A stretch of 64,000 bases of DNA from Candidatus Eiseniibacteriota bacterium. Lineage in GTDB: Bacteria > Eisenbacteria > RBG-16-71-46 > JABDJR01. Of this stretch, positions 1-64,000 are shown one piece after another. The translations under genes and the position numbers were made by a program. Within the stretch, counting starts at the first letter, position 1. The number at the start of each line of letters is the position of its first letter. The notes beneath the pieces were generated by a model that saw only the letters and a list, made by a program, of their open reading frames with translations, did no database searches and was not told the DNA's origin. The stretch lies in contig CAWANH010000028.1 in the NCBI GenBank assembly GCA_963783375.1, positions 1,120,001-1,184,000 on the forward strand. Reading direction: 5' to 3'.

Positions 1-1392
1 GATCTGGCCCGGGACGGGAAGGGCCGGCCCATTCCCCTCTACAAACCGCTTCGCCACGACGAGTGCAGCGCCTGCCACCGCGATCCCCACGAGAACCGGC
101 TCGGGCCCGCCTGCGGCAAATGCCACGTCACCGAGGGGTTCAAGAAAACGGCCGCGGGGGGGTTCGATCACGGGGTCACCCGGTACCCCCTGGCCGGCCG
201 CCACGTCGGGCTGGAGTGCGCGAAGTGCCACGATCCGGTGAAGGCGTGGGGCAAGCGCCCGGCCTTTGCCCGCTGCGACGATTGCCACCGGGATCCCCAC
301 GCCGGTGAGACCCGCCTGGCCGGAAAACCCGCGGATTGCGCGGCCTGCCACGCCGTCTCGGGGTTCCGCCCCTCGACCTACACCGTGGACCGCCATCGCG
401 AAGCGGCCTACCCCCTGGAGGGAAAGCATCGCGGCGTGGAGTGTCGCGGGTGCCATCTCCTCAAGCCGGCGAAGGTGCCGGCGGAGAAGCTGGGAGCGGC
501 GGGGATCCTCATGCGCCCCCGCTTCGCCACCTGCCGCGACTGCCACGCCGAAGCGCACGACGGCCAGCTCACCGGCCGCGCCGACGGCGGCGCCTGCCGG
601 ACCTGCCACGCTCCCTCGGGCTGGAAACCGAGCCTCTTCACCGTATCGGACCACGCGACGCTCAAACTTGCGTTGGAAGGCAGGCACGAGGAGATCGCCT
701 GCGCCGCGTGCCACGGCCCCCGCCGCCGCGATCTTCCGGTTCTTCCCGGCCCCGACACCACCGGGACCGCCGGCGTGATGTTGGCGTTGGGGAGCGGCGC
801 GTGCGTGACCTGCCACGTCGACCCCCATTTCGGCCGCTATGATCGCCCCGCCGAGGCCTCGCCGCCGGGCGGTTGCCGCGCCTGCCATGCCGCCTCGACG
901 TTCCGCCCCGCGACCGTCGGCGTGGAAACCCACCGGGAGTATTCCTTCCCCCTGGAAGGGGCGCATCGCGCGGTGCCGTGCACCGGTTGCCACCGGGAAC
1001 TCATGCGGCCGCCCCTGTCCTCGACCTTGGTCGGCGCGGGGGTGAAGCTCGTCCCCCTCCGGTTCAACCAGCACCGAAGCGCCTGCCGGGATTGCCACGA
1101 CGGGCCCCACGGGACGCAGTTCGCGGTTAGGGCGGACAAGGGGGCCTGCGGGACTTGCCACGGGGTCGACGCCTTCGCTCCCGCGGACCACTTCGACCAT
1201 GACCGGGACACGGCGTTCGGCCTCCGAGGCGCCCACGCGAAGGTGGCCTGCGCCGAATGCCATCCCTCACGGAAAGACGCGGACGGAGTGGAGCGGATCC
1301 GCTACCGCCCTACTCCCACCGAGTGCGAGAGCTGTCACCGGGGCGGTCGGCCCGGGACGGGGTCCCGCCGGAACGGGGGGGGCGGATCATGA
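1..1392 (+). CDS. Multiheme c-type cytochrome, 5'-truncated by window edge (16 CxxCH visible)
   Basis: Frame is open from base 1 (DLARDGKG..CSACH..CGKCH..CAKCH) into ORF 238..1392, which has 13 more CxxCH; recurring H..(Y/F)PL.G.H...CxxCH modules; stop TGA overlaps next ATG (ATGA). Confidence 0.95.
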   Translation, partial: DLARDGKGRPIPLYKPLRHDECSACHRDPHENRLGPACGKCHVTEGFKKTAAGGFDHGVTRYPLAGRHVGLECAKCHDPVKAWGKRPAFARCDDCHRDPHAGETRLAGKPADCAACHAVSGFRPSTYTVDRHREAAYPLEGKHRGVECRGCHLLKPAKVPAEKLGAAGILMRPRFATCRDCHAEAHDGQLTGRADGGACRTCHAPSGWKPSLFTVSDHATLKLALEGRHEEIACAACHGPRRRDLPVLPGPDTTGTAGVMLALGSGACVTCHVDPHFGRYDRPAEASPPGGCRACHAASTFRPATVGVETHREYSFPLEGAHRAVPCTGCHRELMRPPLSSTLVGAGVKLVPLRFNQHRSACRDCHDGPHGTQFAVRADKGACGTCHGVDAFAPADHFDHDRDTAFGLRGAHAKVACAECHPSRKDADGVERIRYRPTPTECESCHRGGRPGTGSRRNGGGGS

Positions 1393-4300
1393 GAGGGTGG
1401 AACGGGTTCCTGGCTCGTCTGTGGTCCCGGCGTCCTGGTTGGCGGCTCATCCGCCCGGGGTTTGTGCTGGTCGGCGTGTTCATCGTCTTCGGGGGAGGGA
1501 TGATCTGGGATGCGGTCGGAGCGGGGGCGGACGATGACGAGCCCAAGTACCCGCACGGGTCGTTCCAGGCGGAGTGCAGCATGTGCCACTCCTCGGAGGG
1601 ATGGAAACCGGCACAGATCGGCAAGCAGTTCAAACACGAGAAATACGGGATGCCTCTCGACGGGGCGCACGCCGAGACGCCGTGCCTGTCCTGTCACCGG
1701 TCCCTGGAATTCGCGGACAGCGGCACGCAGTGCGCCGAGTGCCACCAGGACGTGCACAACAGCGAGTTGGGAACGGAGTGCGCGGATTGCCACACCACCC
1801 GGAGCTTCGGGGATCGATCCCGGATGGAGGACCTCCATCAGCTCACCCGGCTGCCCCTGACCGGCGCGCATGCCACGCTGGACTGCGCGGATTGCCACGT
1901 GTCGCAGGCGAAAGGGAAGGGGACCTTCGCCGGGGTGGCGGCGGAATGCGCGTCGTGCCACCTGGCCCGCTACGAGGCCGTGGAGGATCCTCCCCATGAG
2001 GCAGACCACTTCTCAACGGAATGCTCCCTCTGCCACGGCACGTCGAGCTGGAACGGCGGCGCCTTCGAGGCGGCCGGCCTGACGGAGTTCGATCACGGGG
2101 CGACGCTGTTTCCCCTGACCGGGGCGCACACCCGAACGGAGTGCATGACGTGCCATGGGGGTGGGGTATACCGGGGGTTGAGCACGGAGTGCGCAACCTG
2201 CCACCAGTCCGACTACGACGGGACCACGGACCCGGATCATCAGGCCGCCGGGTATCCCTTGGAGTGTGCGAATTGTCACGGCACTGAGAGCTGGTCGGGA
2301 GCGGACTTCAATCACGATGAGACCGGGTTCCCGCTCACCGGGGCTCATGTGGTCCAGCAGTGCCAGAGCTGTCACGGGGGTGGGGTGTACCAGGGGCTGG
2401 GCACGAAGTGCGCGACCTGCCACCAGACCGACTACAATGGGACGACCGAACCGGTGCATAGCGCGGCCGGGTTCCCGGTCACCTGCCAGGACTGCCACAA
2501 CACGACCAACTGGGACGGCGCGACGTTCGACCACAGCACCCAGACCCAGTTCCCCCTCACCGGCGCGCACGTCGCCCAGCAGTGCCAGAGCTGCCACGGG
2601 GGTGGGGTGTACCAGGGGCTGGGCACGGAGTGCGCAACGTGCCACCAGGCGGACTACGATGGGACGACCGAGCCGGTTCACAGCGCGGCCGGGTTCCCGG
2701 TGACCTGCCAGGACTGCCACAACACGACGAACTGGGACGGGGCGACGTTCGATCACGACAGCCAGACCCAGTTCCCGTTGACCGGGGCGCACATCACCCA
2801 GCAGTGCCAGAGCTGTCACGGGGGTGGGGTGTACCAGGGGCTGGGCACGGAGTGCGCAACGTGCCACCAGGCGGACTACGATGGGACGACCGAGCCGGTG
2901 CACAGCGCGGCCGGGTTCCCGGTGACGTGCCAGAACTGCCACAACACGACCAGCTGGGACGGGGCGGTTTTCGATCACGATAGCCAGACCCAGTTCCCGC
3001 TCACCGGCGCGCACGTCGCCCAGCAGTGCCAGAGCTGCCACGGGGGTGGGGTGTACCAGGGGCTGGGCACGGAGTGCGCAACCTGCCACCAGGCGGACTA
3101 CGATGGGACGACCGAGCCGGTTCACAGCGCGGCCGGGTTCCCGGTGACCTGCCAGGACTGCCACAACACGACGAACTGGGACGGGGCGACGTTCGATCAC
3201 GACAGCCAGACCCAGTTCCCGTTGACCGGGGCGCACATCACCCAGCAGTGCCAGAGCTGTCACGGGGGTGGGGTGTACCAGGGGCTGGGCACGGAGTGCG
3301 CAACCTGCCACCAGGCGGACTACGATGGGACGACCGAGCCGGTGCACAGCGCGGCCGGGTTCCCGGTGACGTGCCAGAACTGCCACAACACGACCAGCTG
3401 GGACGGGGCGACGTTCGATCACGACAGCCAGACCCAGTTCCCGTTCACCGGGGCGCACATCGCCCAGCAGTGCCAGAGCTGCCACGGGGGTGGGGTGTAC
3501 CAGGGGCTGGGCACGGAGTGCGCAACCTGCCACCAGGCGGACTACGATGGGACGACCGAGCCGGTTCACAGCGCGGCCGGGTTCCCGGTGACCTGCCAGG
3601 ACTGCCACAACACGACGAACTGGGACGGGGCGACGTTCGATCACGACAGCCAGACCCAGTTCCCCCTCACCGGGGCGCATATCGCGGCTCAATGCCAGAG
3701 CTGCCACGGCGGCGGGGTGTACCAGGGGCTGGGCACGGAGTGCGCGACCTGCCACCAGGCCGACTACGACGGGACCACGGATCCACCTCACGACCCGGCC
3801 GGGTTCCCGGTGACCTGCCAGGACTGCCACAACACGACGAACTGGGACGGGGCGACGTTCGATCACGACAGCCAGACCCAGTTCCCGTTGACCGGGGCGC
3901 ACATCACCCAGCAGTGCCAGAGCTGTCACGGGGGTGGGGTGTACCAGGGGCTGGGCACGGAGTGCGCAACGTGCCACCAGGCGGACTACGATGGGACGAC
4001 CGAGCCGGTGCACAGCGCGGCCGGGTTCCCGGTGACGTGCCAGAACTGCCACAACACGACCAGCTGGGACGGGGCGGTTTTCGATCACGATAGCCAGACC
4101 CAGTTCCCGCTCACCGGCGCGCACGTCGCCCAGCAGTGCCAGAGCTGCCACGGGGGTGGGGTGTACCAGGGGCTGGGCACGGAGTGCGCAACCTGCCACC
4201 AGGCGGACTACGATGGGACGACCGAGCCGGTTCACAGCGCGGCCGGGTTCCCGGTGACCTGCCAGGACTGCCACAACACGACGAACTGGGACGGGGCGAC

Positions 4301-7193
4301 GTTCGATCACGACAGCCAGACCCAGTTCCCCCTCACCGGGGCGCATATCGCGGCTCAATGCCAGAGCTGCCACGGCGGCGGGGTGTACCAGGGGCTGGGC
4401 ACGGAGTGCGCAACCTGCCACCAGACCGACTACGACGGGACGACCGACCCGCCCCACGATCCGGCCGGGTTCCCGGTGACCTGCCAGGACTGCCACAACA
4501 CGACGAACTGGGACGGGGCGACGTTCGACCACGACACCCAGACCCAGTTCCCCCTCACCGGGGCGCACGTCGCCCAGCAGTGCCAGAGCTGCCACGGGGG
4601 TGGGGTGTACCAGGGGCTGGGCACGGAGTGCGCGACCTGCCACCAGTCCGACTACGACGGGACGACCGAGCCGGTTCACAGCGCGGCCGGGTTCCCGGTG
4701 ACCTGCCAGGACTGCCACAACACCACGACCTGGGACGGGGCGACGTTCGACCACAGCACCCAGACCCAGTTCCCCCTCACCGGCGCGCATGTCGCCCAGC
4801 AGTGCCAGAGCTGCCACGGGGGTGGGGTGTACCAGGGGCTGGGCACGGAGTGCGCAACCTGCCACCAGACCGACTACGACGGGACGACCGAACCGGTGCA
4901 CAGCGCGGCCGGGTTCCCGGTGACCTGCCAGGACTGTCACAACACCTCGGCCTGGGACGGCGCGACGTTCGACCACGATACCCAGACCCAGTTCCCGTTG
5001 ACCGGGGCGCACATCACCCAGCAGTGCCAGAGCTGTCACGGGGGTGGGGTGTACCAGGGGCTGAGCACCGAGTGCGCGACCTGCCACCAGACCGACTACG
5101 ACGGGACCACGGACCCGCCCCACGACCCGGCCGGGTTCCCGGTGACCTGCCAGGACTGCCACAACACGACGAACTGGGACGGGGCGACGTTCGACCACAG
5201 CACCCAGACCCAGTTCCCCCTCACCGGGGCGCACATCACCCAGCAGTGCCAGAGCTGCCACGGGGGTGGGGTGTACCAGGGGCTGGGCACCGAGTGCGCG
5301 ACCTGCCACCAGTCCGACTACGACGGGACCACGGACCCGCCTCACGACCCGGCCGGGTTCCCGGTGACCTGCCAGACTGCCACAACACGACGAACTGGGA
5401 CGGGGCGGACTTCGATCACGATACCCAGACCCAGTTCCCGTTGACCGGGGCGCACATCACCCAGCAGTGCCAGAGCTGCCACGGCGGCGGGGTGTACCAG
5501 GGGCTGGGCACGGAGTGCGCGACCTGCCACCAGACCGACTACGACGGGACGACCGACCCGGCCCACGATCCGGCTGGGTTCCCGGTGACCTGCCAGTCGT
5601 GCCACAACACGACGAACTGGGACGGGGCGACGTTCGACCACAGCACCCAGACCCAGTTCCCCCTCACCGGCGCGCACGTCGCCCAGCAGTGCCAGAGCTG
5701 CCACGGGGGTGGGGTGTACCAGGGGCTGGGCACGGAGTGCGCGACCTGCCACCAGTCCGACTACGACGGGACGACCGAGCCGGTTCACAGCGCGGCCGGG
5801 TTCCCGGTGACCTGTCAGGACTGCCACAACACGACGACCTGGGACGGGGCGGTTTTCGATCACGACAGCCAGACCCAGTTCCCGCTGACCGGGGCGCACA
5901 TCACCCAGCAGTGCCAGAGCTGCCACGGCGGCGGGGTGTACCAGGGGCTGGGCACGGAGTGCGCGACCTGCCACCAGGCCGACTACGACGGGACCACGGA
6001 CCCGGCCCACGACCCGGCCGGGTTCCCGGTGACCTGCCAGGACTGCCACAACACGACGAACTGGGACGGCGCGACGTTCGACCACAGCACCCAGACCCAG
6101 TTCCCGCTCACCGGGGCGCATCATCGCGGTCCAATGCCTGAGCTGCCACGGCGGCGGGGTGTACCAGGGGCTGGGCACCGAGTGCGCAACCTGCCACCAG
6201 ACCGACTACGACGGGACCACCGACCCGGTGCACAGCGCGGCCGGGTTCCCGGTGACCTGCCAGGACTGCCACAACACGACGACCTGGGACGGCGCGACGT
6301 TCGACCACAGCACCCAGACCCAGTTCCCGCTCACCGGGGCGCATCTCGCGGTCCAATGTCTGAGTTGCCACGGCGGCGGGGTGTACCAGGGGCTGGGCAC
6401 CGAGTGCGCAACCTGCCACCAGGCCGACTACGACGGGACGACCGAACCGGTCCACAGCGCGGCCGGGTTCCCGGTGACCTGCCAGAACTGCCACAACACC
6501 ACGACCTGGGACGGCGCGACGTTCGACCACAGCACCCAGACCCAGTTCCCGCTCACCGGGGCGCATCTCGCGGTCCAATGTCTGAGCTGCCACGGCGGCG
6601 GGGTGTACCAGGGGCTGGGCACCGAGTGCGCGACCTGCCACCAGACCGACTACAATGGGACGACCGAACCGGTGCATAGCGCGGCCGGGTTCCCGGTGAC
6701 CTGCCAGAACTGTCACAACACCTCGGCCTGGGACGGCGCGACGTTCGACCACAGCACCCAGACCCAGTTCCCCCTCACCGGCGCGCACGTCGCCCAGCAG
6801 TGCCAGAGTTGCCACGGGGGTGGGGTGTACCAGGGGCTGGGCACGGAGTGCGCGACCTGCCACCAGTCCGACTACGACGGGACGACCGAGCCGGTTCACA
6901 GCGCGGCCGGGTTCCCGGTCACCTGCCAGAACTGTCACAACACGACGACCTGGGACGGGGCCACCTTCGACCATGACGCATCGTTCTTCCCGATCTACTC
7001 GGGGAGTCATAGTGGACGATGGAGCGATTGCACCGACTGTCACACCAACAACACGAATTACACCGATTTCACCTGCCTGAGCTGCCATCCGCACGATGAC
7101 AAATCCAAGACCGATGGGGACCATCGGGGCAGATCCGGATACCAATACGACAGCCAGGCTTGTTATTCATGCCATCCCCGGGGGAGCCACTAA
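1389..7193 (+). CDS. Giant tandem-repeat multiheme cytochrome c (~1934 aa, ~76 CxxCH); -1 indel at ~5375 and +1 indel at ~6122 as assembled
   Basis: ATG 1389 overlaps upstream stop; N-terminal hydrophobic segment (FVLVGVFIVFGGG); 7 N-terminal CxxCH + 22 repeats x 3 + 3 C-terminal. Pieces lie in ORFs 1257..5444, 4136..6679 and 6159..7193. Span is 5805 nt = 1935 codons, so the frame is restored net. Confidence 0.9.
2088..6974 (+). repeat. Intragenic tandem array of 22 units, ~222 bp (74 aa) each
   Basis: Consensus FDH(S/D)(T/S)QTQFPLTGAHxxQQCQSCHGGGVYQGLGTECATCHQxDYDGTT(EPVHSA/DPPHDP)AGFPVTCQ(D/N)CHNTTxWDGAT; the GGGVY codons recur at 2376, 2598, 2820 ... 6816, plus a diverged first unit at ~2157. 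Confidence 0.97.
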
Positions 7194-8821
7194 TGACTCG
7201 GTGGGCGAGCGCGGCGCTTACCGTGATCGCGACCGTGCTGGCCTGCCTGGGGGCGCCGTCCCCCGCCCCGGCTGCCGTCGACAACACCTCCATGGCCGAT
7301 AGCAGTGCCCACGTCACCTACGTCACCGGCGACTTGATCTATGTGGACGCGGGACGGCAGAGCGGCCTGGGGGAGGGTCTGGAGCTACAGGTCGAGCGGG
7401 ATGGGAAGGCGGTGGCCACGCTCAAGGTGGAGCACCTCTCCTCCCATCAGGCCTCGTGCTCCGTGATCGGAGATCCGGTCGAGGTGAAGATCGGGGATGT
7501 CGTCCGGTTCCGACCGGTTCCTGCCAAGACGACCGGCGAGAATCCGTCGCCGGCGGCGAGCCGGGCAAATCCCGGCCGGACCGGCTCGGTATCGACGATG
7601 CAGGCGCTCCGGGCCCTGGGTTTCCGGGGACGGGTCGGGGTCCGGTACCTCACCCTGATGGATCAGACCGGGTCCGGCGCCGGCTTCTCCCAGCCCGCGC
7701 TGGACCTCCGGGTGTCCGGGACCCGGATCAACGGGAGCGACCTGGACCTCTTGGTCGATGCCCGGGCGCGCCGTACCTACCGGACGGACGCGAACGGGGG
7801 GCAATCCAACGACGGACGGACCCGCTTCTATCGGCTGAGCCTCTCCCGCCGGGCCGAGGGCTCACCCCTGCGGCTGTCCCTGGGTCGGCAGGTATCCCCC
7901 GACCTGGCCTCGGTGAGCCTCTTCGACGGCCTCCTGGGGGAATACGCAAGACGATCCGTGGCCTTCGGGGTCTTCACCGGTACCCAACCCGATCCCAAGA
8001 CCTACGGCGCCTCGAGCGAAGTGTTCGAATATGGGGGCTATGCCCGGGTGCAGGGCGCGCAGGCCGGAGTGGGCCGTTGGGCGCTCACCGGAGGAGCCAT
8101 CCAATCGCTGGTGAGGGGAGCGGTGAACCGGGACTATCTCTTCCTACGCGGCCGGTACATGAACCGCCGGATGTTCGGGTACCTGACCCAGGAGATCGAC
8201 ATCAATCGCGGCTGGAAGGCGAAGGCCGGCGAACCCCTGCTGACCCCGACCAGCACCTACCTGAACCTCCGCTATCAGCCGGCACCGGCATTGAGTTTCA
8301 CCGCCGGCTTCGACAACCGCCGGAACGTCCGGCTCTATCGGGACCGCGATACGCCGGAGACGGTGTTCGACGACAGCTATCGCCGAGGGCTCCGGGGCGG
8401 GGTGAGCGTGCGCTTTCTGGACCGGTTCCGGGTTGGGGGAGACGCCGGGATCCGCGGCGGGGGCGGGAGCGGCGATTCGAAATCCTTCACCTTCACCACC
8501 CGCATCTCCCGGCTGTCTCCGCTGGCCGTCGATCTGAGCACCCGGCACACGCGCTACACCGGCCCACTCGCCGACGGCTGGCTGCACACGGTTCGGGCGG
8601 GCGGTTCGATCGGCAGGCGGAACCGACTGGAACTGCACGCGGGGGGGAAGCGGGAAGACCGGTTCACCGGACCCGAGACCTCGGCGCAGACGACGTGGCT
8701 CGGTGCCGACCTGGACCTCGGCATCGTGACCGGCTGGTACCTCCTTCTCTCGGGAGAGTCCACCCGGGGAGACGTCGAAAAGAACGACCAGGTCTACACC
8801 AGCTTGTCCTACCGGTTCTGA
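7193..8821 (+). CDS. Outer-membrane beta-barrel protein with N-terminal FlgT_C-like small beta domain; putative porin partner of the cytochromes
   Basis: ATG 7193 overlaps cytochrome TAA (TAATG); signal peptide; IYVDAG..GL..G..L.V.R...VA.L.V domain; amphipathic strands; ends SLSYRF (terminal Phe BAM signal). Confidence 0.8.
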   Translation: MTRWASAALTVIATVLACLGAPSPAPAAVDNTSMADSSAHVTYVTGDLIYVDAGRQSGLGEGLELQVERDGKAVATLKVEHLSSHQASCSVIGDPVEVKIGDVVRFRPVPAKTTGENPSPAASRANPGRTGSVSTMQALRALGFRGRVGVRYLTLMDQTGSGAGFSQPALDLRVSGTRINGSDLDLLVDARARRTYRTDANGGQSNDGRTRFYRLSLSRRAEGSPLRLSLGRQVSPDLASVSLFDGLLGEYARRSVAFGVFTGTQPDPKTYGASSEVFEYGGYARVQGAQAGVGRWALTGGAIQSLVRGAVNRDYLFLRGRYMNRRMFGYLTQEIDINRGWKAKAGEPLLTPTSTYLNLRYQPAPALSFTAGFDNRRNVRLYRDRDTPETVFDDSYRRGLRGGVSVRFLDRFRVGGDAGIRGGGGSGDSKSFTFTTRISRLSPLAVDLSTRHTRYTGPLADGWLHTVRAGGSIGRRNRLELHAGGKREDRFTGPETSAQTTWLGADLDLGIVTGWYLLLSGESTRGDVEKNDQVYTSLSYRF

Positions 8822-8845
8822 GGCCGGATTCGCTACGGCTCCCGG

Positions 8846-9337
8846 TCAGCGCACCTCGATGAGGACGGTTTCCCCGTCCACGCGCACCGGGTAGGGATGA
8901 ATGGGCCCGCCGGCGGGGCCGTCGAGCACCCTCCCCTCGTAATCGAAGAGGGACTTTCCCACGCTGCAGCACTGGAGGACCGGACCGTTCACGCAAGGGT
9001 CCAGCTTTCGCCCCCCGTGCGCGCAGCGGTTCTCGAATGCGTGATACCCGCCGTCGATCCCGTGGATGAGGAGCACCGGCGCCGGGAGCATCGGGCCCTC
9101 GATCCGGACCGCCCCGGCCCTCCGGTTCAGCTCCGAAATCCGGGTCACGTCCACCCGGATCGTGCCGTCGGCGAAGGCCCAGGAATCGGCATCGGCCGGG
9201 GGCTCGGTGGCGGGGATGCCGAAGATGCGCTGGAAGAGGTTTCTCCGGACGCAACTGATGGCGACGGGAGAGGGCGGATCGGCATTCGGCCCCTTGTCCG
9301 TCGCGCGTCGCTCAGCGATCAGGGGTTCCTTCATCAT
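8846..9337 (-). CDS. Rieske-fold [2Fe-2S] protein with atypical second box
   Basis: GGAGG before ATG 9337; AFENRCAHGG..L / LQCCSVGKSLFD..G.VL.GPA..PI..YPV matches Rieske layout, but box 2 lacks His. Confidence 0.75.
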   Translation of the reverse strand: MMKEPLIAERRATDKGPNADPPSPVAISCVRRNLFQRIFGIPATEPPADADSWAFADGTIRVDVTRISELNRRAGAVRIEGPMLPAPVLLIHGIDGGYHAFENRCAHGGRKLDPCVNGPVLQCCSVGKSLFDYEGRVLDGPAGGPIHPYPVRVDGETVLIEVR

Positions 9338-9572
9338 CGTCCCATCCTCCGTGCCATGGGGGTTTCGGGGGTGGCGGACCATGACCGTCAACCGCGGGAC
9401 GCCGGTGATCCGGGCGTGAACCCGCGCGTCGAAGGTACTCCACCACCGACGCCGGCGCAAAACGAATTCGATAACAAAGTTGTTTTGCGATCGTGTTTGT
9501 CCGATGAGCTGATCCAGGATCACCGACCGCGCCGCCGCCGAACAACCGGTCCCCGGGGAAACCGCGCGGCGA

Positions 9573-11129
9573 TCAGGAGGTGGGAAACACAACCCGACAG
9601 AGGCGGCTTCCCGACGCCCTCCGGATCAGGGTGAGGGCGGCGCCATCCTCCTCCAGACGGCGAATCAGCCATCGGGGCCGGGTCTCGTAGGTCCAGAAGC
9701 TCCGGTGGGCAAGGATGAAGGGCCGGTAGTCGGGGACGTCCAGGTCGACCACTTCCCCGACGATGCTGAGATTTCGCTCCGCAGTGTCGTCACCGGTGTA
9801 CTGAAGCGCCGCCTCGGGATCGTTGAGGTAGACCAAGCGATCGGCGATCGCCCGGGGCAGGTAGTGGCGGGCCTGGATGAACGCGTGCGGGTCGCCGACG
9901 GCGACCGGCGTTGGAGTCTCGGGGAGTGTGAGCAGAAGCGGATGCATGGCCAGCACGGCCGCCCGGGGGTCCTTGGGCGCCGCGACCGCCCTTCCCGCAT
10001 CCTTCAGCACCGCGAGGGAGATCATGAGGAGCAAGAGGACCGCCGTGGTCGTGCCTCCGCGCGAGAGCCGGCGGACCGCGATGGTGAAGAACACCGACAG
10101 TCCGATGATTGCCGGGATCCCGTACCGGAAGGTGTAGGTGCCGGTTTCGGCCATGGCGGTGAGTACCGCCGCCGCCGGGATGAGGACGAATCCACCGAGC
10201 GCGGCCAGCTCATGCGGGTTAAACCCGCCGCGCTTCGTTCGGGAGGGGATCGGCGGGTCGGAGCGGGTGAGCCGCAGGACGCCCACCACGATCGTCACCG
10301 CGACGAGGGTGACCAGGGCGGGACGGAGGAGCATTCCGTAGGTGCCGAGGATCTGCTCGGGGTGCGGGGGGGCCCAGGAGTGGGCGAAGAGCCGGGTCCG
10401 AACCGCCCGGATCACCGGAAGGAGCGGGATGAACGCGGCGAAGGGAAGAACCAGGGCCGCCGCGATCGCGCCGTCGAGCCGGCGCCGCTCCATCGTCCGC
10501 GCGAGTTCGCCCGACCCCAGGGCCACGATCGCGAAGACCGCGTAGTAGTGATTGGCTATGCCCAGAAAGAGGCCCAGGAAGAGCCCGGCCAGGCCGAGGC
10601 GCCGATGCCTGCCGGTGGCCGCTTCCTGCCAGGACAGGAGGGCGAGCCCGGCCAGGCCGAGCAGGATGCCATAGGGACGGGCCTCGTAGGCGTAGGGGTA
10701 GGCGCCGGTCTTGAGCAGGAAGAGAACCGTGATGAACCCGTAGATCGTTCCCAGGCGGCGGCGCGTGAAGGCGAAGAGGGCGAGCAGAAACGTGCCGAAG
10801 CCGAGCCATGCCGGGACCCGGACCGCGACCTCGCCGTCGCCGAGGGTCGCGTGAACGGCGTGGAGCAGGAACGCATGGAGCGGGGGGGCTCCGTCGACCC
10901 CGGCCAGAGACGCGCGCCACACCGCGGAGATGGAGGGGAGGCCGGCCACATAGAGAGCAATGATCTCGTCGTTCCAGAAGGGCTTCGCCGCCGCCCGAAG
11001 GACGGTGGTCAGCGTGTAGAGGAGGAGAAGCGCCGCCACCAGGGCCCCGGCGTGCCGCTCGACGAAGTCCGCCACCCGGTCCGCGGCGCGATTCAGGGTT
11101 CCGGTCCGACCGGGCGGGATTGCGTGCAT
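9573..11129 (-). CDS. GT-C (family 39 / ArnT-PMT-like) membrane glycosyltransferase
   Basis: W.DE motif after TM1, PPL, R.P, YAYEARPY, HYYA; many TM segments. Confidence 0.8.
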   Translation of the reverse strand: MHAIPPGRTGTLNRAADRVADFVERHAGALVAALLLLYTLTTVLRAAAKPFWNDEIIALYVAGLPSISAVWRASLAGVDGAPPLHAFLLHAVHATLGDGEVAVRVPAWLGFGTFLLALFAFTRRRLGTIYGFITVLFLLKTGAYPYAYEARPYGILLGLAGLALLSWQEAATGRHRRLGLAGLFLGLFLGIANHYYAVFAIVALGSGELARTMERRRLDGAIAAALVLPFAAFIPLLPVIRAVRTRLFAHSWAPPHPEQILGTYGMLLRPALVTLVAVTIVVGVLRLTRSDPPIPSRTKRGGFNPHELAALGGFVLIPAAAVLTAMAETGTYTFRYGIPAIIGLSVFFTIAVRRLSRGGTTTAVLLLLMISLAVLKDAGRAVAAPKDPRAAVLAMHPLLLTLPETPTPVAVGDPHAFIQARHYLPRAIADRLVYLNDPEAALQYTGDDTAERNLSIVGEVVDLDVPDYRPFILAHRSFWTYETRPRWLIRRLEEDGAALTLIRRASGSRLCRVVFPTS

Positions 11130-11135
11130 CGTGGC

Positions 11136-12236
11136 TCACCGTCCCAGGTAATCGGCCACCATGTCTCCCCACTCCGGGGCCTGGATCGTCCGCAGGAGGG
11201 CGCGGTTGATCGGCTCGCGGAGCGGGCTTCCCTCGGGGAGCACGATGGCGTAGTCCTGGCGCTCGAAGGTTCCGGGGAGAACCCGGATCCGGCCCGGCCA
11301 GTTCCTCTGGGAGAGATATTTGAGGAGCGGGACATCGTACACCACCGCGTCCATCTCGCCGCGGGCCAGGGCGCCCAGGGCATCCTCCACCGTGGGGTAC
11401 CCGTGAAATCGCACGTGATGGCCCTCCAGGTACCGGGCGCTGGTGGTGGCGGGGACCGTTCCCACCGCGACATGGACGAGATCCTCGGGGCCCCGGATGC
11501 GCGATTCGAGATGAGAGACGGTCAGCGACGACGCGATGGCCGCGGTGAAGCTCGAGATCACGATGATGGCCACGAACATCCAGATCAAGCCCACGATTCG
11601 CCCGCCGACGGTAGCCGGCGCCTTGTCGCCGTAGCCCACCGTGGTCATGGTGACCGCGGCCCACCAGAAACCCGAGGCCAGGCCGGACCGCGCGCCGCCC
11701 CCGAAGTGGTCCGGGTTCCGGCGCCGCTCGAAGAGCCAGGCCAGGAATCCCGCGACGAAGAGCAGGAGCGCCAGGAGCCCCACGACCTTCAGGAAGTTCA
11801 GGGAGAGAATCCCGCGGGCCGCGCTCAGGAAACCGCCCGGCCTTTCGGGGACCGCGATGCCGAGGCCGGTGGTGAAGTAGGGGTGGCTGAAGTCCAGGGT
11901 GTCTTCGCGTCCGGCGGTCACCGTGACCGCGGCGATCGCCACGTCGAGGCTCCCCGACGACACCCCCTGGAGGAGTCCCTGGAGATCCTTCTGCTCCCGG
12001 ATGGTGCTGGTGAAGCCCAGATCGGCCTCGATCTTCCGCCACAGGTCGAAGCTGATCCCCGTCCACGTTCCGTCCGCGCTCTTCATGGAGAAGGGTGGGG
12101 TCGCCTTGGTGCCCACCACGAGCCGCGACGGGACGCGGGAATCGCCGGCGGAAGGGGCGGCGGCGGCCGCGCCGGCCAGGAGCAGCGATGCCGCCAGCCC
12201 GAGGATCGTGGCGCGCGCGTAGCGTGAATGTTCCAT
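11136..12236 (-). CDS. GluR0-like ligand-gated K+ channel (SBP_bac_3 domain with inserted ion-channel pore)
   Basis: Signal peptide, PPF..G..TGISFDLW, R...LDFSHPY, FWWAAVTMTTVGYGDKAP filter, SFTAAIASSL. Confidence 0.9.
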   Translation of the reverse strand: MEHSRYARATILGLAASLLLAGAAAAAPSAGDSRVPSRLVVGTKATPPFSMKSADGTWTGISFDLWRKIEADLGFTSTIREQKDLQGLLQGVSSGSLDVAIAAVTVTAGREDTLDFSHPYFTTGLGIAVPERPGGFLSAARGILSLNFLKVVGLLALLLFVAGFLAWLFERRRNPDHFGGGARSGLASGFWWAAVTMTTVGYGDKAPATVGGRIVGLIWMFVAIIVISSFTAAIASSLTVSHLESRIRGPEDLVHVAVGTVPATTSARYLEGHHVRFHGYPTVEDALGALARGEMDAVVYDVPLLKYLSQRNWPGRIRVLPGTFERQDYAIVLPEGSPLREPINRALLRTIQAPEWGDMVADYLGR

Positions 12237-12442
12237 ACTGTCCTTCTCCCCGGGGGGCTGTGGGCGGTCCGGCCGCAAGCTAACCCTTTGGATCAAAGCG
12301 AGCTAGAGAGTTCTTGCACCCTAGGGAACGCGACGGGTGACGTCAACGACCGGGCTGGGTCATCCTGTCCGGGCGCCCGGTCCGCCCTCCGAGGTCCCGG
12401 AGGGGGGCCGGGCCCCGGGAGAAAGGCACGGAGGCGAGCCCC

Positions 12443-12628
12443 ATGGACGACGAGACCACCTATACCTGTCCGAGTTGCGGGGAGTCCATTACCATCGCCG
12501 TGGATCCCTCCGCGGGCCTTCGCCAGGATTACGTCGAGGACTGCCAGGTCTGCTGCCGGCCCAACATGATCCATCTCCGGTTGGACGAAGAGGGCAATGT
12601 TTCGAGCATCGTGGTGATGCAGGAGTAG
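12443..12628 (+). CDS. CPxCG cysteine-rich small zinc-ribbon protein
   Basis: CPSCGE...VD.S...Q.YVEDCQVCCRP; GGAGG RBS. Confidence 0.9.
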   Translation: MDDETTYTCPSCGESITIAVDPSAGLRQDYVEDCQVCCRPNMIHLRLDEEGNVSSIVVMQE

Positions 12629-12634
12629 GGGACG

Positions 12635-13765
12635 ATGGGGAAGAAACCCGACGCCAAGCGCTACCGGGACAATCTGCAGTCGGAGGTGGACAGCGCCGCG
12701 CTCTATCGCGCGCTGGCCGAGGTGGAGAAGCGGCCGGAGATGGCTTCGGTGTACGAGCGCCTGGCCGAGGTGGAGCAGCGCCACGTCCGGTTCTGGGAGG
12801 TTCAGCTCAAGACCTCGGGCGCGCCGGTGCCGCGGCTCAAGCCCTCCTGGAGAAGCCGCGTGCTGACCGGAATGGCCCGGCGGTTCGGCCCGGAAATGGT
12901 GCTTCCCACGGTGATCGGCCGGGAAAGGGGCGCGACCGCGGACTACATCGCCCAGCCCGAGTCGCGCACCTCGGCCCTTCCCGCGGAGGAGGGTTGGCAC
13001 CGCCGGGTGCTCACCACCGCGCTCGGCGCATCGGGGGGAGGGATCGAGGGCTCGTCGGTGGCGCGGCTGGAGGGCCGGCACCGCGCGGTGGGGGGGAACA
13101 TGCTCCGCGCCGGGGTGCTGGGGATCAACGACGGCCTTCTCTCCACCTTGAGCCTGGTCATGGGCGTGGCCGGCGCCGCGCTCACCAACCAGCAGATCCT
13201 GATCACCGGGCTGGCCGGACTTCTCGCCGGTTCGATCTCGATGGCGCTCGGCGAGTGGCTGTCGGTGCAGAACTCGCGGGAGCTCTACAGCCACCAGCTC
13301 CAGATCGAGGCCGACGAGCTGGAGACGACCCCCAAGGAGGAAGAGGCGGAGCTCGCGCTCATCTACCAGGCCAAGGGCATTCCCGAGGACGAGGCGCGCG
13401 CCCTGGCCGCCCGGCTCATCTCCGATCCGGAGACCGCCCTCGACACCCTGGCTCGCGAGGAGCTGGGAATCGATCCCGCGGATCTCGGGGGGTCGCCCTG
13501 GCAGGCCGCGCTCACCTCCTTCGTCCTCTTCGCCTGTGGCGCGGTGGTCCCGATCATCCCCTTCCTCCTGAACGCCGGCCACGCCGCCCCGGCCTGGAGC
13601 GCGGGCCTGAGCATCCTGGCGCTGTTCGGCATCGGGGCCCTCACCACCATCATGACCGGTCGAAGCCTCTGGTTCTCGGGGCTTCGCCAGATGATCTTCG
13701 GCGCGGTGGCGGCGGCGGTCACCTACGGGATCGGTTGGCTACTGGGTGTCCAGGTGATGGGGTGA
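12635..13765 (+). CDS. VIT1/CCC1 Fe/Mn transporter with N-terminal ferritin/rubrerythrin-like domain
   Basis: E.D.A..Y..LA / LA..E.RH N-domain; LRAGVLGINDGL, SMALGEWLSV, EELG. Confidence 0.9.
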   Translation: MGKKPDAKRYRDNLQSEVDSAALYRALAEVEKRPEMASVYERLAEVEQRHVRFWEVQLKTSGAPVPRLKPSWRSRVLTGMARRFGPEMVLPTVIGRERGATADYIAQPESRTSALPAEEGWHRRVLTTALGASGGGIEGSSVARLEGRHRAVGGNMLRAGVLGINDGLLSTLSLVMGVAGAALTNQQILITGLAGLLAGSISMALGEWLSVQNSRELYSHQLQIEADELETTPKEEEAELALIYQAKGIPEDEARALAARLISDPETALDTLAREELGIDPADLGGSPWQAALTSFVLFACGAVVPIIPFLLNAGHAAPAWSAGLSILALFGIGALTTIMTGRSLWFSGLRQMIFGAVAAAVTYGIGWLLGVQVMG

Positions 13766-15975
13766 ACCCCGGCCCGCAACCGCCCGCCCGCCCGCTTCGG
13801 TTCGCCGCCCGAGCCCTCGCCGCGGGTTGCCTGGCCCTGGCCGGGCTCCTGGTCCTCGCGCCCGGCGCGCCGGCCCTTCCCGCCGGAGCGGCCGGCGGCC
13901 CGGTGGCGGAGTCGATCGGGGAGGGCATCGTTCGGTTCTATCCCTCCCCCGCGGCCCGGGACGCGGCGCTTCCCTCCCTGGCGCTCGAGTCCCCCCGGCC
14001 CGCGACCGGCCCCGCCCCGGCCGGTTTCCCGGTCCGCCCCGAGTTCGAAATCCTCTACGGGCGGAACGGGGCCCGGGTCGCGATCGCGCCCGGTACGAGC
14101 CTCTACGGAACCGGCGAGGTTCCGGGGCCGCTGCTCCGGAACGGTCGCGCGACCACCCTCTGGAACACCGACGCCTTCGGCTACGACCGCTCGACCGAGG
14201 CCCTCTACCAGTCCCATCCCTGGGTGCTCGCGGTCCGCGCGGACGGAACCGCGTTCGGGGTGCTCTTCGACACCAGCTACCAGGGACGGCTGGATCTCCG
14301 CGACGGAATCGTCTTCTTCGCCGACGGCCCGGAGTTCCCGGCGATCGTGATCGAGCGCGACTCGCCCCAGGAGGTGGTGCGGGCCCTGGCCGATCTCACC
14401 GGGCACATGCCGATGCCGCCGCTGTGGGCCCTGGGCTACCACCAGTGCCGCTGGTCCTACACCCCGGCCTCGCGCGTCCGCGAGGTGGCGCGGGGGTTCC
14501 GGGAGCGGAAGATCCCCTGCGACGTCATCTGGATGGACATCGACTACATGGACGGGTTTCGCTCGTTCACCTTCAACCCCACGACCTTCCCCGACCCCGC
14601 CGCCCTCAACCGCGACCTTCACGACGAAGGCTTCCACACCGTCTGGATGATCGACCCGGGCATCAAGAAGGATCCCGGCTACTTCGTCTACCACCAGGGG
14701 ACCGCGCTCGACGCCTGGGTGAAACGGGGGGACGGGGAGACCTACGTGGGGGATGTCTGGCCGGGGGCGTGCGTCTTTCCCGACTTCACCCAGGCCAAGA
14801 TACGCACCTGGTGGGCCGGGCTCTACAAGGGATTCCTGGCCCCGGGGATCGACGGGGTCTGGAACGACATGAACGAGCCCTCGATCTTCCACGTCGAGAC
14901 CAAGACCATGCCCCTCGACAACCTTCACCGGGGGGATCCCGAGCTGGGGGGGCCGGGGAACCACCAGCGCTACCACAACGTCTACGGCATGGAGATGGTT
15001 CGCGCCACCCGCGACGGGGTGGCGGCGGCGCGTCCGGAGCGCCGGCCCTTCGTCCTCACCCGCTCGAGCCATCTCGGCGGACAGCGCTACGCCGCCACCT
15101 GGACCGGAGACAACACCGCGGACTGGGAGCACCTCGCCGACTCCATCCCCATGATCCTGAACTTCGGCCTCTCCGGGCAGCCCTTCTCCGGCCCGGACAT
15201 CGGGGGGTTCGCGGGGAACGGGGACGGCGCCCTCTTCGCGCGCTGGATGGGGATCGGGGCGCTCCTCCCCTTCGCCCGGGGCCACGCCGCCAAGGGGACC
15301 GTGGACAAGGAGCCGTGGGCGTTCGGGCCGGAGGTGGAGGCGGTCTGCCGGCGGGCGCTGGAACGGCGCTATCGCCTGCTCCCCTATCTCTACACCGTGT
15401 TCCACGAGGCCTCGACCACCGGGCTTCCGGTGGCCCGGCCCCTCTTCTTCGCCGATCCCGCCGATCCCGCCCTCCGGGACGTGGACGACGCGTTCCTGCT
15501 CGGGGGCGACCTGTTGGTGGCCGCGCGGACGGTTCCCGGGGGCGGCCCGCGGGCGGCGGCTCCGGCCCACGGGTGGCGCCGCTTCGACTTCGGCCCCGGG
15601 GACGGCGCCGATCCCGACCTCCCCTCGCTGTGGTTGCGCGAGGGCGCGGTGGTGGCCACCGGACCGGTGGAGCAATACGTGGGCGAGAAGCCGCCCGATC
15701 CGGTGACCCTCCTGATCTGCCTGGACGCGGACGGCCGGGCCGAGGGCACCCTCTACGAGGATGCGGGGGACGGCTACGGGTATCGCGACGGCGAATATCG
15801 GGTGATCAGCTACCGGGCGGAGGCGGTGGGGGACTCGGTCCGGGTCACTTCCTCGGTGGTGGACGGCCGGTGGTCTCTTCCCGCGCGGACGCTCGTCGCG
15901 CGCGTCCTGTTCGCCCGCTCCGAGGCCTCGGGGGAGGGGCCCGAAGGCGGACCGGTCACGGTGGCGGGCCCCTGA
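13762..15975 (+). CDS. Secreted glycoside hydrolase family 31 (alpha-glucosidase)
   Basis: GTG start overlaps upstream stop; PPLWALGYHQCRWSY, IWMDIDYM, GVWNDMNEP, WTGDN, GPDIGGF. Confidence 0.92.
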   Translation: MNPGPQPPARPLRFAARALAAGCLALAGLLVLAPGAPALPAGAAGGPVAESIGEGIVRFYPSPAARDAALPSLALESPRPATGPAPAGFPVRPEFEILYGRNGARVAIAPGTSLYGTGEVPGPLLRNGRATTLWNTDAFGYDRSTEALYQSHPWVLAVRADGTAFGVLFDTSYQGRLDLRDGIVFFADGPEFPAIVIERDSPQEVVRALADLTGHMPMPPLWALGYHQCRWSYTPASRVREVARGFRERKIPCDVIWMDIDYMDGFRSFTFNPTTFPDPAALNRDLHDEGFHTVWMIDPGIKKDPGYFVYHQGTALDAWVKRGDGETYVGDVWPGACVFPDFTQAKIRTWWAGLYKGFLAPGIDGVWNDMNEPSIFHVETKTMPLDNLHRGDPELGGPGNHQRYHNVYGMEMVRATRDGVAAARPERRPFVLTRSSHLGGQRYAATWTGDNTADWEHLADSIPMILNFGLSGQPFSGPDIGGFAGNGDGALFARWMGIGALLPFARGHAAKGTVDKEPWAFGPEVEAVCRRALERRYRLLPYLYTVFHEASTTGLPVARPLFFADPADPALRDVDDAFLLGGDLLVAARTVPGGGPRAAAPAHGWRRFDFGPGDGADPDLPSLWLREGAVVATGPVEQYVGEKPPDPVTLLICLDADGRAEGTLYEDAGDGYGYRDGEYRVISYRAEAVGDSVRVTSSVVDGRWSLPARTLVARVLFARSEASGEGPEGGPVTVAGP

Positions 15976-16122
15976 CCGCTCACCGGAGCCGTTCCGCGCG
16001 ATCCCGCCGCCCTTGCCGCCAACCGCCGGGTCGTGGGACCATGAACGTCCGGTCTTGGCGGATTTGCTCATCGCAACCAATCTGCGGCCTTCGGGTCGCC
16101 CACACCCACGAGGAGGTCATTC

Positions 16123-16551
16123 ATGCCGGTACGCAACGCCGAAGCCCGTTGGGACGGAAAGCTCCGGGACGGTAAGGGGACGATGAAGTTCGGGAGCGGG
16201 GCCTACGAGGGGCAGTATTCCTTCGCGTCGCGGTTCGAGAACGGCACCGGCACCAACCCCGAGGAACTGGTCGGGGCGGCCCACGCCGGCTGCTTCTCCA
16301 TGGCGTTCTCCAGCGCCCTGGACAAGGCGGGATTTCCCCCCGAGAGCATCCAGACCAAGGCGCAGGTCCACCTGGAGAAGGTGGGGGAGGGATTCAAGAT
16401 CACCCTCATCGAGCTGTCGACCGAAGCCCGGGTCCCCAAGATCGACGAGAAGACCTTCCAGGAGACGGCCGAGGGCGCCAAGAAGGGGTGCCCGGTGTCC
16501 CAGGCCCTGGCCGCGACGGAGATTTCTCTCAAGGCCAAGCTCTTGAGCTGA
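16123..16551 (+). CDS. osmC: OsmC family peroxiredoxin
   Basis: FASRFE.G.GTNPEEL..AAHAGCFSMA, AKKGCPVSQAL; GAGGAGG RBS. Confidence 0.95.
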   Translation: MPVRNAEARWDGKLRDGKGTMKFGSGAYEGQYSFASRFENGTGTNPEELVGAAHAGCFSMAFSSALDKAGFPPESIQTKAQVHLEKVGEGFKITLIELSTEARVPKIDEKTFQETAEGAKKGCPVSQALAATEISLKAKLLS

Positions 16552-16708
16552 TCGGCCGGGACCGGTTCGGAGCGGGCCCGGTTCGGCGGCCCGCTCCGGG
16601 TCGGCCGGATTTGGCGACCCGGCGGGATAAGGGTTGGGGAGAGATCTTCAAGAACGGCAAGCTCCACCGGTGGGTGAGCGACTTGATCCCGTGCGAGGAG
16701 GAATCGCG

Positions 16709-17716
16709 TTGAATTCGCCGATGCTGATCCTGCCCTTCTTGACCGCAATGATTCTCGCAGCCGCTCCCGCGCCCTCGCGCGCCGTGGCGGCTCCGGCCCC
16801 GGACCGGCCGTTTCCCCTCCTGGTCGGGGATCCCGCCCCGCCTCTCACCGTGAGCGGGTGGGTGAAGGGGGAGCCGGTGGAGCACTTCGAGCCCGGTCAC
16901 GTCTACGTGGTGGATCTCTGGGCGAGCTGGTGCGGCCCCTGCATCGCCGCGTTTCCGCATCTCTCCGCCCTCCAGGAGAAGTTCTCCAGGAGCGTCACCC
17001 TGGTGAGCGTGAACGTGCTGGAGGTCCATCCGGAGGCGGTGCCCGACTTCGTCCGGAAGCAGGGTGAGAAGATGGCGTTCGCGGTGGCGACGGACTCCAT
17101 CCCCGACGGGAAGGAACCCAACCAGGGCCTCACGGCCACGCGATGGCTCTACGGGGCGGGGGAGGAGGGCATCCCCACCACCTACATCATCGACCGGGAC
17201 GGCCGGCTGGCCTGGGAAGGCCATCCTGACTTCATGGACGGCGTCCTGGCCTCGGTGGTGGGCGGGACCTGGAACCTGGCGAGCTGGACGACGAAGTCGA
17301 TCGAGGAGAAGCGGCAGCTGGCCCCGGGCTTCTACCTCAAGCGACACCTGGAGGACGCGGTCGACGGAGCCGACTGGGACCGGGCCTGGGCCGCGGCCGA
17401 GAGCCTCGCCGTCCTCGACGGAGGGATGCACGCCCCCGACGTGGCGAATCTTCTGGCCTTGGCCGCCTCCAAGCTCCTGAACCGGGAGACGCTCTCCGCC
17501 GACGACGGGAAGCTGGCGCTCCGCTTCGCCGCCCGGGGAAACGATCTCACCGGCGGGGCGAATCCCTGGAACCTCGGCGTCCTGGGACGGGTTCATGCCC
17601 GGCTCGGTCACGCGGACCAGGCGGACTCCCTGATTCAGCGGGCTCTCGCCGCCGCGCCGGTCCAGCAGAAGGACTACTACCGGAAGCTCCTCGACGAGGT
17701 GAAGGCCGGGAACTGA
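16709..17716 (+). CDS. Exported TlpA/redoxin-family thiol:disulfide oxidoreductase with C-terminal helical/TPR-like region
   Basis: TTG start after GAGGAGG (ATG 16721 alternative); VGDPAP.L, VVDLWASWCGPC, GIP..YIIDR.G. Confidence 0.85.
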   Translation: MNSPMLILPFLTAMILAAAPAPSRAVAAPAPDRPFPLLVGDPAPPLTVSGWVKGEPVEHFEPGHVYVVDLWASWCGPCIAAFPHLSALQEKFSRSVTLVSVNVLEVHPEAVPDFVRKQGEKMAFAVATDSIPDGKEPNQGLTATRWLYGAGEEGIPTTYIIDRDGRLAWEGHPDFMDGVLASVVGGTWNLASWTTKSIEEKRQLAPGFYLKRHLEDAVDGADWDRAWAAAESLAVLDGGMHAPDVANLLALAASKLLNRETLSADDGKLALRFAARGNDLTGGANPWNLGVLGRVHARLGHADQADSLIQRALAAAPVQQKDYYRKLLDEVKAGN

Positions 17717-17750
17717 GAGCGGGGCGGGCGGGGCTCCCGGGTTCGAGCGC

Positions 17751-17998
17751 GAAGTTCACCCGGGTGAACTCGCGCGGTTGTGGGTTCGGAGCTGGGCCCG
17801 AAGTTCACCCGGAGGCGCAAACAGCGCCGCGAGTTCTTTATTGCGAACATGTTGCACTCGGGTGCAAGTGGGCCCGCGGCCGATGGATACCCGGGTACAC
17901 CTTCCGCCGTCGCGCGCAGGTGGCCGTCCCGGAATTCACCCGGGTGAACACGCGCGGTTGTGGGTACGGAACCCATCCCGAAGTTCACCCGGGTGAAC
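17751..17998. repeat. Cluster of palindromic REP-like elements (core TTCACCCGGGTGAA) within two ~62-bp direct repeats
   Basis: Palindromes at 17753-17770, 17935-17948, 17983-17998; half copy at 17800-17812; 17751-17812 resembles 17931-17992; lies between convergent genes. Confidence 0.8.
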
Positions 17999-18099
17999 GC
18001 GGTTCGCAGTGAATCGGCGGACACTCCGGCCGGCGGCGCGTGGATAGGGGCGCGAGCGACCGCCCGGGCGCTCACCCCGGCTTCGTGGCTGCCTGAGGG

Positions 18100-20226
18100 T
18101 TACCGGAGCCGGACGATCCGCGCGGTCCCCGTCCGGTCCCCGTCCCGGACCAGGGCAAAGTAGACGCCCTGGGCGGCGGGGAGCCCCTGAAGGTCGGTGC
18201 CGCCCCATTCCACCGACGCACTGCGGCCTCCTGTGGGTGGGAGCGTGCGTTCCCACACCAAGCGCCCGTCTACCGAGAACACCCGCACCTCGGCGGGGAA
18301 GACCCCTGATGACTCCCAGGTGATCCGGCTCGGACCGGCGGTGGGGTTGGGTCCCACCGTGAGCGCCAACCCGTGCCGCGTCCCCGACCGGGCCGCGATC
18401 GCCAGGCCGGCGGCCAGCGCGCCCTGGATGTCCAGCCGGCCCGCCCCCCAGAGATCGCGGTCGGTGGTGGTGCTGTCCCGACCGGCGCCCTTGGTGAGCA
18501 GGGTGCGGAAGAGGCCGGAGTCCATGTCTGGGAAGGCCTGCTTGAGAAGCGCGGCCGCGCCGCCCACGAATGGGACCGAGGCGCTGGTGCCGCTGAAGGG
18601 GGCGAAGGCGACTTGGTGGGCGGAATCGGGAGGCGCGGCGGGGGCCAGAATCCGGATCCCCGGGGCGGCGATGTCCAGCACCGGGTAGCCGTCGATCCGG
18701 GGCCCGGACCCGCTGAACCACGCCACGTCGTCGTTGAGATCGCTGTCCCAGTCAGCCACGGTGATGGCGGAGTCGGCCAGGCCCAGACCTTGCACGGTGT
18801 ACCTGCCGTCGTCGTCCGGCCATCCGAGCGTATCGGTGGGCAGCTCCACGAAGGCGTACCCGTGGATCGTGCGCGCTTCGCCGGGGAAAGAGAAGACCCA
18901 CCGCGCTCCGTTCCGTCCGGACTGTGGGACGGCCAGTGGAATGAGATTGAGCCAAGTCCCTCCTCGGAAGGCATCGTACACACTCACCAGGAAATCAAAA
19001 CCGTCCCGATCGTACTCGCCGTCCACGATCGGCAGAGTCATTTCCCTTCCGAGCGGGTTTTCGAGGTGAAGCAACCGAGGAGGGTCCCCGATCCAGGTGA
19101 ATCTGGGAAGGGATCCGTCCGAGAGGTACACGCGGGGCTCTCCACCAGCCAGCAAGACGTGCTGCAGCCTACCGCGACCGTTGCCGGCGGCGGCGATGAA
19201 GATCAGACCTTCCCGGGAGCGCTCATCGATGAGGGACTCGTCCCAGCCGGAGCCGTTCCCGGGCAAACCGCCCCCGTATTCATCGATGACGATGCCGGCT
19301 CCCTCGCTCCGGGCCCATGGGAGATCCTGGATCCGGTGTTCCATGAAGATCACCAGGTCCGCATCCGGGGCAATCCCGGTCAGCTTGTGCCTTCCCGGCC
19401 AGCCCCCGGCGAGGATCCCGCAGACCGGTGTGCAGTGCCATCTCCCGGGTCCCGGCATGTGTCCCACCAGGTTCTCACCCCGGCGGTACACCGTAGCTTC
19501 CCTGCGAATGGCCCGGACCTTGGATGTTCCCAGCCCGATGAGCACCTCACCCGGGTCGAGCCGGTCGTTCTCGTCGGCGTCGTCCATGATGAAGAGGCGT
19601 TCCCCGTAGGACGGATCCTGTTCCCCGAACCGCGGGGGCCCGTACTCGCGCGCCCCATCGCCGTCCTGGTCCTGGAACAGGAAGTCGTAGCCCGCCTGGA
19701 ACCTCGTAGTGTCACGGTCGGGAGCGGTGATGCCCTCGCTCTGGATCCAGCCCAGGGTCTCGTCCGGGTCCTTGACCCCGTTCCCGTTCAGATCGACCGC
19801 GTCGCCGGGGCTGAAATCACCGCTCCGGTCCACGTCCAGCCAAACGAAGGTGCCCCCGTCGTCCTTCAAGAGCATGGGTTGGTAGACGTCGACGTCGCCG
19901 TCGAACACGGCGACAACGACGCCCTTTCCGGTGAGCGGAGTCCCGTGCGCATCGAGAGCCTTCCATACGGACTCCGCCCCAACCCGCTCACGGGCGCGGT
20001 AGAGGTTCCGCTGGAGTTCCGGGGGATCGCCCCGTCGGTCGGCGCCCGCGGCGTCCGGCCCCGACCGCCGCCAGGGACTGGGCGGGAACCCGTGGAACGC
20101 GCCGGGAGAGGCCCGGAAGCCGACGGACGCGGCGCGGATGGGCTGCGACCGCGTCGATCCCGGGAAAAGGATCAGCAGCGCGGCCGCGAGGCTCGCGGCC
20201 ACGTGCATGCGGCTTGCCCTGTTCAC
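18100..20226 (-). CDS. Secreted S8 subtilisin-family peptidase with C-terminal FlgD-Ig domain
   Basis: TGKGVVVAVFDG, HCT..CGILAG, AAAGN, FS..GP, DIAAPG, FSGTSASVP; C-terminus W.G.D..G...A.GVYF; start GTG 20226 or ATG 20208. Confidence 0.85.
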   Translation of the reverse strand: MNRASRMHVAASLAAALLILFPGSTRSQPIRAASVGFRASPGAFHGFPPSPWRRSGPDAAGADRRGDPPELQRNLYRARERVGAESVWKALDAHGTPLTGKGVVVAVFDGDVDVYQPMLLKDDGGTFVWLDVDRSGDFSPGDAVDLNGNGVKDPDETLGWIQSEGITAPDRDTTRFQAGYDFLFQDQDGDGAREYGPPRFGEQDPSYGERLFIMDDADENDRLDPGEVLIGLGTSKVRAIRREATVYRRGENLVGHMPGPGRWHCTPVCGILAGGWPGRHKLTGIAPDADLVIFMEHRIQDLPWARSEGAGIVIDEYGGGLPGNGSGWDESLIDERSREGLIFIAAAGNGRGRLQHVLLAGGEPRVYLSDGSLPRFTWIGDPPRLLHLENPLGREMTLPIVDGEYDRDGFDFLVSVYDAFRGGTWLNLIPLAVPQSGRNGARWVFSFPGEARTIHGYAFVELPTDTLGWPDDDGRYTVQGLGLADSAITVADWDSDLNDDVAWFSGSGPRIDGYPVLDIAAPGIRILAPAAPPDSAHQVAFAPFSGTSASVPFVGGAAALLKQAFPDMDSGLFRTLLTKGAGRDSTTTDRDLWGAGRLDIQGALAAGLAIAARSGTRHGLALTVGPNPTAGPSRITWESSGVFPAEVRVFSVDGRLVWERTLPPTGGRSASVEWGGTDLQGLPAAQGVYFALVRDGDRTGTARIVRLR

Positions 20227-20345
20227 GGCATGGGTTCCCCTTCGCGCCGTGACCCGCGCCGGGGCCTCGAACCGGTGCGGCGACCCCGAAACAGCCCGCA
20301 GCCCCGGGGCCCCCGCAAGGAGCCCCGGACTCACGACGATCCCTG

Positions 20346-21944
20346 CTACGCCGTCGCGGCCGGCGGCGGACTCTTCCTCACCATCGCGAAGATCCACCGC
20401 CCGTACAGGTAGATCCCCAGCGCGGAGAGGATCCCGATCACCCCCATGATATCCCACACCATACCGACGTTGTGCGAGTCGTGGAGGATCCGGGTCAGTT
20501 GCTCCGGGCTCTGTCCGGTGAAGTCCACCAGCTTCTGGAAGGCCTCCCCCTGGGGGATCTTGCTCACCAGATCGGGGACCATTCCCTTCTGGAGCAGGAG
20601 CTCCCGGGCGAATCGGTCCTTGGAGGCGAAGACGTCGTAGAGCTGGGGCCCGAGCTTCCCCTCCAGGGTCCAGCCGACGGCGAGGGGGATCTGGGAGAAG
20701 CCCAGGTACATGGCCTTCTTGTCCGCGGGGGCGAAGTTTCCGATGAACTCGCTGAACTTGGGGCTCGAGAGCATCTCGCCCACGGAGAAGATGGCGATCC
20801 CGAAGAGCGTGACCCAGCCCGAGGTGGAATGGCCGGAGACGAACAGCGCGGTGGCCGCGAAGAGCGTCCCGATGGTCATGCTGGTGGTGGCGCGGAGCTT
20901 TCCCCCCAGGTAGGCGAAGAGGAAGGCGGTGGTCATGATGAGCCCGGCGTTCAGGTTCACCATGCCCTCGGGCTGGATGGCCGTCCCCGAGGGGTTCATG
21001 ACCACGAAGAACTTGATGAACGGGTTGGTGGTCCCCCCCGAGCCGAAGAGCGAGTGGACGATGTCCGAGGTGTTGACCCAGTCGTCGATGTGGGCGGGGA
21101 GAACGTCGAAGAGGGCGTTGAACATGAACCAGAACCCGGAGAAGATGGCGAGGTAGCTCCAGACGTGGGGCTTCTTGAGCTCGTGGAGGGACTCGACGAA
21201 CAGGCTGGCCCGCTTCACCTCCCCGCTCTTCACCCGCCGGTTCCGCTCCAGCCGCTCTTCCTTCCCCACCTCCTTGTAGGTGAGGAGCAACAGGAAGTTG
21301 AGGCAGATGATCGCCGCGCAGGCGAAGAACACGTTGTGCCAGGCCATCTTTCGCATGAGCCCGGCCACCAGGGGGCCGATGAACCCGCCGATGTTCACGG
21401 TCTGATAGAAGACCCCCCAGGCCACCGAGCTGTTCGTGCGGTCCGTGGTCTTGACCAGGGTCCCCTGGATGCCCGGCTTGAAGATCGCGGTGCCGGTGGC
21501 CAGGAGCAGGGCGCCGGCGAAGAAGCCCTGGTAGGTCCCGAAAAAGCCCATCACCAGGTAGCCCGAGATCTTCACGATGGTGGAGACGAAGATCGTCTCC
21601 TTGTATCCGTAGCGATCGGAAAGGCCCCCGGTGAAGACGGGGACGATGGTCTGGACCAGGGCCCAGGTCATGAGGATGGTGCCGAAGGCGGACATGGTGA
21701 TCCCGAGCCCGCCCGCCGATTTGGGATCCTTGGCGTAGAGGGTGGCCACCGCCTTCACCCCGTAGTAAGCCAGCCGCTCCACCATCTCCATCGCCCCGAC
21801 GATCCAGAAGACGTAGCCGAGGCTGGCCAGAGCCGCGGCCAGGCCGAGCTGCTTGACGTCGGCGAGCTGGGAGAACTCCTCGGCCTGAGCGGGAATCTTG
21901 GGGTAGACGTCGACGGTCTTCGGCTTGGACGTTGCCTTTTTCAC
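20346..21944 (-). CDS. MFS transporter, POT/PTR-like
   Basis: EMVERLAYYG (ExxERxxYY) motif, GGLSDRYG, FKP, FY..VNIG, GEM..SP. Confidence 0.9.
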   Translation of the reverse strand: MKKATSKPKTVDVYPKIPAQAEEFSQLADVKQLGLAAALASLGYVFWIVGAMEMVERLAYYGVKAVATLYAKDPKSAGGLGITMSAFGTILMTWALVQTIVPVFTGGLSDRYGYKETIFVSTIVKISGYLVMGFFGTYQGFFAGALLLATGTAIFKPGIQGTLVKTTDRTNSSVAWGVFYQTVNIGGFIGPLVAGLMRKMAWHNVFFACAAIICLNFLLLLTYKEVGKEERLERNRRVKSGEVKRASLFVESLHELKKPHVWSYLAIFSGFWFMFNALFDVLPAHIDDWVNTSDIVHSLFGSGGTTNPFIKFFVVMNPSGTAIQPEGMVNLNAGLIMTTAFLFAYLGGKLRATTSMTIGTLFAATALFVSGHSTSGWVTLFGIAIFSVGEMLSSPKFSEFIGNFAPADKKAMYLGFSQIPLAVGWTLEGKLGPQLYDVFASKDRFARELLLQKGMVPDLVSKIPQGEAFQKLVDFTGQSPEQLTRILHDSHNVGMVWDIMGVIGILSALGIYLYGRWIFAMVRKSPPPAATA

Positions 21945-22207
21945 CTGGGTCCCCTTCCCGGCGGGAGGTGGAGTTTTCGGTTGTCGGCGAGAGGGACCGA
22001 GGGGGGTTCAAGCGGCCAGGAGAATGCCACAAGTCGCCCCCGGTTTGGAAGCTGAATCGGCCCGCCCCTGCCGGGAAACGGCCCGGGAAGCGGTCCCGTC
22101 CGGGTGAACGTGCAAGAATGGAGGAGAGCCGGCCGGCGGCGCGGCGCGCCCCGGATCGGAGTAGGACTCATTGAGAGACAATCACTTCGACGGAAAGGAG
22201 TCTGTTC

Positions 22208-22990
22208 ATGGAGATCCGGCTTGCCGGAAAGCGCGCCCTGGTCACGGGGGCCAACTCCGGAATCGGGAAGGCCATCGCCCTGGCCCTGGGCGAAGCCGGG
22301 GCCGATGTGGCGGTGAACTACGTCGTCCACCCCGGGGACGCGGAGTCCGTGGCCGAGGCGGTTCGGAAGTCCGGCCCCCGCGCCCTGGCGGTGAAGGCGG
22401 ACGTCTCCGACCCCGCCCAGGTCGAGGCCATGTTCGCCCGAGTGGAAGAGGAATGGGGCGGGGTGGACATCCTGGTGAACAACGCGGGGGTCGATGGGAA
22501 GCGGGCGCTCACGTGGGAGATCGAGGTGGACGACTGGCGGAAGGTGATCGAGATCGATCTCCTGGGGCCGTTCCACTGCGCCCGCCGGGCCCTGGGACCG
22601 ATGGTGGAGCGGAAGAGCGGCGTGGTGCTCAACATGACCTCGGTGCACGAGGTCATCCCCTGGGAAGGCTACGGCGCCTACGCCGCGGCCAAGGCGGGGC
22701 TCGGGATGCTCACCAAGACCATGGCCCAGGAGGCGGCCCAGCACGGGGTGCGCGTGCTGGCCCTGGCCCCGGGGGCGATCAAGACCGCCATCAACCGGAA
22801 CGTGTGGGACGACAAGGAGGGACTGAAGGACCTCCTGACCAAGATTCCCCTGGAGCGGATGGGGGAAACCGCGGAGATCGCCCGGATGGCCGTCGTCCTC
22901 TGCTCCGAGGCCGCGTCCTATCTCCTGGGGACCACGGTCGTGGTGGACGGGGGCATGACCCTCTACCCGAGTTTCGAGCACGGGGGCTGA
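22208..22990 (+). CDS. SDR oxidoreductase, glucose-1-dehydrogenase-like
   Basis: TGANSGIG, NNAG, SVHE.IPW, YAAAK, VDGGMTLYP. Confidence 0.9.
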   Translation: MEIRLAGKRALVTGANSGIGKAIALALGEAGADVAVNYVVHPGDAESVAEAVRKSGPRALAVKADVSDPAQVEAMFARVEEEWGGVDILVNNAGVDGKRALTWEIEVDDWRKVIEIDLLGPFHCARRALGPMVERKSGVVLNMTSVHEVIPWEGYGAYAAAKAGLGMLTKTMAQEAAQHGVRVLALAPGAIKTAINRNVWDDKEGLKDLLTKIPLERMGETAEIARMAVVLCSEAASYLLGTTVVVDGGMTLYPSFEHGG

Positions 22991-23124
22991 GAGCGGCGAT
23001 CGCGGGGTCGACGGCCCCGCCCCGGTCCGGCGAACCCCCGCCGCCGCCCGGAGCGCCGAAACGCGGGGCGGTCCGCGACGCTTCCGCCGCGGACCGCCCC
23101 TATTCCGTCGCCGCCGGGTGAACT

Positions 23125-23676
23125 TCAGCCCTTGGTGGGCACGAAATAGACGTCGGTCGGCTTGAGCTTGCTGTTTCGAAGGAAGCGCGGCTTCACCGCC
23201 ATCCCGATCCAGTCCAGGGAGGCCTTGTCGGGGTCCATGCCCAGGATCCGGGTGAGAAGCAGGGTGTCCACGCCATCGAACTCCACCAGGGCCAGGACGA
23301 ACGGCGTCTCGGGGAGGAACTCCTCGGATCCGAAGTGACACACGGTGAACGCGTGCACCTTGGCCGCCCGCTCGGTGATGTCGATCCACTCGGTCTCCGC
23401 GCCGGTCTGCATGTCGTTTCCACGCGGGTTGGCGTAGGTGTAGCCGGTCTCCGGGTCCCGGGAGGCCAGGAGGTGCTTGTTGGTGAGCCCGGCGAACCAG
23501 GGGCTGTCCTGACCGTAGGAGTGGAGATAGGCGATCTTGTACTCCTGCTCGATCTGGATGGGACTCATCCGCTTCAGGAAGGCGAGGCTTTCCGGGTCGG
23601 TTTCGACCGGAAAGGGAATGCCGTGGACGATGTAGCCACCCAGGGTCTCGTCGCGGCGATTCGGTTGTTTGGCCAT
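23125..23676 (-). CDS. DUF35 (ribbon + OB-fold) thiolase partner protein
   Basis: S..FAGL....LL.S......Y..PR, W........V.AFTV.......P..PFVLALVE.DG, IGM.V...F; follows thiolase gene. Confidence 0.85.
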   Translation of the reverse strand: MAKQPNRRDETLGGYIVHGIPFPVETDPESLAFLKRMSPIQIEQEYKIAYLHSYGQDSPWFAGLTNKHLLASRDPETGYTYANPRGNDMQTGAETEWIDITERAAKVHAFTVCHFGSEEFLPETPFVLALVEFDGVDTLLLTRILGMDPDKASLDWIGMAVKPRFLRNSKLKPTDVYFVPTKG

Positions 23677-23741
23677 GGAGAACTCCTTTCAATCACCCCG
23701 CGGCGCGTGGCCGGCGGGGCTCCGAACCTGGTCGCGCGAGA

Positions 23742-25106
23742 TCAGGCCTCGCGTTCGAGAATGCTCACCGAGACGTAGGTGCCGGTGCCGGCGTGGGAAT
23801 GGATGGCTCCCTTCTTCGCGTCCTTCACCTGCAGGGTGCCGTCGCCGAAGTGCTTGGCGATCGATCCCTGGAGCTGCCAGGTCGCGAAGACCGCCTGCAT
23901 GAGCCCGGTGGCTCCCACCGGATGGCCGCAGGCGATCAGCCCGCCGGAAGGGTTCACCGGGCAGACCGGCTTCTCCTTCAGGTTCAGCCCGTACTCCACG
24001 CCGGGCATGAACGCCTTCCCCGAGGCGGCGAAGGGGCCGCCCTCACCGTAGCGGCAGAGGCCCATGTCCTCGTAGGTCTGGATCTCGCTCGACGTGTAGG
24101 CGTCGTGGAGCTCCACGAAGTCCAGCTCGGCCAGCGGGTCGGCGATCTTCGCCGTCTTGTAGGCCATGTTTCCCGCGGTGCGCCCGGCCCGGAAGGAATG
24201 CACTCCCGGATAGCGGGTTCCCTTCTCCCACAGCTGGGCGTAGTAGGCCCGGGTTTCGTCCGAGTCCTTCTCCATGGGGGTGGCGTAGTCCCGCATGAAG
24301 GTGTCGTAGTCCACGTGGGGCCGGTCGGCCATGCGCATGGCGTCGGTGCCCCGGCCGATTCCCGTGACCTTGACCAGCGGTCGCGGAACCTTGGCTCCCG
24401 CCGCCTCGAGCTTCTTGATCCCCTCCTCGGACGCGAGGATGGTGGCGGCGGCGCCGTCCGACATCACGCAGATGTCGAGCCGGGTCATCGGCCAGGCCAC
24501 CATGGGCGAGTTCCGGACGTCGGCCACCGAGTAGCGGTTCCGCTTCTGGGCGTAGGGATTGTGGTAGGCGTTCAGGTGGTTCTTCACGCTGACGTGGGCC
24601 ATCTGCTCCACGGTGGTTCCGAACTCCTTCATGTGGCGGGTCACCATCATGGCGTAGTAGCCGGAGTAGAAGCCTCCCACCGGGTAATCGAAGGACACGT
24701 CCGAGGCCAGGGCGATGAACTCGTTTCCCTTCCAGGTCTCGACGTGGCTCATGTTCTCGAAGCCGTAGGCCACGCAGACGTCCATATGCCCGCTGGCCAC
24801 CGACTTCCAGGCCTCCTGGAAGCAGAGCCCCCCGGTCGCCCCGCCGCCCTCGACCCGGTGGCCGGGTTTGGGGCAGAGGCCGAGGTAGTCCTGGACCATG
24901 ATCCCGGCCATGAGCTGGCGGCTGAAGTGGTCGGAGAAGTACGAGGCCACCGAACCGTCGACGACCTCGGTGAACGTGGGGAAGTCGGTGCCGAGGTCCT
25001 CGATCGCGTAGTCGTAGGCCTCCTTCACCACGGCTTGGAACGTCTTGTCGGGACGAGCCTTCGCGAACTTGGAGACTCCTCCCGAAACGGCATAGACGGG
25101 TCGCAT
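23742..25106 (-). CDS. SCP2/archaeal-type thiolase-like protein lacking the nucleophilic Cys
   Basis: VKNH.NA..NP.AQ, SDGAAA, VELHDAY, NPSGGL...GHPVGATG; RVEGGGATGG sits at the usual VExACASG site. Confidence 0.88.
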   Translation of the reverse strand: MRPVYAVSGGVSKFAKARPDKTFQAVVKEAYDYAIEDLGTDFPTFTEVVDGSVASYFSDHFSRQLMAGIMVQDYLGLCPKPGHRVEGGGATGGLCFQEAWKSVASGHMDVCVAYGFENMSHVETWKGNEFIALASDVSFDYPVGGFYSGYYAMMVTRHMKEFGTTVEQMAHVSVKNHLNAYHNPYAQKRNRYSVADVRNSPMVAWPMTRLDICVMSDGAAATILASEEGIKKLEAAGAKVPRPLVKVTGIGRGTDAMRMADRPHVDYDTFMRDYATPMEKDSDETRAYYAQLWEKGTRYPGVHSFRAGRTAGNMAYKTAKIADPLAELDFVELHDAYTSSEIQTYEDMGLCRYGEGGPFAASGKAFMPGVEYGLNLKEKPVCPVNPSGGLIACGHPVGATGLMQAVFATWQLQGSIAKHFGDGTLQVKDAKKGAIHSHAGTGTYVSVSILEREA

Positions 25107-25241
25107 GCTGGGTCCCTTTCCTTGGAAAAGACGGGCGGAAGGGTTTGGATAATCGGGTTGGATTCTACGGAACCGGCGCCGGCCGCGAAAGCGGACAACT
25201 GGAGTTCGAGATTCGGTATAGGCGACAAATTCACTACGAAA

Positions 25242-25270
25242 GCGGTCGGGTTCCGGCGGAATCCGACCGC
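25242..25270. promoter_or_regulatory. Near-perfect inverted repeat in divergent intergenic region
   Basis: GCGGTCGGGTTCCG-G-CGGAATCCGACCGC next to an AT-rich tract (25280-25325); function unknown. Confidence 0.4.
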
Positions 25271-25448
25271 AAGGGTACTGTGAATTTTGACCCAAATCGA
25301 ATAGATAAAACAGTTATCCATGAACGGGATGCAGGATGGGAGCCCGGGCCAACTAGAATTACCGGAGCAACTTGGGTTCGCAACGAGCTCCAGCCCCCGG
25401 GTCTGATCGGGGACGGGTGAGGGGGGTTCGTCACCAGGAGGTTCCGGA

Positions 25449-26594
25449 ATGGCCCGCCGCTCCCGCCTTGTCCTCTCCGTGTTCGCCTTGTCGCTCGTCT
25501 TCTGCGCCGCATCCGCCCTTGCCGATGACGGGCCGGGCGCGTTCTCCACCTCTTCCATTCACTCCGGGGGGCGCATGCGCTCCACCCACGGGGTTTTCTC
25601 CATCGCCGGCGGCGCCTATCCCGACGCCGAGCCCCGCTATCACAACGGGAGCGAGCTGGTGTGTGGGGACTGCCACGTCATGCACGCTTCCCAGACCCAT
25701 CCCTACGATCCGGCGGGCGCGAGGCCGGGGGAGGAGGTCCCCTACGCCGGAGGGCCCAACCCGAAGCTCCTGAAGGTCCCCGACCCTCTCGATCTCTGTC
25801 TCAACTGCCACGACGGCCGCACCTTCGCCCCCGACGTTCTCGGGGCGGACGTGAACGGCCTCGTCCAGCGCTCGGCGGGACACTTCGACGAGCCGGAGCT
25901 GGCCAACCCCCGCGGACACGACCTGGGCCGGGGCCTCCCCGACGCCGAGGGATTCGGCCTCTGCACGCGGTGCCACTTCTCGAGCGGCGAGGACGCCAAG
26001 GTCACCTGCATCGACTGCCACAACCCGCACGGGAACGGGGTGGCCCGGAACCTCCAGTGGGCGAGCGATCCCACGTCCACCCCGGACCTGGGGCTCTTCG
26101 TGAACCCGGGGGCGAGCGGGCTGGCCCGCTACGAGGCTTCGAACGTTTCCTTCGGGACCCTGAACACCGACCAGCTCCGCGAGGTCACCAACATCTGCCT
26201 CGACTGCCACCACATCTTCTCGGGGGAATCCTACATCGACCCCGACGGCAACGGGTTCCACAACCGCCATCCCACCTACGACAGCGAGCGCGGGTCGATC
26301 AACTCCATCAGCCAGGGGGACGCCGACGGGCGGACCAATTCCCCCCACTGGCTGGGAGGGACCGGGTCGGGGTTCATGGGGACGCCGCGGCTCCGCTTCG
26401 TGGCCTCCGGGGCCACCGACTTCGCCTCCGGGACGGTCGTGGACGCGGACAACGACGGGGTGTTCTGTTTGAGCTGCCACACCGCCCATGGAAGCGATCA
26501 GGCCTTCGCCCTGACCTGGACGCTCCAGGACGGATACGGCGCCCCCGGCTGCGACCAGTGTCACTACGTGGCCCAGGTGGACGCGGCCCCCTAG
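25449..26594 (+). CDS. Secreted 7-heme cytochrome c, OmcS-like motif architecture
   Basis: AGGAGG RBS; signal peptide ending ALA; CGDCH, CLNCH, CTRCH, CIDCH, CLDCH, CLSCH, CDQCH; YHNGSELVCGDCHVMHAS, CxxCHNPHG, RHP, VFCLSCHTAHGS. Confidence 0.9.
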   Translation: MARRSRLVLSVFALSLVFCAASALADDGPGAFSTSSIHSGGRMRSTHGVFSIAGGAYPDAEPRYHNGSELVCGDCHVMHASQTHPYDPAGARPGEEVPYAGGPNPKLLKVPDPLDLCLNCHDGRTFAPDVLGADVNGLVQRSAGHFDEPELANPRGHDLGRGLPDAEGFGLCTRCHFSSGEDAKVTCIDCHNPHGNGVARNLQWASDPTSTPDLGLFVNPGASGLARYEASNVSFGTLNTDQLREVTNICLDCHHIFSGESYIDPDGNGFHNRHPTYDSERGSINSISQGDADGRTNSPHWLGGTGSGFMGTPRLRFVASGATDFASGTVVDADNDGVFCLSCHTAHGSDQAFALTWTLQDGYGAPGCDQCHYVAQVDAAP

Positions 26595-26629
26595 CCTTAC
26601 CGGAAGCCGAAGCACCTCCGGGCAAGGAC

Positions 26630-26660
26630 GAGCGCCCCGCGGGAGATCCGCGGGGCGCTC
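26630..26660. terminator. 13-bp GC hairpin between convergent genes (putative bidirectional terminator)
   Basis: GAGCGCCCCGCGG-gagat-CCGCGGGGCGCTC; no strong U tract. Confidence 0.55.
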
Positions 26661-26687
26661 TCATGCCTTGCCCGATGGACGGACCGG

Positions 26688-29054
26688 CTACACCTTCACC
26701 TTCTCGTCCAGGTAGCGGCGGATGCCCCGGTACTGGCCCTCGCCGTCCAGACCGGCCTCGGCCAGGACCATCTCCGCCTGGCCGCTCCCCAGGAAGTGCC
26801 CCTTCTTGAAGGGGTACATGGAGAGCTCGCGTCCGCGCTCCGAGCGCACCCACCGGTACAGGGTGGGGAGGGTGAACCCGCTGATCCCCACCGCCTCCTG
26901 GGCCCAGGCCTCGGGGAAGACGCGCTCCCGCTCCTGGACCGGCAGGAGGTCGAAGAGCTCCGCCGAGGCCACGTAGACCACGTTCATGTCCACCCCGTCG
27001 GCCAGCAGGCGGGGCAGGGTCTCGTTCACGAACGCCATGGTCACCCCGCTCCCCTGGAGCACCAGGACCCCGTCTCCCGGCCCCTTGGCCCGGCGCAGCA
27101 CGTAGACCCCGGTCCGGCAGGCCACCGCCGGGGCCAGCCCCAGCTTCTCCCGATCGGGGATCGTCTCGTTGGGGCGGGTCACGAAGGGCGCGATCACCGC
27201 GGGGCGGCGGGCCAGGGCCGCGCTCACCAGCGGCCACATCTCCTGGGGATCCCAGGGGGTGAGGGTGATCGCGGTGCCGGCGGGGAAGTTCTCCTGGAGG
27301 AGCTGCAGGGCCTGGGGATCGGCGTGGGTGGGGCCGTCTTCCCCGGTCTTGAGTCCGGCGTGGGCGCAGACCAGGAACATGGGCTTGTAGGGATCGTCGG
27401 CGATGGCCCGGCGGGCCTGGTTCCCGATGGCGTGGAGCCGGGCCGAGATGTGGCCGAGAGGGGCGATGAAGGCGGCGTAGGACGAGGCCGCCCCGATGTG
27501 CCGGCCGTAGGACCCGATCCCCGAGACCACCCCGGACATGGCGTCCTCGCAGATGCCGCCGATCGAGAGCAGCCGGGTGTCCGGGTTCCCCGAGGCGTTG
27601 AAGTAGCCCTCGCCGAATCCCTTGCCGATGGTGTTCACGCTGGTGGAGCCGAGCAGGTCCGCCGCCGTCACCAGGATCGCTCCGCCGCTCTCCTGGTTGT
27701 AGTGATTCAGCACCCGCCCCAGCTCCCCGCGAAGGGTGGTGGCGGTTCCGGGCTTCAGGGTCAGCGCCTCGGGGACGTTCTCTCCGTCCCGCTCGGCCAT
27801 GGCGTAGATCGCGTCCACCCGCGGCGCGCCCTCCCGGGGCCGGCGCTCCAGGCGCTCCAGGCGCGCCCGGGCCTCGACCAGGCGGTCGGCCAGGTGGTCG
27901 ACCATCCCCGCCCGCCGCTGGATCTCGTCGCGGACGATCTCGAGGGAGGCCCAGAAGCACTCCTCCATGACCCCGGGCCCCCCCGGGCCCTGGCACCGGA
28001 GGGCGTCGAGCCCGTGGCAGGTGGGAAGCTCCACCTTGCGATCCCCGAGGAGCGGGTTCAGCGCCTGGTAGAAGCCGTCGGTGCAGAGCTTGTGTCCCGC
28101 GCCGTGGGAAGCCCGGCCCTCGATCCCGTACTGCCAGCCCTTCACCGTGCGATAGACGACGGCGGTGGGCTGGCCGTTCTCGAGCCCGGCGGCCAGGCGC
28201 TGGGCGGCCAGCACCTGCTGGAAGTCCTTGCCGTCGGGCACGTAGATCACGTTCCAGTCGTGGAGGTAGGCCAGCTCCATCGGGGTCCACTGGACGTAGT
28301 CCCCGGGCTCGGCCCCGTCGCGACAGACCCGGTTGCTGTCGATCGACGCCTGGTTCCAGTCCACGTGCATCACCACGTTGTCGAGAGAGGCGGTGCCGGC
28401 GGCGGCCATGGTCTCGACGACGCGCCCCGGGGTCATGCCCCCCTCGCCCTCGATGATGTGAATGCGCGGGGCGTTCTTGCCGTAGTAGTCGCGGGCCCCG
28501 AAAGCGAGCCCCACCGAGGTGGAGATCCCCACTCCGGAAGCCCCGGTGGAGAGCTTGAGGAACGGCGTGGCCGGGGTGGGATGCCCGTCCAGGGGCTTGG
28601 CGCGGAGCTTCCTGAACAGGGGTCCGTCGGTCACCGGGTTCCGCCGGAAGCCCAGAAGATCCTCCAGGCGGAGCTGGAGCCGCTCGTCGGCGGGAAGGAG
28701 ATCGGGCGCCCCCACCCGGATCACCTCGTTCCGCATGGCCCACATGGCGTAGAGGCCCAGGGCCTTGTGCCCGGCGGCATAGGAGATGAGATCGGCGTCG
28801 GGACGGTCGGGGTCGCTCACGTCGTAGGCCATGGCGTCGTAGAGGACGCCGGTCACGATCCTTCCCGAGGAGATGGAGCCCCCGGGATGACCCGAGGTCG
28901 GGACGTAGTTGTAGAGGACCGCACACAGGGAGCGGTAGATGAGGTCGTAATCCTCGAAGATCGCCAGCTCCGCGGGAGGCAGGGGCGACTGTCCCTTCAT
29001 CTCCTCGGTGACGTCGAGATAGACCCCGCGTCGGGGACCGAACGTGAACGACAT
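26688..29054 (-). CDS. tkt: Transketolase-family ThDP enzyme (divergent)
   Basis: SGHPGG, AGH, GHP, STG..G.G, TVKG, SHG, ADL..S, I.E.AM, GEDGPTH; ThDP motif reads GEGG...DWN; AAGGAG RBS. Confidence 0.75.
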   Translation of the reverse strand: MSFTFGPRRGVYLDVTEEMKGQSPLPPAELAIFEDYDLIYRSLCAVLYNYVPTSGHPGGSISSGRIVTGVLYDAMAYDVSDPDRPDADLISYAAGHKALGLYAMWAMRNEVIRVGAPDLLPADERLQLRLEDLLGFRRNPVTDGPLFRKLRAKPLDGHPTPATPFLKLSTGASGVGISTSVGLAFGARDYYGKNAPRIHIIEGEGGMTPGRVVETMAAAGTASLDNVVMHVDWNQASIDSNRVCRDGAEPGDYVQWTPMELAYLHDWNVIYVPDGKDFQQVLAAQRLAAGLENGQPTAVVYRTVKGWQYGIEGRASHGAGHKLCTDGFYQALNPLLGDRKVELPTCHGLDALRCQGPGGPGVMEECFWASLEIVRDEIQRRAGMVDHLADRLVEARARLERLERRPREGAPRVDAIYAMAERDGENVPEALTLKPGTATTLRGELGRVLNHYNQESGGAILVTAADLLGSTSVNTIGKGFGEGYFNASGNPDTRLLSIGGICEDAMSGVVSGIGSYGRHIGAASSYAAFIAPLGHISARLHAIGNQARRAIADDPYKPMFLVCAHAGLKTGEDGPTHADPQALQLLQENFPAGTAITLTPWDPQEMWPLVSAALARRPAVIAPFVTRPNETIPDREKLGLAPAVACRTGVYVLRRAKGPGDGVLVLQGSGVTMAFVNETLPRLLADGVDMNVVYVASAELFDLLPVQERERVFPEAWAQEAVGISGFTLPTLYRWVRSERGRELSMYPFKKGHFLGSGQAEMVLAEAGLDGEGQYRGIRRYLDEKVKV

Positions 29055-29361
29055 GGTCGTCTCCTTTCGGGAGCAGAGACCGCCCGTGTACGCGGATGCG
29101 CGGCCGTCCCGGGCGCGGGCGTCCCGGCGCCGGCCGAAAAACAGGACCAATTCAGTACATTTTGACCGATGCCTACCCCTCGGATCCGGGAGGGTGGACC
29201 GGTAGCGCCTCAACCGTATTCAAAAAGGGGTGCCCAGTGCCAGGGGTGAAGTCGGAATTCGGATTTCTAGAGCGGTCCCGCGCCCCCGGTCCGGAGCGGC
29301 AGGGCGGCCGGGTCGGGCGAAGCCGGAGCCCGTCGCCGCCGCGGACCGTGGATTTCCTGGA

Positions 29362-30138
29362 TCAGGCCTCGAAATCCTCCCGGCGCACCCACCAGCGGGC
29401 CCCGCACCGGGGGCAGAAGGTCTCGACCTCGGCATCCCCCCGGAAGAGATCCTCGGGATCGTCGGTGAAGATCTGGCGGAGCGCGGTGAGGATCTTCTCC
29501 GGGTTGCACCCGCACCGGAACCGGAAAACCCGCTCCTCGAGCGGGGTCAAGCCGCCCTCCAGGAGGGCCCGGGTCTTCTCCCGGTCCAGGCTTTCGACCC
29601 GGCCGGGATCGGCGTCGGGGAGCGCCACCACCATGGCGTACCGGGCCTCCGTCTCGTCCAACTCGAAGAGCCCGGCCGGGTTCTGCTCCGACCTCGCGTA
29701 GTACTCCTCGAACATGCCCAGCACGTCGAGCCCGCGGACGTCGATGGTGCTCTGGCTGACCCGTTCCGGGGGGCGATAGGCCTGGACGAACATCCGACCG
29801 GTGTCGGCGGTCTTGACCGCCTCGGTGAAGACGCGTCCGGCAACCGAGCCCGAGGCGGCATCCCCGGTGAGGAAGAGGTTCAGGGGAGGGCTGGGCACGT
29901 TGATGGTGATCCCCAGGGACTCGTCGGGGGGCCGGCCGGCCAAGTGCAGGGTCGTCGCGGCCAGGCCCTCGCGCATCATGGTGACGGAGAGGCCGTCCAG
30001 GGGCAGCTCCCAGCGCCCGACGTGCTCCCGGTAGGCGTCGAACAGGGAGGAGAATCGTCCCTCGGCGATGGCCATGGTTCGCTCCGAATCCAGGAACCGG
30101 CGCACCGTGACCTCGCCGAGCCGATCGTCTTCGCTCAC
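29362..30138 (-). CDS. hslO: Hsp33-family redox chaperone
   Basis: YYARSEQ.P, F.CGC ... CPRCG zinc switch. Confidence 0.75.
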   Translation of the reverse strand: MSEDDRLGEVTVRRFLDSERTMAIAEGRFSSLFDAYREHVGRWELPLDGLSVTMMREGLAATTLHLAGRPPDESLGITINVPSPPLNLFLTGDAASGSVAGRVFTEAVKTADTGRMFVQAYRPPERVSQSTIDVRGLDVLGMFEEYYARSEQNPAGLFELDETEARYAMVVALPDADPGRVESLDREKTRALLEGGLTPLEERVFRFRCGCNPEKILTALRQIFTDDPEDLFRGDAEVETFCPRCGARWWVRREDFEA

Positions 30139-30247
30139 TCCATCTCCTTGCTCTTGGGGGACGCGCCGGAAAGTCGACGCCCACGATCATGTTAGAATAT
30201 CGGTACCCGGGACCGAAGCCAAGAACCCGAACGCACCCGCTCAAACC

Positions 30248-30457
30248 ATGAATGCACGCTGGACCGATCAGGAAATCGACGTCGCGGTGAGGATTTCCGT
30301 GGAGGAGACCCGCCTGCATCCCGCGTTCACCCCCATGGTGCGCCGGTTCGCCCTGGATGAGACCGACGGCTGGCGGGTATGTTGCGGCATGGACTGCAGT
30401 CCGTGCGTGAACGAGCTGGCGCCGGCCGTCGAGCGCGTCCGGGAACTCCTGGGCTAG
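30248..30457 (+). CDS. Small Cys-motif protein (oxidoreductase-like CCGxxCxxC motif)
   Basis: VCCGMDCSPCV; start codon uncertain. Confidence 0.55.
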   Translation: MNARWTDQEIDVAVRISVEETRLHPAFTPMVRRFALDETDGWRVCCGMDCSPCVNELAPAVERVRELLG

Positions 30458-30511
30458 GCCGGGGTTTGACCGATTGGGAACGTACCAAAGCGGCCGCGAA
30501 GGAGAATCGCC

Positions 30512-30955
30512 ATGAAGCGTACCTATTTTCTGCACTTGGCCTGGATCTTCTTCCTGACTCTCCTTCTGGCCGGCTGCACCCAGAACCGGTCGGTGACCAC
30601 ACCGACCGCCCCACTTTCGGTAAAGCTGGGCGAACCGATCGTCCTGGCTCCGGGACAGTCGGTCACGGTTGGGGACGAGGGGCTGGTGATCCGGTTCGTC
30701 GAGGTGTCCGAGGATTCGCGGTGCCCCCAGGGGGTGGAGTGCTTCTGGGAGGGGGACGCCGCCGCGCTTCTGACCGCGAAGCTGCCGCAGGACTTCATTG
30801 ACAACTTCATCCTGCACACGTCCCAGATGTTCCGAACCTTCCAGGACTACGGGGACTACCGGATCCGCCTGACCGCGGTGGCTCCCTTCCCGGTCTACCC
30901 GGACGAGATTCCGTCCGGCGACTACCGGGTGAACCTCGAAGTCACCATGCCCTGA
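30512..30955 (+). CDS. Hypothetical lipoprotein
   Basis: AAGGAG RBS, lipobox LAGC, DSRCP...C.W.G motif. Confidence 0.8.
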   Translation: MKRTYFLHLAWIFFLTLLLAGCTQNRSVTTPTAPLSVKLGEPIVLAPGQSVTVGDEGLVIRFVEVSEDSRCPQGVECFWEGDAAALLTAKLPQDFIDNFILHTSQMFRTFQDYGDYRIRLTAVAPFPVYPDEIPSGDYRVNLEVTMP

Positions 30956-31154
30956 GTCGCGTCGACCGGAAACTCCAGGAACAGCGATTGCGGATCCGGA
31001 TCACGCGGGCACGGCGGCCCGTCGTCGTCATCCGGAGGCCGGTCGCCTGCTGTGTTACGCTCCGACGACTATCCGATCGGGGCCCCCGGGTCCCGGGTTC
31101 GCAGGCCGGCGGTTTGTCGGCGCCGCCGCCCCGATCGACGAACCGGAGGGACTC

Positions 31155-31865
31155 ATGCGGACACCGGCTTCGGCCCCGAAAGGTCTGGTCGCGCTCACGG
31201 CCCTGCTCGTTCTCTTCGGCGGCTGCGGAGGATCCTCGTCGCCCCGCGCGGTGGCCACCGCGATCAACCCCTTCTTCACCCCGTACAAGCACGCGCTGCT
31301 CCTCACCGGCCAGGGGGACGCCGGAGCCTCGGAAGCCGCGCTCGACTCCGCCCGCGCGGCCTGGCGCCGCGCGGCTTCGCGTCCCCCGGTCTCATACCGT
31401 GAGGACGCGGGATGGGTGGAGCGCCGGGACGCGGTGACCGCTTCACTCACCGACGCCACGGACTTCCTGAAAGCCGGACGTCTCCCCGACGCCCACGAGG
31501 CCCTGGAAGCGGTGCGCTACCGGCTCCAGGCCCAGAACCAGGCGGTCGGGGTGAAGGGCTGGCCCGATCTCCTTCTGGAGTTCCACGACCCCATGGAGGA
31601 CCTGGTCACCTCCGACGACCCCGACGTGATGGAGGACCAGGTTCCCGTCCTCCGGGAGAGCCTCGCGGACCTCGAAGCCTTCAGCGACTCCACCTGGAGC
31701 CCGACCCGGCTCGCGACCAAGGCCGCCCAGGTGGAACGCCTCGCCGCCGCCCTGGATTCGGTGGCGGCGCCCCTTCGAAACGGCGCGTCCCTGGACGAGG
31801 TCCGTCCCCGGGCCAAGGCCCTGAAGCAGGTGTTCGTCGCGATCTACATGAAGTCGGAGTACTGA
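31155..31865 (+). CDS. Hypothetical helical lipoprotein
   Basis: GGAGG RBS, hydrophobic leader ending FGGC; AHEALE and FHDPME motifs. Confidence 0.65.
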   Translation: MRTPASAPKGLVALTALLVLFGGCGGSSSPRAVATAINPFFTPYKHALLLTGQGDAGASEAALDSARAAWRRAASRPPVSYREDAGWVERRDAVTASLTDATDFLKAGRLPDAHEALEAVRYRLQAQNQAVGVKGWPDLLLEFHDPMEDLVTSDDPDVMEDQVPVLRESLADLEAFSDSTWSPTRLATKAAQVERLAAALDSVAAPLRNGASLDEVRPRAKALKQVFVAIYMKSEY

Positions 31866-31881
31866 TCGGGGAGAGCCGCGG

Positions 31882-32877
31882 TCACGAGCGGGGGATCTTC
31901 ACCCCCAGGCGCTCGGCTTCGGCGCGTAACGTCTCGGCCAGCCCCGTCGCCAGCGGGCGGGGATCGAAACCCAGATCCCGCCTCGCCTTCGCATCGCTTC
32001 CCAGGTACGTGACCCCGGCCGCGACCCGGAGGCTCTCGGCCCGGTAGGTTGCGGGGAGCGGGAGGACCGTCCCCAGCACCCGGCTCGCCGCCGCGGCCGT
32101 GCGGAGCACCCCCGGACCCGCCCGGAGGCGCGGGGCGGGGATGCCGGTGATCCCCTCCGCCAGCGTGAAGGCCTCGATCAGGGTGTGGTGGGGGCCGGCC
32201 AGAATGTAGCTCTCCCCCGGCGCTCCCTTCTCCATGGCCAGGAGGTGTCCGGTGACCGTGTCGTTCACGTGGCCCCAGCAGAGCGCGGTCCGCCGGGGGA
32301 GGAGGGGGAGCCGGCGGCGAAGGTACTGGCGGAGCATGATTCCGACCTGGCTGGGATCGGCGGGCCCGTAGACCGCCCCCGGCATCACGATCCGGAGCGG
32401 GAGCCCCTCACGGATCAGGGGTTCGGCCACCTCGAAATGGGCCTCCCACTTGGAGCGATCGTAGTCGCTCACCCACGGCCCACGGGGCCGGTAGCTCTCG
32501 TCCATCACCCGGCCGCCGGTGTCGGAGAACACGGCCAGCGAGCTGGTGTAGACCACCCGGGGGATGCCAAGCTCGAGGGCCAGTGAGAGGACGTTTCGGG
32601 TGCCGTCCACGTTGATGCGGCGGGCGGGGGAGGTGTCGCGGGCCCCGATCTTGTACCACCCGGCGAGGTGGAAGACCCCGTCCACCCCGTGCATGCCGGA
32701 GCGCATGCTCTCGCGGTCGGTGACGTCACCCGGGGAGAGGACGGCTCCCTGGAGGGCCAGATCGGCGGCAAGGGACGGCGACCGGACCAGAGACACGACG
32801 GCGTGCCCGTCGGTCAGAAGCCGGCGGGTGAGATGGCCGCCGATGAAACCGGTGCTGCCGGTCACGAAGTACTTCAC
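31882..32877 (-). CDS. NAD-dependent epimerase/dehydratase (extended SDR)
   Basis: VTGSTGFIG, VFHLA, NV.GT, YTSS, YDRSK; GTG start after GGAGG. Confidence 0.9.
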   Translation of the reverse strand: MKYFVTGSTGFIGGHLTRRLLTDGHAVVSLVRSPSLAADLALQGAVLSPGDVTDRESMRSGMHGVDGVFHLAGWYKIGARDTSPARRINVDGTRNVLSLALELGIPRVVYTSSLAVFSDTGGRVMDESYRPRGPWVSDYDRSKWEAHFEVAEPLIREGLPLRIVMPGAVYGPADPSQVGIMLRQYLRRRLPLLPRRTALCWGHVNDTVTGHLLAMEKGAPGESYILAGPHHTLIEAFTLAEGITGIPAPRLRAGPGVLRTAAAASRVLGTVLPLPATYRAESLRVAAGVTYLGSDAKARRDLGFDPRPLATGLAETLRAEAERLGVKIPRS

Positions 32878-33151
32878 GGCCTGGGCCTCCTGGGGGAATA
32901 GGGTGCCGAGTTGCCGCGCTTCCGGTCGCGTGGGGCCGGATGCCCCGACGCCCGCGTCCATCATGCGGCCGCGTCCCGGGATTCGGCAAGCCCCCAGGCT
33001 CCAGGTTTCGGGGGTTACGAGATAAGGGCCGCCCGGGAGGACTTCCCGGACGGCCGTGATGAGGGCGATTGATGGATTGTCTTGATCTGACTGATTTGAC
33101 CGGCGGTTCCATTCCCGGTAAAGCGCGGTTCAGCGCTCCCGGAAGGTCCGG

Positions 33152-33694
33152 CTAGTTCCCGGGGAGGAGCACGGTGTCGATCACGTGGATGATCCCGTTC
33201 TTGGCCATGATGTCGGTCTTCACCACGTTGACGTTGCCGTTCAGCTTCACCCCGTTCGAGGCGTCGATCGTGATCATCTGCCCGTTCAGGGTCTCGGCCT
33301 CGCTGAGCCCGACCACCGCGGATGCCGGCACCTCGCCCGCCACCACGTGGTAGAGGAGCACCTGGGTCAGCGCTGCCTTGTCGGCGAGAAGCGCCTCGAG
33401 GTCCGCCGCCGGGATCTTCGCGAAGGCCTCATCGGTGGGGGCGAAGACGGTGAACGGGCCGTCGGTGGTCAGGGTCTTCTGGAGGCCGGCGGCCTGGATG
33501 GCCTTGGTCAGGGTCTTGAAGCCGGCCTTTTGGGCCAGGGGGAAGATCGGAACCTTGCCCTCGGAACCCTGGTTCATCGCGGCCTCGGCATTTCCCCGGG
33601 CGTTTCCGGCGGTCGCGATGCCGATCCCGGTGCCGACGACGCTGGCGGCGATGAGCGCGCCCATGCTGATCGTGAAGAGCTGCTTGAATTTCAT
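33152..33694 (-). CDS. Secreted fasciclin (FAS1) domain protein
   Basis: GPFTVFAPTDEAF, L.YHVV, NGIIHVIDTVL; GGAGG RBS. Confidence 0.93.
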   Translation of the reverse strand: MKFKQLFTISMGALIAASVVGTGIGIATAGNARGNAEAAMNQGSEGKVPIFPLAQKAGFKTLTKAIQAAGLQKTLTTDGPFTVFAPTDEAFAKIPAADLEALLADKAALTQVLLYHVVAGEVPASAVVGLSEAETLNGQMITIDASNGVKLNGNVNVVKTDIMAKNGIIHVIDTVLLPGN

Positions 33695-33814
33695 CGTTTC
33701 CTCCTGGTTGGTTCGCGATGGTTTGCTGCACGATTGCCGGTCCGCTTCAGACCGGGGCCGGGATTCCGCAGAGGTCGCGAGGGCCTCCACCCGAACCCGA
33801 CGAAGAGGAGAATA

Positions 33815-33866
33815 GCTGTTTGTCCGTGATTTGTACAACATAAAATCCAAACAAAAATGGTACAGG
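33815..33866. promoter_or_regulatory. AT-rich putative promoter/operator upstream of fasciclin gene
   Basis: TTGTACAA palindrome at 33831-33838 within an AT-rich island. Confidence 0.35.
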
Positions 33867-34098
33867 CTGGCTACTTCAGGCCAAGCTGTTTCCCTCAAAC
33901 GGGTTGCGGGGCAGAAGATGTCTTCGCACCGGGGTCCCCGTCTGCGACCGGTCTTCGCGCCCGGCCGGGGATTCGGACCGCACGCCTCGAGGGACGCCTG
34001 CAAGGACTTGGTGCGCGCGGAGATGGAGGTCTATACTGTCGCGTCCGTAACCGGTCCTCCCACCCGGTGAAGAGGACAACCCTTCCGGAGAACACAGA

Positions 34099-34776
34099 AT
34101 GACCGCCGTCCTCCTCGCCGGCCTCCTGGCCGGGCTCGTCCACGTCGTATCCGGACCCGATCACCTGGCCGCCGTCGCCCCCCTGGCCGCCGAAGGGCGC
34201 GGCCGTCGCTGGGCCGCCGGGCTCTACTGGGGTCTGGGCCACACCGGCGGGGTCTGGGTGGTGGGGGCCCTCGCCTTCTTTCTCCGGGAGTTCATCCCGG
34301 TGGAGTTCCTCTCCCACTGGAGCGAGCGGCTGGTGGGGGTGGTGCTGGTGGGGATCGGCCTCTGGGGCTTTAGGCGGGCGTTCTCCCGGAGACTTCACGC
34401 TCACGAGCACGTGCACGCGGGGGAACGTCACCTCCACGTCCATCTCCACGGCGCGGAGACCGCCCATCCCGAGAATGCCCCGTCCGCCCACCGGCACACC
34501 CACGCCGCCCTGGCAGTGGGGGGGCTCCACGGCCTGGCCGGCACGTCTCACCTCCTCGGCGTCCTTCCCGCCCTGGCCCTTCCCACCCTGGCCGATTCCG
34601 CGGCCTACATCGGGGCCTTCGGCGCGGGGTCGATCGTGGCCATGACCCTCTTTTCCACGGTGGTGGGCACCCTGGCCGGCCGGTTCTCCCTGGGCGGGGG
34701 GCTCGCCTACCGGGGCCTGCTCGCCGCGCTTTCCGCGGCGGCGGTGGGGGTGGGGTTGGTTTGGCTCCTCGCCTGA
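34099..34776 (+). CDS. UreH/NicO-like His-rich nickel/cobalt transporter
   Basis: H...GPDHLAAV, WGLGH, His-rich loop, G.LHGLAG. Confidence 0.85.
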   Translation: MTAVLLAGLLAGLVHVVSGPDHLAAVAPLAAEGRGRRWAAGLYWGLGHTGGVWVVGALAFFLREFIPVEFLSHWSERLVGVVLVGIGLWGFRRAFSRRLHAHEHVHAGERHLHVHLHGAETAHPENAPSAHRHTHAALAVGGLHGLAGTSHLLGVLPALALPTLADSAAYIGAFGAGSIVAMTLFSTVVGTLAGRFSLGGGLAYRGLLAALSAAAVGVGLVWLLA

Positions 34777-34882
34777 TTCTCCTGTAGTCTAACCGTCGAC
34801 GCGGAGAGCGTCCGTCCCCCGGCGCCGCCCGTCCGCTTCCGCCCCGTGTTCGTCCAATCCCGATTCGTCCGGAGGATCGCCC

Positions 34883-36832
34883 GTGACCGAACCCGTATAC
34901 CCCGTCAAGCCCCACATCTCCGAGCGCGCCCACCTGAACAGCATGGAGGAGTACCAGCGGCTCTACCGCCTCTCCCTGGACAACCCGGAGTGGTTCTGGG
35001 CCGAGCAGGCCAAGCTTCTCACCTGGTACCACCAGTGGGACTGGGTGTTCGATGCGGACTACGACGAGGTGGACTTCAGCTGGTACTCGGGGGGGCGGCT
35101 GAACGCCTCGTTCAACTGCGTGGACCGTCACCTGAAGGACAAGGCGGAGCAGACCGCGATCATCTGGGCCCAGGACGAGGTGGGCGCCTACAAGCACATC
35201 ACCTACCGCGAGCTGAAGCACAACGTGGCCCGGGTGGCCAACGTGCTCCTGAGCCACGGGGTGAAGCGCGGGGACCGGGTGTGCATCTACATGCCCATGA
35301 TCCCGGAGCTGGCCTATTCCATGCTGGCCTGCGCGCGGATCGGGGCGGTGCACTCGGTGGTCTTCGCCGGGTTCAGCGCGGAGTCGCTCCGCGACCGGGT
35401 GGTGGATGCCCGCTGCAAGGTGGTGATGACCGCCAACGAGGGCCTCCGGGGCGGGAAGCGTATCCCCCTGAAGGCCATCGTGGACCGGGCGGTGGAGGGG
35501 ATGTCCACGGTGGAGACGGTCCTGGTGGCCCGCCGCACCGAGCGGGAGATCCCCATGCGGGCGGGCCGGGACTACTGGCTGGACGAGGAGATGCACCGCC
35601 AGCGCTCCACCTGTAGCAACGAGTGGATGGGGGCCGAGGACCCGCTCTTCATCCTCTACACCTCGGGGAGCACCGGCCGGCCCAAGGGGGTGCTTCACAC
35701 CACCGGCGGCTATCTGGTCTATGCCGCCCTGACCCACAAGCTCGTCTTCGACTACCACCCCGGCGACATCTACTTTTGCGCCGCGGACATCGGGTGGATC
35801 ACCGGTCACAGCTACATCATCTACGGCCCCCTGGCCAACGGCGCCACCACGGTCATGTTCGAATCCACGCCGGTCTACCCCGATCCGGGGCGCTACTGGC
35901 GAATCGTGGACGATCTCGGGGTGAACATCTTCTACACCGCCCCCACCGCGCTCCGGGCCATCGCCCAGGCCGGCGACGACTGGGTGAAGCGGTCCCGGCG
36001 CACCTCGCTCCGCATCCTCGGTTCGGTGGGGGAGCCCATCAACCCCGAGATCTGGAAGTGGTACCACGACGTGGTGGGGGAGAAGCGGTGCGCGGTGGTG
36101 GACACCTGGTGGCAGACCGAGACCGGGGGGATCCTCATCACCCCGCTTCCCGGGGTGACCCCGACCAAGCCCGGATCGGCCACCTTGCCGTTCTTCGGGG
36201 TGAAGCCGGTGATCGTCGACGCCGAGGGAAGGGTGCAGGAGGGGAACGGCGTCTCCGGCGCGCTCTGCCTCAGCACCCCCTGGCCGGGACAGGCCCGCAC
36301 CGTCCACGGCGACCATCACCGTTTCCGGGAGACCTATTTCACCACCTATCCCGGCTACTACTTCACCGGAGACGGCGCCCGCCGGGACGAAGACGGGTAC
36401 TACTGGATCACCGGGCGGATCGACGACGTCATCAACGTCTCCGGGCATCGCCTGGGGACGGCGGAAGTGGAGAGCGCTCTGGTGGCCCACGAAATGGTCG
36501 CCGAGGCCGCGGTGGTCGGGTTCCCGCACGCCATCAAGGGCACCGGGATCTACGCCTACGTGGTCCTCTCCAGCGAGTACGAGAGCGGGGACGGCGAGCA
36601 GATGGAGGGCGCCCTCAAGGAGCAGGTGCGCCACGCCATCGGACCCTTCGCCGCCCCCGACGTGATCCACATCGCCTCGGGACTTCCCAAGACCCGAAGC
36701 GGTAAGATCATGCGTCGCATCCTGCGGAAGATTGCCGCCTCGGAGTACGAAGGGCTGGGGGACATCACTACCCTGGCCGACCCGGACATCGTGGACCGGC
36801 TGATCGAAGAGCATCGCACCAAGGCGGGGTAG
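34883..36832 (+). CDS. acs: Acetyl-CoA synthetase (AMP-forming)
   Basis: [41 protein letters not shown]. Confidence 0.97.
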
Positions 36833-36892
36833 GCGTCGCGGCGTCTCTCGCCCGGTATACTCGACTCCCGCACCGAAGGCTTCCGGATTCCC

Positions 36893-37390
36893 ATGGCCAG
36901 GTCCTGCATCGTGCTGTTCATCATCGCTTCGGGATTCTGGGCCGCGGCCTGCGGGCGCTCTCCCAGCCGGCCTTGGTTGGCCCCGGTTCCGGTCCGGCCG
37001 GCCGCGGACGCCGTCCTCGACAACGGCCGGACCGACCTGACCGACGGGTTGACCTGGGCGTTCGCCTGGTCCGAGGTCCCGAACGCCGACCGCTACGAAC
37101 TCTATGTCCGAAACGCCGGCGCCTCGAACCCGGTGTTGGACGCCGACACCCTGACCGCCACCTCCTTCCGTTTTCAACGACTGGGCTATGTCTTCGGCCC
37201 CCACTGGCTCACCGGATGGTCCTTCAGGGTACGGGCGGAGGTGAACGGTTCGTGGGGCCCCTGGTCCGAGTCCCGGGAGTTCGAGGTGGAGCCTCAGAAC
37301 ACCGATCGGTCGCCCGGCGACATCCCCGTTCCCTCCCTCCCGGATCCCGGAGATCGATCGATCCCCGGCCGGGTTTGGACCGGGGGATGA
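36893..37390 (+). CDS. Hypothetical lipoprotein with FN3-like domain
   Basis: Hydrophobic leader ending AAAC; W..V..A..Y.L ... FRVRA......GPWS pattern. Confidence 0.6.
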   Translation: MARSCIVLFIIASGFWAAACGRSPSRPWLAPVPVRPAADAVLDNGRTDLTDGLTWAFAWSEVPNADRYELYVRNAGASNPVLDADTLTATSFRFQRLGYVFGPHWLTGWSFRVRAEVNGSWGPWSESREFEVEPQNTDRSPGDIPVPSLPDPGDRSIPGRVWTGG

Positions 37391-37574
37391 AAGGCGGCGT
37401 CCGGACCCGTCGGGCGGCCGCCTTGCCGGGGCTCATCCGGAGACGGTAAAGTCACGGGTGCCCCTTGATTCCGGAACGCAGGCCCCTCGCATCCGGTCCT
37501 CGCGTTGTGACGGCGAATCATCATCACGCTCGGGCATGCTTCGTTCAGCGCTCGGCCGGGCGGGGAGTGGAATC

Positions 37575-38914
37575 ATGACCGCCAGGATCGACCCATCGCT
37601 CTCATCCTCGTCCAGGACCGCTGAACCGACCCTCGTCGAGCGTTTTCGCGAGGTGCGGGCGCGGACCGAGGCCCTCTGCCGGCCGCTGGCCGTCGAGGAC
37701 TACGTGGTGCAGTCGATGCCCGAGGCCAGCCCGGCCAAGTGGCACCTGGCCCACACGAGCTGGTTCTTCGAGACCTTCGTGCTGGAACAGGGCGAGGATG
37801 GCTACAAGCCCTTCCAGCCGTTCTATCGCTACCTGTTCAACTCCTACTACAACACCGTGGGCCCCATGCACGAGCGGCCCCACCGGGGGCTCATCACCCG
37901 CCCCACCGTGGACGAGGTTCGCGCCTACCGTGAACACGTGGACCGTCACCTGATCGGATTCCTGGAGCGGGGCCATCCCGAGCGGGTGGCCGAGCTCCAT
38001 CCGGTGATCGTGGTGGGGCTCCATCACGAACAGCAGCATCAGGAACTGCTCCTCACCGATCTCAAGCACCTCTTCTCCATGAACCCGCTCCGTCCGGTCT
38101 ACCGGGAGACGCCTCCGGGAGACGCAGCTCCGGTCCCGGCACTGAAGTGGCTCGGCTTCGAGGAAGGTCTGCGCGAGATCGGGTTCACGGGATCCGGGTT
38201 CGCCTACGACAACGAGACCCCCCGACACCGGGAGTTCGTCCCCGCCTTCCGCATGGCCGACCGCCTGATCACCGCGGGGGAGTACCTCGAGTTCATGGAG
38301 GACGGCGGGTACGAGCGACCCGACCTGTGGCTCTCGGATGGGTGGGCGGTGGTGACCGACGAGGGCTGGCGGGCGCCCCTCTACTGGGAGCGGTCGGGGG
38401 ATCGCTGGCGCCAGTTCACCCTGGCCGGGCTCCGGGAGGTCCGCCCCGGGGAGCCGGTCTGCCACGTGAGCTACTACGAGGCCGACGCCTACGCGCGCTG
38501 GGCGGAGGCGCGCCTTCCGACCGAGGCGGAATGGGAGATCGCCGCGGATGGGGCGCCCATCCGGGGAAATTTCATCGAGTCCGACCACCTCCACCCCGCG
38601 CCGCTCGGCGACCGGGGGGAGCGGCGGTTCACGGTGCGACGGATCCCGCCGGATCTTCCGAACCGCCCGCGCCGGCCCAGCTCTTCGGGGACGCGTGGGA
38701 GTGGACCGAGAGCCCCTACTCGCCGTACCCCGGGTACCGGCCGCCCGCCGGAGCCCTCGGCGAGTACAACGGCAAGTTCATGATCAACCAGATGGTCCTA
38801 CGCGGGGGCTCCTGTTTCACCCCGGTCTCGCACATCCGGCCCACCTACCGGAACTTCTTCTCCCCCCGGACCCGCTGGCAGGTCTCGGGAATCCGGCTGG
38901 CCCGGGACGTCTAG
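37575..38914 (+). CDS. egtB: Ergothioneine sulfoxide synthase EgtB, frameshifted near 38614-38619 as assembled
   Basis: [42 protein letters not shown]; C-terminus [26 protein letters not shown] in the -1 frame; G6->G7 would fuse them. Confidence 0.88.
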
Positions 38915-38924
38915 GAGCCGGGAC

Positions 38925-39692
38925 ATGTGGACGGCGGGGCCGGTGGGCGAACTCTGGGTCGAGGACGGGGGGAAGGGGGAACCGGCCCTGCTCTTCGTTC
39001 ACGGCCTGGCCGGAGAGAACGGCCACTGGGCCGCCCAGCTCGAGCGCTTCCGCCCCGGGCGGCGGGCGGTCGCCTTCGATCTCCGCGCTCACGGTCGCTC
39101 CGATCCCGATCCCCGGAACCGGTACGCCGTCGAGGAGTTCGCCGGCGACGTGGCCTCGGTGGCCGATCGGCTGGGCCTGGGCCGGTTCGTGCTGGTCGTA
39201 CACAGCTTTGCCGGCCACATCGCGGGCATCGTCGCCGAACGCCACCCCGACCGGCTGGCCGGTCTGGTGCTGGTAGACCCGATGAACGATCTCCGGGGGC
39301 TGCCGGACGACAAGGCCCAGGCGTTTCTCCACGGCTTCTCCCCCGAGACGTATTCCCGGACCATGCGGGAGCGGTTCGAGGGGTTGCTGGAAGGGGCGCG
39401 CCCCACGACCCGGGGCCGGGTGCTCCGCGGGGTGCGCACGCTTCCGCGGGAGGTGGCGTCCACGCTCTATCGTGAGGCGCTCGAGCACGACCCGGTCACC
39501 CCGCTCCGCCTCTCCAAGGCCCCGAAGCTCGCGGTGGTGTGCGAGGCGCGGGACGCCGATCCGCGCGCGCTCCACCGCCTGATGCCCGATCTCCCGGCCC
39601 GGGTGGTGGGCGGGACGAGCCACTGGATCATGCTGGACGATCCCGAGGGCCTGAACCGGATCCTGGCCGAGTTTCTGGGCGCGCTGCAGTAG
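38925..39692 (+). CDS. Alpha/beta hydrolase
   Basis: FVHG, DLRAHGRS, HSFAG nucleophile elbow, terminal HW...D.P. Confidence 0.85.
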   Translation: MWTAGPVGELWVEDGGKGEPALLFVHGLAGENGHWAAQLERFRPGRRAVAFDLRAHGRSDPDPRNRYAVEEFAGDVASVADRLGLGRFVLVVHSFAGHIAGIVAERHPDRLAGLVLVDPMNDLRGLPDDKAQAFLHGFSPETYSRTMRERFEGLLEGARPTTRGRVLRGVRTLPREVASTLYREALEHDPVTPLRLSKAPKLAVVCEARDADPRALHRLMPDLPARVVGGTSHWIMLDDPEGLNRILAEFLGALQ

Positions 39693-39771
39693 GGCGGCGC
39701 CCGGCGGCATCGTGTCGAACCCGGCGAGCCCCGGGTCCCGTCGCGGCCCCGGACGGCCTTGGGGAACCCCC

Positions 39772-40929
39772 CTACCCGCTCACCCGGATCGAGCCGCTCC
39801 CGGTGTCCAGGGTCACCCCGGCCTCGCCGTCCCCGATCTTGAACTTGAGATCGTCGTGGGATGAGCGCCGGACCCCGTCGTCGGGGAAGTCCACCCGGAT
39901 CCCGCCGCTCCCCGCGGAGGCGTCCACGGTGGCCGAGGCATCCTTGGGCACCCGGAGGTCGATGGAGCCGCTCCCGGTGTCGAGGACGAACCTGCCGTTC
40001 CCCATGTGGGTGAGGTCCAGGGTGATGCTCCCGCTCCCGGTGTCGAGCTTGGCCGCCTCGGTGGAGATGCCGGTGGCGTCGATGGAGCCGCTTCCGGTGT
40101 CCACGTACAGGTAATCGCAGGTGGCGTCGCGGAGGGTGACGCGACCGGAGCCGGTGTCGGCGGAGATCCGGTCCCCCCGGCAGCCGGTCAAGTCCACGTG
40201 GCCGCTCCCGGTATCCACCAGGAGCTCGCCCGAGACGCCCTCGGCGGTGACGGAGCCGCTCCCGGTGTCCAGGTCGACGCTTCCTTCCACGTCCTTCACC
40301 GTCACCGAACCGCTTCCGGTATCGACGATCAGATCACCGTGGATCGAGGACGCGTTCACGCGACCCACGTGGGTGTCCAGGTTGAGCTTCCCCTTCACGT
40401 TCCGTGCGGTCACCGCTCCCGCCCCGTGACGGAGCACCAGCTCCTTCCCCTCCGGCACCTTCACCGTGATGTCGGCCCAGATCTCGAGACCGTGGCCGTC
40501 CCCCGAGACCTCGATCTGCTTTCCCGCGATCGCCCCGAAGACCTGCTTCAACCACGACTCGTCCTCTCCGCTGCTGCTCATCCGAAAGGTGGATCGGGAC
40601 CGGCGCCCCATCTCGGGGTAGACGTAGCGGGTGCTCTCCTCGAGGGGAAAGCGCACCAGAAGCGACGCGGTCCCCCCCTCGTGGGTCTCGATCTTCACCC
40701 GCTCCCGGGTGGCGTCGTCCCCGCGGACCGCGACGTCCACGCTGAAGGTGCTGGAGTTCCCGCCCTCGATCCGGACCGCCCCGATCAGGTTGGTGATCTC
40801 GAGCTTGGAGCCTTCGAGGGTCGCGTGCTCGTCGAACCCCGCCCAGGCCGGCCGGGGGACGGACATCAGGGTCGAAACCGCCAGAACGGCAAGCGGCACA
40901 ATGAAATGAAGACGGTTTAAACGCGACAT
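39772..40929 (-). CDS. DUF4097-like beta-strand repeat secreted protein
   Basis: Signal peptide; repeated DTGSG(S/H/R)(V/I) units. Confidence 0.85.
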   Translation of the reverse strand: MSRLNRLHFIVPLAVLAVSTLMSVPRPAWAGFDEHATLEGSKLEITNLIGAVRIEGGNSSTFSVDVAVRGDDATRERVKIETHEGGTASLLVRFPLEESTRYVYPEMGRRSRSTFRMSSSGEDESWLKQVFGAIAGKQIEVSGDGHGLEIWADITVKVPEGKELVLRHGAGAVTARNVKGKLNLDTHVGRVNASSIHGDLIVDTGSGSVTVKDVEGSVDLDTGSGSVTAEGVSGELLVDTGSGHVDLTGCRGDRISADTGSGRVTLRDATCDYLYVDTGSGSIDATGISTEAAKLDTGSGSITLDLTHMGNGRFVLDTGSGSIDLRVPKDASATVDASAGSGGIRVDFPDDGVRRSSHDDLKFKIGDGEAGVTLDTGSGSIRVSG

Positions 40930-41203
40930 GACACCTCTCCCGGGGTTGGGGCTCACGGTTGCCGCCCGAGGGGTGGGCGGCGACTCCCATGGTGAGACGC
41001 CGGGGGGCGCCCGATCGTTTACATCCCGATGGTGCGGGCGGGACGGGTCACGGCGGGCGACCCCTCCGGGTCCCTCCGCTCCCAACTACGAGGCTCCGGC
41101 GCGGGGGGTTGCAGGGGAATCGGCCCGTCCGCGCCCGGGCCCACGCCGGCCGCACCGGGCCCGGGCCTCCCGCGGCGACTCCGCGACGCCGCGCCCCCCT
41201 CGC

Positions 41204-43201
41204 CTACCGCACCTCCGCGCTCGATCCCGGCACCGCCTTCCACGGCTCGACCCGGCCGCCCAGGTACCGTCCCAGGAACTCCTCGACCCGCCCGTTGAAG
41301 TCCAGGTTGTTCTCGGGGCGCGCGAACCCGTGCCCCTCGTCGGGATAGACCACGAACGTGACCGGGAGCTTCCGCTTCCGCATCGCCGCCACGATGGTCT
41401 CGGATTCCGGGAGCGTCACCCGGGGATCGTTGGCCCCGTGCCCGATCAGGAGCGGCGCCCGGATGGCGTCCACGTGGAAGAACGGGGAGATCCGGCGGTT
41501 CAGCTCGGCATCGTTCTCGACGTCCCCCACCCGGCGCTTCCAGCGGGTTCTCCGGACCTCCCAGTAGGGGGGCATGGAGTGGAACAGCGTGGCCACGTTG
41601 GAGGGACCCACGAGATCCACCGCGCAGACATAGAGATCGGGAGTGAAGGTGATCCCGGCCAGGGTGGCGTAGCCGCCGTAGGAACCGCCCATGATGGCGA
41701 TACGGGCGGGGTCGGCGATCCCCCGCTCCACCGCCCAGCCCACCGCGTCGGTGAGGTCGTTCTGCATGCCCCCCACTCCCCACTGGCGGGTGGACGCGTT
41801 CAGGTACGATTTCCCGTAGCCGGTCGAACCCCGGAAGTTCACCTGGAGCACCGCGTACCCGCGGTTGGCCAGGTGCTGGACGTCGGCGCGGAAGTCCCAG
41901 TCATCGCGGGCCCAGGGGCCGCCGTGGACGTAGAGCACCATGGGGAGCTTCTCCGGCTCCACGCCGAGGGGAAGGGTGAGGTAGCCGGGAATCAGCCGCC
42001 CGTCCCGGGAGGTGAAGGTGATGGGTTTCATGGGGGCCATCGGGTAGCCGGCCAGCCCGGGCACGCTCTCGAAGATCAGGCTCGCCTTCCGGCTTGACCG
42101 GTCGTAGAGGTACCAGGCCGGGGGGACGGTGTCGGACCAGGTCTTCACCACCCATCGCTCGTCGTCGCGGTCGCGGCTCCCGATGGTGAAGGCCCCGGGG
42201 GAGAGCTTCCGGAGCGCATGGAAGTCGGGTTCGATCACCGGATCCAGCACCCGCCACTCGGGAACCAGGTAATCGAAGCCCACCGCCTGGGGGGCGCCGG
42301 TCGCGGGATCGAGCATGACCTGCGGCACCCACCAGATGTTCCACACATCCGACCGCCCGTCCGAGGCCACCTCGCGGATCTCGCGCCCGGTGGCCGTGTC
42401 GAGCACCACCAGCCGCGACATGTCGCCGCCCATGAAGGTCTGAACGTAGAGGCCGGCGCCGTCGGCGGTGAACCCGAGGATCTTCTTGTAGAGGACGCTC
42501 CCGGCCTCGGTGAAGGGCCAGCGGGCGACGTCGCGCCACGGCTCGCCGGGAGCGGACCGCACCCGGATGACGGTGTCGCTGGTCCCGGGGTCCAGGGCCA
42601 CCGCCGCCCGGACCCGGAATTCGCGGTCCACCGCCCACTCGGTGACGTCGCCGGGGTTCTCCACTTCGGTCTCCGCGGCGCCGTCGGCCAGCCTCACCCG
42701 CACCAGGTCGAAGACGGAGGGGTCGCGCCGGTTCATCGACACCAGGACCTCGTCGGGATGGTTCCGGTCGGTAAGCACATCCTGGACCGAGACGCCGGGA
42801 AACGGCGTGATATCGCGAACCTCTCCCGAGGCCAGGTCGCTCGCGTAGAGGTGCCAGTCCTCGTCGCCCCCCTGATCCTGGACGTAGAGCAGGTGGCGGC
42901 TGTCCTCGGCCCAGAGAACCTCGTAGATTCCCCGGTGGCGGTCGTCGGTGGCCATCTGCGGCTCGTCCCGCCCCACCGGCCGCACCCAGATGTTGGATAC
43001 CCCCTCCGGTGAAGGGGCGAGGTAGGCCAGGAGCCGACCGTCGGGGGAGATGGCGGGCTCGGACCGCTCCGGATTCCCGAAGAGAAGCGCCCGGGGGATG
43101 AGCTCGGGCGAGGCGGCCGCCGCGGACTCCGGGGCCCGGGGGAGCGCGCAGAGGACCAGGGCAAAGGGGATCAAGCGGAGCGGCGAGCGGTGATCGGCCA
43201 T
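41204..43201 (-). CDS. S9 family peptidase (prolyl oligopeptidase clan)
   Basis: LIPR..LFGNP, VHGGPW, NFRGSTGYG, GGSYGG, ND.RV, DEGHG. Confidence 0.93.
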   Translation of the reverse strand: MADHRSPLRLIPFALVLCALPRAPESAAAASPELIPRALLFGNPERSEPAISPDGRLLAYLAPSPEGVSNIWVRPVGRDEPQMATDDRHRGIYEVLWAEDSRHLLYVQDQGGDEDWHLYASDLASGEVRDITPFPGVSVQDVLTDRNHPDEVLVSMNRRDPSVFDLVRVRLADGAAETEVENPGDVTEWAVDREFRVRAAVALDPGTSDTVIRVRSAPGEPWRDVARWPFTEAGSVLYKKILGFTADGAGLYVQTFMGGDMSRLVVLDTATGREIREVASDGRSDVWNIWWVPQVMLDPATGAPQAVGFDYLVPEWRVLDPVIEPDFHALRKLSPGAFTIGSRDRDDERWVVKTWSDTVPPAWYLYDRSSRKASLIFESVPGLAGYPMAPMKPITFTSRDGRLIPGYLTLPLGVEPEKLPMVLYVHGGPWARDDWDFRADVQHLANRGYAVLQVNFRGSTGYGKSYLNASTRQWGVGGMQNDLTDAVGWAVERGIADPARIAIMGGSYGGYATLAGITFTPDLYVCAVDLVGPSNVATLFHSMPPYWEVRRTRWKRRVGDVENDAELNRRISPFFHVDAIRAPLLIGHGANDPRVTLPESETIVAAMRKRKLPVTFVVYPDEGHGFARPENNLDFNGRVEEFLGRYLGGRVEPWKAVPGSSAEVR

Positions 43202-43484
43202 GACGGGCTCCTCATAGGGTCAGGGGGGATAGGGACAGCCGAGGTCGCCCCGGTTGGACCGTGCAGATGCTCCCATCCCCCGTGGCCCTGGGCAAGCGGT
43301 TCCGCCGGCCCGGGAGACGGTTCCCGGCAAGCGGCTCCGCCGGCCTTTAACCCGCACGCCCCGGGAGCTAGAATAGGGGCCTTACCGTGCCGTTCCGGGG
43401 AGGCTGATCCCGGGATCCGCGTTCGGCTCCGCCGCGCGCCGGACGCGACGTCCCGATTCCGCCCCCGCGGGGAAGGAGGAGGTC

Positions 43485-43802
43485 ATGGACTGGCATGAAC
43501 TGGAGAAGATGAAGGTCACCGATCTTCGCGAGCTGGCCAAGGAGAAGACCCAGCTCGAGGGACTCTCCGGGCTCCACAAGGACCAGCTGGTGGAGGCGAT
43601 CGCTCACGACCTGGGGATCGAGAAACCTCACAAGGTGGTTCACGGGGCTCAGAAGACCAAGATCAAGCAGGCGATCCGGGCAGCCAAGGCCAGGCGGGGC
43701 GAGGCCGAGGCCTCGAAGAACCGCGCCGCCTACACCGAGGCGCGCCTGGAACTCCGCAAACTCCGCCGCCGGCTCCGGCGAATGGCCCAGGTGGAGGGCT
43801 AG
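43485..43802 (+). CDS. Rho-N/HeH-like small basic protein
   Basis: L.KMKV.DLRELAK......LSGL.K.QLV.AI; AGGAGGAGG RBS. Confidence 0.75.
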   Translation: MDWHELEKMKVTDLRELAKEKTQLEGLSGLHKDQLVEAIAHDLGIEKPHKVVHGAQKTKIKQAIRAAKARRGEAEASKNRAAYTEARLELRKLRRRLRRMAQVEG

Positions 43803-44410
43803 CCCGCCCCGCCCGGCCATTCCCCGGCGAGCGCGTCCTCCAGGCGCTCCCGCATGTGCGCGAGGTGCGTCCCCTCCCAGTAGATCCTCCGGCACCGGGG
43901 GCAGCGGAAAAACGTGCGGTGGTGGGCGTGGACGAAGGGAGGGATCCGCCCCGCCGCCTTCTCGCGCGGGATCGAAACCAGCGCCTGGTTGCACAGGGTG
44001 CACCGGGTGGGGGTCCGGCCGCGCCAGTGCAGGCCCAGGGCGTCCACCACCTGGCGGAGCTGGGCCAGGGGCCGGTCCGCCTCGATCAGGATCGCGTCGG
44101 GGAGGCGGTAGCGGGCGGGGATCCCGCGGTCTCGGGTGAGCAGGATGCGCCCTCCCCGCAGCGCCCGGCGCGCCAGCTCCGGGTCGTCCACCGCCGGGTC
44201 GTACTCGGTGTCGTATCCGAGGAGCCGGAGCCAGCGGGCGAGCCGCCCCAGCATGGCATCGGCGATGAAGCGCGGCTCGCCGTGGCGGGGGACGGCGCGC
44301 CCCGCCCCGTCCCGCTCCACGCGCGCGCCGCAGGTGCAGGTGATCGCGCGGCCGAACTGGAAGAGGGTCACGTCGTAGTTCCGGCCGCAGCGCGGACAGA
44401 CGATGGCCAT
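43799..44410 (-). CDS. Mut7-C RNase domain protein with N-terminal Cys ribbon
   Basis: FIADAMLGRLARWLRLLGYD, RILLTRD, RC..CN, C..C.RIYW.GTH. Confidence 0.9.
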   Translation of the reverse strand: MAIVCPRCGRNYDVTLFQFGRAITCTCGARVERDGAGRAVPRHGEPRFIADAMLGRLARWLRLLGYDTEYDPAVDDPELARRALRGGRILLTRDRGIPARYRLPDAILIEADRPLAQLRQVVDALGLHWRGRTPTRCTLCNQALVSIPREKAAGRIPPFVHAHHRTFFRCPRCRRIYWEGTHLAHMRERLEDALAGEWPGGAG

Positions 44411-44557
44411 GACGATCCCAGTATAGACCGGGCCGCGGGGGGCCTCCCGCCGCCGGCTTCCCCGAACGGGTTCCCTTCGGCTAAGGTGATAGCTGCAGTC
44501 CCGTTTCCGCATGCATGGATTCGGCGGGAGCGGTTCCCGTCACCCAGGAGGATACCC

Positions 44558-45019
44558 ATGAAATCGACCCTGTTGATCGCCGCCGCGCTGGGCGTCGCGC
44601 TCTCCGCCGCGCCCCTCGCCGCCCAGGAGCACCCCGAGCACCCCACCGACACGCCGATGACCAAGGAAGTGGAGCTCACCAAGGACTCCCTGGCCGATGC
44701 CATCCAGAGCTGGGTGAACGACCAGTCCAAGCTCCTCGGCGGCTATTTCCTCTACTACGACGCCGAGGCCAGGCAGCCCCTGGCGCTGACCCTGGACCAC
44801 GTTCACCGCGAGCGGGTGGCCAGCCTGGGGAACGACGTCTACTTCGCCTGCGCCGACTTCAAGGAAAAGGGCGGGAAGATGTACGACATCGACGTGTTCA
44901 TGAAGGACCAGGACGGCGAGCTGGTCCCCACCGACGTCTCCGTCCACAAGGTCGAGGGAGTTCCGCGCTACACCTGGGCCGAGGAGAACGGCGTCTGGAT
45001 GAAGAAGCCGGCGAAGTAA
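44558..45019 (+). CDS. Secreted hypothetical protein (EHPEHP N-terminus)
   Basis: AGGAGG RBS, signal peptide, YFACADF......YD.D.F, HKV.G..RY.W. Confidence 0.8.
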   Translation: MKSTLLIAAALGVALSAAPLAAQEHPEHPTDTPMTKEVELTKDSLADAIQSWVNDQSKLLGGYFLYYDAEARQPLALTLDHVHRERVASLGNDVYFACADFKEKGGKMYDIDVFMKDQDGELVPTDVSVHKVEGVPRYTWAEENGVWMKKPAK

Positions 45020-45105
45020 TCCGCTCGCCGCGCCCCGTCCCGGCGGCGGGAGCGCGGCGATTCCGCTCCGCCCGCCGCGCCTCCCCATCGAAGGTGGGGG
45101 GTGCG

Positions 45106-46320
45106 GTGAGGCGCCGGGCCCGGCCGGGCGGTGGCGCTGGGCCCCTGCCTCGCTCTCACCGCGTGCACCGCCGGCCCCCGAAGCGCGGTTCCGACGTGCC
45201 CTCGCCGGCGGCGGCGGGAAGCGGCGAGCCGAACCTCGCGGCGGGCGGGGACGGCGCGCTCTACCTGAGCTGGCTCGAACCGTTCCCCGAAGGGGGCACC
45301 GCCCTTCGGTTCGCCCGCTGGACCGGGGAAGGCTGGTCGAAGCCTCGGACGGTGGCCCACGGCGGCGACTGGTTCGTGAACTGGGCCGACGTGCCGGCGA
45401 TGAACGCCCTCGCCGACGGAACCCTCGCCGCCTCCTGGCTGGAGAAGGTCCCCGGGGACCTCTATGCCTACGGCATCCGGATCGCGCTGTCCCATGACGG
45501 CGGCGACACCTGGAGCGCGCCGGTGATCCCGCATCGGGACACCACCCTCACCGAGCACGGCTTCGTCTCCATGGCGCCGGTGGGGCCCGACCGGTTCGGC
45601 GTGGCCTGGCTCGACGGGAGGGAGACCGGGGGCGGGGAGGAGGACTCGACCCTGGGGCCGATGACCCTCCGCTACGCCACCGTGGACCGCGACGGGCGGC
45701 TGGGGGACGAGACCCTGCTCGACGCCCGGGTCTGCGATTGCTGCGGCACCGACCTGGTGCTCCTGGCCGGCGGCTCCCCCGCGGTCTTCTACCGCGACCG
45801 TTCGGAGGACGAGACCCGGGACATCGCGGTGGTGCGAAGGGCCGGGGAGGCGTGGACCGAGCCTGCGCCGGTTCACGCCGACGGCTGGAAGATCGCCGGG
45901 TGTCCGGTGAACGGGCCCGCCGCGGCCTCGGCGGACGATCGCCTGGCGGTGGCCTGGTACACCGCCCCCGGGGGCGAGCGCGGGCGGGTGCGGTGCGCCT
46001 TTTCATCGGACCGGGGCCGGACCTTCGGCGCGCCGGTCGAGCTCAGCGACGGCGATCCGCTCGGCCGGATGGGGGTGGTTCTCGACCCGGACGGGGCCGC
46101 ACGCGTCTCCTGGCTCGAGAGCGGCGGCGAGGGGGTCGCGGCGATCCACCTCCGCCGGGTGGCCGCGAACGGCGTTCCCGAACCGGTCCGGGTGGGGCCG
46201 GCGATGAGCGCCGAGCGGGGGAGCGGCTTTCCCCGGCTCGCGCGCTGGAAGGACCAGGTGGTTCTGGCCTGGACCGAACTCGGCGACAGCTCCCGGGTCC
46301 GGACCGCGCGGTTGCGCTGA
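45106..46320 (+). CDS. BNR/Asp-box (sialidase-like) beta-propeller protein; 5' end probably frameshifted
   Basis: WFVNWAD.P, S.DGG.TWS, EHGFVS, CDCC, W.I.GCPVNGP, S.D.G.TF; lipobox-like CLALTAC lies in another frame at ~45131-45166. Confidence 0.75.
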   Translation: MRRRARPGGGAGPLPRSHRVHRRPPKRGSDVPSPAAAGSGEPNLAAGGDGALYLSWLEPFPEGGTALRFARWTGEGWSKPRTVAHGGDWFVNWADVPAMNALADGTLAASWLEKVPGDLYAYGIRIALSHDGGDTWSAPVIPHRDTTLTEHGFVSMAPVGPDRFGVAWLDGRETGGGEEDSTLGPMTLRYATVDRDGRLGDETLLDARVCDCCGTDLVLLAGGSPAVFYRDRSEDETRDIAVVRRAGEAWTEPAPVHADGWKIAGCPVNGPAAASADDRLAVAWYTAPGGERGRVRCAFSSDRGRTFGAPVELSDGDPLGRMGVVLDPDGAARVSWLESGGEGVAAIHLRRVAANGVPEPVRVGPAMSAERGSGFPRLARWKDQVVLAWTELGDSSRVRTARLR

Positions 46321-46325
46321 GCCGC

Positions 46326-47234
46326 TCAGGATGAGGCGGCGGGGCCTCGGACCGGTGCGGAGCGGCGCGGGAGCTGCACCGCGGTGACCCCCGCCAGGAC
46401 CAGGATGCCCCCGAACACCACCTGCCACGACGGCATGTCCCCGAAGGCCAGCCAGGCCAGGAACGCGGTGACCGGGGCCTGGAGGTTGGTGAAGACCGCC
46501 ACCTGGCTCGCCTCCAGCCGCCGGAGCGCGTAGTACCAGAGGGTGAAGGCCACCCCGCTGGTCATCGCGCAGAGGTAGAGGAGTTCGAGCCAGCCCCGGA
46601 GCCCCGGGTCGGCGGGGTGGAAACCGCGCCACGCCCAGGGGGTGAAGGGGAGGGCGAAGAGCGCGGCGAAGCCGAAGGCATAGGTGATCACGGTGAACGG
46701 ATCGTAGCGGCGAAGGACGTCCTTCCCGGCCAGGGTGTAGCCCGCCCACGCGATCACCGCGAGGAGGATCAACAGGTCGCCCCGCATGGGGGCGGCGGAG
46801 AGTTCGAGGCCCCGCGCGGTGAGCACCAGCACCACCCCGGCCACCGCCAACGCCACCCCCGCGCCCTTCCGCGGCCCCACCCGCTCCTTCGACATGGCCA
46901 CCGCGCCGGCCAGGACCAGGACCGGGGTGAAGGCGTAGAGGAGAGCGGCATGGAGCGGGGTGGAGAGATGGATCCCGAAGATGAAGAGCACCTGGTTCAG
47001 GCACACCCCCAGGAACCCGATCAGCGCGAAGCCCGGGAGGTCCGCCCGGCGGGGGCGCGGCCGTCCGCGGTGGGTGGCCGCGTACACCGTCCAGACCAGG
47101 ATCCCGCTCACCATGATCCGGAACCAGGCGAGCTGAAGGGGCGTGAAGAGCGAGGTGGCGTCCTTGGCCACCAGAAAGGTGCCGGCGGCGATCAGGGTCT
47201 GGCCGGATGCGGCGAGGTAGGCCCAGCGCTTCAC
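46326..47234 (-). CDS. DMT/EamA family transporter
   Basis: Two EamA halves, ~10 TM segments. Confidence 0.9.
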   Translation of the reverse strand: MKRWAYLAASGQTLIAAGTFLVAKDATSLFTPLQLAWFRIMVSGILVWTVYAATHRGRPRPRRADLPGFALIGFLGVCLNQVLFIFGIHLSTPLHAALLYAFTPVLVLAGAVAMSKERVGPRKGAGVALAVAGVVLVLTARGLELSAAPMRGDLLILLAVIAWAGYTLAGKDVLRRYDPFTVITYAFGFAALFALPFTPWAWRGFHPADPGLRGWLELLYLCAMTSGVAFTLWYYALRRLEASQVAVFTNLQAPVTAFLAWLAFGDMPSWQVVFGGILVLAGVTAVQLPRRSAPVRGPAASS

Positions 47235-47350
47235 GCGTTCTCCCGAGGTGGCGGCGCGGGCCGGGGAAGGGCGGAGCGCCGAACGAGCGGAAAAGGGTAG
47301 CACGGGTCGCCCGGGCCGACCTCCGGCCTTCCTGCTATCCTCCCCGGACC

Positions 47351-47971
47351 ATGAAACCGACCTTCCCGTGGGCGGATCCCCTGGAGGGGCTCCCGCTCCG
47401 CTTCGCCACCCCGCCCGCCTGGGTGGAAACCGCCCGGGCCAATTTGGATGCGCTCCTGGTCGATCACGCCCACTGCGAGGAGAAGGCGGCGAGCCAGGCC
47501 CTGGCCCTGATCGGGCGTTTTCCCGAGCACCCGGGGCTCGCGCGCGGGATGATCGCCCTGGCCCACGAGGAGATGCGCCACTTCCGCCAGGTGCTGGACC
47601 GGCTGGAGGAGCGCGGCGGCCGGCTCACCAAGCCCCTTCCGGACCGCTACGTGCGCGCGCTTCGCGAATGGGGGTTCCGCCATCGGGGGGGGATCGGGGC
47701 CCTGGGGGACCTGCTCCTGGTGAGCGCCTTCGTGGAGGCGCGTTCCTGCGAGCGCTTCCGGGTCCTGGCCGAGGGGCTGGCCGGGGACGAACCGGAACTC
47801 GCGCAGTTCTATCTGCGTTTGGCCGACGCCGAGGGGCGCCACTGGGAACTGTTTCGGGACCTGGCCTACGAGGCCGGGTCGAAGCGGGCGGTCGGAGAGC
47901 GCCTGGCCGAGATGGCCGAGGCCGAGGCGGCGATCGTCCGGGAGCGGCCGATCGAGCCGCGGATGCACTAG
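47351..47971 (+). CDS. miaE: tRNA-(ms2io6A) hydroxylase MiaE
   Basis: DHAHCEEKAA, EEMRHF, EARSCERF, EGRH, terminal RMH. Confidence 0.9.
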   Translation: MKPTFPWADPLEGLPLRFATPPAWVETARANLDALLVDHAHCEEKAASQALALIGRFPEHPGLARGMIALAHEEMRHFRQVLDRLEERGGRLTKPLPDRYVRALREWGFRHRGGIGALGDLLLVSAFVEARSCERFRVLAEGLAGDEPELAQFYLRLADAEGRHWELFRDLAYEAGSKRAVGERLAEMAEAEAAIVRERPIEPRMH

Positions 47972-48097
47972 CGCTTCGCCTGCTTGCCGGCGGCCTACGT
48001 TACAATAATCGGCCTAGTTAACCCATTGATAAATATGCAGATACCCGGGTAAACTCCGGGGCGGGCCGACACTCGCGACCCCGCCACGTTCGCCCGG

Positions 48098-49132
48098 TTA
48101 TCTCCCCCGCCCCATCACCGCGAACCCGATCATCTTGTACAACAACCGCGCGGCCACGTTGGCGTCCCATTCGCCGGCGCCCGACGGCCCCGGCGCGACC
48201 TCGGACAGATCGAACCCCACGATCCGCCGGTCGCTCTCCGCCACCAGCCGCACCAGGGCCACCGTTTCCGGGAACGAGAGCCCCCCGGGAACCGGCGTCC
48301 CGGTGTGGGGGCAGAGGGTGGGATCCAGCCCGTCCACGTCGAAGGAGAGATAGACCTCCTCGGGGAGCCGGTTCACGATCTCGCGGGCGATCCGCATCCA
48401 CGGCTCGCCCCCCAGCTGGCGGAGCTTCAGGTCCGGGTCGAAGTAGGTCCGGATCCGGTCGGGGCTGGTGCGGATCAGGTGCTCCTCCTGGTTCGCGTAG
48501 TCCCGGATCCCCACCTGGACCACCCGGGCCACCCCCGGCACCCGCGTGACCACGTTGTACATGATCGAGGCGTGGGACCAGATGAACCCCTCGTAGGCGT
48601 GGCGAAGGTCGGCGTGGGCGTCGAGGTGGAGGATTCCCATCCCCGGGTGCCGCTCGGCCACCGCGCGGATGAGCCCGAAGGGGCTCGAGTGGTCGCCGCC
48701 CACCACCCCCACCAGCTTTCCGCGATCCAGCCAGTTCGAGGCGGTCTCCTGGACCCAATCGTTCATCTCGTCGCACCGCGCGTCCACCGCTTCCGCGTCG
48801 GCGGCCCGGTCGGGATCGTGCTCCACCCCGCCGGCCTCGATCACCCGTTCGGCCACCCGTCGGGCGGCGTCGCTCTTGGCGCGGAGCTCTCCCGGCGCCG
48901 CCAGCATGGCGATCCCCCGCTCGTAGGGGCGGCCGGTTTCCCGGTCCAGGAGATCGATCTGCGCACTCGCCGCGAGGATCGCCGAGGGCCCGTCCGCGGT
49001 CCCGGCCCCGTAGGAGACGGTGGCCTCCCAGGGGACCGGCACCAGCACCACCTCCGCCTCTTCGGGGGAATGGGGGAGGCCGAAGATGCCGGTTCCCACC
49101 GCGGCGCCGTCGGGGTCGAAGGGCGGGGCCAT
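48098..49132 (-). CDS. speB: Agmatinase/ureohydrolase family protein
   Basis: GGDHS, DAHAD, SHAS, SFDVDGLDP, TGTPVPGG. Confidence 0.88.
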   Translation of the reverse strand: MAPPFDPDGAAVGTGIFGLPHSPEEAEVVLVPVPWEATVSYGAGTADGPSAILAASAQIDLLDRETGRPYERGIAMLAAPGELRAKSDAARRVAERVIEAGGVEHDPDRAADAEAVDARCDEMNDWVQETASNWLDRGKLVGVVGGDHSSPFGLIRAVAERHPGMGILHLDAHADLRHAYEGFIWSHASIMYNVVTRVPGVARVVQVGIRDYANQEEHLIRTSPDRIRTYFDPDLKLRQLGGEPWMRIAREIVNRLPEEVYLSFDVDGLDPTLCPHTGTPVPGGLSFPETVALVRLVAESDRRIVGFDLSEVAPGPSGAGEWDANVAARLLYKMIGFAVMGRGR

Positions 49133-49140
49133 GTCCGGGG

Positions 49141-49845
49141 CTACCGGCGCGATCCGAGGAAGAGCCGGAGCACGTACCAGAACATGAGCGCCACCGAGGC
49201 GAAGAGCTGGAGCGCGGCGGCCACGTGCCGGTCCTCGGGGTAGGTGCGGATGATGTTGGACGTGTCCCGGAGGATCGCCGCTCCGGCCAGGCCCACCATG
49301 CCCACCGAGAACCAGGTGCCCAGGTTGAACCCGAACAGCACCGCGGCCACGATGGCCACCAGGGCCAGGATCATCCCCCACTTGAGGAGCCCGCCCAGGA
49401 ACGAGAAATCCTTCCGGGTCCAGAGCGCCACCCCGGTGAGGCCGGTGAAGCCGAGGAGGGTGACGGTGGCCGCGCTCCGGATGGTGCCCGGGGCGTAGGC
49501 GTTGGCCACGTAGAGGAGGGGGATGAAGATGATCGACTCCGCGGCCACGAAGCCGGCCAGGGCCAGGTACTGGGTGGAAGCCGAACTCGAGGTCTGGGCG
49601 GCCCGGCTGGCCAGCCAGCTCACCACCATGAACCCGCCCAGGACCAGGAGCCAGCTCGTCCCGAGGAGGGCTTTGGCGACCGATTCCGCCACGCCGGTCT
49701 TGAAATAGAGCACTTCGAGCAGGGTGAAGAAGATCATCGCGCCGAACAGGTGGTTGTAGGTGCGGGCGATGAAGGCCGAGCGGGCTTCGGCCCGGGCCAT
49801 CGGGGAGCGGAGAACGTGTTCGCCGGGGCGGAAATCGGAGCTCAT
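49141..49845 (-). CDS. Bax inhibitor-1/YccA family membrane protein
   Basis: R..FI..TY.HL, KDFSFLG, AAL.LF; 7 TM. Confidence 0.9.
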   Translation of the reverse strand: MSSDFRPGEHVLRSPMARAEARSAFIARTYNHLFGAMIFFTLLEVLYFKTGVAESVAKALLGTSWLLVLGGFMVVSWLASRAAQTSSSASTQYLALAGFVAAESIIFIPLLYVANAYAPGTIRSAATVTLLGFTGLTGVALWTRKDFSFLGGLLKWGMILALVAIVAAVLFGFNLGTWFSVGMVGLAGAAILRDTSNIIRTYPEDRHVAAALQLFASVALMFWYVLRLFLGSRR

Positions 49846-50152
49846 GAGGAGACCCCTCCCATCGGGTCGGGAAACCGGACAAGGCGCGTCCGAGGAGTAT
49901 ACCCCGGTCGCGTCGCGGTGCCGATCCCCGGCCGGGGCGCGCCCCGGAACCGGCAAACCGGCCTCAAATGGTCGTATACGGCGTTTGGGGTCCCGGAATT
50001 CCCCTGGATGAGGTTTATCCAAAGCATGAAGGGACAAACGCCCGGATTCTGCGCGATCATAGACGGCGCTGTCCCGCGATCGATTCGGGGGAACCGGCGG
50101 CGCGGCGCACAGGATCCGGCGAGACCGCGCGGGTGGATGAGGAGGCAGAAAC

Positions 50153-51286
50153 ATGATCATCGGCGTACCGAAGGAAACCCATCGCCACGAGCACCGCGTG
50201 GGGTTGACCCCGTTTGCCGTGGCGCGACTCACCGAGGGCGGGCACTCCATCTTCGTGGAGAAGGAGGCGGGCCTGGCCGCCCACTTCTCGGATCGCGACT
50301 TCGCCAACGCGGGGGCCAAGATCGTCTATAGCGCCGAGGAGGCGTATCAGCGCGCGGACCTGGTCTGCCGGGTCGGTCTCCTCACCGCCGACGAGCTTCC
50401 CCTCATCAAGTCGGGATCGGTCATCGCCGCCTTCCATCATCTGGCGGTGGCCCCGAAAGCCCTGGTCGATCAACTGATGGCCCTCAAGGCGACCCTGATC
50501 GGCTACGAGATCATCCGGGATCGGAACGGCGATCTCCCGGTGCTATTCCCCTTCAGCGAGATGGCCGGACAGATGGCGGTGCACATCGCCGCCCACTACC
50601 TCCAGAACGGCGCCGGGGGCCGGGGCATCCTGCTCGGCAACGTGCCCGGAGTGCCGCCGCCCACCGTCCTCATCCTGGGCGCGGGCACGGTGGGCCAGAT
50701 CTCGGCCCGGCAGGCGCTGGCCCTCGGGGCACACGTCATCATGCTGGATACCGACATCTCGAAGCTCAGCGTGGTGAACCGGGCCTTCAACGGCCGGGTG
50801 GTGACCGTGGTGGGGGGGTTGGACCGCCTGGAGAAGTACACCTCTATCGCCGACGTTCTCATCGGGGCCATTCTCATTCCCGGCGGCCGGCCGCCGCTCC
50901 TGGTCACCGAGAGCATGGTAAAGGCCATGAAACCGGGAAGCGTGATCATCGACGTGTCCATCGACCAGGGCGGGTGCGTGGAGACGAGCCGCCCCACCGG
51001 TCTGGAATCGCCGACCTTCACCGCCCACGGGGTCGTCCACTACTGCGTCCCCAACATGACGGCCAACATCGCCCGCACCGCGTCGCGGGCCCTGGCCAGC
51101 GCCGCCCTGCCGTATCTCATCGAGCTGACCGGACGTGGAATGAACCAGGCGCTCAGGGCCGATCCCGGCCTGGCCGAGGGCGTTTATCTATATCGGGGGA
51201 AGATGGTGCAGGAGGTGGTGGGGGCGACCCTCGGAATTTCCACGGCGTCGCTCCCGGTCCTCCTGGATCGGGGGGAAGGGGAATGA
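50153..51286 (+). CDS. ald: Alanine dehydrogenase family protein (divergent active site)
   Basis: IGVPKE...E.RV, SEMAG, GAGTVG, DVSIDQGGCVETS, YCVPNM. Confidence 0.8.
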   Translation: MIIGVPKETHRHEHRVGLTPFAVARLTEGGHSIFVEKEAGLAAHFSDRDFANAGAKIVYSAEEAYQRADLVCRVGLLTADELPLIKSGSVIAAFHHLAVAPKALVDQLMALKATLIGYEIIRDRNGDLPVLFPFSEMAGQMAVHIAAHYLQNGAGGRGILLGNVPGVPPPTVLILGAGTVGQISARQALALGAHVIMLDTDISKLSVVNRAFNGRVVTVVGGLDRLEKYTSIADVLIGAILIPGGRPPLLVTESMVKAMKPGSVIIDVSIDQGGCVETSRPTGLESPTFTAHGVVHYCVPNMTANIARTASRALASAALPYLIELTGRGMNQALRADPGLAEGVYLYRGKMVQEVVGATLGISTASLPVLLDRGEGE

Positions 51287-52581
51287 GCTGGGTCGACGAC
51301 TACAAGTCCAAGCTTCAGTCCGCGGCCGAGGCGGTGGTCCGGATCAAGAGCGAAGATCGCGTCTACTACGGAGGGAACGCCGCCATACCCCAGACCCTGG
51401 TGAGGGCGCTGGCCGAACGCGGCTCCGAGCTGGAAAACGTCCAGCTCAATCACGTTCTTCTCCTGGGCAAGGACCCTCTCTCGACCCCGGAAATGGCCGG
51501 CCACTTCCGGCACAACTCGCTCTTCGTGGGACCGGCGGACCGGGAGGCGGTGAACGACGGGCGCGCCGATTACATGCCTATCTTCCTCCACCAGATTCCC
51601 CGGGTGTTCAAGGAGGGAATCGTCCCCCTGGACGTGGCCATGATCCAGGTCTCTCCCCCGGACGAGCACGGCTTCATGAGCCTTGGGGTGGAGACCCTGG
51701 CCTCGAAGGCGGCCTGCCAGGCGGCCAAGCTGGTGATCGCCCAGGTGAACGAGAAGATGCCCCGGCTCCTCGGTGACTGTTTCCTCCACGTGCGGAACGT
51801 GGACGTCATCGTCGAGGCCACCGAGCCGCTTCCCACCCTGATGCCCAAGCCGGCCACCGACATCGAGATGGCCATCGGCCGGAACATCCTGGACCTGATC
51901 GAGCCCGGGGCTACCCTCCAGATGGGGATCGGCGGGATTCCCGACGCGGTGTACGCGGCCATGGAGGGGCAACTGGACCTCGGCATCCACACCGAGATGA
52001 TCTCGGACGGGGCCATGCGGGCGATCGAACGCGGGGTGGTGACCGGGAGCCGGAAGACGCTCCATCCCGGGAAGGTGGTCATCACCTTCGCCCTGGGGAG
52101 CGAGGAACTCTACGAGTACCTGGACAACAACCCGCTCATCGAGGCCCACCCGGTGGACCACGTGAACGACCCGTTCATCGCCAGCCAGAACGACAACCTG
52201 GTGGCGGTGAACTCGGCCATCGAGATCGATCTCACCGGCCAGGTCTGCTCGGACTCCATCGGCTCCTACATCTACTCGGGGTTCGGCGGCCAGGTGGATT
52301 TCATCCGCGGCGCCGCCCGGTCCCGGGGCGGGAAGCCGATCATCGCCATGTCCGCCACCGCCAAGGGCGGTAGCATGACCCGCATCGTTCCCTACCTCAA
52401 GCAGGGGGCGGGGGTGGTGACGAGCCGGGCCGACGTCCACTACGTGGTGACCGAATTCGGGGTGGCGCACATCTTCGGCAAGAACCTGCGCGAGCGGGCC
52501 GAGGCGTTGATCGGGATCGCCCATCCCGATTTCCGCGGCGAGCTGGAGCGGGCGGCCAAGGAGCGGAAGCTGTTGCCTTGA
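51283..52581 (+). CDS. Acetyl-CoA hydrolase/4-hydroxybutyrate CoA-transferase family
   Basis: ATGA overlap with ald; LQMGIGGIP, HTEM, SGFGGQVDF, VVTEFG. Confidence 0.92.
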   Translation: MSWVDDYKSKLQSAAEAVVRIKSEDRVYYGGNAAIPQTLVRALAERGSELENVQLNHVLLLGKDPLSTPEMAGHFRHNSLFVGPADREAVNDGRADYMPIFLHQIPRVFKEGIVPLDVAMIQVSPPDEHGFMSLGVETLASKAACQAAKLVIAQVNEKMPRLLGDCFLHVRNVDVIVEATEPLPTLMPKPATDIEMAIGRNILDLIEPGATLQMGIGGIPDAVYAAMEGQLDLGIHTEMISDGAMRAIERGVVTGSRKTLHPGKVVITFALGSEELYEYLDNNPLIEAHPVDHVNDPFIASQNDNLVAVNSAIEIDLTGQVCSDSIGSYIYSGFGGQVDFIRGAARSRGGKPIIAMSATAKGGSMTRIVPYLKQGAGVVTSRADVHYVVTEFGVAHIFGKNLRERAEALIGIAHPDFRGELERAAKERKLLP

Positions 52582-52606
52582 GGGTCGGGGGTGGCGCGCC
52601 TCGGGT

Positions 52607-53212
52607 TCAGCGAGCCCCGGCGGTGTCGGCGGGCGCGTCCTTCCACTCCCGCACCAGCTCGAGCCATTTCGCCGCGTTCTCCCTGGAGTAGGAGAACTTC
52701 CCGCCGGGGAGCAGGGTTCGGATCTCCTCGGCGTGGCGGGGCATCCCCCAGGTCAGGAACGCCCCGAAGGCCTCCCGGATCCGCTTCTGGCTCGCCGAGT
52801 CCGGGGGGGTGGGGAGGAGCCGGGTGATGAGCCCGTTCTCGACCACGAAGCGGACCCCCGGCTCATAGTGGATCTCGCCGATTCCCAGGAGCCGGAAGAG
52901 GTCGCTCGACTCGGTGGTGCTCTCCACCGCCACCGTGTCGCCGCGGACGGTGAAGCCCGACGAGGTGAGCCGGCCGTTCAGGGTCGCATCCCACTCCTCG
53001 AGGTTCCGGATGTGGTCGCGCCCCCGAAAGACCATCTGCCCGGGGACGTTGAAGAAGGCGTCCTCGGAAAGGAAGGCGAGGGCGCCGTCCACGTCCTGAC
53101 GGTTGTGGGCGTCCAGGTAGCCCCGGACCCGATCGACCCGTGATTCGGAGGAGCCGCATCCCGCCGCGAGGAACGCGGCGAGGAACAGGGCTCCCCAGGT
53201 AAGGCGTCGCAT
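52607..53212 (-). CDS. SnoaL/NTF2-like lipoprotein
   Basis: Lipobox AAGC; V..YLDA.N..D....LA...ED......G...GR..IR. Confidence 0.7.
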   Translation of the reverse strand: MRRLTWGALFLAAFLAAGCGSSESRVDRVRGYLDAHNRQDVDGALAFLSEDAFFNVPGQMVFRGRDHIRNLEEWDATLNGRLTSSGFTVRGDTVAVESTTESSDLFRLLGIGEIHYEPGVRFVVENGLITRLLPTPPDSASQKRIREAFGAFLTWGMPRHAEEIRTLLPGGKFSYSRENAAKWLELVREWKDAPADTAGAR

Positions 53213-53237
53213 CTCCGATCACCCCATGGCCGGGGAA

Positions 53238-53432
53238 TCAGGCGGAGAAGTCACGGTCCATCACCGTCTTCCGTCCGTCGGACCGGGCCCGCTCGACGGC
53301 CTGGTCGCAGAGGGTGCGGAGGATGTCGGAGACCGCGGGAGCCACGTTTCCGGACGTGTTCATTCCGGAGCGCTCCTTGATGTAGTTCTTGAGCTTGGAC
53401 ACCACCACCAGGACCTCTTGAGAGTCGCTCAT
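53238..53432 (-). CDS. Bacterial histone-fold protein (Bd0055/HBb-like singlet)
   Basis: 64 aa, GGAGG RBS; EVLVVVSKLKNYIKE..GMNTS ... AVERARSDGRKTVMDRDF with the histone L2 RxTxxxxD motif. Confidence 0.9.
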   Translation of the reverse strand: MSDSQEVLVVVSKLKNYIKERSGMNTSGNVAPAVSDILRTLCDQAVERARSDGRKTVMDRDFSA

Positions 53433-53584
53433 TTCATCCTCCAGATTGAAAGTTTCGATCCGCCCGGATTATTCCCGCTATTCCCGCGGCACGAACAACC
53501 CGGGCCGAACGGCCCGCGAGCCGACGAATCCAGCCCGCATCCTCCCAGATTTCCCCCGATCCTGCAAATCCCCCACGCGGAGCT

Positions 53585-54949
53585 TCAAAGGGCGCAGGTG
53601 CGGAATCCGGCCAGCACGTCCCGGCGTTCGGGGAGATAGAAGTTCCGCCACGTGTTCCGGATGAGCCGGGCCCGGGTGGTCCAGGCCCCTCCCCGAAGCA
53701 CGCGGTGCCGTCCGTCCATCCAGGGCTTTGAGTAGTCCTCGTAGGGGTCGGCCACGAAGCCGGGGTAGCGCTCGAAGGGGGTCGCGGTCCACTCCCATAC
53801 GTTTCCGATCATCTGCCCGAGGCCGTCCCGCCCGTCGCCGCCGGGGAGCGCGCCTGCCTCCACCGGGCCCAGCCGATAGCCGTCCAGGTTGGCCCGGCCC
53901 GGGTCTGGAACGTCGTTGCCCCAGGGGTAGCGCGGCTTGGCGGTTTCCCCCGGGCCGGCGAGCGTGCCGTCCGAGGCCGCAAACTCCCACTCGGCCTCGG
54001 TGGGAAGACGGCGCCCGGCCCAGCGGCACCACGCCTCCGCCTCGTGGGCGTTCACGTGGATGACCGGAAGGTGAGGGTTCCGGGGGGTCCACCGGTCGAA
54101 CTCCCGCCGCTCCCAGTTTCCGTGGTCGGCGCGGCGCCAGTAGGCGGGATGCCCCGCCTCGGCTTCGCTCCGCCAGGCCCAGCCTTCCGGCGACCACAGC
54201 TTGGGCCGCCGGTAGCCGCCGTCATCGACGAAGGCCGCGAACTCGGCCTCGGTCACCGGACTCCGGGCCATGGAGAATCCCCGGACCTCCACGGGGTGGC
54301 GCCATTTCTCGTTGTCGAAAACGAAGGGCTCGAGCCCGGGGACCGCGCCGAGGGAAAACGTCCCCCCCTCGAAGCGGACGTCCCCCATCCGGGGGCCCGC
54401 CCCGGCTGCGGTGTCCCGGCGGGCGGGTCCGGCCGGGGGTCGGTCCGTCGCGCGGCCGGCGGGGACGCAGGGCTCCGCCGGGAACGCCGGCGTGGGATAG
54501 CCCAGGGTCTGGCGGGTATAGGTGAACGCCTCGTCGTGCATATCCTCGTGGAAAGTGGCCAGCCGGCAGAAATAGGCGACGTCCTCGGTCGGCGGACCGT
54601 CCCCCAGAACCCCCAGCACCCGGTCCAGGACCGCGTCCATGTAGGCCAGGGTCTCGCGGCGGGACGGTAGGGGAAGATCCCAGCGGACGTCGTGCGGCAC
54701 CTTCATGGAGTCGTAGAGCCGGTCCGCGTCTCCGCGGATGGAATCCTCGCCCCGCAGGCGGCGGAGCATCCAGAATTCGGCGAACCAGGCCACGTGCCCG
54801 ATCTCCCAGAGCATCGGGTTCACGATGGAGAGCCGGGGGCCCATGAGCCGGTCGTCGTCCAGGTCGGCGACCAGGGCCAGGGTCCGGGCCCGGGCGTCCA
54901 GAAGATCGCGGCGGAGATCGGCGGCGGTGAGGGTCTGGTCCCGGGGCAT
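53585..54949 (-). CDS. senA: Selenoneine synthase SenA-like (DinB_2 + FGE-sulfatase domains)
   Basis: [47 protein letters not shown]; adjacent to senB. Confidence 0.85.
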   Translation of the reverse strand: MPRDQTLTAADLRRDLLDARARTLALVADLDDDRLMGPRLSIVNPMLWEIGHVAWFAEFWMLRRLRGEDSIRGDADRLYDSMKVPHDVRWDLPLPSRRETLAYMDAVLDRVLGVLGDGPPTEDVAYFCRLATFHEDMHDEAFTYTRQTLGYPTPAFPAEPCVPAGRATDRPPAGPARRDTAAGAGPRMGDVRFEGGTFSLGAVPGLEPFVFDNEKWRHPVEVRGFSMARSPVTEAEFAAFVDDGGYRRPKLWSPEGWAWRSEAEAGHPAYWRRADHGNWERREFDRWTPRNPHLPVIHVNAHEAEAWCRWAGRRLPTEAEWEFAASDGTLAGPGETAKPRYPWGNDVPDPGRANLDGYRLGPVEAGALPGGDGRDGLGQMIGNVWEWTATPFERYPGFVADPYEDYSKPWMDGRHRVLRGGAWTTRARLIRNTWRNFYLPERRDVLAGFRTCAL

Positions 54950-55007
54950 GACGTCCTCCCATCCGGGCCTACGCGGAAACGGCCCAACTCCAGTATTCTA
55001 TTCGGTC

Positions 55008-56000
55008 ATGACCCGGATCGTCATGGTCTGCCCCGAATCGCGGAGCGAGAACACCGGAAACGCGGTGACCGCCAAGCGCTGGACCCGGCTTCTTCGGAGT
55101 CTCGGGTACCGGGTGCTGGTGACCGGGGAGTATGCCGGAGAGCCTTGCCGCCTGCTCCTCGCCCTCCACGCGGGGAAGAGCGCGGCCTCGGTCCGCCGCT
55201 TCCACCGGCTTCATCCCGAGCTCCCGATCGTGGTGGCGCTGACCGGCACCGACGTCTACCGCGACATCCGGCGCGGCGCGGGGGCGCGGCGGTCCCTGGA
55301 ACTGGCCGACCGCCTGGTGCTCCTCCAGCCCCAGGCCCTGGAGGAACTCCCGGGGGCCATGTGGTCCAAGACGGCGGTCATCCGCCAGTCGGTGCGGATG
55401 CCCTGGATAAGGCGGGCCGAGCATCCCCGGACCTTCGACGTCGCGGTGCTGGCCCACCTCCGGGGGGTGAAGGACCCGCTCCGGGCGGCGGCGGCGGCCC
55501 GGCTCCTGCCGCCGGAATCCCGGATCCGGATCGTCCACGCGGGAATGGCCATGGATCCGGCCTGGTCGAAGCGGGCCCGGGATGAAACCCGGAGGAACCC
55601 CCGCTACGTATGGAGGGGAGAGCTTCCCCGCTGGCGGGCCAAGCGGTTGTTGGCGGGAAGCCGGCTCATGGTCCTGAGCTCGCGGCTGGAGGGCGGCGCC
55701 AACGTGATCTCCGAGGCCTCCGTGGCCGGGATTCCGGTCCTGGCCACGCGCATCCCGGGGACGGTGGGGCTTCTGGGGGCGGGGTATCCGGGTTATTTCG
55801 AGGTGGGGGACACGCGGGGACTCGCCCGGCTCCTCGCCCGCGCCGAGACCGACGATGGGTTTCTGGGATGCCTCGAGGACGAGATCCGGTCCCTGGCCCA
55901 TCTCTTTCTCCCCTCGCACGAACGCGGAGGTTGGAAACGGCTGCTCGATGATCTTCTCGAGACGTCGCCCCGGCCGGGACCGGAGGAGGACAGCTCGTGA
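55008..56000 (+). CDS. senB: Selenosugar synthase SenB-like glycosyltransferase
   Basis: GN.VTA.RW, ALHA.KS, LTGTD.Y, HLR.VKDP, EGGANVISEA, LG..Y.GYF. Confidence 0.87.
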   Translation: MTRIVMVCPESRSENTGNAVTAKRWTRLLRSLGYRVLVTGEYAGEPCRLLLALHAGKSAASVRRFHRLHPELPIVVALTGTDVYRDIRRGAGARRSLELADRLVLLQPQALEELPGAMWSKTAVIRQSVRMPWIRRAEHPRTFDVAVLAHLRGVKDPLRAAAAARLLPPESRIRIVHAGMAMDPAWSKRARDETRRNPRYVWRGELPRWRAKRLLAGSRLMVLSSRLEGGANVISEASVAGIPVLATRIPGTVGLLGAGYPGYFEVGDTRGLARLLARAETDDGFLGCLEDEIRSLAHLFLPSHERGGWKRLLDDLLETSPRPGPEEDSS

Positions 56001-56926
56001 AACAAGGAAAACGGCTCTGCTTCCCGGCCGCGATCGCGGTCCTCTGGTGGGGGCTTTCCGGGCCGGTCCCGGCCGACGCGGCGCCGGGCGCGGTTTCGAT
56101 CGGGACGGCGGACAGCCTCTTCACCGCCCGGGACTGGAAGGGGGCCGCCGAAGCCTACGACGCGGTTCTGGCCGACGAGCCCGGTCTGGGCATGGCCTGG
56201 TTCCGCCTGGCCGGGGCCCGCTATCAGCTCGGCGAGTACGCGGACGCGGCGGCGGCCTACGCGCGCGCGGACAGCCTGGGGGTCTTCCCCACCGTCACCC
56301 GGTACAACCTGGCCTGTAGTCTCGCCCTGGCCGGAGAGGTGGAACCGGCGTTCACGGCCCTGGGCCGGGCGGTGGACCTGGGGTTCACCACCCCCGAGGC
56401 GATGAAGGCGGACACCGACCTCGCCGCTCTCCACGACGACCCGCGCTGGACGAAGATGCTCGACCGCGCCGACCGGGCGGCCCGCCCCTGCGAGCACGAT
56501 CCGCGCTACCGGAGGTTCGATTTCTGGATCGGGGAGTGGGACGTGTTTGCCCGGGGCCGGCCCGCGGGGACGAGCCGGATCGATCCGCTCCTCGACGGAT
56601 GCGCCCTGCTGGAGAACTGGAGCGGTCGCCAGGGGCTGAACGGGAAGAGCCTGAACTACCTGGATCCCGGGACGGGGAAGTGGAAGCAGACCTGGGTGAA
56701 CGACAACGGGGGGATCCTGGAGTACGTCGAGACCGACGAAGCGCCGGCCGACGCCTCGATCCGGTTCCTGACCCACGTGCCCAAGCCGGAGGGGGGCGAA
56801 ACGCTCCGGCGGATGACCTTCACCGCCGTGGCCCCCGATACCGTGCGCCAGGTCATGGAGGACTCCGGGGACGGCGGCGCCACCTGGGCGCCGTCCTTCG
56901 ACGGACTGTACGTGAGGAGGAAGTAG
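55997..56926 (+). CDS. Secreted TPR protein with C-terminal DUF1579-like beta domain
   Basis: GTGA overlap; TPR YNLAC..AL.G; FDFWIGEW.V, G.S.NY.D...KW.QTWV. Confidence 0.75.
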   Translation: MKQGKRLCFPAAIAVLWWGLSGPVPADAAPGAVSIGTADSLFTARDWKGAAEAYDAVLADEPGLGMAWFRLAGARYQLGEYADAAAAYARADSLGVFPTVTRYNLACSLALAGEVEPAFTALGRAVDLGFTTPEAMKADTDLAALHDDPRWTKMLDRADRAARPCEHDPRYRRFDFWIGEWDVFARGRPAGTSRIDPLLDGCALLENWSGRQGLNGKSLNYLDPGTGKWKQTWVNDNGGILEYVETDEAPADASIRFLTHVPKPEGGETLRRMTFTAVAPDTVRQVMEDSGDGGATWAPSFDGLYVRRK

Positions 56927-56927
56927 G

Positions 56928-57869
56928 GTGATTCGATCCGTCGCGGTCTGCGCGTGCCTCTGGCTCCTGGCCGGACCGGGCCCGCTGACCGCCCCCGTGG
57001 CGGGGGCGCCTCCGGACACCACCAGGACCTCGAGCCCCCTGTGGATCCCGGCCCGGCCGCTTCCCGCGGATTCCGCGGTCGTGGACACCGGGGCCGTCCC
57101 CTACGTGATCCCGCGATTCCAGGTCACCCGCCCCACCCACTCCGAGGCCGACCTGATGACCCTCCGGGAGATCATCGACCGGTGCGTGGTGGGGGAGAAG
57201 ACCAAGCTCGCCGGCCACCACGACATGACCGCCACCGCGTCCGTCCGCACCTTGGCCCTCTGGAAGAAGAAGAAGGAGGTGGCCGACGCCGCCTACCTCA
57301 TGTACGAGGACGACAAGGGCTTCCGGAAATCGGTGCGCCTGGGGGATACCCGCCGGAAATACAAGCTCGAGGACGGCGCCTGGGTCCCCGACAAGAACGA
57401 GAAGGAGGACGACTCCCCGGTGGAGGTGGAGTTCTCGGACGATGGCGAAGGGCTCTCCCAGGTCCCCTTCTTTCTCCAGGATCAGGCCGACTACGAGTTC
57501 ACCCTGCTGGAGCGGAACCTGGAGGGGGATCACGTCATCTTCAAGATCGCCTTCGAGCCGCGCTCGCCGTTCAAGCCCCTTCCCTCGGGGACGGTCTACG
57601 TGGACACCGACGACTTCCGGATCGTCCACGAGGAGTTCACCTTCGACAAGCAGAACCCCATGCCCCTCCTCATCAAGGGGATTCGGCGGGTCTCCCGGGA
57701 GTGGCGGCGGATCCCCACCGGGGAGTGGGTGGTGTCCCGGGTGATGGCCGAGGTGGATCTCCACGGCTCCTGGACCGGGCTCATCCCCGAGCGGGTCACC
57801 CTTGTCCTCACCCTCGACGACTACCGGTTCGATCAGGGCTACGATCCGGCCCGGTTCGGGAGCCGCTGA
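56928..57869 (+). CDS. Secreted hypothetical protein (resembles N-terminal part of DUF5686 proteins)
   Basis: Signal peptide; P......DY.F.L.......IFKIAFEPR......GTVYVD..DF.I. Confidence 0.65.
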   Translation: MIRSVAVCACLWLLAGPGPLTAPVAGAPPDTTRTSSPLWIPARPLPADSAVVDTGAVPYVIPRFQVTRPTHSEADLMTLREIIDRCVVGEKTKLAGHHDMTATASVRTLALWKKKKEVADAAYLMYEDDKGFRKSVRLGDTRRKYKLEDGAWVPDKNEKEDDSPVEVEFSDDGEGLSQVPFFLQDQADYEFTLLERNLEGDHVIFKIAFEPRSPFKPLPSGTVYVDTDDFRIVHEEFTFDKQNPMPLLIKGIRRVSREWRRIPTGEWVVSRVMAEVDLHGSWTGLIPERVTLVLTLDDYRFDQGYDPARFGSR

Positions 57870-57870
57870 C

Positions 57871-59175
57871 ATGGCGCGCGCGTTCGCGGCGCTCCTGGTC
57901 GCGTGGGTCATGGCCGGCTCCGGAGCCCCGGCGGAGGGCGCCGCGCCCCCGGACACGCTCGGCCGGGGGAGCCTCCTGGAGCGGCTCCAGCGGGAGGACC
58001 AGGGTTTCTACCCCGAGGAGTCCCTGGACTTCGACCGCTCCCTCGCCGACTCCGGCATGGCGGCCCTCGATTCGCTGGGGTTCAAGGCGTTCGCGCGGGA
58101 ATCGGCCCGTCGCCGGCGCGCGTTCGCCCTGGAGCTGGGACCGGCTCATGAACTCGTGAGCTACAACCGGGTCGAGGGAACGGTGGCGGCCCTGGGCGCC
58201 TCGGTCCGCACCCCGCTCGGGTTCGGAACGTTCCTCGATCTGGAAGCGGGCTACGCCGCCGCCTCCGAGCGCCTCCGCCACCGCGAGGGGCTCCGCGTTC
58301 CGGTGGCCCCGGCCCGGCGCGGGCCGGAGATCATCCTGGGCTTCGCGGACCGGGTCGTTCCCTACGGATCCAACCGTCCCACCGCCAACAGCCTTCGCGC
58401 CCTGGTGGGCTCGGCCGACGACCAGGACTACCTGGAGCGGCGCGGCGGCTGGGGGGGGCTGGCCTGGGAGGGATCCCCGGTGGGAGCGGTGCGCGTCCGG
58501 TACCAGGCTTCGAAGGAGATCCCGGTGGCCGCGCACACCGACTTCGCCCTGTTCGGGAACCCCCGGCTCATGGGCCCGAACGCGCCGGTGGACGCGGGGA
58601 TCGACCGGGCGGTGGAGGCGCGGGCGGATCGCGGCTCGTTGATGAGCGGCCGGAACCGGATCGCCCTCGGCGGGCGGGTGGCCGGGGGGGGGCTGGGGGG
58701 CGGCTTCACCTACACGCGATTCGACGCCGAGGCGGGAATCCGCCGTTATCTCCTCTTCAACCAGGAGATGATTCTCGAGGCGGGGTACGTCCGGACCGGG
58801 GGGGCGCCGCCGCTCCAGCGCCTGGCCGACGTGGGGGGACTCTCCACGGTGCGGGGGTTCGATCGCCGGACACGGGTGGGGCGCGAGTCCGTTCACGCGC
58901 GGGCCGAGCTTCTGCTTCCCTACGACGTCTTCGGGGCCACCGGGATCCCGGGGATCCGTACCGCCCGGATCCAGCTCGTCCCCTGGGCGGACGCGGGCCG
59001 GGTCTGGCGCGGGAACGGGGACGCGTGGCTCGCCGCGGCCGGGCTCGGCCTGCAACGCTACCTCGGTCCCTTCGGCGAGGGTTCCTACCTGAGACTCGAC
59101 GCCGCGGTCCCCCTGGGGCCCGACCGCCCCGGGGACCTGAGCTTCTACCTGCGGTTCGCCCGGGGCCTCTTCTGA
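57871..59175 (+). CDS. Outer-membrane beta-barrel (BamA/TamA-like / DUF5686 C-terminal part)
   Basis: Signal peptide, YNRVEG, GG.STVRGF, DAG.VW, terminal GLF. Confidence 0.75.
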   Translation: MARAFAALLVAWVMAGSGAPAEGAAPPDTLGRGSLLERLQREDQGFYPEESLDFDRSLADSGMAALDSLGFKAFARESARRRRAFALELGPAHELVSYNRVEGTVAALGASVRTPLGFGTFLDLEAGYAAASERLRHREGLRVPVAPARRGPEIILGFADRVVPYGSNRPTANSLRALVGSADDQDYLERRGGWGGLAWEGSPVGAVRVRYQASKEIPVAAHTDFALFGNPRLMGPNAPVDAGIDRAVEARADRGSLMSGRNRIALGGRVAGGGLGGGFTYTRFDAEAGIRRYLLFNQEMILEAGYVRTGGAPPLQRLADVGGLSTVRGFDRRTRVGRESVHARAELLLPYDVFGATGIPGIRTARIQLVPWADAGRVWRGNGDAWLAAAGLGLQRYLGPFGEGSYLRLDAAVPLGPDRPGDLSFYLRFARGLF

Positions 59176-59318
59176 ACCACCGCGCGGAAGGGGTGAGCCG
59201 GTTCCGGTTCCCGATTCAAAGGGTGAGGGGCGGACGCTCACGGCGCCCGCCCCCCACGGATTGATTCGGTTCGTTCGACGCCGCGCCTCGTTTCATCGAA
59301 ACGCGGATCGGCCGGCGC

Positions 59319-62300
59319 CTACCGCACCAGCATGACCTTCTTGACCATCTGCTTTTCCCCGGCCCGGATCCGGTAGAAGTACATCCCGTTGGGGAGGGTG
59401 CGGCCGTTCTGGTCCCGGCCGTCCCACTGGATCGAGCCGTTGCCGTCGATCACCAGATCGTTGAGGCTCCGCACGCGCCGTCCCAGCACGGTGTAGATCT
59501 CCACCGTCACCGGCGCGCCCGCGGCCAGCCCCAGCACCCCGCCGTCGGCGGTTCCCGGGATGACCTCCTGGTCCCCCGGCTGCCCGGTCTCGTTGGACGG
59601 GTCCTGGTCCGGGTTCGATCCGTCGACGAAGTTCTCCCGGTCGTCGCCCCCCGCGCCGCCGTCGGTGATCACCAGCGGCACGCCGAGCCCCAGGATGTTC
59701 GACGCCAGGTAGTCGGTGCCGTCCGTCGCGGTGTAGTGGACGCCGATCTGGTTCTTGCCGGTCGAGGTCTTCCGGAGCGACCGCACCGCCGCCGCGTCAT
59801 AGGTCACCTCGAGGTCCAGCAACCCGTTCCGGTCCCCGTCCACCACCCGGGTCGAGGTCGGCCGAAGCGCCGCCACCTGGTTCCCCAGGTAGATCTGCCG
59901 CTCCGGGAGCCCCGTCGCGTCGAAGCCCGCCGTGGACGGCACCAGCACGGTCACCCACGTGGCCGAGGGATCGAACCCCCCGCCGTCCGCGGTGAACCCG
60001 GCGCAGGGGATCGCCCCGCCCGACTGGTCGTGAGGCACGCGCACGCACACCGTCGTCGTCGAGTCGTTCCCCGACATGTCCATCGCGGTGTAGGTGATCG
60101 TGTACTTGCGGCCGTTCCCGCCGCCCTGCCGCTCCGAGCGGAGGGAGAACGTGGTGTCCGGCGTCCCGAAGTCCGCGTCCTGGATGTCGTTGGGGAAGTT
60201 CCCGTCCCCGATGCCGTTGTCCGGCTCGTTGCTCACGATGGACACCAGCACGAAGGTCGGGTTCGGGTCGCAGACGTCGGTCACCGTGACCGAGGACTGG
60301 ATGGCCGACATCTTGTGGTTCGGCGGCCACAGGACGTCCCGGTCCAGGCTCACCGTGAGATCCGGCGGTGTGGTGTCCACCACCGTCACCGTGGCCGTGC
60401 AGCTGTCCACGTTCCCGTCGTCGTCGGTGCCGTAGAAGGTCACCGGGGTGGCCCCCAGCCCGAAGTAGTCCGGAGCGTTGTCGGTGATCACCGGGTTGGG
60501 GTCGCACGTGTCCAGCGCGGAGACCCCGGCGAAGAACGCGGTGAGCTGGGGATCGGTCCTGGGGGTCCCCATGTGCGAGGTGCACTCCACCGTGGTGTCC
60601 GGCGGACAGGTCACCACCGGGGGGGTGGTGTCCACCACCGTGATGTCCACGGTGTCGGTGTCCTGCTCCAGGCCGTCCGACACGGTCAGGGTCACCGTGG
60701 TGGTCCCCATGGGGAACTGGCCGGTCGGGGTCGCCGAGTGGTTGTCGTCGAAGGTGATTCCGGTCGCGTTCCAGGTGTAGGTGAGCGCGTCGCCGTCGGC
60801 GTCCGAGGATCCGGTGCCGTCGAGCTGGACCGCGGTGGTCGTGTAGGACGCGCACTCCACCGTGGGCTGGTCGGGACCGGCGTCGGCCACCGGCGGGGTG
60901 TTCACGGTCACCGCGAAGTTCTCACCCAGGTAGGGCCCGGTGGCCGGACCCTGGATGTTGCTCCCCTCCACCGCCCAGAGCATCTGGTGCCCGGAGGCGA
61001 GCAGGGTCTGGAGCTGGGTGTTGGTGAGCGAAGCGGAAGTGGACCCCGTGGGAATCGACAGCACCTTGGCGAAGGTGTTGGCGTTGTAGAACACCAGGGT
61101 ATAGGCGTCCCCGGTGTAGGACGAGGGGCACCCGACCCGGCCGGTCCAGCTGAAGTTCGCGTTCCCCGAGGAAACGATGGTGTTCGGGGCCGGGCTGTTC
61201 AGGGTGGGACCCACCTGGTGGTCCGAGGCGATCCCGCCGTAGGCCAGGTCCTGCTGGTTGGTGAGCCCCGCGCGGAGGAGGCCCCATCCGCCGGAGAGGG
61301 TGGTGACGTTGGTGTTCTTCAAGATATTGAAGATCGTCTGATCCGAGATCGATACGTTGTCCCGGCCGTCGGAGATCGTGTCCTCCAGGTCCCAGAGCAT
61401 GCGTTGCACCGCAAGCTCGTTGTCCTCGCCGCGGCCGTTGTTGTCCTGGGTGTCGAGGCCGTAGGAGAAATTGCTCTCCCCGGTGTCGGCGTAGATCGCG
61501 TCCCCCACCCGGGGAACGTTGAGGGAGGACAGCCCCTGGAGCACCTGGGCCGAGGTCCCGAAGAAGGTGGGCCATCCCTCGCCCCAGGCCAGCCGGACGC
61601 CCTCGCTCTTGCTGCCGTGGACGTTGGCGATGCAGTCCCCGATGTTGTGGGGTCCGCCGGGGTTGTTCTCGAAGTTGAAGGTGTCCTGGACGTAGTGGCT
61701 GTACTCGTGGAACATGACGTCCCAGTCCCACTGGTCGCCGGGACGGAGGTTGATGCGGCTACCGTTGTAGTTGGCGGATCCGGTGTCCCCCGGCCATTCC
61801 AGCCGGATGTGCCCCAGGAACGAGTTGCCGTTCTTGAGCGCGGTGTAGTTGGCCATCCAGGTGGCGCCGGTCAAGAGCCCGGCCGCCGGCCCGGTGCCGG
61901 TGTTGGCGGCGGTGAAGTTCTCGATGATCACCGCGTTGTCGGACACGTCGTCGTGGGTCGGCGAATCGGCCTGGTAGGCGTCGTGGAAGACGCCCTGGTT
62001 CTCGATCGACACCGCGCCGTTCCCGGTCCGGAACCGGACGAAGATGTCCCGTCCGCCCTGGCCGATCCCGTCGTCGTTGTTCACCACGAAGTTGTAGTTC
62101 CCGTCGGGTCCGGTAATCAAGTCCGCCACCAGGTCGGAGCCGATCAGCTCATCGTCCCGGACCTCGACGTGCATCCCGTAGCAGGGATGGCTCAGGCCGT
62201 TCTCGTCCAGCCAGCTCACGTTCCCCTGCACGGTGACGTTTCCGGCCGGGGAGACCGGCTCGGCCTGAAGCGGTTGCTCGTCGCCGGCATAGGCGGGCGG

Positions 62301-62954
62301 AGGAGCCGAGCTCATCAGGTTCGGAACCGGGTTCACCGACGAACGCAGTCCCGGGTCGCTGTCGAACTGCGCGGGAATCTCGGTGACTTCCTTGAGTTGC
62401 GACTTGGCCTCCTCCACGGTCAACGCCCCGGACTGGTAGCCGTCCTGGACGTCCTGGATCTCCAGGTTGAGGAAGCTCCCCATCCCGGCCAGGCTGCGGT
62501 CGGGGCGGAGGATGGCGTAGAAGCCTTCGGTCCGCTCTCCGTTCGTCCCCGCCGAGGCCTCGTCGGCGATCGCCCGCACCAGCACCTCGGCCTTGCCCTG
62601 GGCGGTGTAGCGCACGGGAACCTGGAAGGTGATGGAACCGCCCGCGGAGACCGACCCCAGGTCGAAGGAGGCGGGTCCGAGCAGCTCGACCGGCCCCTGG
62701 GTGAAGAGCGATACCTGGAAGGCGTCGAAGTCGGCGTCGGCGTCGATGGATCCCTCCAGGGTCACCGTCGCTCCGGGAGCGATCGCATTCGCGGGTGCGG
62801 AAAGGGTGATCCCGTAGGGGACGCCGATGCTTGCCGTACAGATGTAGGGGTCGGCGTCCGACGGAGCGGGCGGCCCGGCAAAGGCCGCCGGGGCCGCGGC
62901 GATCGCGGCGCCCGCGAAGAGCAGGCACAGAAATCGTGACCTGGGGTGCAGCAT
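59319..62954 (-). CDS. Large secreted multidomain protein: zincin-like HEYSH domain, PKD, HYR-like, WPPNHK domain, FlgD-Ig C-terminus
   Basis: AGGAGG RBS, signal peptide, FHEYSH..AW.EGW, PVADAGPD/LDGTGSSD.DG, DTTPP repeats, WDGRD..G..L..G.YFYR. Confidence 0.85.
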   Translation of the reverse strand: MLHPRSRFLCLLFAGAAIAAAPAAFAGPPAPSDADPYICTASIGVPYGITLSAPANAIAPGATVTLEGSIDADADFDAFQVSLFTQGPVELLGPASFDLGSVSAGGSITFQVPVRYTAQGKAEVLVRAIADEASAGTNGERTEGFYAILRPDRSLAGMGSFLNLEIQDVQDGYQSGALTVEEAKSQLKEVTEIPAQFDSDPGLRSSVNPVPNLMSSAPPPAYAGDEQPLQAEPVSPAGNVTVQGNVSWLDENGLSHPCYGMHVEVRDDELIGSDLVADLITGPDGNYNFVVNNDDGIGQGGRDIFVRFRTGNGAVSIENQGVFHDAYQADSPTHDDVSDNAVIIENFTAANTGTGPAAGLLTGATWMANYTALKNGNSFLGHIRLEWPGDTGSANYNGSRINLRPGDQWDWDVMFHEYSHYVQDTFNFENNPGGPHNIGDCIANVHGSKSEGVRLAWGEGWPTFFGTSAQVLQGLSSLNVPRVGDAIYADTGESNFSYGLDTQDNNGRGEDNELAVQRMLWDLEDTISDGRDNVSISDQTIFNILKNTNVTTLSGGWGLLRAGLTNQQDLAYGGIASDHQVGPTLNSPAPNTIVSSGNANFSWTGRVGCPSSYTGDAYTLVFYNANTFAKVLSIPTGSTSASLTNTQLQTLLASGHQMLWAVEGSNIQGPATGPYLGENFAVTVNTPPVADAGPDQPTVECASYTTTAVQLDGTGSSDADGDALTYTWNATGITFDDNHSATPTGQFPMGTTTVTLTVSDGLEQDTDTVDITVVDTTPPVVTCPPDTTVECTSHMGTPRTDPQLTAFFAGVSALDTCDPNPVITDNAPDYFGLGATPVTFYGTDDDGNVDSCTATVTVVDTTPPDLTVSLDRDVLWPPNHKMSAIQSSVTVTDVCDPNPTFVLVSIVSNEPDNGIGDGNFPNDIQDADFGTPDTTFSLRSERQGGGNGRKYTITYTAMDMSGNDSTTTVCVRVPHDQSGGAIPCAGFTADGGGFDPSATWVTVLVPSTAGFDATGLPERQIYLGNQVAALRPTSTRVVDGDRNGLLDLEVTYDAAAVRSLRKTSTGKNQIGVHYTATDGTDYLASNILGLGVPLVITDGGAGGDDRENFVDGSNPDQDPSNETGQPGDQEVIPGTADGGVLGLAAGAPVTVEIYTVLGRRVRSLNDLVIDGNGSIQWDGRDQNGRTLPNGMYFYRIRAGEKQMVKKVMLVR

Positions 62955-63218
62955 GGGGGGATTCCTCCTGGATGGTGTGGGTTCCCGGCGGCGAAGTGCG
63001 GTCACCACCGGAACCCTTATCAAATCAGATCAGAACGGTATTTTGCAAGTCTATTCAATTTCTCTGCAAATCCAGGCCATTTCAGTGCTTCGGCTTGTCG
63101 CGGAGTCTCCGGTCCAACTCGAATTTCCAACCCGCACTCGGTCTCATCGTCACGGAAACCCTTGGATTTCCAGTCGGTTGTGTGACTTGAGGATCTCATC
63201 GGGCCGTCCGGATCCGAC

Positions 63219-63971
63219 TCAAGCTTTCCCGGGTGATGATTGTGCAAGAAACTTCTTGCGTCTCCGCCCCCGCAGGGCCCCATGCACCCCGAGGGCCGGA
63301 CCGAGGAGGAAATAGACGAGCCCCGACCAGGGGGTCGCCGCGGCGCCTCCCACCGCGGCGAGGAGGATCGACGACGCGGCCACCCCCACGAAGACCAGGT
63401 GGTACTGGATGCTGGTGCGGGTGTCGTAGGTCTCCACCGGGTCGAGATCGAGGTCGCGACGCCGGCGGTAGGCGTGGACGTAGAGCAGGGCGAAGACCGC
63501 GAAGACGGCCAGGAACCCCGATGAGTAGATGACCATGAGGGGGACGCTCTGGCCGGGGGTGATCAGGATGCGTCCCGCCGACACGCTCCCCGGCCCGAAG
63601 AGCTGCTGAACGACCAGGGTGAACAGGAACTTGAGCGGGTAGACGTAGAAGAGCACCACGAAGAGGAGCACCGCGTTCAGGGTCACCGTGAACCGGTCCT
63701 CCAGGCCGTAGCGACGGAAGAAGACGTAGTGGGAGTGCCAGATGAGGATGAGGAGGGCGAAGGAGAGGCCGAAGGCGGGAAAGGTGCGCATGGTGTCGAG
63801 GAGCTGGTCGAAGGAGGTCGGCACCTCGAGCGAGACCACCAGGAGGGTGACCGCGAAGCCGAAGACCGCGTCGCTCAGCCCCTCGATCCGGGAGACGTCC
63901 CCCCCGCGCCAGCGGAACCCGCTCTCGCTTCCCATCCCGCGCTCCAGGGCCCGCTCACGCAATGCTCGCAC
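63219..63971 (-). CDS. TMEM175 family (DUF1211) K+ channel
   Basis: RIEGLSDAVFGFAVTLL, W..H..FF; GAGGAGG RBS. Confidence 0.88.
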   Translation of the reverse strand: MRALRERALERGMGSESGFRWRGGDVSRIEGLSDAVFGFAVTLLVVSLEVPTSFDQLLDTMRTFPAFGLSFALLILIWHSHYVFFRRYGLEDRFTVTLNAVLLFVVLFYVYPLKFLFTLVVQQLFGPGSVSAGRILITPGQSVPLMVIYSSGFLAVFAVFALLYVHAYRRRRDLDLDPVETYDTRTSIQYHLVFVGVAASSILLAAVGGAAATPWSGLVYFLLGPALGVHGALRGRRRKKFLAQSSPGKA

Positions 63972-64000
63972 GGTTTCCTCCTCGGGGGCTCATTCCGTCT

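What the first reader, a model, noticed from the sequence alone, without database searches (positions are those of the whole stretch)
1..8821. Translationally coupled cytochrome-cytochrome-porin operon: candidate new electron-conduit architecture
Seen: three same-strand genes joined by overlapping stop/start codons (ATGA at 1389-1392, TAATG at 7191-7195). They encode a cytochrome with at least 16 CxxCH, one with ~76 CxxCH, and a beta-barrel ending in YRF. Known: porin-cytochrome conduits (MtrCAB, Geobacter Pcc/Ext) pair multiheme cytochromes with a barrel. Inference: this is an extracellular electron transfer conduit with over 90 hemes. It uses an FPL.GAH tri-heme module, not the MtrA decaheme pattern, and a ~540-aa barrel with an extra N-terminal domain, in a probably little-studied lineage.
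Basis: partly seen in the sequence, partly recalled or inferred. Interest (0 to 1): 0.88.

Follow-up and report, generated by a model that had tools for sequence, protein, structure and literature searches.

The report
Five-gene, 99-heme electron-conduit operon
The three genes are the tail of a five-gene operon, shared across several little-studied bacterial phyla, that likely wires cytoplasmic NAD(P)H to the cell surface through 23- and 76-heme cytochromes and an outer-membrane pore; it is a distant branch of the published but untested "PCC3" clusters, and the 76-heme gene carries two frameshifts that are probably assembly errors.

Summary
Real, but larger and less new than proposed. Both gene overlaps are there. 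The first cytochrome has 23 CxxCH (16 inside the window). The second totals 76 (75 intact, one broken) but is split by two one-base indels, probably assembly errors. The barrel folds as a 22-stranded pore with no plug domain.

Two more coupled genes lie upstream: a five-helix membrane protein with both PCC3 heme-b motifs and a membrane-anchored Fe-S/FAD/NAD(P) oxidoreductase. All 68 barrel homologs with enough upstream DNA have a cytochrome next to them. The first cytochrome keeps 20 or 23 hemes; the second runs from 10 to 85 in steps of three. Carriers are Ca. Eisenbacteria (the likely host), Gemmatimonadota, Acidobacteriota and Bacteroidota.

It is not MtrCAB. It works like, and is partly homologous to, PCC3 (He 2017): membrane protein and first cytochrome clearly, barrel remotely. 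It forms a separate branch with a different repeat in the long cytochrome. A 20+61-heme Bacteroidota cluster, probably this type, was noted in 2026. This scan reported the same operon type on other genomes. Function, direction and topology are untested.

The parts
1..1392 (+). 3' part of cytochrome A (MHC-A). The whole gene starts 683 bases before the window (G000:C28:1119317-1121392): 691 aa, 23 CxxCH, Sec-type signal peptide, no lipobox seen; predicted periplasmic. Two further operon genes lie wholly upstream of the window and cannot be given in its coordinates: the inner-membrane protein IMP (C28:1117017-1117871, about 284 aa, five predicted helices, predicted di-heme b) and the oxidoreductase OXR (C28:1117881-1119320, 479 aa: membrane anchor, zinc ribbon, 2x[4Fe-4S], thioredoxin-reductase-fold FAD/NAD(P) domain without cysteines), whose stop overlaps the start of A.
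   Evidence: A: (49 His, 46 Cys); homologs have 20 or 23 hemes in 56 of 58 rows; 29% identical over its length to a 24-heme PCC3-type cytochrome, E 8e-64. IMP: SGxxG and two WX3HX13H motifs, five hydrophobic segments, no Pfam family. OXR: Pfam Pyr_redox_3 E 3e-41 and Fer4 families, nearest NCBIfam YpdA below cut-off, nearest solved chains 7a76/7a7b, no Cys after residue 200.
1389..7193 (+). Cytochrome B (MHC-B): 1934 residues and 76 CxxCH if read through two indels (7-heme N-terminal part, 22 tri-heme repeats, 3-heme C-terminal cap); N-terminal signal or anchor, no lipobox seen.
   Evidence: family rule 3n+1; zero-repeat 10-heme forms exist.
2106..6987 (+). Array of about 22 head-to-tail 222-bp (74-aa) units; the unit at 2547 has 3 CxxCH, 3 further His, no Lys/Arg and 8 Asp/Glu.
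   Evidence: 19 units aligned; two pairs identical at 1110-bp spacing; 535-bp exact match at offset 1110; mean DNA identity 0.91 within this gene, 0.74 to the units of G001.
5373..5375 (+). One base missing relative to the 18 other aligned units; breaks a CxxCH and shifts the frame.
   Evidence: short-read contigs laid here show a base put in at 5374-5377, though other repeat copies also map.
6122..6123 (+). One extra base relative to the other units; restores the original frame.
   Evidence: not checked against reads.
7193..8821 (+). Outer-membrane barrel, 542 aa: signal peptide, small beta domain (about 37-106), linker, 22-strand barrel (144-541) with no plug domain.
   Evidence: AlphaFold2 mean pLDDT 89.4, 22 strands counted from the listed elements; best structural match is the barrel of a TonB-dependent transporter, Z 18.9, rmsd 4.3, 358 aligned; FlgT_C weakly in 15 of 92 homologs.

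Best explanation
The five genes form one operon that likely builds an electron wire across the whole cell envelope: a membrane-anchored FAD/iron-sulfur enzyme would take electrons from cytoplasmic NAD(P)H, a predicted di-heme b membrane protein would carry them over the inner membrane, the 23-heme cytochrome would span the periplasm, and the 76-heme cytochrome, probably held in the 22-strand barrel, would take them to acceptors outside such as Fe(III)/Mn(IV) oxides, humics or other cells. Shown: gene order and coupling, motif counts, domain content, conservation across phyla, fixed length of cytochrome A against variable length of cytochrome B, homology to PCC3-type loci. Predicted: barrel fold; bis-His ligation (six His per three CxxCH). 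Inferred: who contacts whom, that B is the barrel partner and reaches outside, outward direction, the acceptor, and that the two indels are assembly errors. The length of B changes by gain and loss of whole three-heme units.
For: Coupling of all five genes: gap 9 nt, then overlaps TTGA, ATGA, TAATG. Of 80 barrel loci, 68 had 900 nt or more upstream and all 68 have 3 or more CxxCH there; of 49 with 7 kb upstream, 43 have the IMP and 41 the OXR (30 in line upstream, 11 on the other strand). IMP has five helices and both HX13H motifs. A has 20 or 23 hemes in 56 of 58 rows; capped B has 10-85 hemes, 49 of 52 rows being 3n+1, and 76 fits that rule. At about 1 nm per heme (MtrA about 100 A for 10 hemes, quoted in PMC5566968) A matches a periplasm and B could not fit in one if straight (inference). 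Six loci carry barrel plus B without IMP or A, and the minimal B has 10 hemes, the size of MtrA. Intact long B genes exist: 61 hemes in same-genus G001, 85 in G034. The assembly has background frameshifts: 20 of 207 G002 frames change frame in G000, about 11 of them cleanly inside conserved matches, and one COX1-family gene is split. CcmABCDEF-like genes are present. OXR homologs also sit head-to-head beside PCC3-type loci.
Against: I found no experiment on this family, and PCC3 is untested ('function has not been tested', 10.1101/2025.02.27.639646; the PCC3 extracellular cytochrome Slit_1448 was not detected in a proteome, PMC11429942). B has no lipobox and no export route beyond the periplasm is shown. 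One locus (L020) has A directly before the barrel with no B. 8 of 49 loci show no OXR. Same-genus G003 (98% complete) keeps only a barrel fragment with no cytochrome in the 20 kb fetched, and 39 of 61 genomes searched had no barrel match, so the system is dispensable. Two indels in 5.8 kb exceed the background of roughly one per 24 kb. The genome has oxygen-reductase-family genes and the one cultured carrier I found is a Cytophagales strain from warm spring water, so anaerobic metal respiration need not be the use.
Confidence: 0.55

Rival explanations
1. Same wire, opposite direction: electrons come in from Fe(II), reduced humics or partner cells and reach quinone or NAD(P)+, as proposed for PCC3 in iron oxidisers.
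For: PCC3 was found in Fe(II) oxidisers and modelled as uptake (PMC5566968); the parts are homologous; sequence does not fix direction.
Against: NAD(P)+ reduction from Fe(II) is uphill without a coupling module, and none is in the operon (established thermodynamics). A probably matching 20+61-heme cluster is in an organism proposed to export electrons (PMC13013709).
Confidence: 0.14
2. Cytochrome B stays in the periplasm, coiled, as an electron store (capacitor) for redox swings; the barrel admits a soluble acceptor or only anchors the cytochromes.
For: Both cytochromes have Sec-type leaders and no lipobox; length varies eightfold among relatives, which suits storage; capacitor roles are proposed for such proteins (PMC11495043; PMC7399161).
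Against: The barrel lacks a plug domain and sits next to a cytochrome in 68 of 68 informative loci; conserved N-terminal part and C-terminal cap on B suggest docking at both ends.
Confidence: 0.12
3. In this genome the long cytochrome gene is truly broken: it gives a 1351-residue, 51-heme product without the cap, and the operon is decaying or phase-switched.
For: Two indels in the assembly, above the background rate; the operon is lost in a same-genus genome; tandem repeats recombine.
Against: No stop codons or decay in the out-of-frame 750 bp, whose proper frame is intact with 9 CxxCH; the other four genes are whole; contigs crossing 5374 show the missing base and no listed piece matches the assembly across it without a gap (19 of 72 pieces shown); near-identical repeats are hard to polish (established).
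Confidence: 0.09
4. A non-respiratory reductase system in the manner of ferric reductase / NADPH oxidase or MsrQ with its flavin reductase (comparison recalled): NADPH is spent to reduce surface metal for uptake or detoxification, without energy gain.
For: IMP has the HX13H pairs of the ferric-reductase transmembrane domain (PMC5566968); OXR is a thioredoxin-reductase-fold enzyme nearest to NADPH-type reductases.
Against: 99 hemes are a very large iron cost for an uptake system (inference); in the annotated Emticicia locus the only transporters are a cation transporter and MgtA about 7 kb from the barrel gene.
Confidence: 0.1

Closest known systems
PCC3 porin-cytochrome gene cluster (He et al. 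2017, PMC5566968; Gallionellaceae pangenome, PMC9900912; Burkholderiales 24+49-heme clusters, PMC7399161)
   Same: Order IMP - periplasmic cytochrome - giant repeat cytochrome - porin; IMP motifs; first cytochrome homologous over its length; second cytochrome of variable length, up to 85 hemes; porin remotely homologous; an OXR homolog nearby; untested.
   Different: Outside Proteobacteria; separate branch in the IMP tree; 20/23 rather than 21/24/27 hemes in the first cytochrome; the second cytochrome uses FPLxGxH tri-heme units and a distinct cap, not the PCC3 repeat; porin about 540 aa with an FlgT_C-like domain, not 700-840 aa; OXR mostly inside the operon rather than divergent.
Lentimicrobium 20+61-heme porin cluster (PMC13013709)
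   Same: Heme counts fit this family's 20 / 3n+1 signature; low-GC metagenome loci and Emticicia carry this operon.
   Different: [quoted passage not shown]
MtrCAB / MtoAB / PioAB
   Same: Barrel plus multiheme cytochromes; the minimal B has ten hemes like MtrA.
   Different: No MtrB_PioB Pfam match; TIGR03509 in 1 of 92 homologs at E 0.004; MtrB structure ranks 34th (Z 13.9, rmsd 6.5, 342 aligned); no DmsE/MtrA match near cut-off; no lipoprotein MtrC.
Cytochrome + HX13H membrane protein + redox protein clusters without porin (PMC5566968 Supplementary Table 6)
   Same: The same inner trio; the Bradyrhizobium BTAi1 plasmid locus (Fe-S protein, 'iron reductase', 7-heme cytochrome) weakly matches the N-terminal part of A.
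   Different: No giant second cytochrome, mostly no porin; 7-18 hemes.

Membership tests
PCC3 | Inner-membrane protein of about 300 aa, five helices, SGxxG on helix 4, WX3HX13H on helices 3 and 5 | tested here: met
   family profile hits IMPs of PCC3-type loci at E 1e-29 to 1e-39.
PCC3 | Periplasmic repeat cytochrome with about 21-27 hemes and 22-39 residues per heme | tested here: met
   23 hemes, 30 residues per heme, signal peptide; 29% identity over its length to a 24-heme PCC3-type protein, E 8e-64. The count class differs (20/23).
PCC3 | Second, larger, repeat-built cytochrome of variable heme number | tested here: met
   76 CxxCH, 25 residues per heme; 10-85 in homologs.
PCC3 | Second cytochrome belongs to the same sequence family as the PCC3 extracellular cytochrome | tested here: not met
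   Only patchy similarity (best E 4e-11); the cap profile does not match the second cytochromes of PCC3-type loci; their repeat differs beyond the first module.
PCC3 | Large beta-barrel porin homologous to PCC3 porins | tested here: inconclusive
   Barrel met. Homology remote: narrow alignments 7%; broader ones 75.8% local and 96.6% global over 388 columns, against 0.4% and 2.2% for reversed rows. Reference Sideroxydans ES-1 sequences were not on hand; PCC3-type loci were recognised by layout and by Gallionellaceae-named porin homologs.
PCC3 | Gene order IMP, periplasmic cytochrome, extracellular cytochrome, porin | tested here: met
   Same order with OXR inserted after the IMP; order of Slit_1446-1449 in PMC11429942.
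PCC3 | Falls within the proteobacterial PCC3 clade | tested here: not met
   IMP tree of 99 rows, quick method: 15 rows with 21/24/27-heme partners form one side of a branch (SH-aLRT 100, stem 1.62); 68 rows with 20/23-heme partners, including this one, lie on the other; 16 rows unlabelled; midpoint root only.
PCC3 | Second cytochrome is extracellular | not testable with these tools
MtrCAB/MtoAB/PioAB | MtrB/PioB-family porin | tested here: not met
   No PF11854 match in the barrel, in 92 homologs or in the genome; TIGR03509 in 1 of 92 at E 0.004.
MtrCAB/MtoAB/PioAB | DmsE/MtrA-family decaheme | tested here: not met
   TIGR03508 18.5 bits against a cut-off of 192 for the N-terminal part of B; not listed for A.
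Geobacter Pcc/Ext conduits | OmbB/ExtB/ExtI-family porin with small periplasmic and about 12-heme outer-membrane cytochromes | tested here: inconclusive
   No NCBIfam match for the barrel and heme counts differ, but no OmbB model was run; PMC7399161 found a PCC3-like porin with an OmbB model, so remote kinship is open.
PCC4 | Three periplasmic cytochromes with 4, 5 and 10 hemes | tested here: not met
   Two cytochromes with 23 and 76 motifs against the definition in PMC5566968.

The most novel reading that the evidence does not exclude
A self-contained NAD(P)H-to-outside wire that bypasses the quinone pool and ends in a single-chain nanowire whose reach (10 to 85 hemes, up to perhaps 60-80 nm) is tuned by recombination of a 222-bp unit, the chain being threaded through and held by its own unplugged 22-strand barrel. 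It would be an overlooked extracellular electron route in soil, sediment and sludge phyla not counted as electroactive, testable in a cultured strain (Emticicia oligotrophica DSM 17448, plasmid-borne).
Probability: 0.25. Interest if true: 0.8.

Novelty: new variant of a known kind. Interest (0 to 1): 0.48.

Why it matters
Known nanowires are polymers of small cytochromes; to my knowledge a one-chain wire whose length is set by repeat number has not been shown. This branch extends PCC3-like conduits to Ca. Eisenbacteria, Gemmatimonadota, Acidobacteriota and Bacteroidota, where Mtr-based screens would miss it (no Pfam or NCBIfam model for the barrel; none above cut-off for the membrane protein). 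The in-operon NAD(P)/FAD/Fe-S enzyme names a likely cytoplasmic end for a conduit class whose inner link was only guessed. Natural zero-repeat 10-heme forms and a plasmid copy in a cultured strain make structure and genetics feasible. Against that: giant-cytochrome porin clusters with up to 85 hemes are in print since 2017, so size and layout alone are not new.

Tried and rejected
Fold of the 10-heme B: pLDDT 53, too poor to search. Solved-structure sequence searches: nothing for the C-terminal part of B or the IMP; one weak hit (E 0.15) for the barrel profile's N-terminal domain. Foldseek put ushers first with poor fits (TM 0.3-0.4, rmsd 10-20); I do not read this as an usher. Viral collections: no barrel, OXR or motif. 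No RNA holder listed. Promoter scan upstream of the IMP: none. A first whole-DNA frameshift count timed out. Circular permutation of the OXR: the segment before the first Rossmann motif found no solved match and only a weak one (E 2e-4) at the C-terminal end of another flavoprotein; left as a lead. The upstream ATG at 1257 for B was set aside because it lies inside gene A and homologs have short leaders. ESM Atlas: nearest clusters are unnamed. The second indel was not checked against reads.
Full report
OBSERVATION. The overlaps ATGA (1389-1392) and TAATG (7191-7195) are in the sequence. The window lies at G000:C28:1120001-1184000 in a 4.73-Mb, 69% GC genome; negative positions below lie upstream of the window. 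Gene 1 (cytochrome A) begins at -683 and has 23 CxxCH in 691 aa. Gene 2 (cytochrome B) is not one open frame: 51 CxxCH in frame 0 up to about 5374, 9 in frame 2, 15 in frame 0 again up to the TAA at 7193. Aligning 19 of the 222-bp units shows one base missing at about 5374, which destroys one CxxCH, and one extra base at 6122-6123. Read through, the gene spans 1935 codons with 76 motifs. Gene 3 is 542 aa and ends YRF.

ARE THE INDELS REAL? Probably not. Of 207 coding-like frames of same-genus G002 (17 stretches of 20 kb; 87,076 aligned residues), 20 change frame in G000; by my reading about 11 do so cleanly inside conserved matches, the rest being opposite-strand duplicates or gapped. One COX1-family gene is also split. 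That is roughly one break per 24 kb, so two in 5.8 kb is above background, though near-identical repeats polish badly (established). Contigs laid on the first indel show a base put in at 5374-5377 in three of four runs, and none of the 19 listed pieces (of 72) matches the assembly across the site without a gap; other repeat copies map too, so this is not decisive. The second indel was not checked with reads. The out-of-frame stretch shows no decay, and 76 fits the family rule below.

THE OPERON HAS FIVE GENES. Upstream lie a membrane protein (IMP, likely -2983 to -2129) and an oxidoreductase (OXR, -2119 to -680), 9 nt apart, the OXR stop overlapping the start of A. The IMP has no Pfam family but five hydrophobic segments, SGxxG at 194 and WX3HX13H at 154 and 327: on helices 4, 3 and 5, as described for PCC3/PCC4 IMPs, which were proposed to bind two b hemes (PMC5566968, passages). 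OXR has a membrane anchor, zinc ribbon, two Fe-S motifs and a thioredoxin-reductase-fold FAD/NAD(P) domain nearest to YpdA/Bdr but without cysteines. The repeat unit of B at 2547 has six His for three CxxCH, enough for bis-His ligation, and is acidic; A is basic. The barrel model (pLDDT 89.4) has a small N-terminal beta domain and 22 strands from 144 to 541; its best structural matches are barrels of TonB-dependent transporters (Z 18.9, rmsd 4.3, 358 aligned), with MtrB lower (Z 13.9, rmsd 6.5); it has no plug domain. CcmA-F-like genes lie at C28:1856-1861 kb, most below curated cut-offs.

DISTRIBUTION. The barrel family is large: 288 hits among 7998 scored candidates, 3185 cluster representatives at E 0.001. 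It was found in 22 of 61 genomes of the same class, G000 included. Named records are Ca. Eisenbacteria, Gemmatimonadota, Acidobacteriota, one Krumholzibacteriota and one Anaerolineales contig; a plasmid of Emticicia oligotrophica DSM 17448 has ccsA and the same five genes with 23 and 40 hemes. The window's IMP is sister to that of a Ca. Eisenbacteria genome (SH-aLRT 100), so the host is likely of that phylum. Of 80 loci, 12 had too little upstream DNA; all other 68 have a cytochrome next to the barrel. Of 49 with 7 kb upstream, 43 have the IMP and 41 the OXR. A has 20 or 23 hemes in 56 of 58 rows. B with the C-terminal cap has 10-85 hemes, 3n+1 in 49 of 52 rows; at least two rows are the same locus fetched twice, and capless B forms (for example 17 hemes) and contig-cut genes were left out of that count. 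The zero-repeat form has 10 hemes, so this gene is 7 + 22x3 + 3. Units are 91% identical within this gene and 74% to those of G001, with a 535-bp exact match at 1110-bp offset: recent expansion or homogenisation. Against strict linkage: L020 has A directly before the barrel; G003 keeps only a barrel fragment.

COMPARISON WITH WHAT IS KNOWN. PCC3 is a porin, an extracellular cytochrome (median 34, up to 85 hemes, repeat-built), a periplasmic cytochrome (median 21) and an IMP, in Proteobacteria (PMC5566968, section 15 read whole; supplements 1, 5 and 7 read as text, the PCC3 table itself being unreadable). Gallionellaceae forms have 21/24/27 and 10-35 hemes (PMC9900912, passages); length variation by whole domains was noted for 24+49-heme Burkholderiales clusters (PMC7399161, passages and section 18). 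I had no reference PCC3 sequences. Homologs of one such porin are named Gallionellaceae, Gallionella, Sideroxydans and Sideroxyarcus, so I take the second class as PCC3. Profiles from this family hit its IMP (E 1e-29 to 1e-39), OXR (about 1e-140 when whole) and the N-terminal domain of its first cytochrome; A aligns over its length at 29%. B does not: only patchy similarity, another repeat, no cap match. The barrels are remote kin at best: 7% with narrow alignments, 75.8% local and 96.6% global with broader ones, 0.4% and 2.2% against reversed rows; in the own genome the profile's best other hit, 18 bits, is a frame beside two further cytochromes and the rest score under 8 bits. In a quick IMP tree the two classes are the two sides of one long branch. 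So it works like PCC3 and shares ancestry with it, but fails two membership features and is better called a sister branch. It is not MtrCAB or PCC4; kinship to OmbB is open.

IN PRINT? Nine searches found no paper that defines this branch or the OXR link; the library lacks most subscription journals, and supplements of the surveys below were not read and may list members. [quoted passage not shown] Also seen without bearing on the family: PMC7914226 and PMC4245776 (passages), PMC11475568 (first third). PCC3 function is untested (10.1101/2025.02.27.639646, passages; PMC11429942, passages). Earlier notes of this scan describe the same operon type in other genomes and the OXR beside PCC3; I had reached the reading before seeing them.

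MECHANISM. Most likely (0.55): NAD(P)H to FAD and Fe-S in OXR, to two b hemes in the IMP, along A across the periplasm, to B held in the barrel, out to an insoluble or large acceptor. The fixed length of A suits a fixed gap; the free length of B suits a part with no such limit; six loci pair the barrel with B alone. Contacts, topology, direction and acceptor are inferred. The comparison with MsrQ and NADPH oxidase is recalled, not tested. Rivals are inward flow, a periplasmic capacitor, a non-respiratory reductase and a broken copy.

VERDICT. A real, conserved operon; a new variant of a known, untested kind. Interest 0.48.

Noticed in passing
G000:C29:1455490-1475702 (mostly in L120): A second large multiheme cluster (11, 6, 10, 42, 6, 6, 4 and 6 CxxCH) without the FPLxGxH motif; the genome has 36 frames with 3 or more CxxCH, 393 motifs in all.
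   Followed up: no
G000:C1:16691-20690: 10- and 13-heme cytochromes beside a 442-aa frame that scores 18 bits with the barrel profile: perhaps another porin-cytochrome locus with a remote relative of this barrel.
   Followed up: partly
L001:8322-8500 (OXR residues about 148-205): A segment resembling the usual C-terminal FAD-binding part of thioredoxin-reductase-fold enzymes (likeness recalled) lies before the first Rossmann motif in 48 of 48 OXR-like frames with all three motifs: possible circular permutation. A second protein with this order is at G000:C28:1529563.
   Followed up: partly
window 25449-26594 (+): A 381-aa secreted-looking protein with 7 CxxCH, paired-CxxCH family, below cut-off for named cytochrome families.
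   Followed up: partly
window 8846-9592 (-): A small Rieske-domain frame converging on the barrel gene; link to the operon not examined.
   Followed up: no
L022 (G004:C3:865500-885400): A relative whose whole operon, barrel included, is broken into many frames, as expected of an unpolished long-read assembly.
   Followed up: no
L027, L028, L030, L033 (G055, G020, G046): Remote barrel homologs (25-29% identity) with 12-19-heme cytochromes upstream (three of the four also with a 17-heme one), no IMP or OXR match, and other 5-13-heme cytochromes next to them: a further variant.
   Followed up: no
L158 and L181: An extra B-type cytochrome (up to 45 hemes) directly after the barrel gene; L061 and L095 also have a further cytochrome downstream.
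   Followed up: no
window 59319-63023 (-); G000:C28:1096982-1100335 (+): Large secreted-looking proteins; the two upstream ones end in a shared 'TTWGRLKxQYH' tail, which I recall as a sorting-like motif common in this lineage.
   Followed up: no

Follow-up and report, generated by a model that had tools for sequence, protein, structure and literature searches.

Covalent repetition of three-heme units within a single polypeptide is familiar from the c7-type triheme polymers of Geobacter, GSU1996 and GSU2210, for which a role as a wire has been proposed. For the PCC3 clusters, which are present in Fe(II) oxidizers, wires assembled from repeats and containing as many as 85 hemes have been put forward, as has a quinone-active cytochrome b (He 2017, PMC5566968). 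A length of 630 Å has been computed for an 86-heme protein, with exit through the porin suggested (Edwards 2020, PMC7096707), the PCC3 porin of L. cholodnii has 22 strands, and for PCC3 cytochromes AlphaFold2 predicts long, for the most part linear shapes (Hoover 2023, PMC10734462). The role of PCC3 in the literature is a predicted one (10.1101/2025.02.27.639646), and the extracellular PCC3 cytochrome Slit_1448 is at 0 in all eight of the ES-1 proteome columns shown (PMC12016527). A Lentimicrobium MAG seen only with conductive carbon carries a porin cluster whose cytochromes have 61 and 20 hemes (PMC13013709).

The locus considered here lies on contig C28 of a Candidatus Eiseniibacteriota genome (G000), largely within a stretch of 64,000 nucleotides (the window, to which unprefixed positions refer). 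It encodes a giant cytochrome whose family resembles the predicted PCC3 “wire” clusters, and the idea of a single-chain wire is not new.

Layout of the giant cytochrome gene

The gene occupies positions 1389..7193 of the + strand (1934 codons) and encodes 76 CxxCH motifs, or 1 + 3 x 25 modules; the assembly splits it at ~5373 (-1) and ~6122 (+1). The first-pass annotation had counted 76 motifs in about 1934 residues once two indels were corrected, which is borne out by a six-frame count: 66 lie in the frame of the ATG at 1389, of which 51 precede the first break and 15 follow the second, nine lie in the frame used between the breaks, and one further motif is split by the -1 break at ~5373. The total within 1389-7190 is thus 75 intact motifs and one broken, at 25.4 residues per heme and with a net indel of zero.

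A Sec signal peptide is predicted from sequence and hydropathy at 1389..1529 (+), with a basic n-region, a hydrophobic stretch at residues 25-43 and an AGA cleavage-like site; a lipobox cysteine was looked for in this leader and none was found. The conserved head at 1530..2087 (+) comprises PHG with heme 1 and two diverged modules, 7 CxxCH in all, and is followed at 2088..6965 (+) by 22 tandem units of 219-223 nt in the order H(FDH)-H(GAH)-CxxCH-CxxCH-H(PxH)-CxxCH. Alignments identify the conserved C-terminal cap at 6966..7193 (+) as a further diverged module (PIYSGxH ... CYxCHPxG) with 3 CxxCH. The tandem array is confirmed: TRF reports a period of 222 in 21.8 copies over 2151-6977 (90% matches, score 7109), the runner-up in the 64-kb window scoring only 86, and 22 FDH-anchored units begin at 2088, 2307, 2526 and so on to 6744.

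The units are less uniform than the 74 residues initially ascribed to each. All 22 were located, but units 1 and 2 have 73 residues and stand further apart from the rest (by 60-77 and 25-41 nt), and units 15 and 19 measure 221 and 223 nt. The three extra invariant histidines assigned to each unit hold in the 18 units compared (3-22 minus 15 and 19), and the whole protein has 80 non-motif histidines for 76 heme sites, one spare histidine per heme. Units described as near-identical average 90% identity (80-100% in amino acids), the only identical pairs being 4 = 9 and 5 = 10. Their similarity (0.88) does stand at the top of the range; it is less unusual than had been supposed, being matched or approached in L067 (0.88), P0199 (0.85) and L052 (0.82).

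Frame breaks, array length and evolution of the units

The -1 break falls in the third motif of unit 15 (5366..5380, +) and the +1 break in unit 19 (6118..6126, +); both are very likely assembly errors. The extra base at 6122-6123 is absent from both short-read contigs of run X1 that cover the site, and in P0244, a second assembly from a near-identical strain, the unit matching unit 19 is in frame, while a -1-type break with the same protein-level pattern falls in another unit. An origin of the -1 break in CCWGG methylation was unsupported, as 0/21 of the indel rows listed near background breaks lie in CCWGG.

It could be argued that the assembly has produced a false array length, or that two genuine breaks make the gene a pseudogene. 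Besides the two breaks, the gene holds a 535-bp exact repeat spaced at 1110 bp, P0244 is apparently short of two units in the interval from marker unit 8 to marker unit 14, and no spanning reads were seen: the short Logan contigs do not bridge the array or, among those shown, the -1 break, and with 5390-5419 uncovered in X1 and X2 they are uninformative there. No RNA run appears among the sequencing runs listed. Against this, 16/18 units are distinct, with differences mainly at silent sites; frame breaks are common in G000 (18 among 213 genes shared with G002), mostly as single-base changes in G/C runs; P0244 is broken at different places; and equally long or longer intact open reading frames are common among relatives. 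We therefore regard an artefact or pseudogene as very improbable, and give the heme count as 70-76 because the second assembly seems two units shorter.

Purifying selection acts among the giant's units, with a pN/pS of 0.23. The units are mosaic, four-gamete conflicts growing with distance from 13/74 to 177/302, and the nearest neighbour of 19/19 modules is a module of the same protein. Unequal recombination and gene conversion, acting between a fixed head and cap, probably change the number of modules. Polishing of a long-read repeat could alternatively produce the mosaic pattern.

Comparison of repeat number across homologs, as the first-pass annotation had suggested, reveals variation from 10 to at least 94 hemes under a 1+3m rule. 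The motif count equals 1 mod 3 in 53 of the 58 complete orthologs, and the other five have one CX3-4CH. Counts of at least 76 occur in 30 of the best 120 hits (maximum 94), and uninterrupted single open reading frames hold 61 motifs (G001) and 85 (G034). Short orthologs of 10-16 hemes are common, so great length is not needed, and the median is 25; the giant is a long member of its family, not record-sized. The head motif is present in 58/80 loci, and the leaders before the HG head motif of orthologs are, by eye, of the same kind as the giant's. Attention had initially gone to a stand-alone protein of giant size; that size is not exceptional for its family, and the operon context had been overlooked.

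The operon and a proposed electron conduit

Two genes upstream of the window encode a five-helix four-His membrane protein (C28:1117014-1117871) and a membrane-anchored ferredoxin/FAD oxidoreductase (C28:1117881-1119320). They are followed by a 23-heme cytochrome of related module (G000:C28:1119317-1121392), whose 3' part occupies 1..1392 (+), by the giant, and by a predicted outer-membrane beta-barrel (7193..8821, +). The giant's gene overlaps the preceding gene at ATGA and the barrel gene at TAATG, which couples it to both neighbours.

The 23-heme partner has 23 CxxCH and a signal-like N-terminal helix, with 20 or 23 motifs in most orthologs. The membrane protein (285 residues, five hydropathy peaks) carries WxxxH-x13-H on helices 3 and 5 and SGxxG on helix 4, with motifs at 81, 121 and 254, and the complete motif set is found in 120/120 of the homologs listed. 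An N-terminal helix, a 4Fe-4S dicluster domain and a YpdA/TrxR/FNR-type domain with GGGDSA and SYR make up the oxidoreductase. The fold is related to that of the bacillithiol disulfide reductase YpdA, to which a ferredoxin fusion and an anchor in the membrane are added; assignment as YpdA was rejected, TIGR04018 giving 164 against a cut-off of 339.9 bits. The barrel has a signal peptide, a small N-terminal beta domain and a C-terminal Phe, and its AlphaFold2 model (22 strands, pLDDT 91.5) finds PapC/FimD ushers and Occ porins as best Foldseek matches. Profile searches matched it to 0 Pfam and 0 NCBIfam families, so to no MtrB/PioB family either, and as no MtrB chain was matched, that label was dropped. 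The ESM Atlas returned only unnamed clusters for the barrel and the membrane protein.

By the phyla named in database records, the five-gene cassette spans about eight: Eisenbacteria, Gemmatimonadota, Acidobacteriota, Zixibacteria, Bacteroidota, Calditrichota, Ignavibacteria and Latescibacteria. Among 41 loci with 20 kb of sequence, the barrel is present in 41 and the membrane protein and oxidoreductase in 39 each; the barrel gene adjoins the giant ortholog in 77/80 loci. The stretch examined in G003, of the same genus, holds barrel fragments only and no cytochrome. The whole cassette, plus its own ccsA, lies on plasmid NC_018749 of Emticicia oligotrophica DSM 17448, the only carrier found in plasmid searches; its two cytochromes have 23 and 40 hemes. 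E. oligotrophica is an aerobe. Because it carries the cassette, and because three loci of G000 hold genes of the heme-copper oxidase family, the cassette does not imply anaerobic respiration on minerals.

On balance, we think it more likely than not that the giant, by prediction an exported cytochrome with bis-His ligation throughout, is the long outer wire in a conduit of five proteins that takes electrons across the envelope. Electrons from cytoplasmic NAD(P)H would pass to the FAD and Fe-S clusters of the oxidoreductase, then to two b hemes of the five-helix protein and on to the 23-heme periplasmic cytochrome (~17 nm by the Edwards scale), from which they would travel through the 22-strand barrel to the giant, ~56 nm if linear, with minerals, humic matter or neighbouring cells as presumed acceptors. 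Of this scheme, the gene order and coupling, the motifs, their conservation and the varying number of modules are observed; the folds of the barrel and of the repeated module are predicted, and heme ligation, location, shape, direction and acceptor are inferred. The electron-transfer chain without a catalytic heme proposed at first is supported by the histidine stoichiometry, by 25 residues per heme and by an operon that includes the barrel, the 23-heme partner and the four-His protein. Structure prediction bearing on a linear shape and on heme contact between units reached a pTM of 0.56.

Several observations run against the conduit reading: the giant's sequence has neither a lipobox nor another anchor, short orthologs are common, Slit_1448 stands at 0 in the ES-1 proteome columns, and the stretches examined in the class relatives L035-L037 and L039 hold the barrel and cytochromes without membrane protein or oxidoreductase. 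We know of no route that exports a folded 76-heme chain. FNR-type flavoproteins run in both directions, which would also suit the same conduit working inward, with outside donors reducing NAD(P)+ via the oxidoreductase. A quinone-linked conduit as modelled by He 2017 (PMC5566968) would accord with the cytochrome b proposed there, either variant with PCC3 in Fe(II) oxidizers, and in L035 the place of the two upstream genes is taken, by eye, by a fusion of a 7-heme protein with a membrane part resembling cytochrome b. Yet the oxidoreductase accompanies the membrane protein in 39/41 full loci, where a purely quinone-linked module would not need it, and HX13H pairs also typify ferric reductase/NOX domains, which are fed by NAD(P)H; we consider these variants unlikely.

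The giant might instead be a coiled or sideways-lying electron store in the periplasm or at the surface, module number setting capacity, not reach. This capacitor option, named by Hoover 2023 (PMC10734462), fits a predicted cleavable signal peptide without an anchor, a length of ~56 nm that is too great for a 20 nm periplasm, and hosts that probably include oxygen-respiring soil bacteria with fluctuating redox. The barrel gene beside nearly every giant ortholog, the elongated Hoover models and a strong negative charge (207 D+E vs 22 K+R), which disfavours tight coiling, make storage improbable.

If the conduit reading is true, many bacteria of soil, sediment and sludge that are not known to be electroactive would possess an unbroken route from cytoplasmic NAD(P)H to the exterior, and heme wires could be built to a chosen length from the 74-residue module. 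Its homogeneity suits expression, and in E. oligotrophica a cultured carrier makes the PCC3 idea testable. A bolder proposal is possible, if doubtful: a length-tunable single-chain heme wire of new fold, exported via its own 22-strand barrel and NAD(P)H-driven without quinones, whose 222-bp modules (~2 nm each) would be gained and lost through recombination so quickly that strains within a species differ. Reach would then be a contingency trait, from 10 to >90 hemes in eight phyla.

Comparison with known systems

Like the c7 polymers (PF14522, TIGR04257), the giant is a single chain of covalently repeated three-heme units. The order of His and CxxCH in c7 differs from that of the unit. The c7 label was rejected, unit 3 scoring 20.3 against the PF14522 cut-off of 24.8 bits; no single stretch passes TIGR04257, and the whole giant passes either family only by summing repeats. 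PDB sequence searches gave no useful match for the units, profiles yielding only weak generic multiheme matches, and the heme-free module model has no fold match at E <= 0.001 or Z >= 2, an absence that is not proof of a different fold. A barrel with periplasmic and outer cytochromes recalls MtrCAB, and long heme chains recall OmcS; here length comes from repeats within one gene, not from subunit polymerisation, and the barrel matches no MtrB family profile.

The Lentimicrobium “giant PCC-cluster” has 61 + 20 hemes, counts that also occur in the giant's family (a comparison by counts; PMC13013709). Like Bacteroidetes_1 (PMC8258643), it is a porin cluster of Bacteroidota whose large cytochromes are uncharacterised and which comes from enrichments on conductive particles or anodes; the available parts of both descriptions include neither the module nor the flavoprotein. 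The peat EET1-4 clusters were set aside as equivalents, their 8-13-heme cytochromes looking different in the available part of the source (10.64898/2026.05.27.727921).

Closest is PCC3, all of whose sequence-testable features (He 2017) are found here, as matched by description. There is an inner membrane protein of ~300 residues with five helices, SGXXG on helix 4 and WX3HX13H on helices 3 and 5; an adjacent barrel of many strands (22 or more in PCC3, 22 predicted here); a periplasmic-type cytochrome (about 21-27 hemes, here 23 CxxCH); and a larger repeat-rich, Thr/Ser/Ala/Gly-rich cytochrome (10-85 hemes, 22-39 residues per heme, here 25.4), the 39% of these residues in the giant agreeing with the description of the extracellular PCC3 cytochrome (PMC5566968). 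The wire hypothesis is shared, and the extracellular location of the larger cytochrome is a prediction in PCC3 too. Unlike PCC3, described from Proteobacteria, the cassette occurs in about eight phyla, and its big cytochrome keeps strictly to the 1+3m rule, its head and cap being fixed. A further addition is the ferredoxin/FAD oxidoreductase, which the main text of He 2017 does not link to PCC3. What goes beyond PCC3 is a near-constant cytoplasmic flavoprotein, a module without a solved-structure match, and a length that differs between close strains.

Length and integrity of the repeat array

The giant cytochrome is encoded from an ATG at 1389 to a TAA at 7193 (1934 codons) and contains 75 intact CxxCH motifs in three pieces (51, 9 and 15) together with one motif split by a frame break, in agreement with the 76 that the first-pass annotation had counted after correcting two indels. 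TRF reports a period of 222 with 21.8 copies and 90% matches, and cutting the array at its FDH motif yields the expected 22 tandem tri-heme units between 2088 and 6965. Eighteen of these are 222 nt long and two are 219 nt, while unit 15 has 221 nt and unit 19 has 223 nt. The eighteen 222-nt units (units 1, 2, 15 and 19 excluded) share a mean identity of 90.2% in nucleotides and 90.4% in amino acids; 16 of them are distinct sequences, and all six cysteines and all six histidines of the unit are invariant, including the three extra histidines per unit noted earlier. As the head and the cap, the conserved C-terminal module, are diverged modules, the chain comprises one heme plus 25 modules. With 80 non-motif histidines (one from the broken motif) for 76 heme sites and only four methionines, its composition makes bis-His ligation of every heme possible. 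The chain from 1530 to 7190 is very acidic, with 207 Asp and Glu against 22 Lys and Arg, heme propionates not counted. In unit 7 (3414-3460) FPFTG replaces FPLTG, which may be an error, since the matching unit of a second assembly, from a near-identical strain, reads FPLTG.

That the array length is an assembly artefact, or the gene a pseudogene, is very improbable. Differences among units are mostly silent (pS 0.247, pN 0.057), a pattern not expected from random errors or from a copied unit. The giant does contain two frame breaks, -1 near 5373 (unit 15) and +1 near 6122 (unit 19), where about 0.4 would be expected in 5.8 kb at the genome's own rate (0.066 per kb; 18 breaks, mostly single-base changes in G/C runs, in 213 genes shared with ORFs found in 400 kb of the relative G002, sampled as 20 stretches). 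Two breaks are a little more than that, but repeat arrays are prone to polishing errors. The extra base at 6122-6123 is absent from both covering short-read contigs of run X1, though each contig has 3-4 further mismatches to unit 19, and the unit-19 site is in frame in the second assembly (pieces P0154 and P0244; 2.39 Mb contig). That assembly has a break patterned like the -1 break of the window, but in another unit, and as it breaks shortly before the -1 site it gives no direct confirmation there. The exact count is less secure: marker units 8 and 14 enclose five units in the window but three in P0154. The best alignment of the two unit series costs 20 with two gaps, whose placement is not fixed, against 31 without, and in this zone the window contains an exactly repeated 535-bp sequence whose copies lie 1110 bp apart. 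The array is real, and since only spanning reads could tell a strain difference from an assembly error, a count of 70-76 hemes is safe.

Array turnover, fold, and family

All 19 window modules compared, and 16 of 17 in the congeneric genome G001, have their nearest neighbor within their own protein, as do 167 of 235 modules over 20 proteins; several Gemmatimonadota proteins differ (0/10 and 2/12). Four-gamete conflicts among 42 sites affect 13/74 pairs under 10 nt and 83/248, 177/302 and 118/237 at longer distances. Together, the own-protein clustering and the conflicts fit gene conversion and unequal crossing-over that followed the species split, and chimeric polishing may add to the mosaic pattern. 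The near-identity of units that had been singled out as unusual is real and unusually high (module homogeneity 0.88), but L067 matches it at 0.88; P0199 (0.85), L052 (0.82) and P0183 (0.80) follow, and most other family members lie at 0.35-0.75.

Structure prediction, proposed earlier for 3-4 units, was carried out heme-free for three modules plus cap (48 sequences; pLDDT 80, pTM 0.56). A short-helix pattern recurs in each module, and the model found no match in Foldseek at E <= 0.001 or in VIA-align at Z >= 2 among 48,161 chains. On the length scale of Edwards (PMC7096707; 27 hemes for 200 Å, 86 for 630 Å), a linear giant would reach about 56 nm, compared with about 17 nm for its 23-heme partner.

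A barrel match occurs in 22 of 61 genomes searched, the source genome included. Scanning with the cap alignment, one genome per species, confirmed 332 stretches; the best 80, some of them the same records as our genome loci, bear titles spanning about eight phyla, and contain the barrel in 77, the oxidoreductase in 58 and the membrane protein in 55 (among the 41 loci for which 20 kb of sequence is available, 41, 39 and 39). Head and cap share one ORF in 58 of the 80, with 12-61 motifs (median 25); motif number is 1 mod 3 in 53, and the other five each have one CX3-4CH. A search with the first 1328 residues of the giant as query covered proteins of 730-2324 aa, and its best 120 of 3243 homologs, ranked by score and so favoring long proteins, include 30 with at least 76 motifs; 65 of the 120 are complete, 24 of these having at least 76 motifs and 56 being 1 mod 3, and the largest has 94, at the 2324-aa limit. 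Intact ORFs carry 61 motifs in G001 and 85 in G034.

Emticicia is aerobic in habit. The whole cassette (23 and 40 hemes) lies with ccsA on the 100-kb plasmid pEMTOL02 of the cultured Bacteroidota strain Emticicia oligotrophica DSM 17448 (L123:2687-14485, NC_018749.1), which shows that it can be mobile. A single barrel is preceded by tandem paralogs, or by fragments, of the repeat cytochrome at L106:5455-10322 (31+22+10), L113:25-10435 (23, 13, 54, 34) and L108:4089-10429 (49+36). At L031:11297-17008 (G004) the array's first piece has 36 motifs and many frame breaks follow; L038 (G003) has barrel fragments only.

The cassette and its putative electron path

The window corresponds to C28:1120001-1184000 of the source genome. 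Five coupled genes, each overlapping its neighbor or separated from it by 9 nt, encode in order a 285-aa membrane protein, a 479-aa oxidoreductase, the 23-heme cytochrome, the giant, and P0002 (7193-8821). Of the five helices of the membrane protein, helices 3 and 5 bear WxxxH-x13-H and helix 4 bears SGxxG, the full motif set recurring in all 120 listed of 479 homologs. The oxidoreductase has a helix at its N-terminus and a 4Fe-4S dicluster domain; its flavin domain most resembles YpdA, thioredoxin reductase and ferredoxin-NADP reductase, scoring under every such cut-off. P0002 has zero family matches in Pfam and NCBIfam profile searches; its model (pLDDT 91.5) combines a small beta domain with a 22-strand barrel, and its closest structural matches are ushers and Occ porins. 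The N-terminal beta domain (7277-7530) has a weak match (E 0.004) to TsaP, part of the type IV pilus machine.

On balance, the cassette would form a trans-envelope electron conduit: NAD(P)H would reduce the flavoprotein, which would pass electrons to the two b hemes of the membrane protein, on to the 23-heme cytochrome, and through the barrel to the giant wire. Against this count the giant's want of an anchor or known export route, the many short orthologs, and relatives in whose examined sequence the membrane-protein and oxidoreductase genes are absent. The extracellular PCC3 cytochrome (PCC3 being the porin-cytochrome cluster type of He 2017) also counts against it, having gone undetected in the S. 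lithotrophicus ES-1 proteomes shown in PMC12016527. Quinone-linked or inward electron flow through the same cassette is unlikely, and we give similarly little credence to the giant being an electron store.

In four class relatives (L035:2263-6484 (-), L036, L037, L039) a variant pairs the barrel with a capless repeat cytochrome, and three have a 17-heme partner; the place of the membrane protein and oxidoreductase is taken by a 7-heme gene, which in L035 is fused to a cytochrome b-like part. Genes of the heme-attachment (PF01578), secretin and heme-copper oxidase families are also present in the source genome. Within the window, a Rieske-domain protein (8846-9592, -) faces the operon end, and a 7-heme cytochrome with doubled-CXXCH matches lies at 25449-26594 (+). 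On contig C29, a 42-heme cytochrome whose repeats are of a different kind (paired CxxCH, H-x-P-F/V motifs; 1461681-1466169, -) adjoins a 10-heme DmsE-like gene inside a cluster of more multiheme genes, a candidate second conduit.

Relation to known porin-cytochrome systems

No paper describing the five-gene cassette, module or flavoprotein was found in the literature outside subscription journals and most supplements. Cytochromes larger than the giant are on record in Garber 2024 (PMC11475568) and in a peat preprint (10.64898/2026.05.27.727921; up to 116 motifs), and PMC7399161 notes that heme numbers vary among homologs. Bacteroidota clusters noted in PMC13013709 and PMC8258643 may be this cassette. 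The giant is a long, unusually homogeneous member of a large family whose function is predicted from sequence. Its features fit a PCC3-like conduit. He 2017 (PMC5566968) already describes repeats and proposes the wire for PCC3, with cytochrome medians of 21 and 34 hemes and a maximum of 85, and defines PCC3 with membrane-protein motifs seen here too. Edwards calculates how long such a wire would be and proposes that it passes out through the porin; Hoover 2023 (PMC10734462) reports long, mostly linear models of PCC3 cytochromes, as well as heme numbers of 10-35, and 10.1101/2025.02.27.639646 calls PCC3 functionally unverified. Compared feature by feature, the cassette would work like PCC3 and agrees with it in its sequence-level criteria.

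What the first reader, a model, noticed from the sequence alone, without database searches (positions are those of the whole stretch)
25449..26594. OmcS-like nanowire cytochrome with a seventh heme and the polymerisation His
Seen: YHNGSELVCGDCHVMHAS ... PKLL..CLNCH ... GHDL ... CIDCHNPHG ... CLDCH..RHP ... VFCLSCHTAHGS ... terminal CDQCH. Known (recalled): Geobacter OmcS runs FHSGGVAECEGCHTMHNS, PMLL..CLNCH, GHNI, CSSCHDPHG, CANCH..RHP, VNCLSCHRAHAS, CNKCH, and its His16 ligates a heme of the neighbouring subunit. The spacing to that His is identical here. Differences are an extra CTRCH and a ~40-aa N-terminal extension. Inference: a filament-forming cytochrome in an apparently non-Geobacter lineage, which may complement the conduit 17 kb away.
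Basis: partly seen in the sequence, partly recalled or inferred. Interest (0 to 1): 0.78.

Follow-up and report, generated by a model that had tools for sequence, protein, structure and literature searches.

The report
Seven-heme OmcS relative with side heme
This gene encodes a seven-heme relative of OmcS, the six-heme protein that stacks into electron-conducting wires in Geobacter; its extra heme likely sits off the wire axis as an electron entry or exit point, and it likely serves as an accessory subunit of a wire built from a six-heme relative encoded elsewhere in the genome.

Summary
Observation confirmed: window 25449-26594(+) is a stand-alone 381-aa gene with seven CxxCH motifs. It is a remote OmcS homologue (family profile vs PDB 6EF8 E=1.9e-6; model Z=12.2, rmsd 3.6 over 248 residues). 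His79 is in register with OmcS His16. The extra motif is a short insert that marks one branch (187 of 313 tree rows) nested among hexaheme OmcS-like proteins of many phyla. A new histidine, His255, is present in 176 of 178 heptahemes, 0 of 129 hexahemes and 0 of 9 members that lost the insert, so it is the likely ligand of a branch heme. Wire formation is untested, and OmcS homology alone does not predict it. The link to the conduit 17 kb away has no support. The likelier partner is a hexaheme OmcS-like gene in an osc-like cluster on contig C29; 30 of 73 related loci lie beside such genes. OmcS homologues outside Geobacter are already in print; my searches found no heptaheme form. The scan noted this family before on other DNA (e1-9870291). 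New variant of a known kind.

The parts
25449..26594 (+). Heptaheme OmcS-fold c-type cytochrome gene (P0001, 381 aa), alone between a divergent thiolase-like gene and a convergent transketolase-like gene
25436..25441 (+). Shine-Dalgarno-like AGGAGG, 7 nt before the ATG
   Evidence: sequence; conserved in L003
25449..25523 (+). Likely Sec signal peptide (residues 1-25, ending A-L-A); Cys19 is not conserved, so not a lipoprotein signal
   Evidence: judged by eye; helix 3-24; no signal predictor was run
25524..25637 (+). N-terminal extension (residues 26-63) with conserved His38 (25560-25562); absent from hexaheme paralogues and from basal heptahemes
   Evidence: His38 in 109 of 110; outside the structural match to OmcS (model 63-375)
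25638..25685 (+). OmcS N-terminal register Y64-H65-x6-C72xxC75H76-xx-H79; heme 1 motif at 25662-25676; His79 (25683-25685) equals OmcS His16
   Evidence: His79 in 170 of 178 heptahemes
25797..25811 (+). Core heme 2 motif C117-H121
25917..25919 (+). His157 (GH motif), invariant, inferred distal ligand of a core heme
   Evidence: 68 of 68 and 43 of 43
25962..25976 (+). Extra (seventh) heme motif C172-H176 in a short insert that is a gap in hexaheme paralogues
   Evidence: 110 of 110 in A1
26007..26030 (+). Core heme 3 motif C187-H191 with invariant His194
26196..26213 (+). Core heme 4 motif C250-H254 followed by His255 (26211-26213), likely distal ligand of the seventh heme
   Evidence: 176 of 178 heptahemes, 0 of 129 hexahemes, 0 of 9 that lost the insert
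26268..26270 (+). His274 (RHP motif), invariant, inferred distal ligand of a core heme
26466..26489 (+). Core heme 5 motif C340-H344 with invariant His347; the equivalent heme takes the inter-subunit ligand in OmcS
   Evidence: PMC6584659
26550..26564 (+). Core heme 6 motif C368-H372
26619..26674 (.). G+C-rich hairpin (13-bp and 9-bp arms) between convergent genes, possible terminator; the T-tail scan did not call it

Best explanation
P0001 is a seven-CxxCH cytochrome c with a predicted OmcS fold whose seventh heme likely branches off the six-heme stack, held by His176 and likely His255, and which likely docks head-to-tail through His79 as an accessory subunit of a wire made mainly from the hexaheme OmcS-like protein on contig C29. 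Shown: sequence anatomy, OmcS homology, co-occurrence of His255 with the insert, gene context. Predicted: the fold. Inferred, step by step: (1) export by Sec and heme attachment by the genome's PF01578 proteins; (2) six core hemes stack in motif order as in OmcS, served by His65, 157, 194, 274, 347 and an incoming ligand; (3) because all six core motifs and ligands are kept, the inserted heme cannot join the unbranched chain and sits on the side next to core heme 4, whose proximal His254 neighbours His255; (4) His79 binds heme 5 of another OmcS-type subunit; (5) electrons from the C29 route (NapC/NrfH-like quinol oxidase, c554-like, MtrA-like plus barrel, 42-heme protein) run along the wire and leave or enter at the side heme.
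For: Fold: 6EF8 is the top hit by profile (E=1.9e-6) and by structure (Z=12.2, rmsd 3.6, 248 aligned; next hit Z=5.3). A1 vs hexaheme alignment A3: probability 100%, E=1.2e-62; A3 vs OmcS E=1.4e-24 and Z=14.2. Ligand count: five non-motif His are invariant in 68 heptahemes and 43 hexahemes, His79 is in 64 and 41 of them, and His255 is the addition that tracks the insert best (176/178, 0/129, 0/9), including basal heptahemes with no His38 extension. In 7 independent pairs His255 went with the insert in a mean 4.9 and against it in 0. Couplings L171-A205 (z 9.2) and D115-R161 (z 8.2) exceed the shuffle maximum of 7.3 and pack the insert on the core. Accessory role: 44 of 50 genomes searched also hold a lower-scoring OmcS-like gene and 46 of 50 have one copy of this branch; 6 of 11 positive genomes among 41 (own plus relatives) have only the lower-scoring type; 30 of 73 loci lie within 10 kb of C29-cluster non-heme genes. 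OmcS has an unbranched stack in motif order (PMC6584659).
Against: No coordinates were available, so no His-Fe geometry was checked. The independent-pair test is not significant (p=0.0625). The 9 members that lost the insert also mostly lost His79 (7 of 9), His84 (9 of 9) and the His38 pattern (8 of 9), so general decay could explain the loss of His255, and His79 or His38 could be the ligand instead. Two heptahemes lack His255 and eight lack His79. Foldseek gives only E=9.5e-3, TM 0.31. The stretch between the last two motifs is 28 residues here against about 70 in OmcS, which may alter the interface. Five of 50 genomes show no second OmcS-like gene (incomplete assemblies). In this genome the gene is unlinked to the cluster. 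OmcT, OmcJ and GSU2501 are not known to form wires (PMC12977616). Support for the branch is moderate (FastTree 0.88; SH-aLRT 82).
Confidence: 0.45

Rival explanations
1. Homopolymer wire: P0001 stacks on itself through His79 to give a 'leaky' OmcS-type filament with one exposed heme in every subunit, as OmcZ has.
For: His79 and all core ligands are kept; the gene stands alone with its own ribosome-binding site and hairpin; 5 of 50 genomes show this branch only and 4 of 50 have two copies; basal members lack the extension that might block the interface.
Against: It nearly always travels with hexaheme paralogues (44 of 50); a 38-residue extension precedes the residue that is the mature N-terminus of OmcS; no head-tail coupling rose above noise (best z 5.6 against shuffle maximum 7.3, a low-power test).
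Confidence: 0.2
2. End piece: P0001 terminates a hexaheme wire. Either His79 binds the last subunit's heme 5 while His38 on the extension folds back onto its own heme 5, or the seventh heme occupies His79 and closes the head end.
For: His38 is conserved on an otherwise variable arm (109 of 110; 157 of 178) with no core heme left to serve; mostly single copy; His79 is lost in 7 of 9 members that lost the insert. An earlier scan note reads it this way (e1-9870291, a lead only).
Against: Other surplus His exist (84, 271, 300), so His38 need not be a heme ligand; basal heptahemes lack it. Another cluster protein looks like a better tail partner: the second hexaheme keeps a CxxCHxxH first motif in 19 of 19 complete modules (21 hits) and is fused behind an OmcS-like domain in 5 loci. 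Many genomes with the hexaheme lack this branch.
Confidence: 0.15
3. Non-polymerising carrier: a monomeric or small-oligomer periplasmic or surface cytochrome that uses the OmcS scaffold to shuttle electrons or help assembly, with His79 or His38 used within the chain.
For: Three of four G. sulfurreducens OmcS-like hexahemes have no known wire (PMC12977616); OscC is listed as periplasmic (PMC13194489); 8 of 178 heptahemes lack His79; no secretion gene is adjacent here.
Against: His79 is kept at 170 of 178, close to the hexaheme level of 127 of 129, which is hard to explain without a heme to bind; frequent position at the edge of the osc-like cluster.
Confidence: 0.18
4. The seventh CxxCH carries no heme (a disulfide or metal site).
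For: No direct evidence of heme loading exists.
Against: Both Cys and the His are invariant in 110 of 110 and a candidate distal His appears and disappears with them.
Confidence: 0.02

Closest known systems
OmcS (GSU2504) of Geobacter sulfurreducens, PDB 6EF8/6NEF
   Same: Fold (Z=12.2, rmsd 3.6 over 248 residues, 22% identity), order and context of six CxxCH motifs, N-terminal register including the His16-equivalent
   Different: Seventh CxxCH insert, His255, 38-residue extension with His38, much shorter stretch between the last two motifs; polymerisation untested; gene not in an osc operon
OmcT, OmcJ and GSU2501 (OscC), hexaheme OmcS paralogues
   Same: OmcS-like paralogue accompanying another OmcS-type gene; function unassigned (PMC12977616; PMC13194489)
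OmcZ nanowire (PDB 8D9M), branched 'leaky' filament
   Same: Works-like analogy only: one heme off the axial chain, solvent exposed (PMC9473688, passages)
   Different: Reported as unrelated to OmcS in fold and without inter-subunit His ligation; not among the fold-search rows, which does not exclude it
osc (omcS companion) cluster, known to me second-hand through PMC12977616 and PMC13194489
   Same: The C29 cluster has an OmcS-like hexaheme, a second hexaheme, an NHL propeller, barrel-like proteins, two lipoproteins with weak CsgG/GNA1162-like hits and large multihemes
   Different: Homology to the Geobacter Osc proteins was not tested; the heptaheme gene is elsewhere in this genome

Membership tests
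OmcS-fold multiheme cytochromes (OmcS/OmcT/OmcJ/OscC-like) | Sequence homology to OmcS | tested here: met
   Profile A1 top PDB hit 6EF8, E=1.9e-6; via hexaheme profile A3, E=1.2e-62 and 1.4e-24; single-sequence search missed it
OmcS-fold multiheme cytochromes (OmcS/OmcT/OmcJ/OscC-like) | OmcS fold | tested here: met
   AlphaFold2 model pLDDT 86.5; Z=12.2, rmsd 3.6, 248 aligned; Foldseek weaker, TM 0.31
OmcS-fold multiheme cytochromes (OmcS/OmcT/OmcJ/OscC-like) | Six core CxxCH motifs in OmcS order with six conserved non-motif His | tested here: met
Canonical hexaheme OmcS | Exactly six heme motifs | tested here: not met
   Seven motifs in 110 of 110 family members
Canonical hexaheme OmcS | Mature chain starts a few residues before the first ligand His | tested here: not met
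   About 38 extra residues; median 68 vs 33 residues to the first motif
OmcS-type nanowire subunit | His16-equivalent present | tested here: met
   His79 in register, 170 of 178; its role as the inter-subunit ligand is recalled
OmcS-type nanowire subunit | Polymerises head-to-tail with an inter-subunit His-heme bond | not testable with these tools
   Needs a heme-loaded filament structure
OmcS-type nanowire subunit | Gene lies in an omcS/osc-type cluster | tested here: inconclusive
   Not in this genome (cluster is on C29); yes within 10 kb in 30 of 73 related loci, 22 of 38 long ones
osc cluster (for the C29 locus) | Orthology to Geobacter OscC-J | not tested
   No Geobacter Osc sequences were obtained; the primary paper is not held
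OmcZ-type branched nanowire | OmcZ fold | tested here: inconclusive
   Not listed among 3 rows with Z>=2; an unlisted family is not excluded
OmcZ-type branched nanowire | Off-axis solvent-exposed heme | not testable with these tools
   Inferred from ligand accounting only; no coordinates are returned

The most novel reading that the evidence does not exclude
A widespread candidate-phylum branch of the OmcS family has grafted a branch heme onto the insulated OmcS scaffold, giving the first OmcS-type wire subunit with a built-in lateral port, and its wires are ordered hetero-polymers of specialised paralogues (shaft hexaheme, heptaheme port or tip, and a tail-docking second hexaheme).
Probability: 0.3. 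Interest if true: 0.78.

Novelty: new variant of a known kind. Interest (0 to 1): 0.52.

Why it matters
How charge enters and leaves insulated OmcS wires, and how they are anchored or ended, is named as open in the papers I read (PMC6584659; PMC12307469; PMC13712944). Known wires are sorted into insulated (OmcS, OmcE) and leaky (OmcZ) types of separate origin. A natural OmcS-fold protein with one added heme and a named candidate ligand (His255) gives a direct test of whether the insulated scaffold can carry a side port, and a template for engineering one. It also points to extracellular electron transfer in Eisenbacteria, Zixibacteria and other uncultured groups. The importance is tempered because OmcS homologues beyond Geobacter are already reported, heme-number variation in the OmcS family has been noted in general terms, the scan has met this branch before, and polymerisation is untested.

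Tried and rejected
Two-copy complex prediction with four hemes (residues 26-381, alignment A1): no verdict, score 0.00 against a mark of 0.42, controls not folded; not evidence either way. Only one job was available, so the pair with the C29 hexaheme was not tried. Sequencing runs: no RNA holder listed; no evidence on expression. Coevolution on 176 heptahemes: shuffled columns reached z 7.3, so the hints that I37 lies near L251 or R295 (z 4.5-4.9) and all head-tail pairs are within noise; the extension's position is unresolved. His38 as the sole ligand of the seventh heme: disfavoured because basal heptahemes lack it. The His four residues after core motif 4 as a core ligand replaced by His255: disfavoured because 35 of 129 hexahemes have neither. 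Link to the conduit at window 1-8821: no homologue in 73 loci (flank limit 10 kb). Regulation: no sigma-70 site, no Rfam match upstream; one FNR-like site with one mismatch at 25287-25300 from a recalled consensus is not conserved letter for letter in L003 and is not relied on. Single-sequence PDB search found only an OmcE-type chain (9YUQ, E=0.012) and cytochrome c4. The second-look structural search 'pdb_via' did not run. Longer or shorter homologue searches were not run. Literature: searches listed no paper describing a heptaheme OmcS or an OmcS end subunit; one search found no 'CXXCHH' text, so the cytochrome c3 precedent for that motif is recalled; one search gave no source for 'His16'. 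Shen et al. 2025 and Wang et al. 2019 are not held; they, and the closed supplements of bioRxiv 2025.05.29.656830, may already show this variant.

Full report
Observation. The ORF at 25449-26594(+) encodes 381 residues with seven CxxCH motifs; 20,000 shuffles never gave more than two. It has a ribosome-binding site, a likely Sec signal peptide (judged by eye) and a downstream hairpin, and lies between a divergent thiolase-like and a convergent transketolase-like gene. G+C is like its surroundings. Pfam and NCBIfam give only generic paired-CXXCH hits.

Family. The homologue search returned 298 proteins, 120 listed; I aligned the query with 109 of them (A1), leaving out 11, mostly shorter records. 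All 110 have seven motifs. Named relatives are Ca. Eisenbacteria, Zixibacteria, Armatimonadota, Planctomycetota, Gemmatimonadota, Ignavibacteria and others; the closest named ones are Eisenbacteria, which is my inference for the host. The profile finds 762 representatives at E<=0.001, 53 at 1e-30.

Relation to OmcS. A single-sequence search missed OmcS, but the profile ranks 6EF8 first (E=1.9e-6) with Y64-H79 aligned to OmcS F1-H16. The AlphaFold2 model (pLDDT 86.5) matches 6EF8 at Z=12.2, rmsd 3.6 over 248 residues, model 63-375 on chain 1-407, next hit Z=5.3. Foldseek is weaker (E=9.5e-3, TM 0.31). An alignment of 82 hexaheme relatives bridges the gap: E=1.2e-62 to A1, E=1.4e-24 to OmcS. The first refutation test, a fold not superposable on OmcS, is therefore passed. 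The second, blockage by the extension, could not be tested because no coordinates are returned.

The seventh heme. Among 68 heptahemes and 43 hexahemes from genome loci, His65, 157, 194, 274 and 347 are invariant and His79 nearly so: six ligands for six core hemes. The extra motif lies in a gap of the hexahemes. Of 363 distinct sequences, 322 passed a length filter and 319 were classed; after setting aside one truncated record and two independent insertions, His255 is in 176 of 178 heptahemes, 0 of 129 hexahemes and 0 of 9 members that lost the insert. One locus-search pattern contained this His, but A1, gathered without motifs, has it in 110 of 110. Trees built without the insert, His255 and the extension put heptahemes and the nine losses in one branch (187 of 313 rows, FastTree 0.88; 39 of a 64-row subsample, SH-aLRT 82). 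His255 follows the insert in a mean 4.9 of 7 independent pairs and never opposes it, p=0.0625. Against this, the nine also mostly lost His79, His84 and His38, so decay is an alternative. His38 (157 of 178) is missing in basal heptahemes, so it is not required. OmcS has an unbranched stack in motif order (PMC6584659, parts 1-2 of 3 read), so a seventh heme added with all six core sites intact most likely branches, beside core heme 4. Two couplings above the shuffle maximum pack the insert on the core. That the second His of CxxCHH can ligate another heme is recalled from cytochrome c3 and comes from no call.

Context. The genome holds 41 frames with two or more CxxCH, three PF01578 matches and one further OmcS-like gene, a hexaheme on C29 (E=5e-26; Z=14.2), inside a cluster with an NHL propeller, lipoproteins, barrel-like proteins, a 42-heme protein and a NapC-like protein. 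Of 73 related loci, 30 have homologues of that cluster's NHL or lipoprotein genes within 10 kb (22 of 38 long loci); none has homologues of the window's own conduit, though the flanks are too short to see one 17 kb away. I searched 50 of the 73 source genomes, favouring those with no cluster nearby: 44 hold a lower-scoring OmcS-like match (motif number not checked in each), five none, one only a contig-edge fragment; four have two copies of the heptaheme branch. Among 41 genomes (own plus relatives), 11 match, five with the heptaheme type and six with only the lower-scoring type. This pattern fits an optional partner of a hexaheme system better than a main wire subunit.

Mechanism. Most likely (0.45): exported, heme-loaded, docked through His79 on an OmcS-type subunit, with the His255-held side heme as an exchange point. 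Rivals: homopolymer with a branch in every subunit (0.2), non-polymerising carrier (0.18), end piece (0.15), no heme at the insert (0.02). The end-piece reading was given by an earlier scan note on other DNA (e1-9870291); I confirmed its single-copy and accompaniment claims but found a competing tail partner in the cluster's second hexaheme, which is fused behind an OmcS-like domain in five loci.

What is known. OmcS homologues outside Geobacter are reported (PMC10954620, passages; PMC12954529, passages; PMC8478452, passages). Only OmcS among four G. sulfurreducens paralogues is known to form a wire (PMC12977616, passages). The osc operon is known to me second-hand (PMC13194489, passages). OmcZ has a branched, exposed heme and is of separate origin (PMC9473688, passages). 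A preprint notes that OmcS-family heme number varies and that gains come as inserted peptides (10.1101/2025.05.29.656830, passages; supplements closed). Searches listed no description of a heptaheme OmcS; two key papers are not held. PMC12307469, PMC13712944 and PMC12806980 were read as passages. Three other scan notes describe OmcS-like clusters in other genomes.

Verdict. A real, conserved OmcS-fold variant with a probable branch heme and a named candidate ligand; member of the OmcS fold family, not a canonical hexaheme OmcS, and not shown to be a nanowire. New variant of a known kind; interest 0.52.

Noticed in passing
G000:C29:1459097-1475702 (L001, L002), minus strand: A full candidate electron-export cluster: NapC/NrfH-like hexaheme, c554-like tetraheme, NHL propeller, OmcS-like hexaheme (Z=14.2 to 6EF8), second hexaheme, barrel-like protein apparently split by a frameshift near 1468.9 kb, two lipoproteins, 42-heme protein, DmsE/MtrA-like decaheme, barrel-like protein, hexaheme lipoprotein.
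   Followed up: partly
L010:1405-3537, L011:1404-3518, L012:486-2789, L013:1061-3211, L016:835-2988; P0261: Twelve-motif proteins fuse an OmcS-like hexaheme to the cluster's second hexaheme (55% identity to the C29 copy), whose first motif is CxxCHxxH in 19 of 19 complete modules; a hint that it docks on the tail of an OmcS-type subunit as adaptor or base.
   Followed up: partly
window 1203-7193: Giant repeat multiheme cytochrome: 222-bp unit x 21.8 at 2151-6977, read in three frames with 51, 9 and 15 CxxCH, so it is frameshifted or mis-assembled; followed by a barrel-like ORF at 7100-8821 with no Pfam or NCBIfam hit.
   Followed up: partly
P0211, P0260: Two hexaheme-branch proteins carry a CxxCH insert at the same place without His255 and fall outside the heptaheme branch, suggesting a second, independent gain.
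   Followed up: partly
L046:9788-11197, P0126, P0131-P0133, P0141, P0142, P0148, P0165: Nine members inside the heptaheme branch lost the insert (5 changes on the tree, 3 forced by starred branches); most also lost His79, so they may be non-docking derivatives.
   Followed up: partly
window 25227-25287: Nested inverted repeats upstream of the gene (14-bp arms 25242-25255/25257-25270; 8-bp arms 25227-25234/25280-25287); changes in L003 break them and Rfam has no match.
   Followed up: partly
window 17755-17997: A short palindromic word recurs three times in the gap between the thioredoxin-like gene and the peptidase gene (17755, 17935, 17984), REP-like.
   Followed up: no
G000 C25:2684-3889, C28:826255-827232, C29:1230188-1231417: UshA-like tetraheme proteins whose stop-to-stop frames begin mid-domain, two of them near-identical; possibly selenoproteins read through TGA or assembly duplicates.
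   Followed up: no
genomes G001, G003: Two of three other genomes of the same genus (93% and 98% complete) have no match to the family at E<=1e-10, so the system is patchy within the genus.
   Followed up: no
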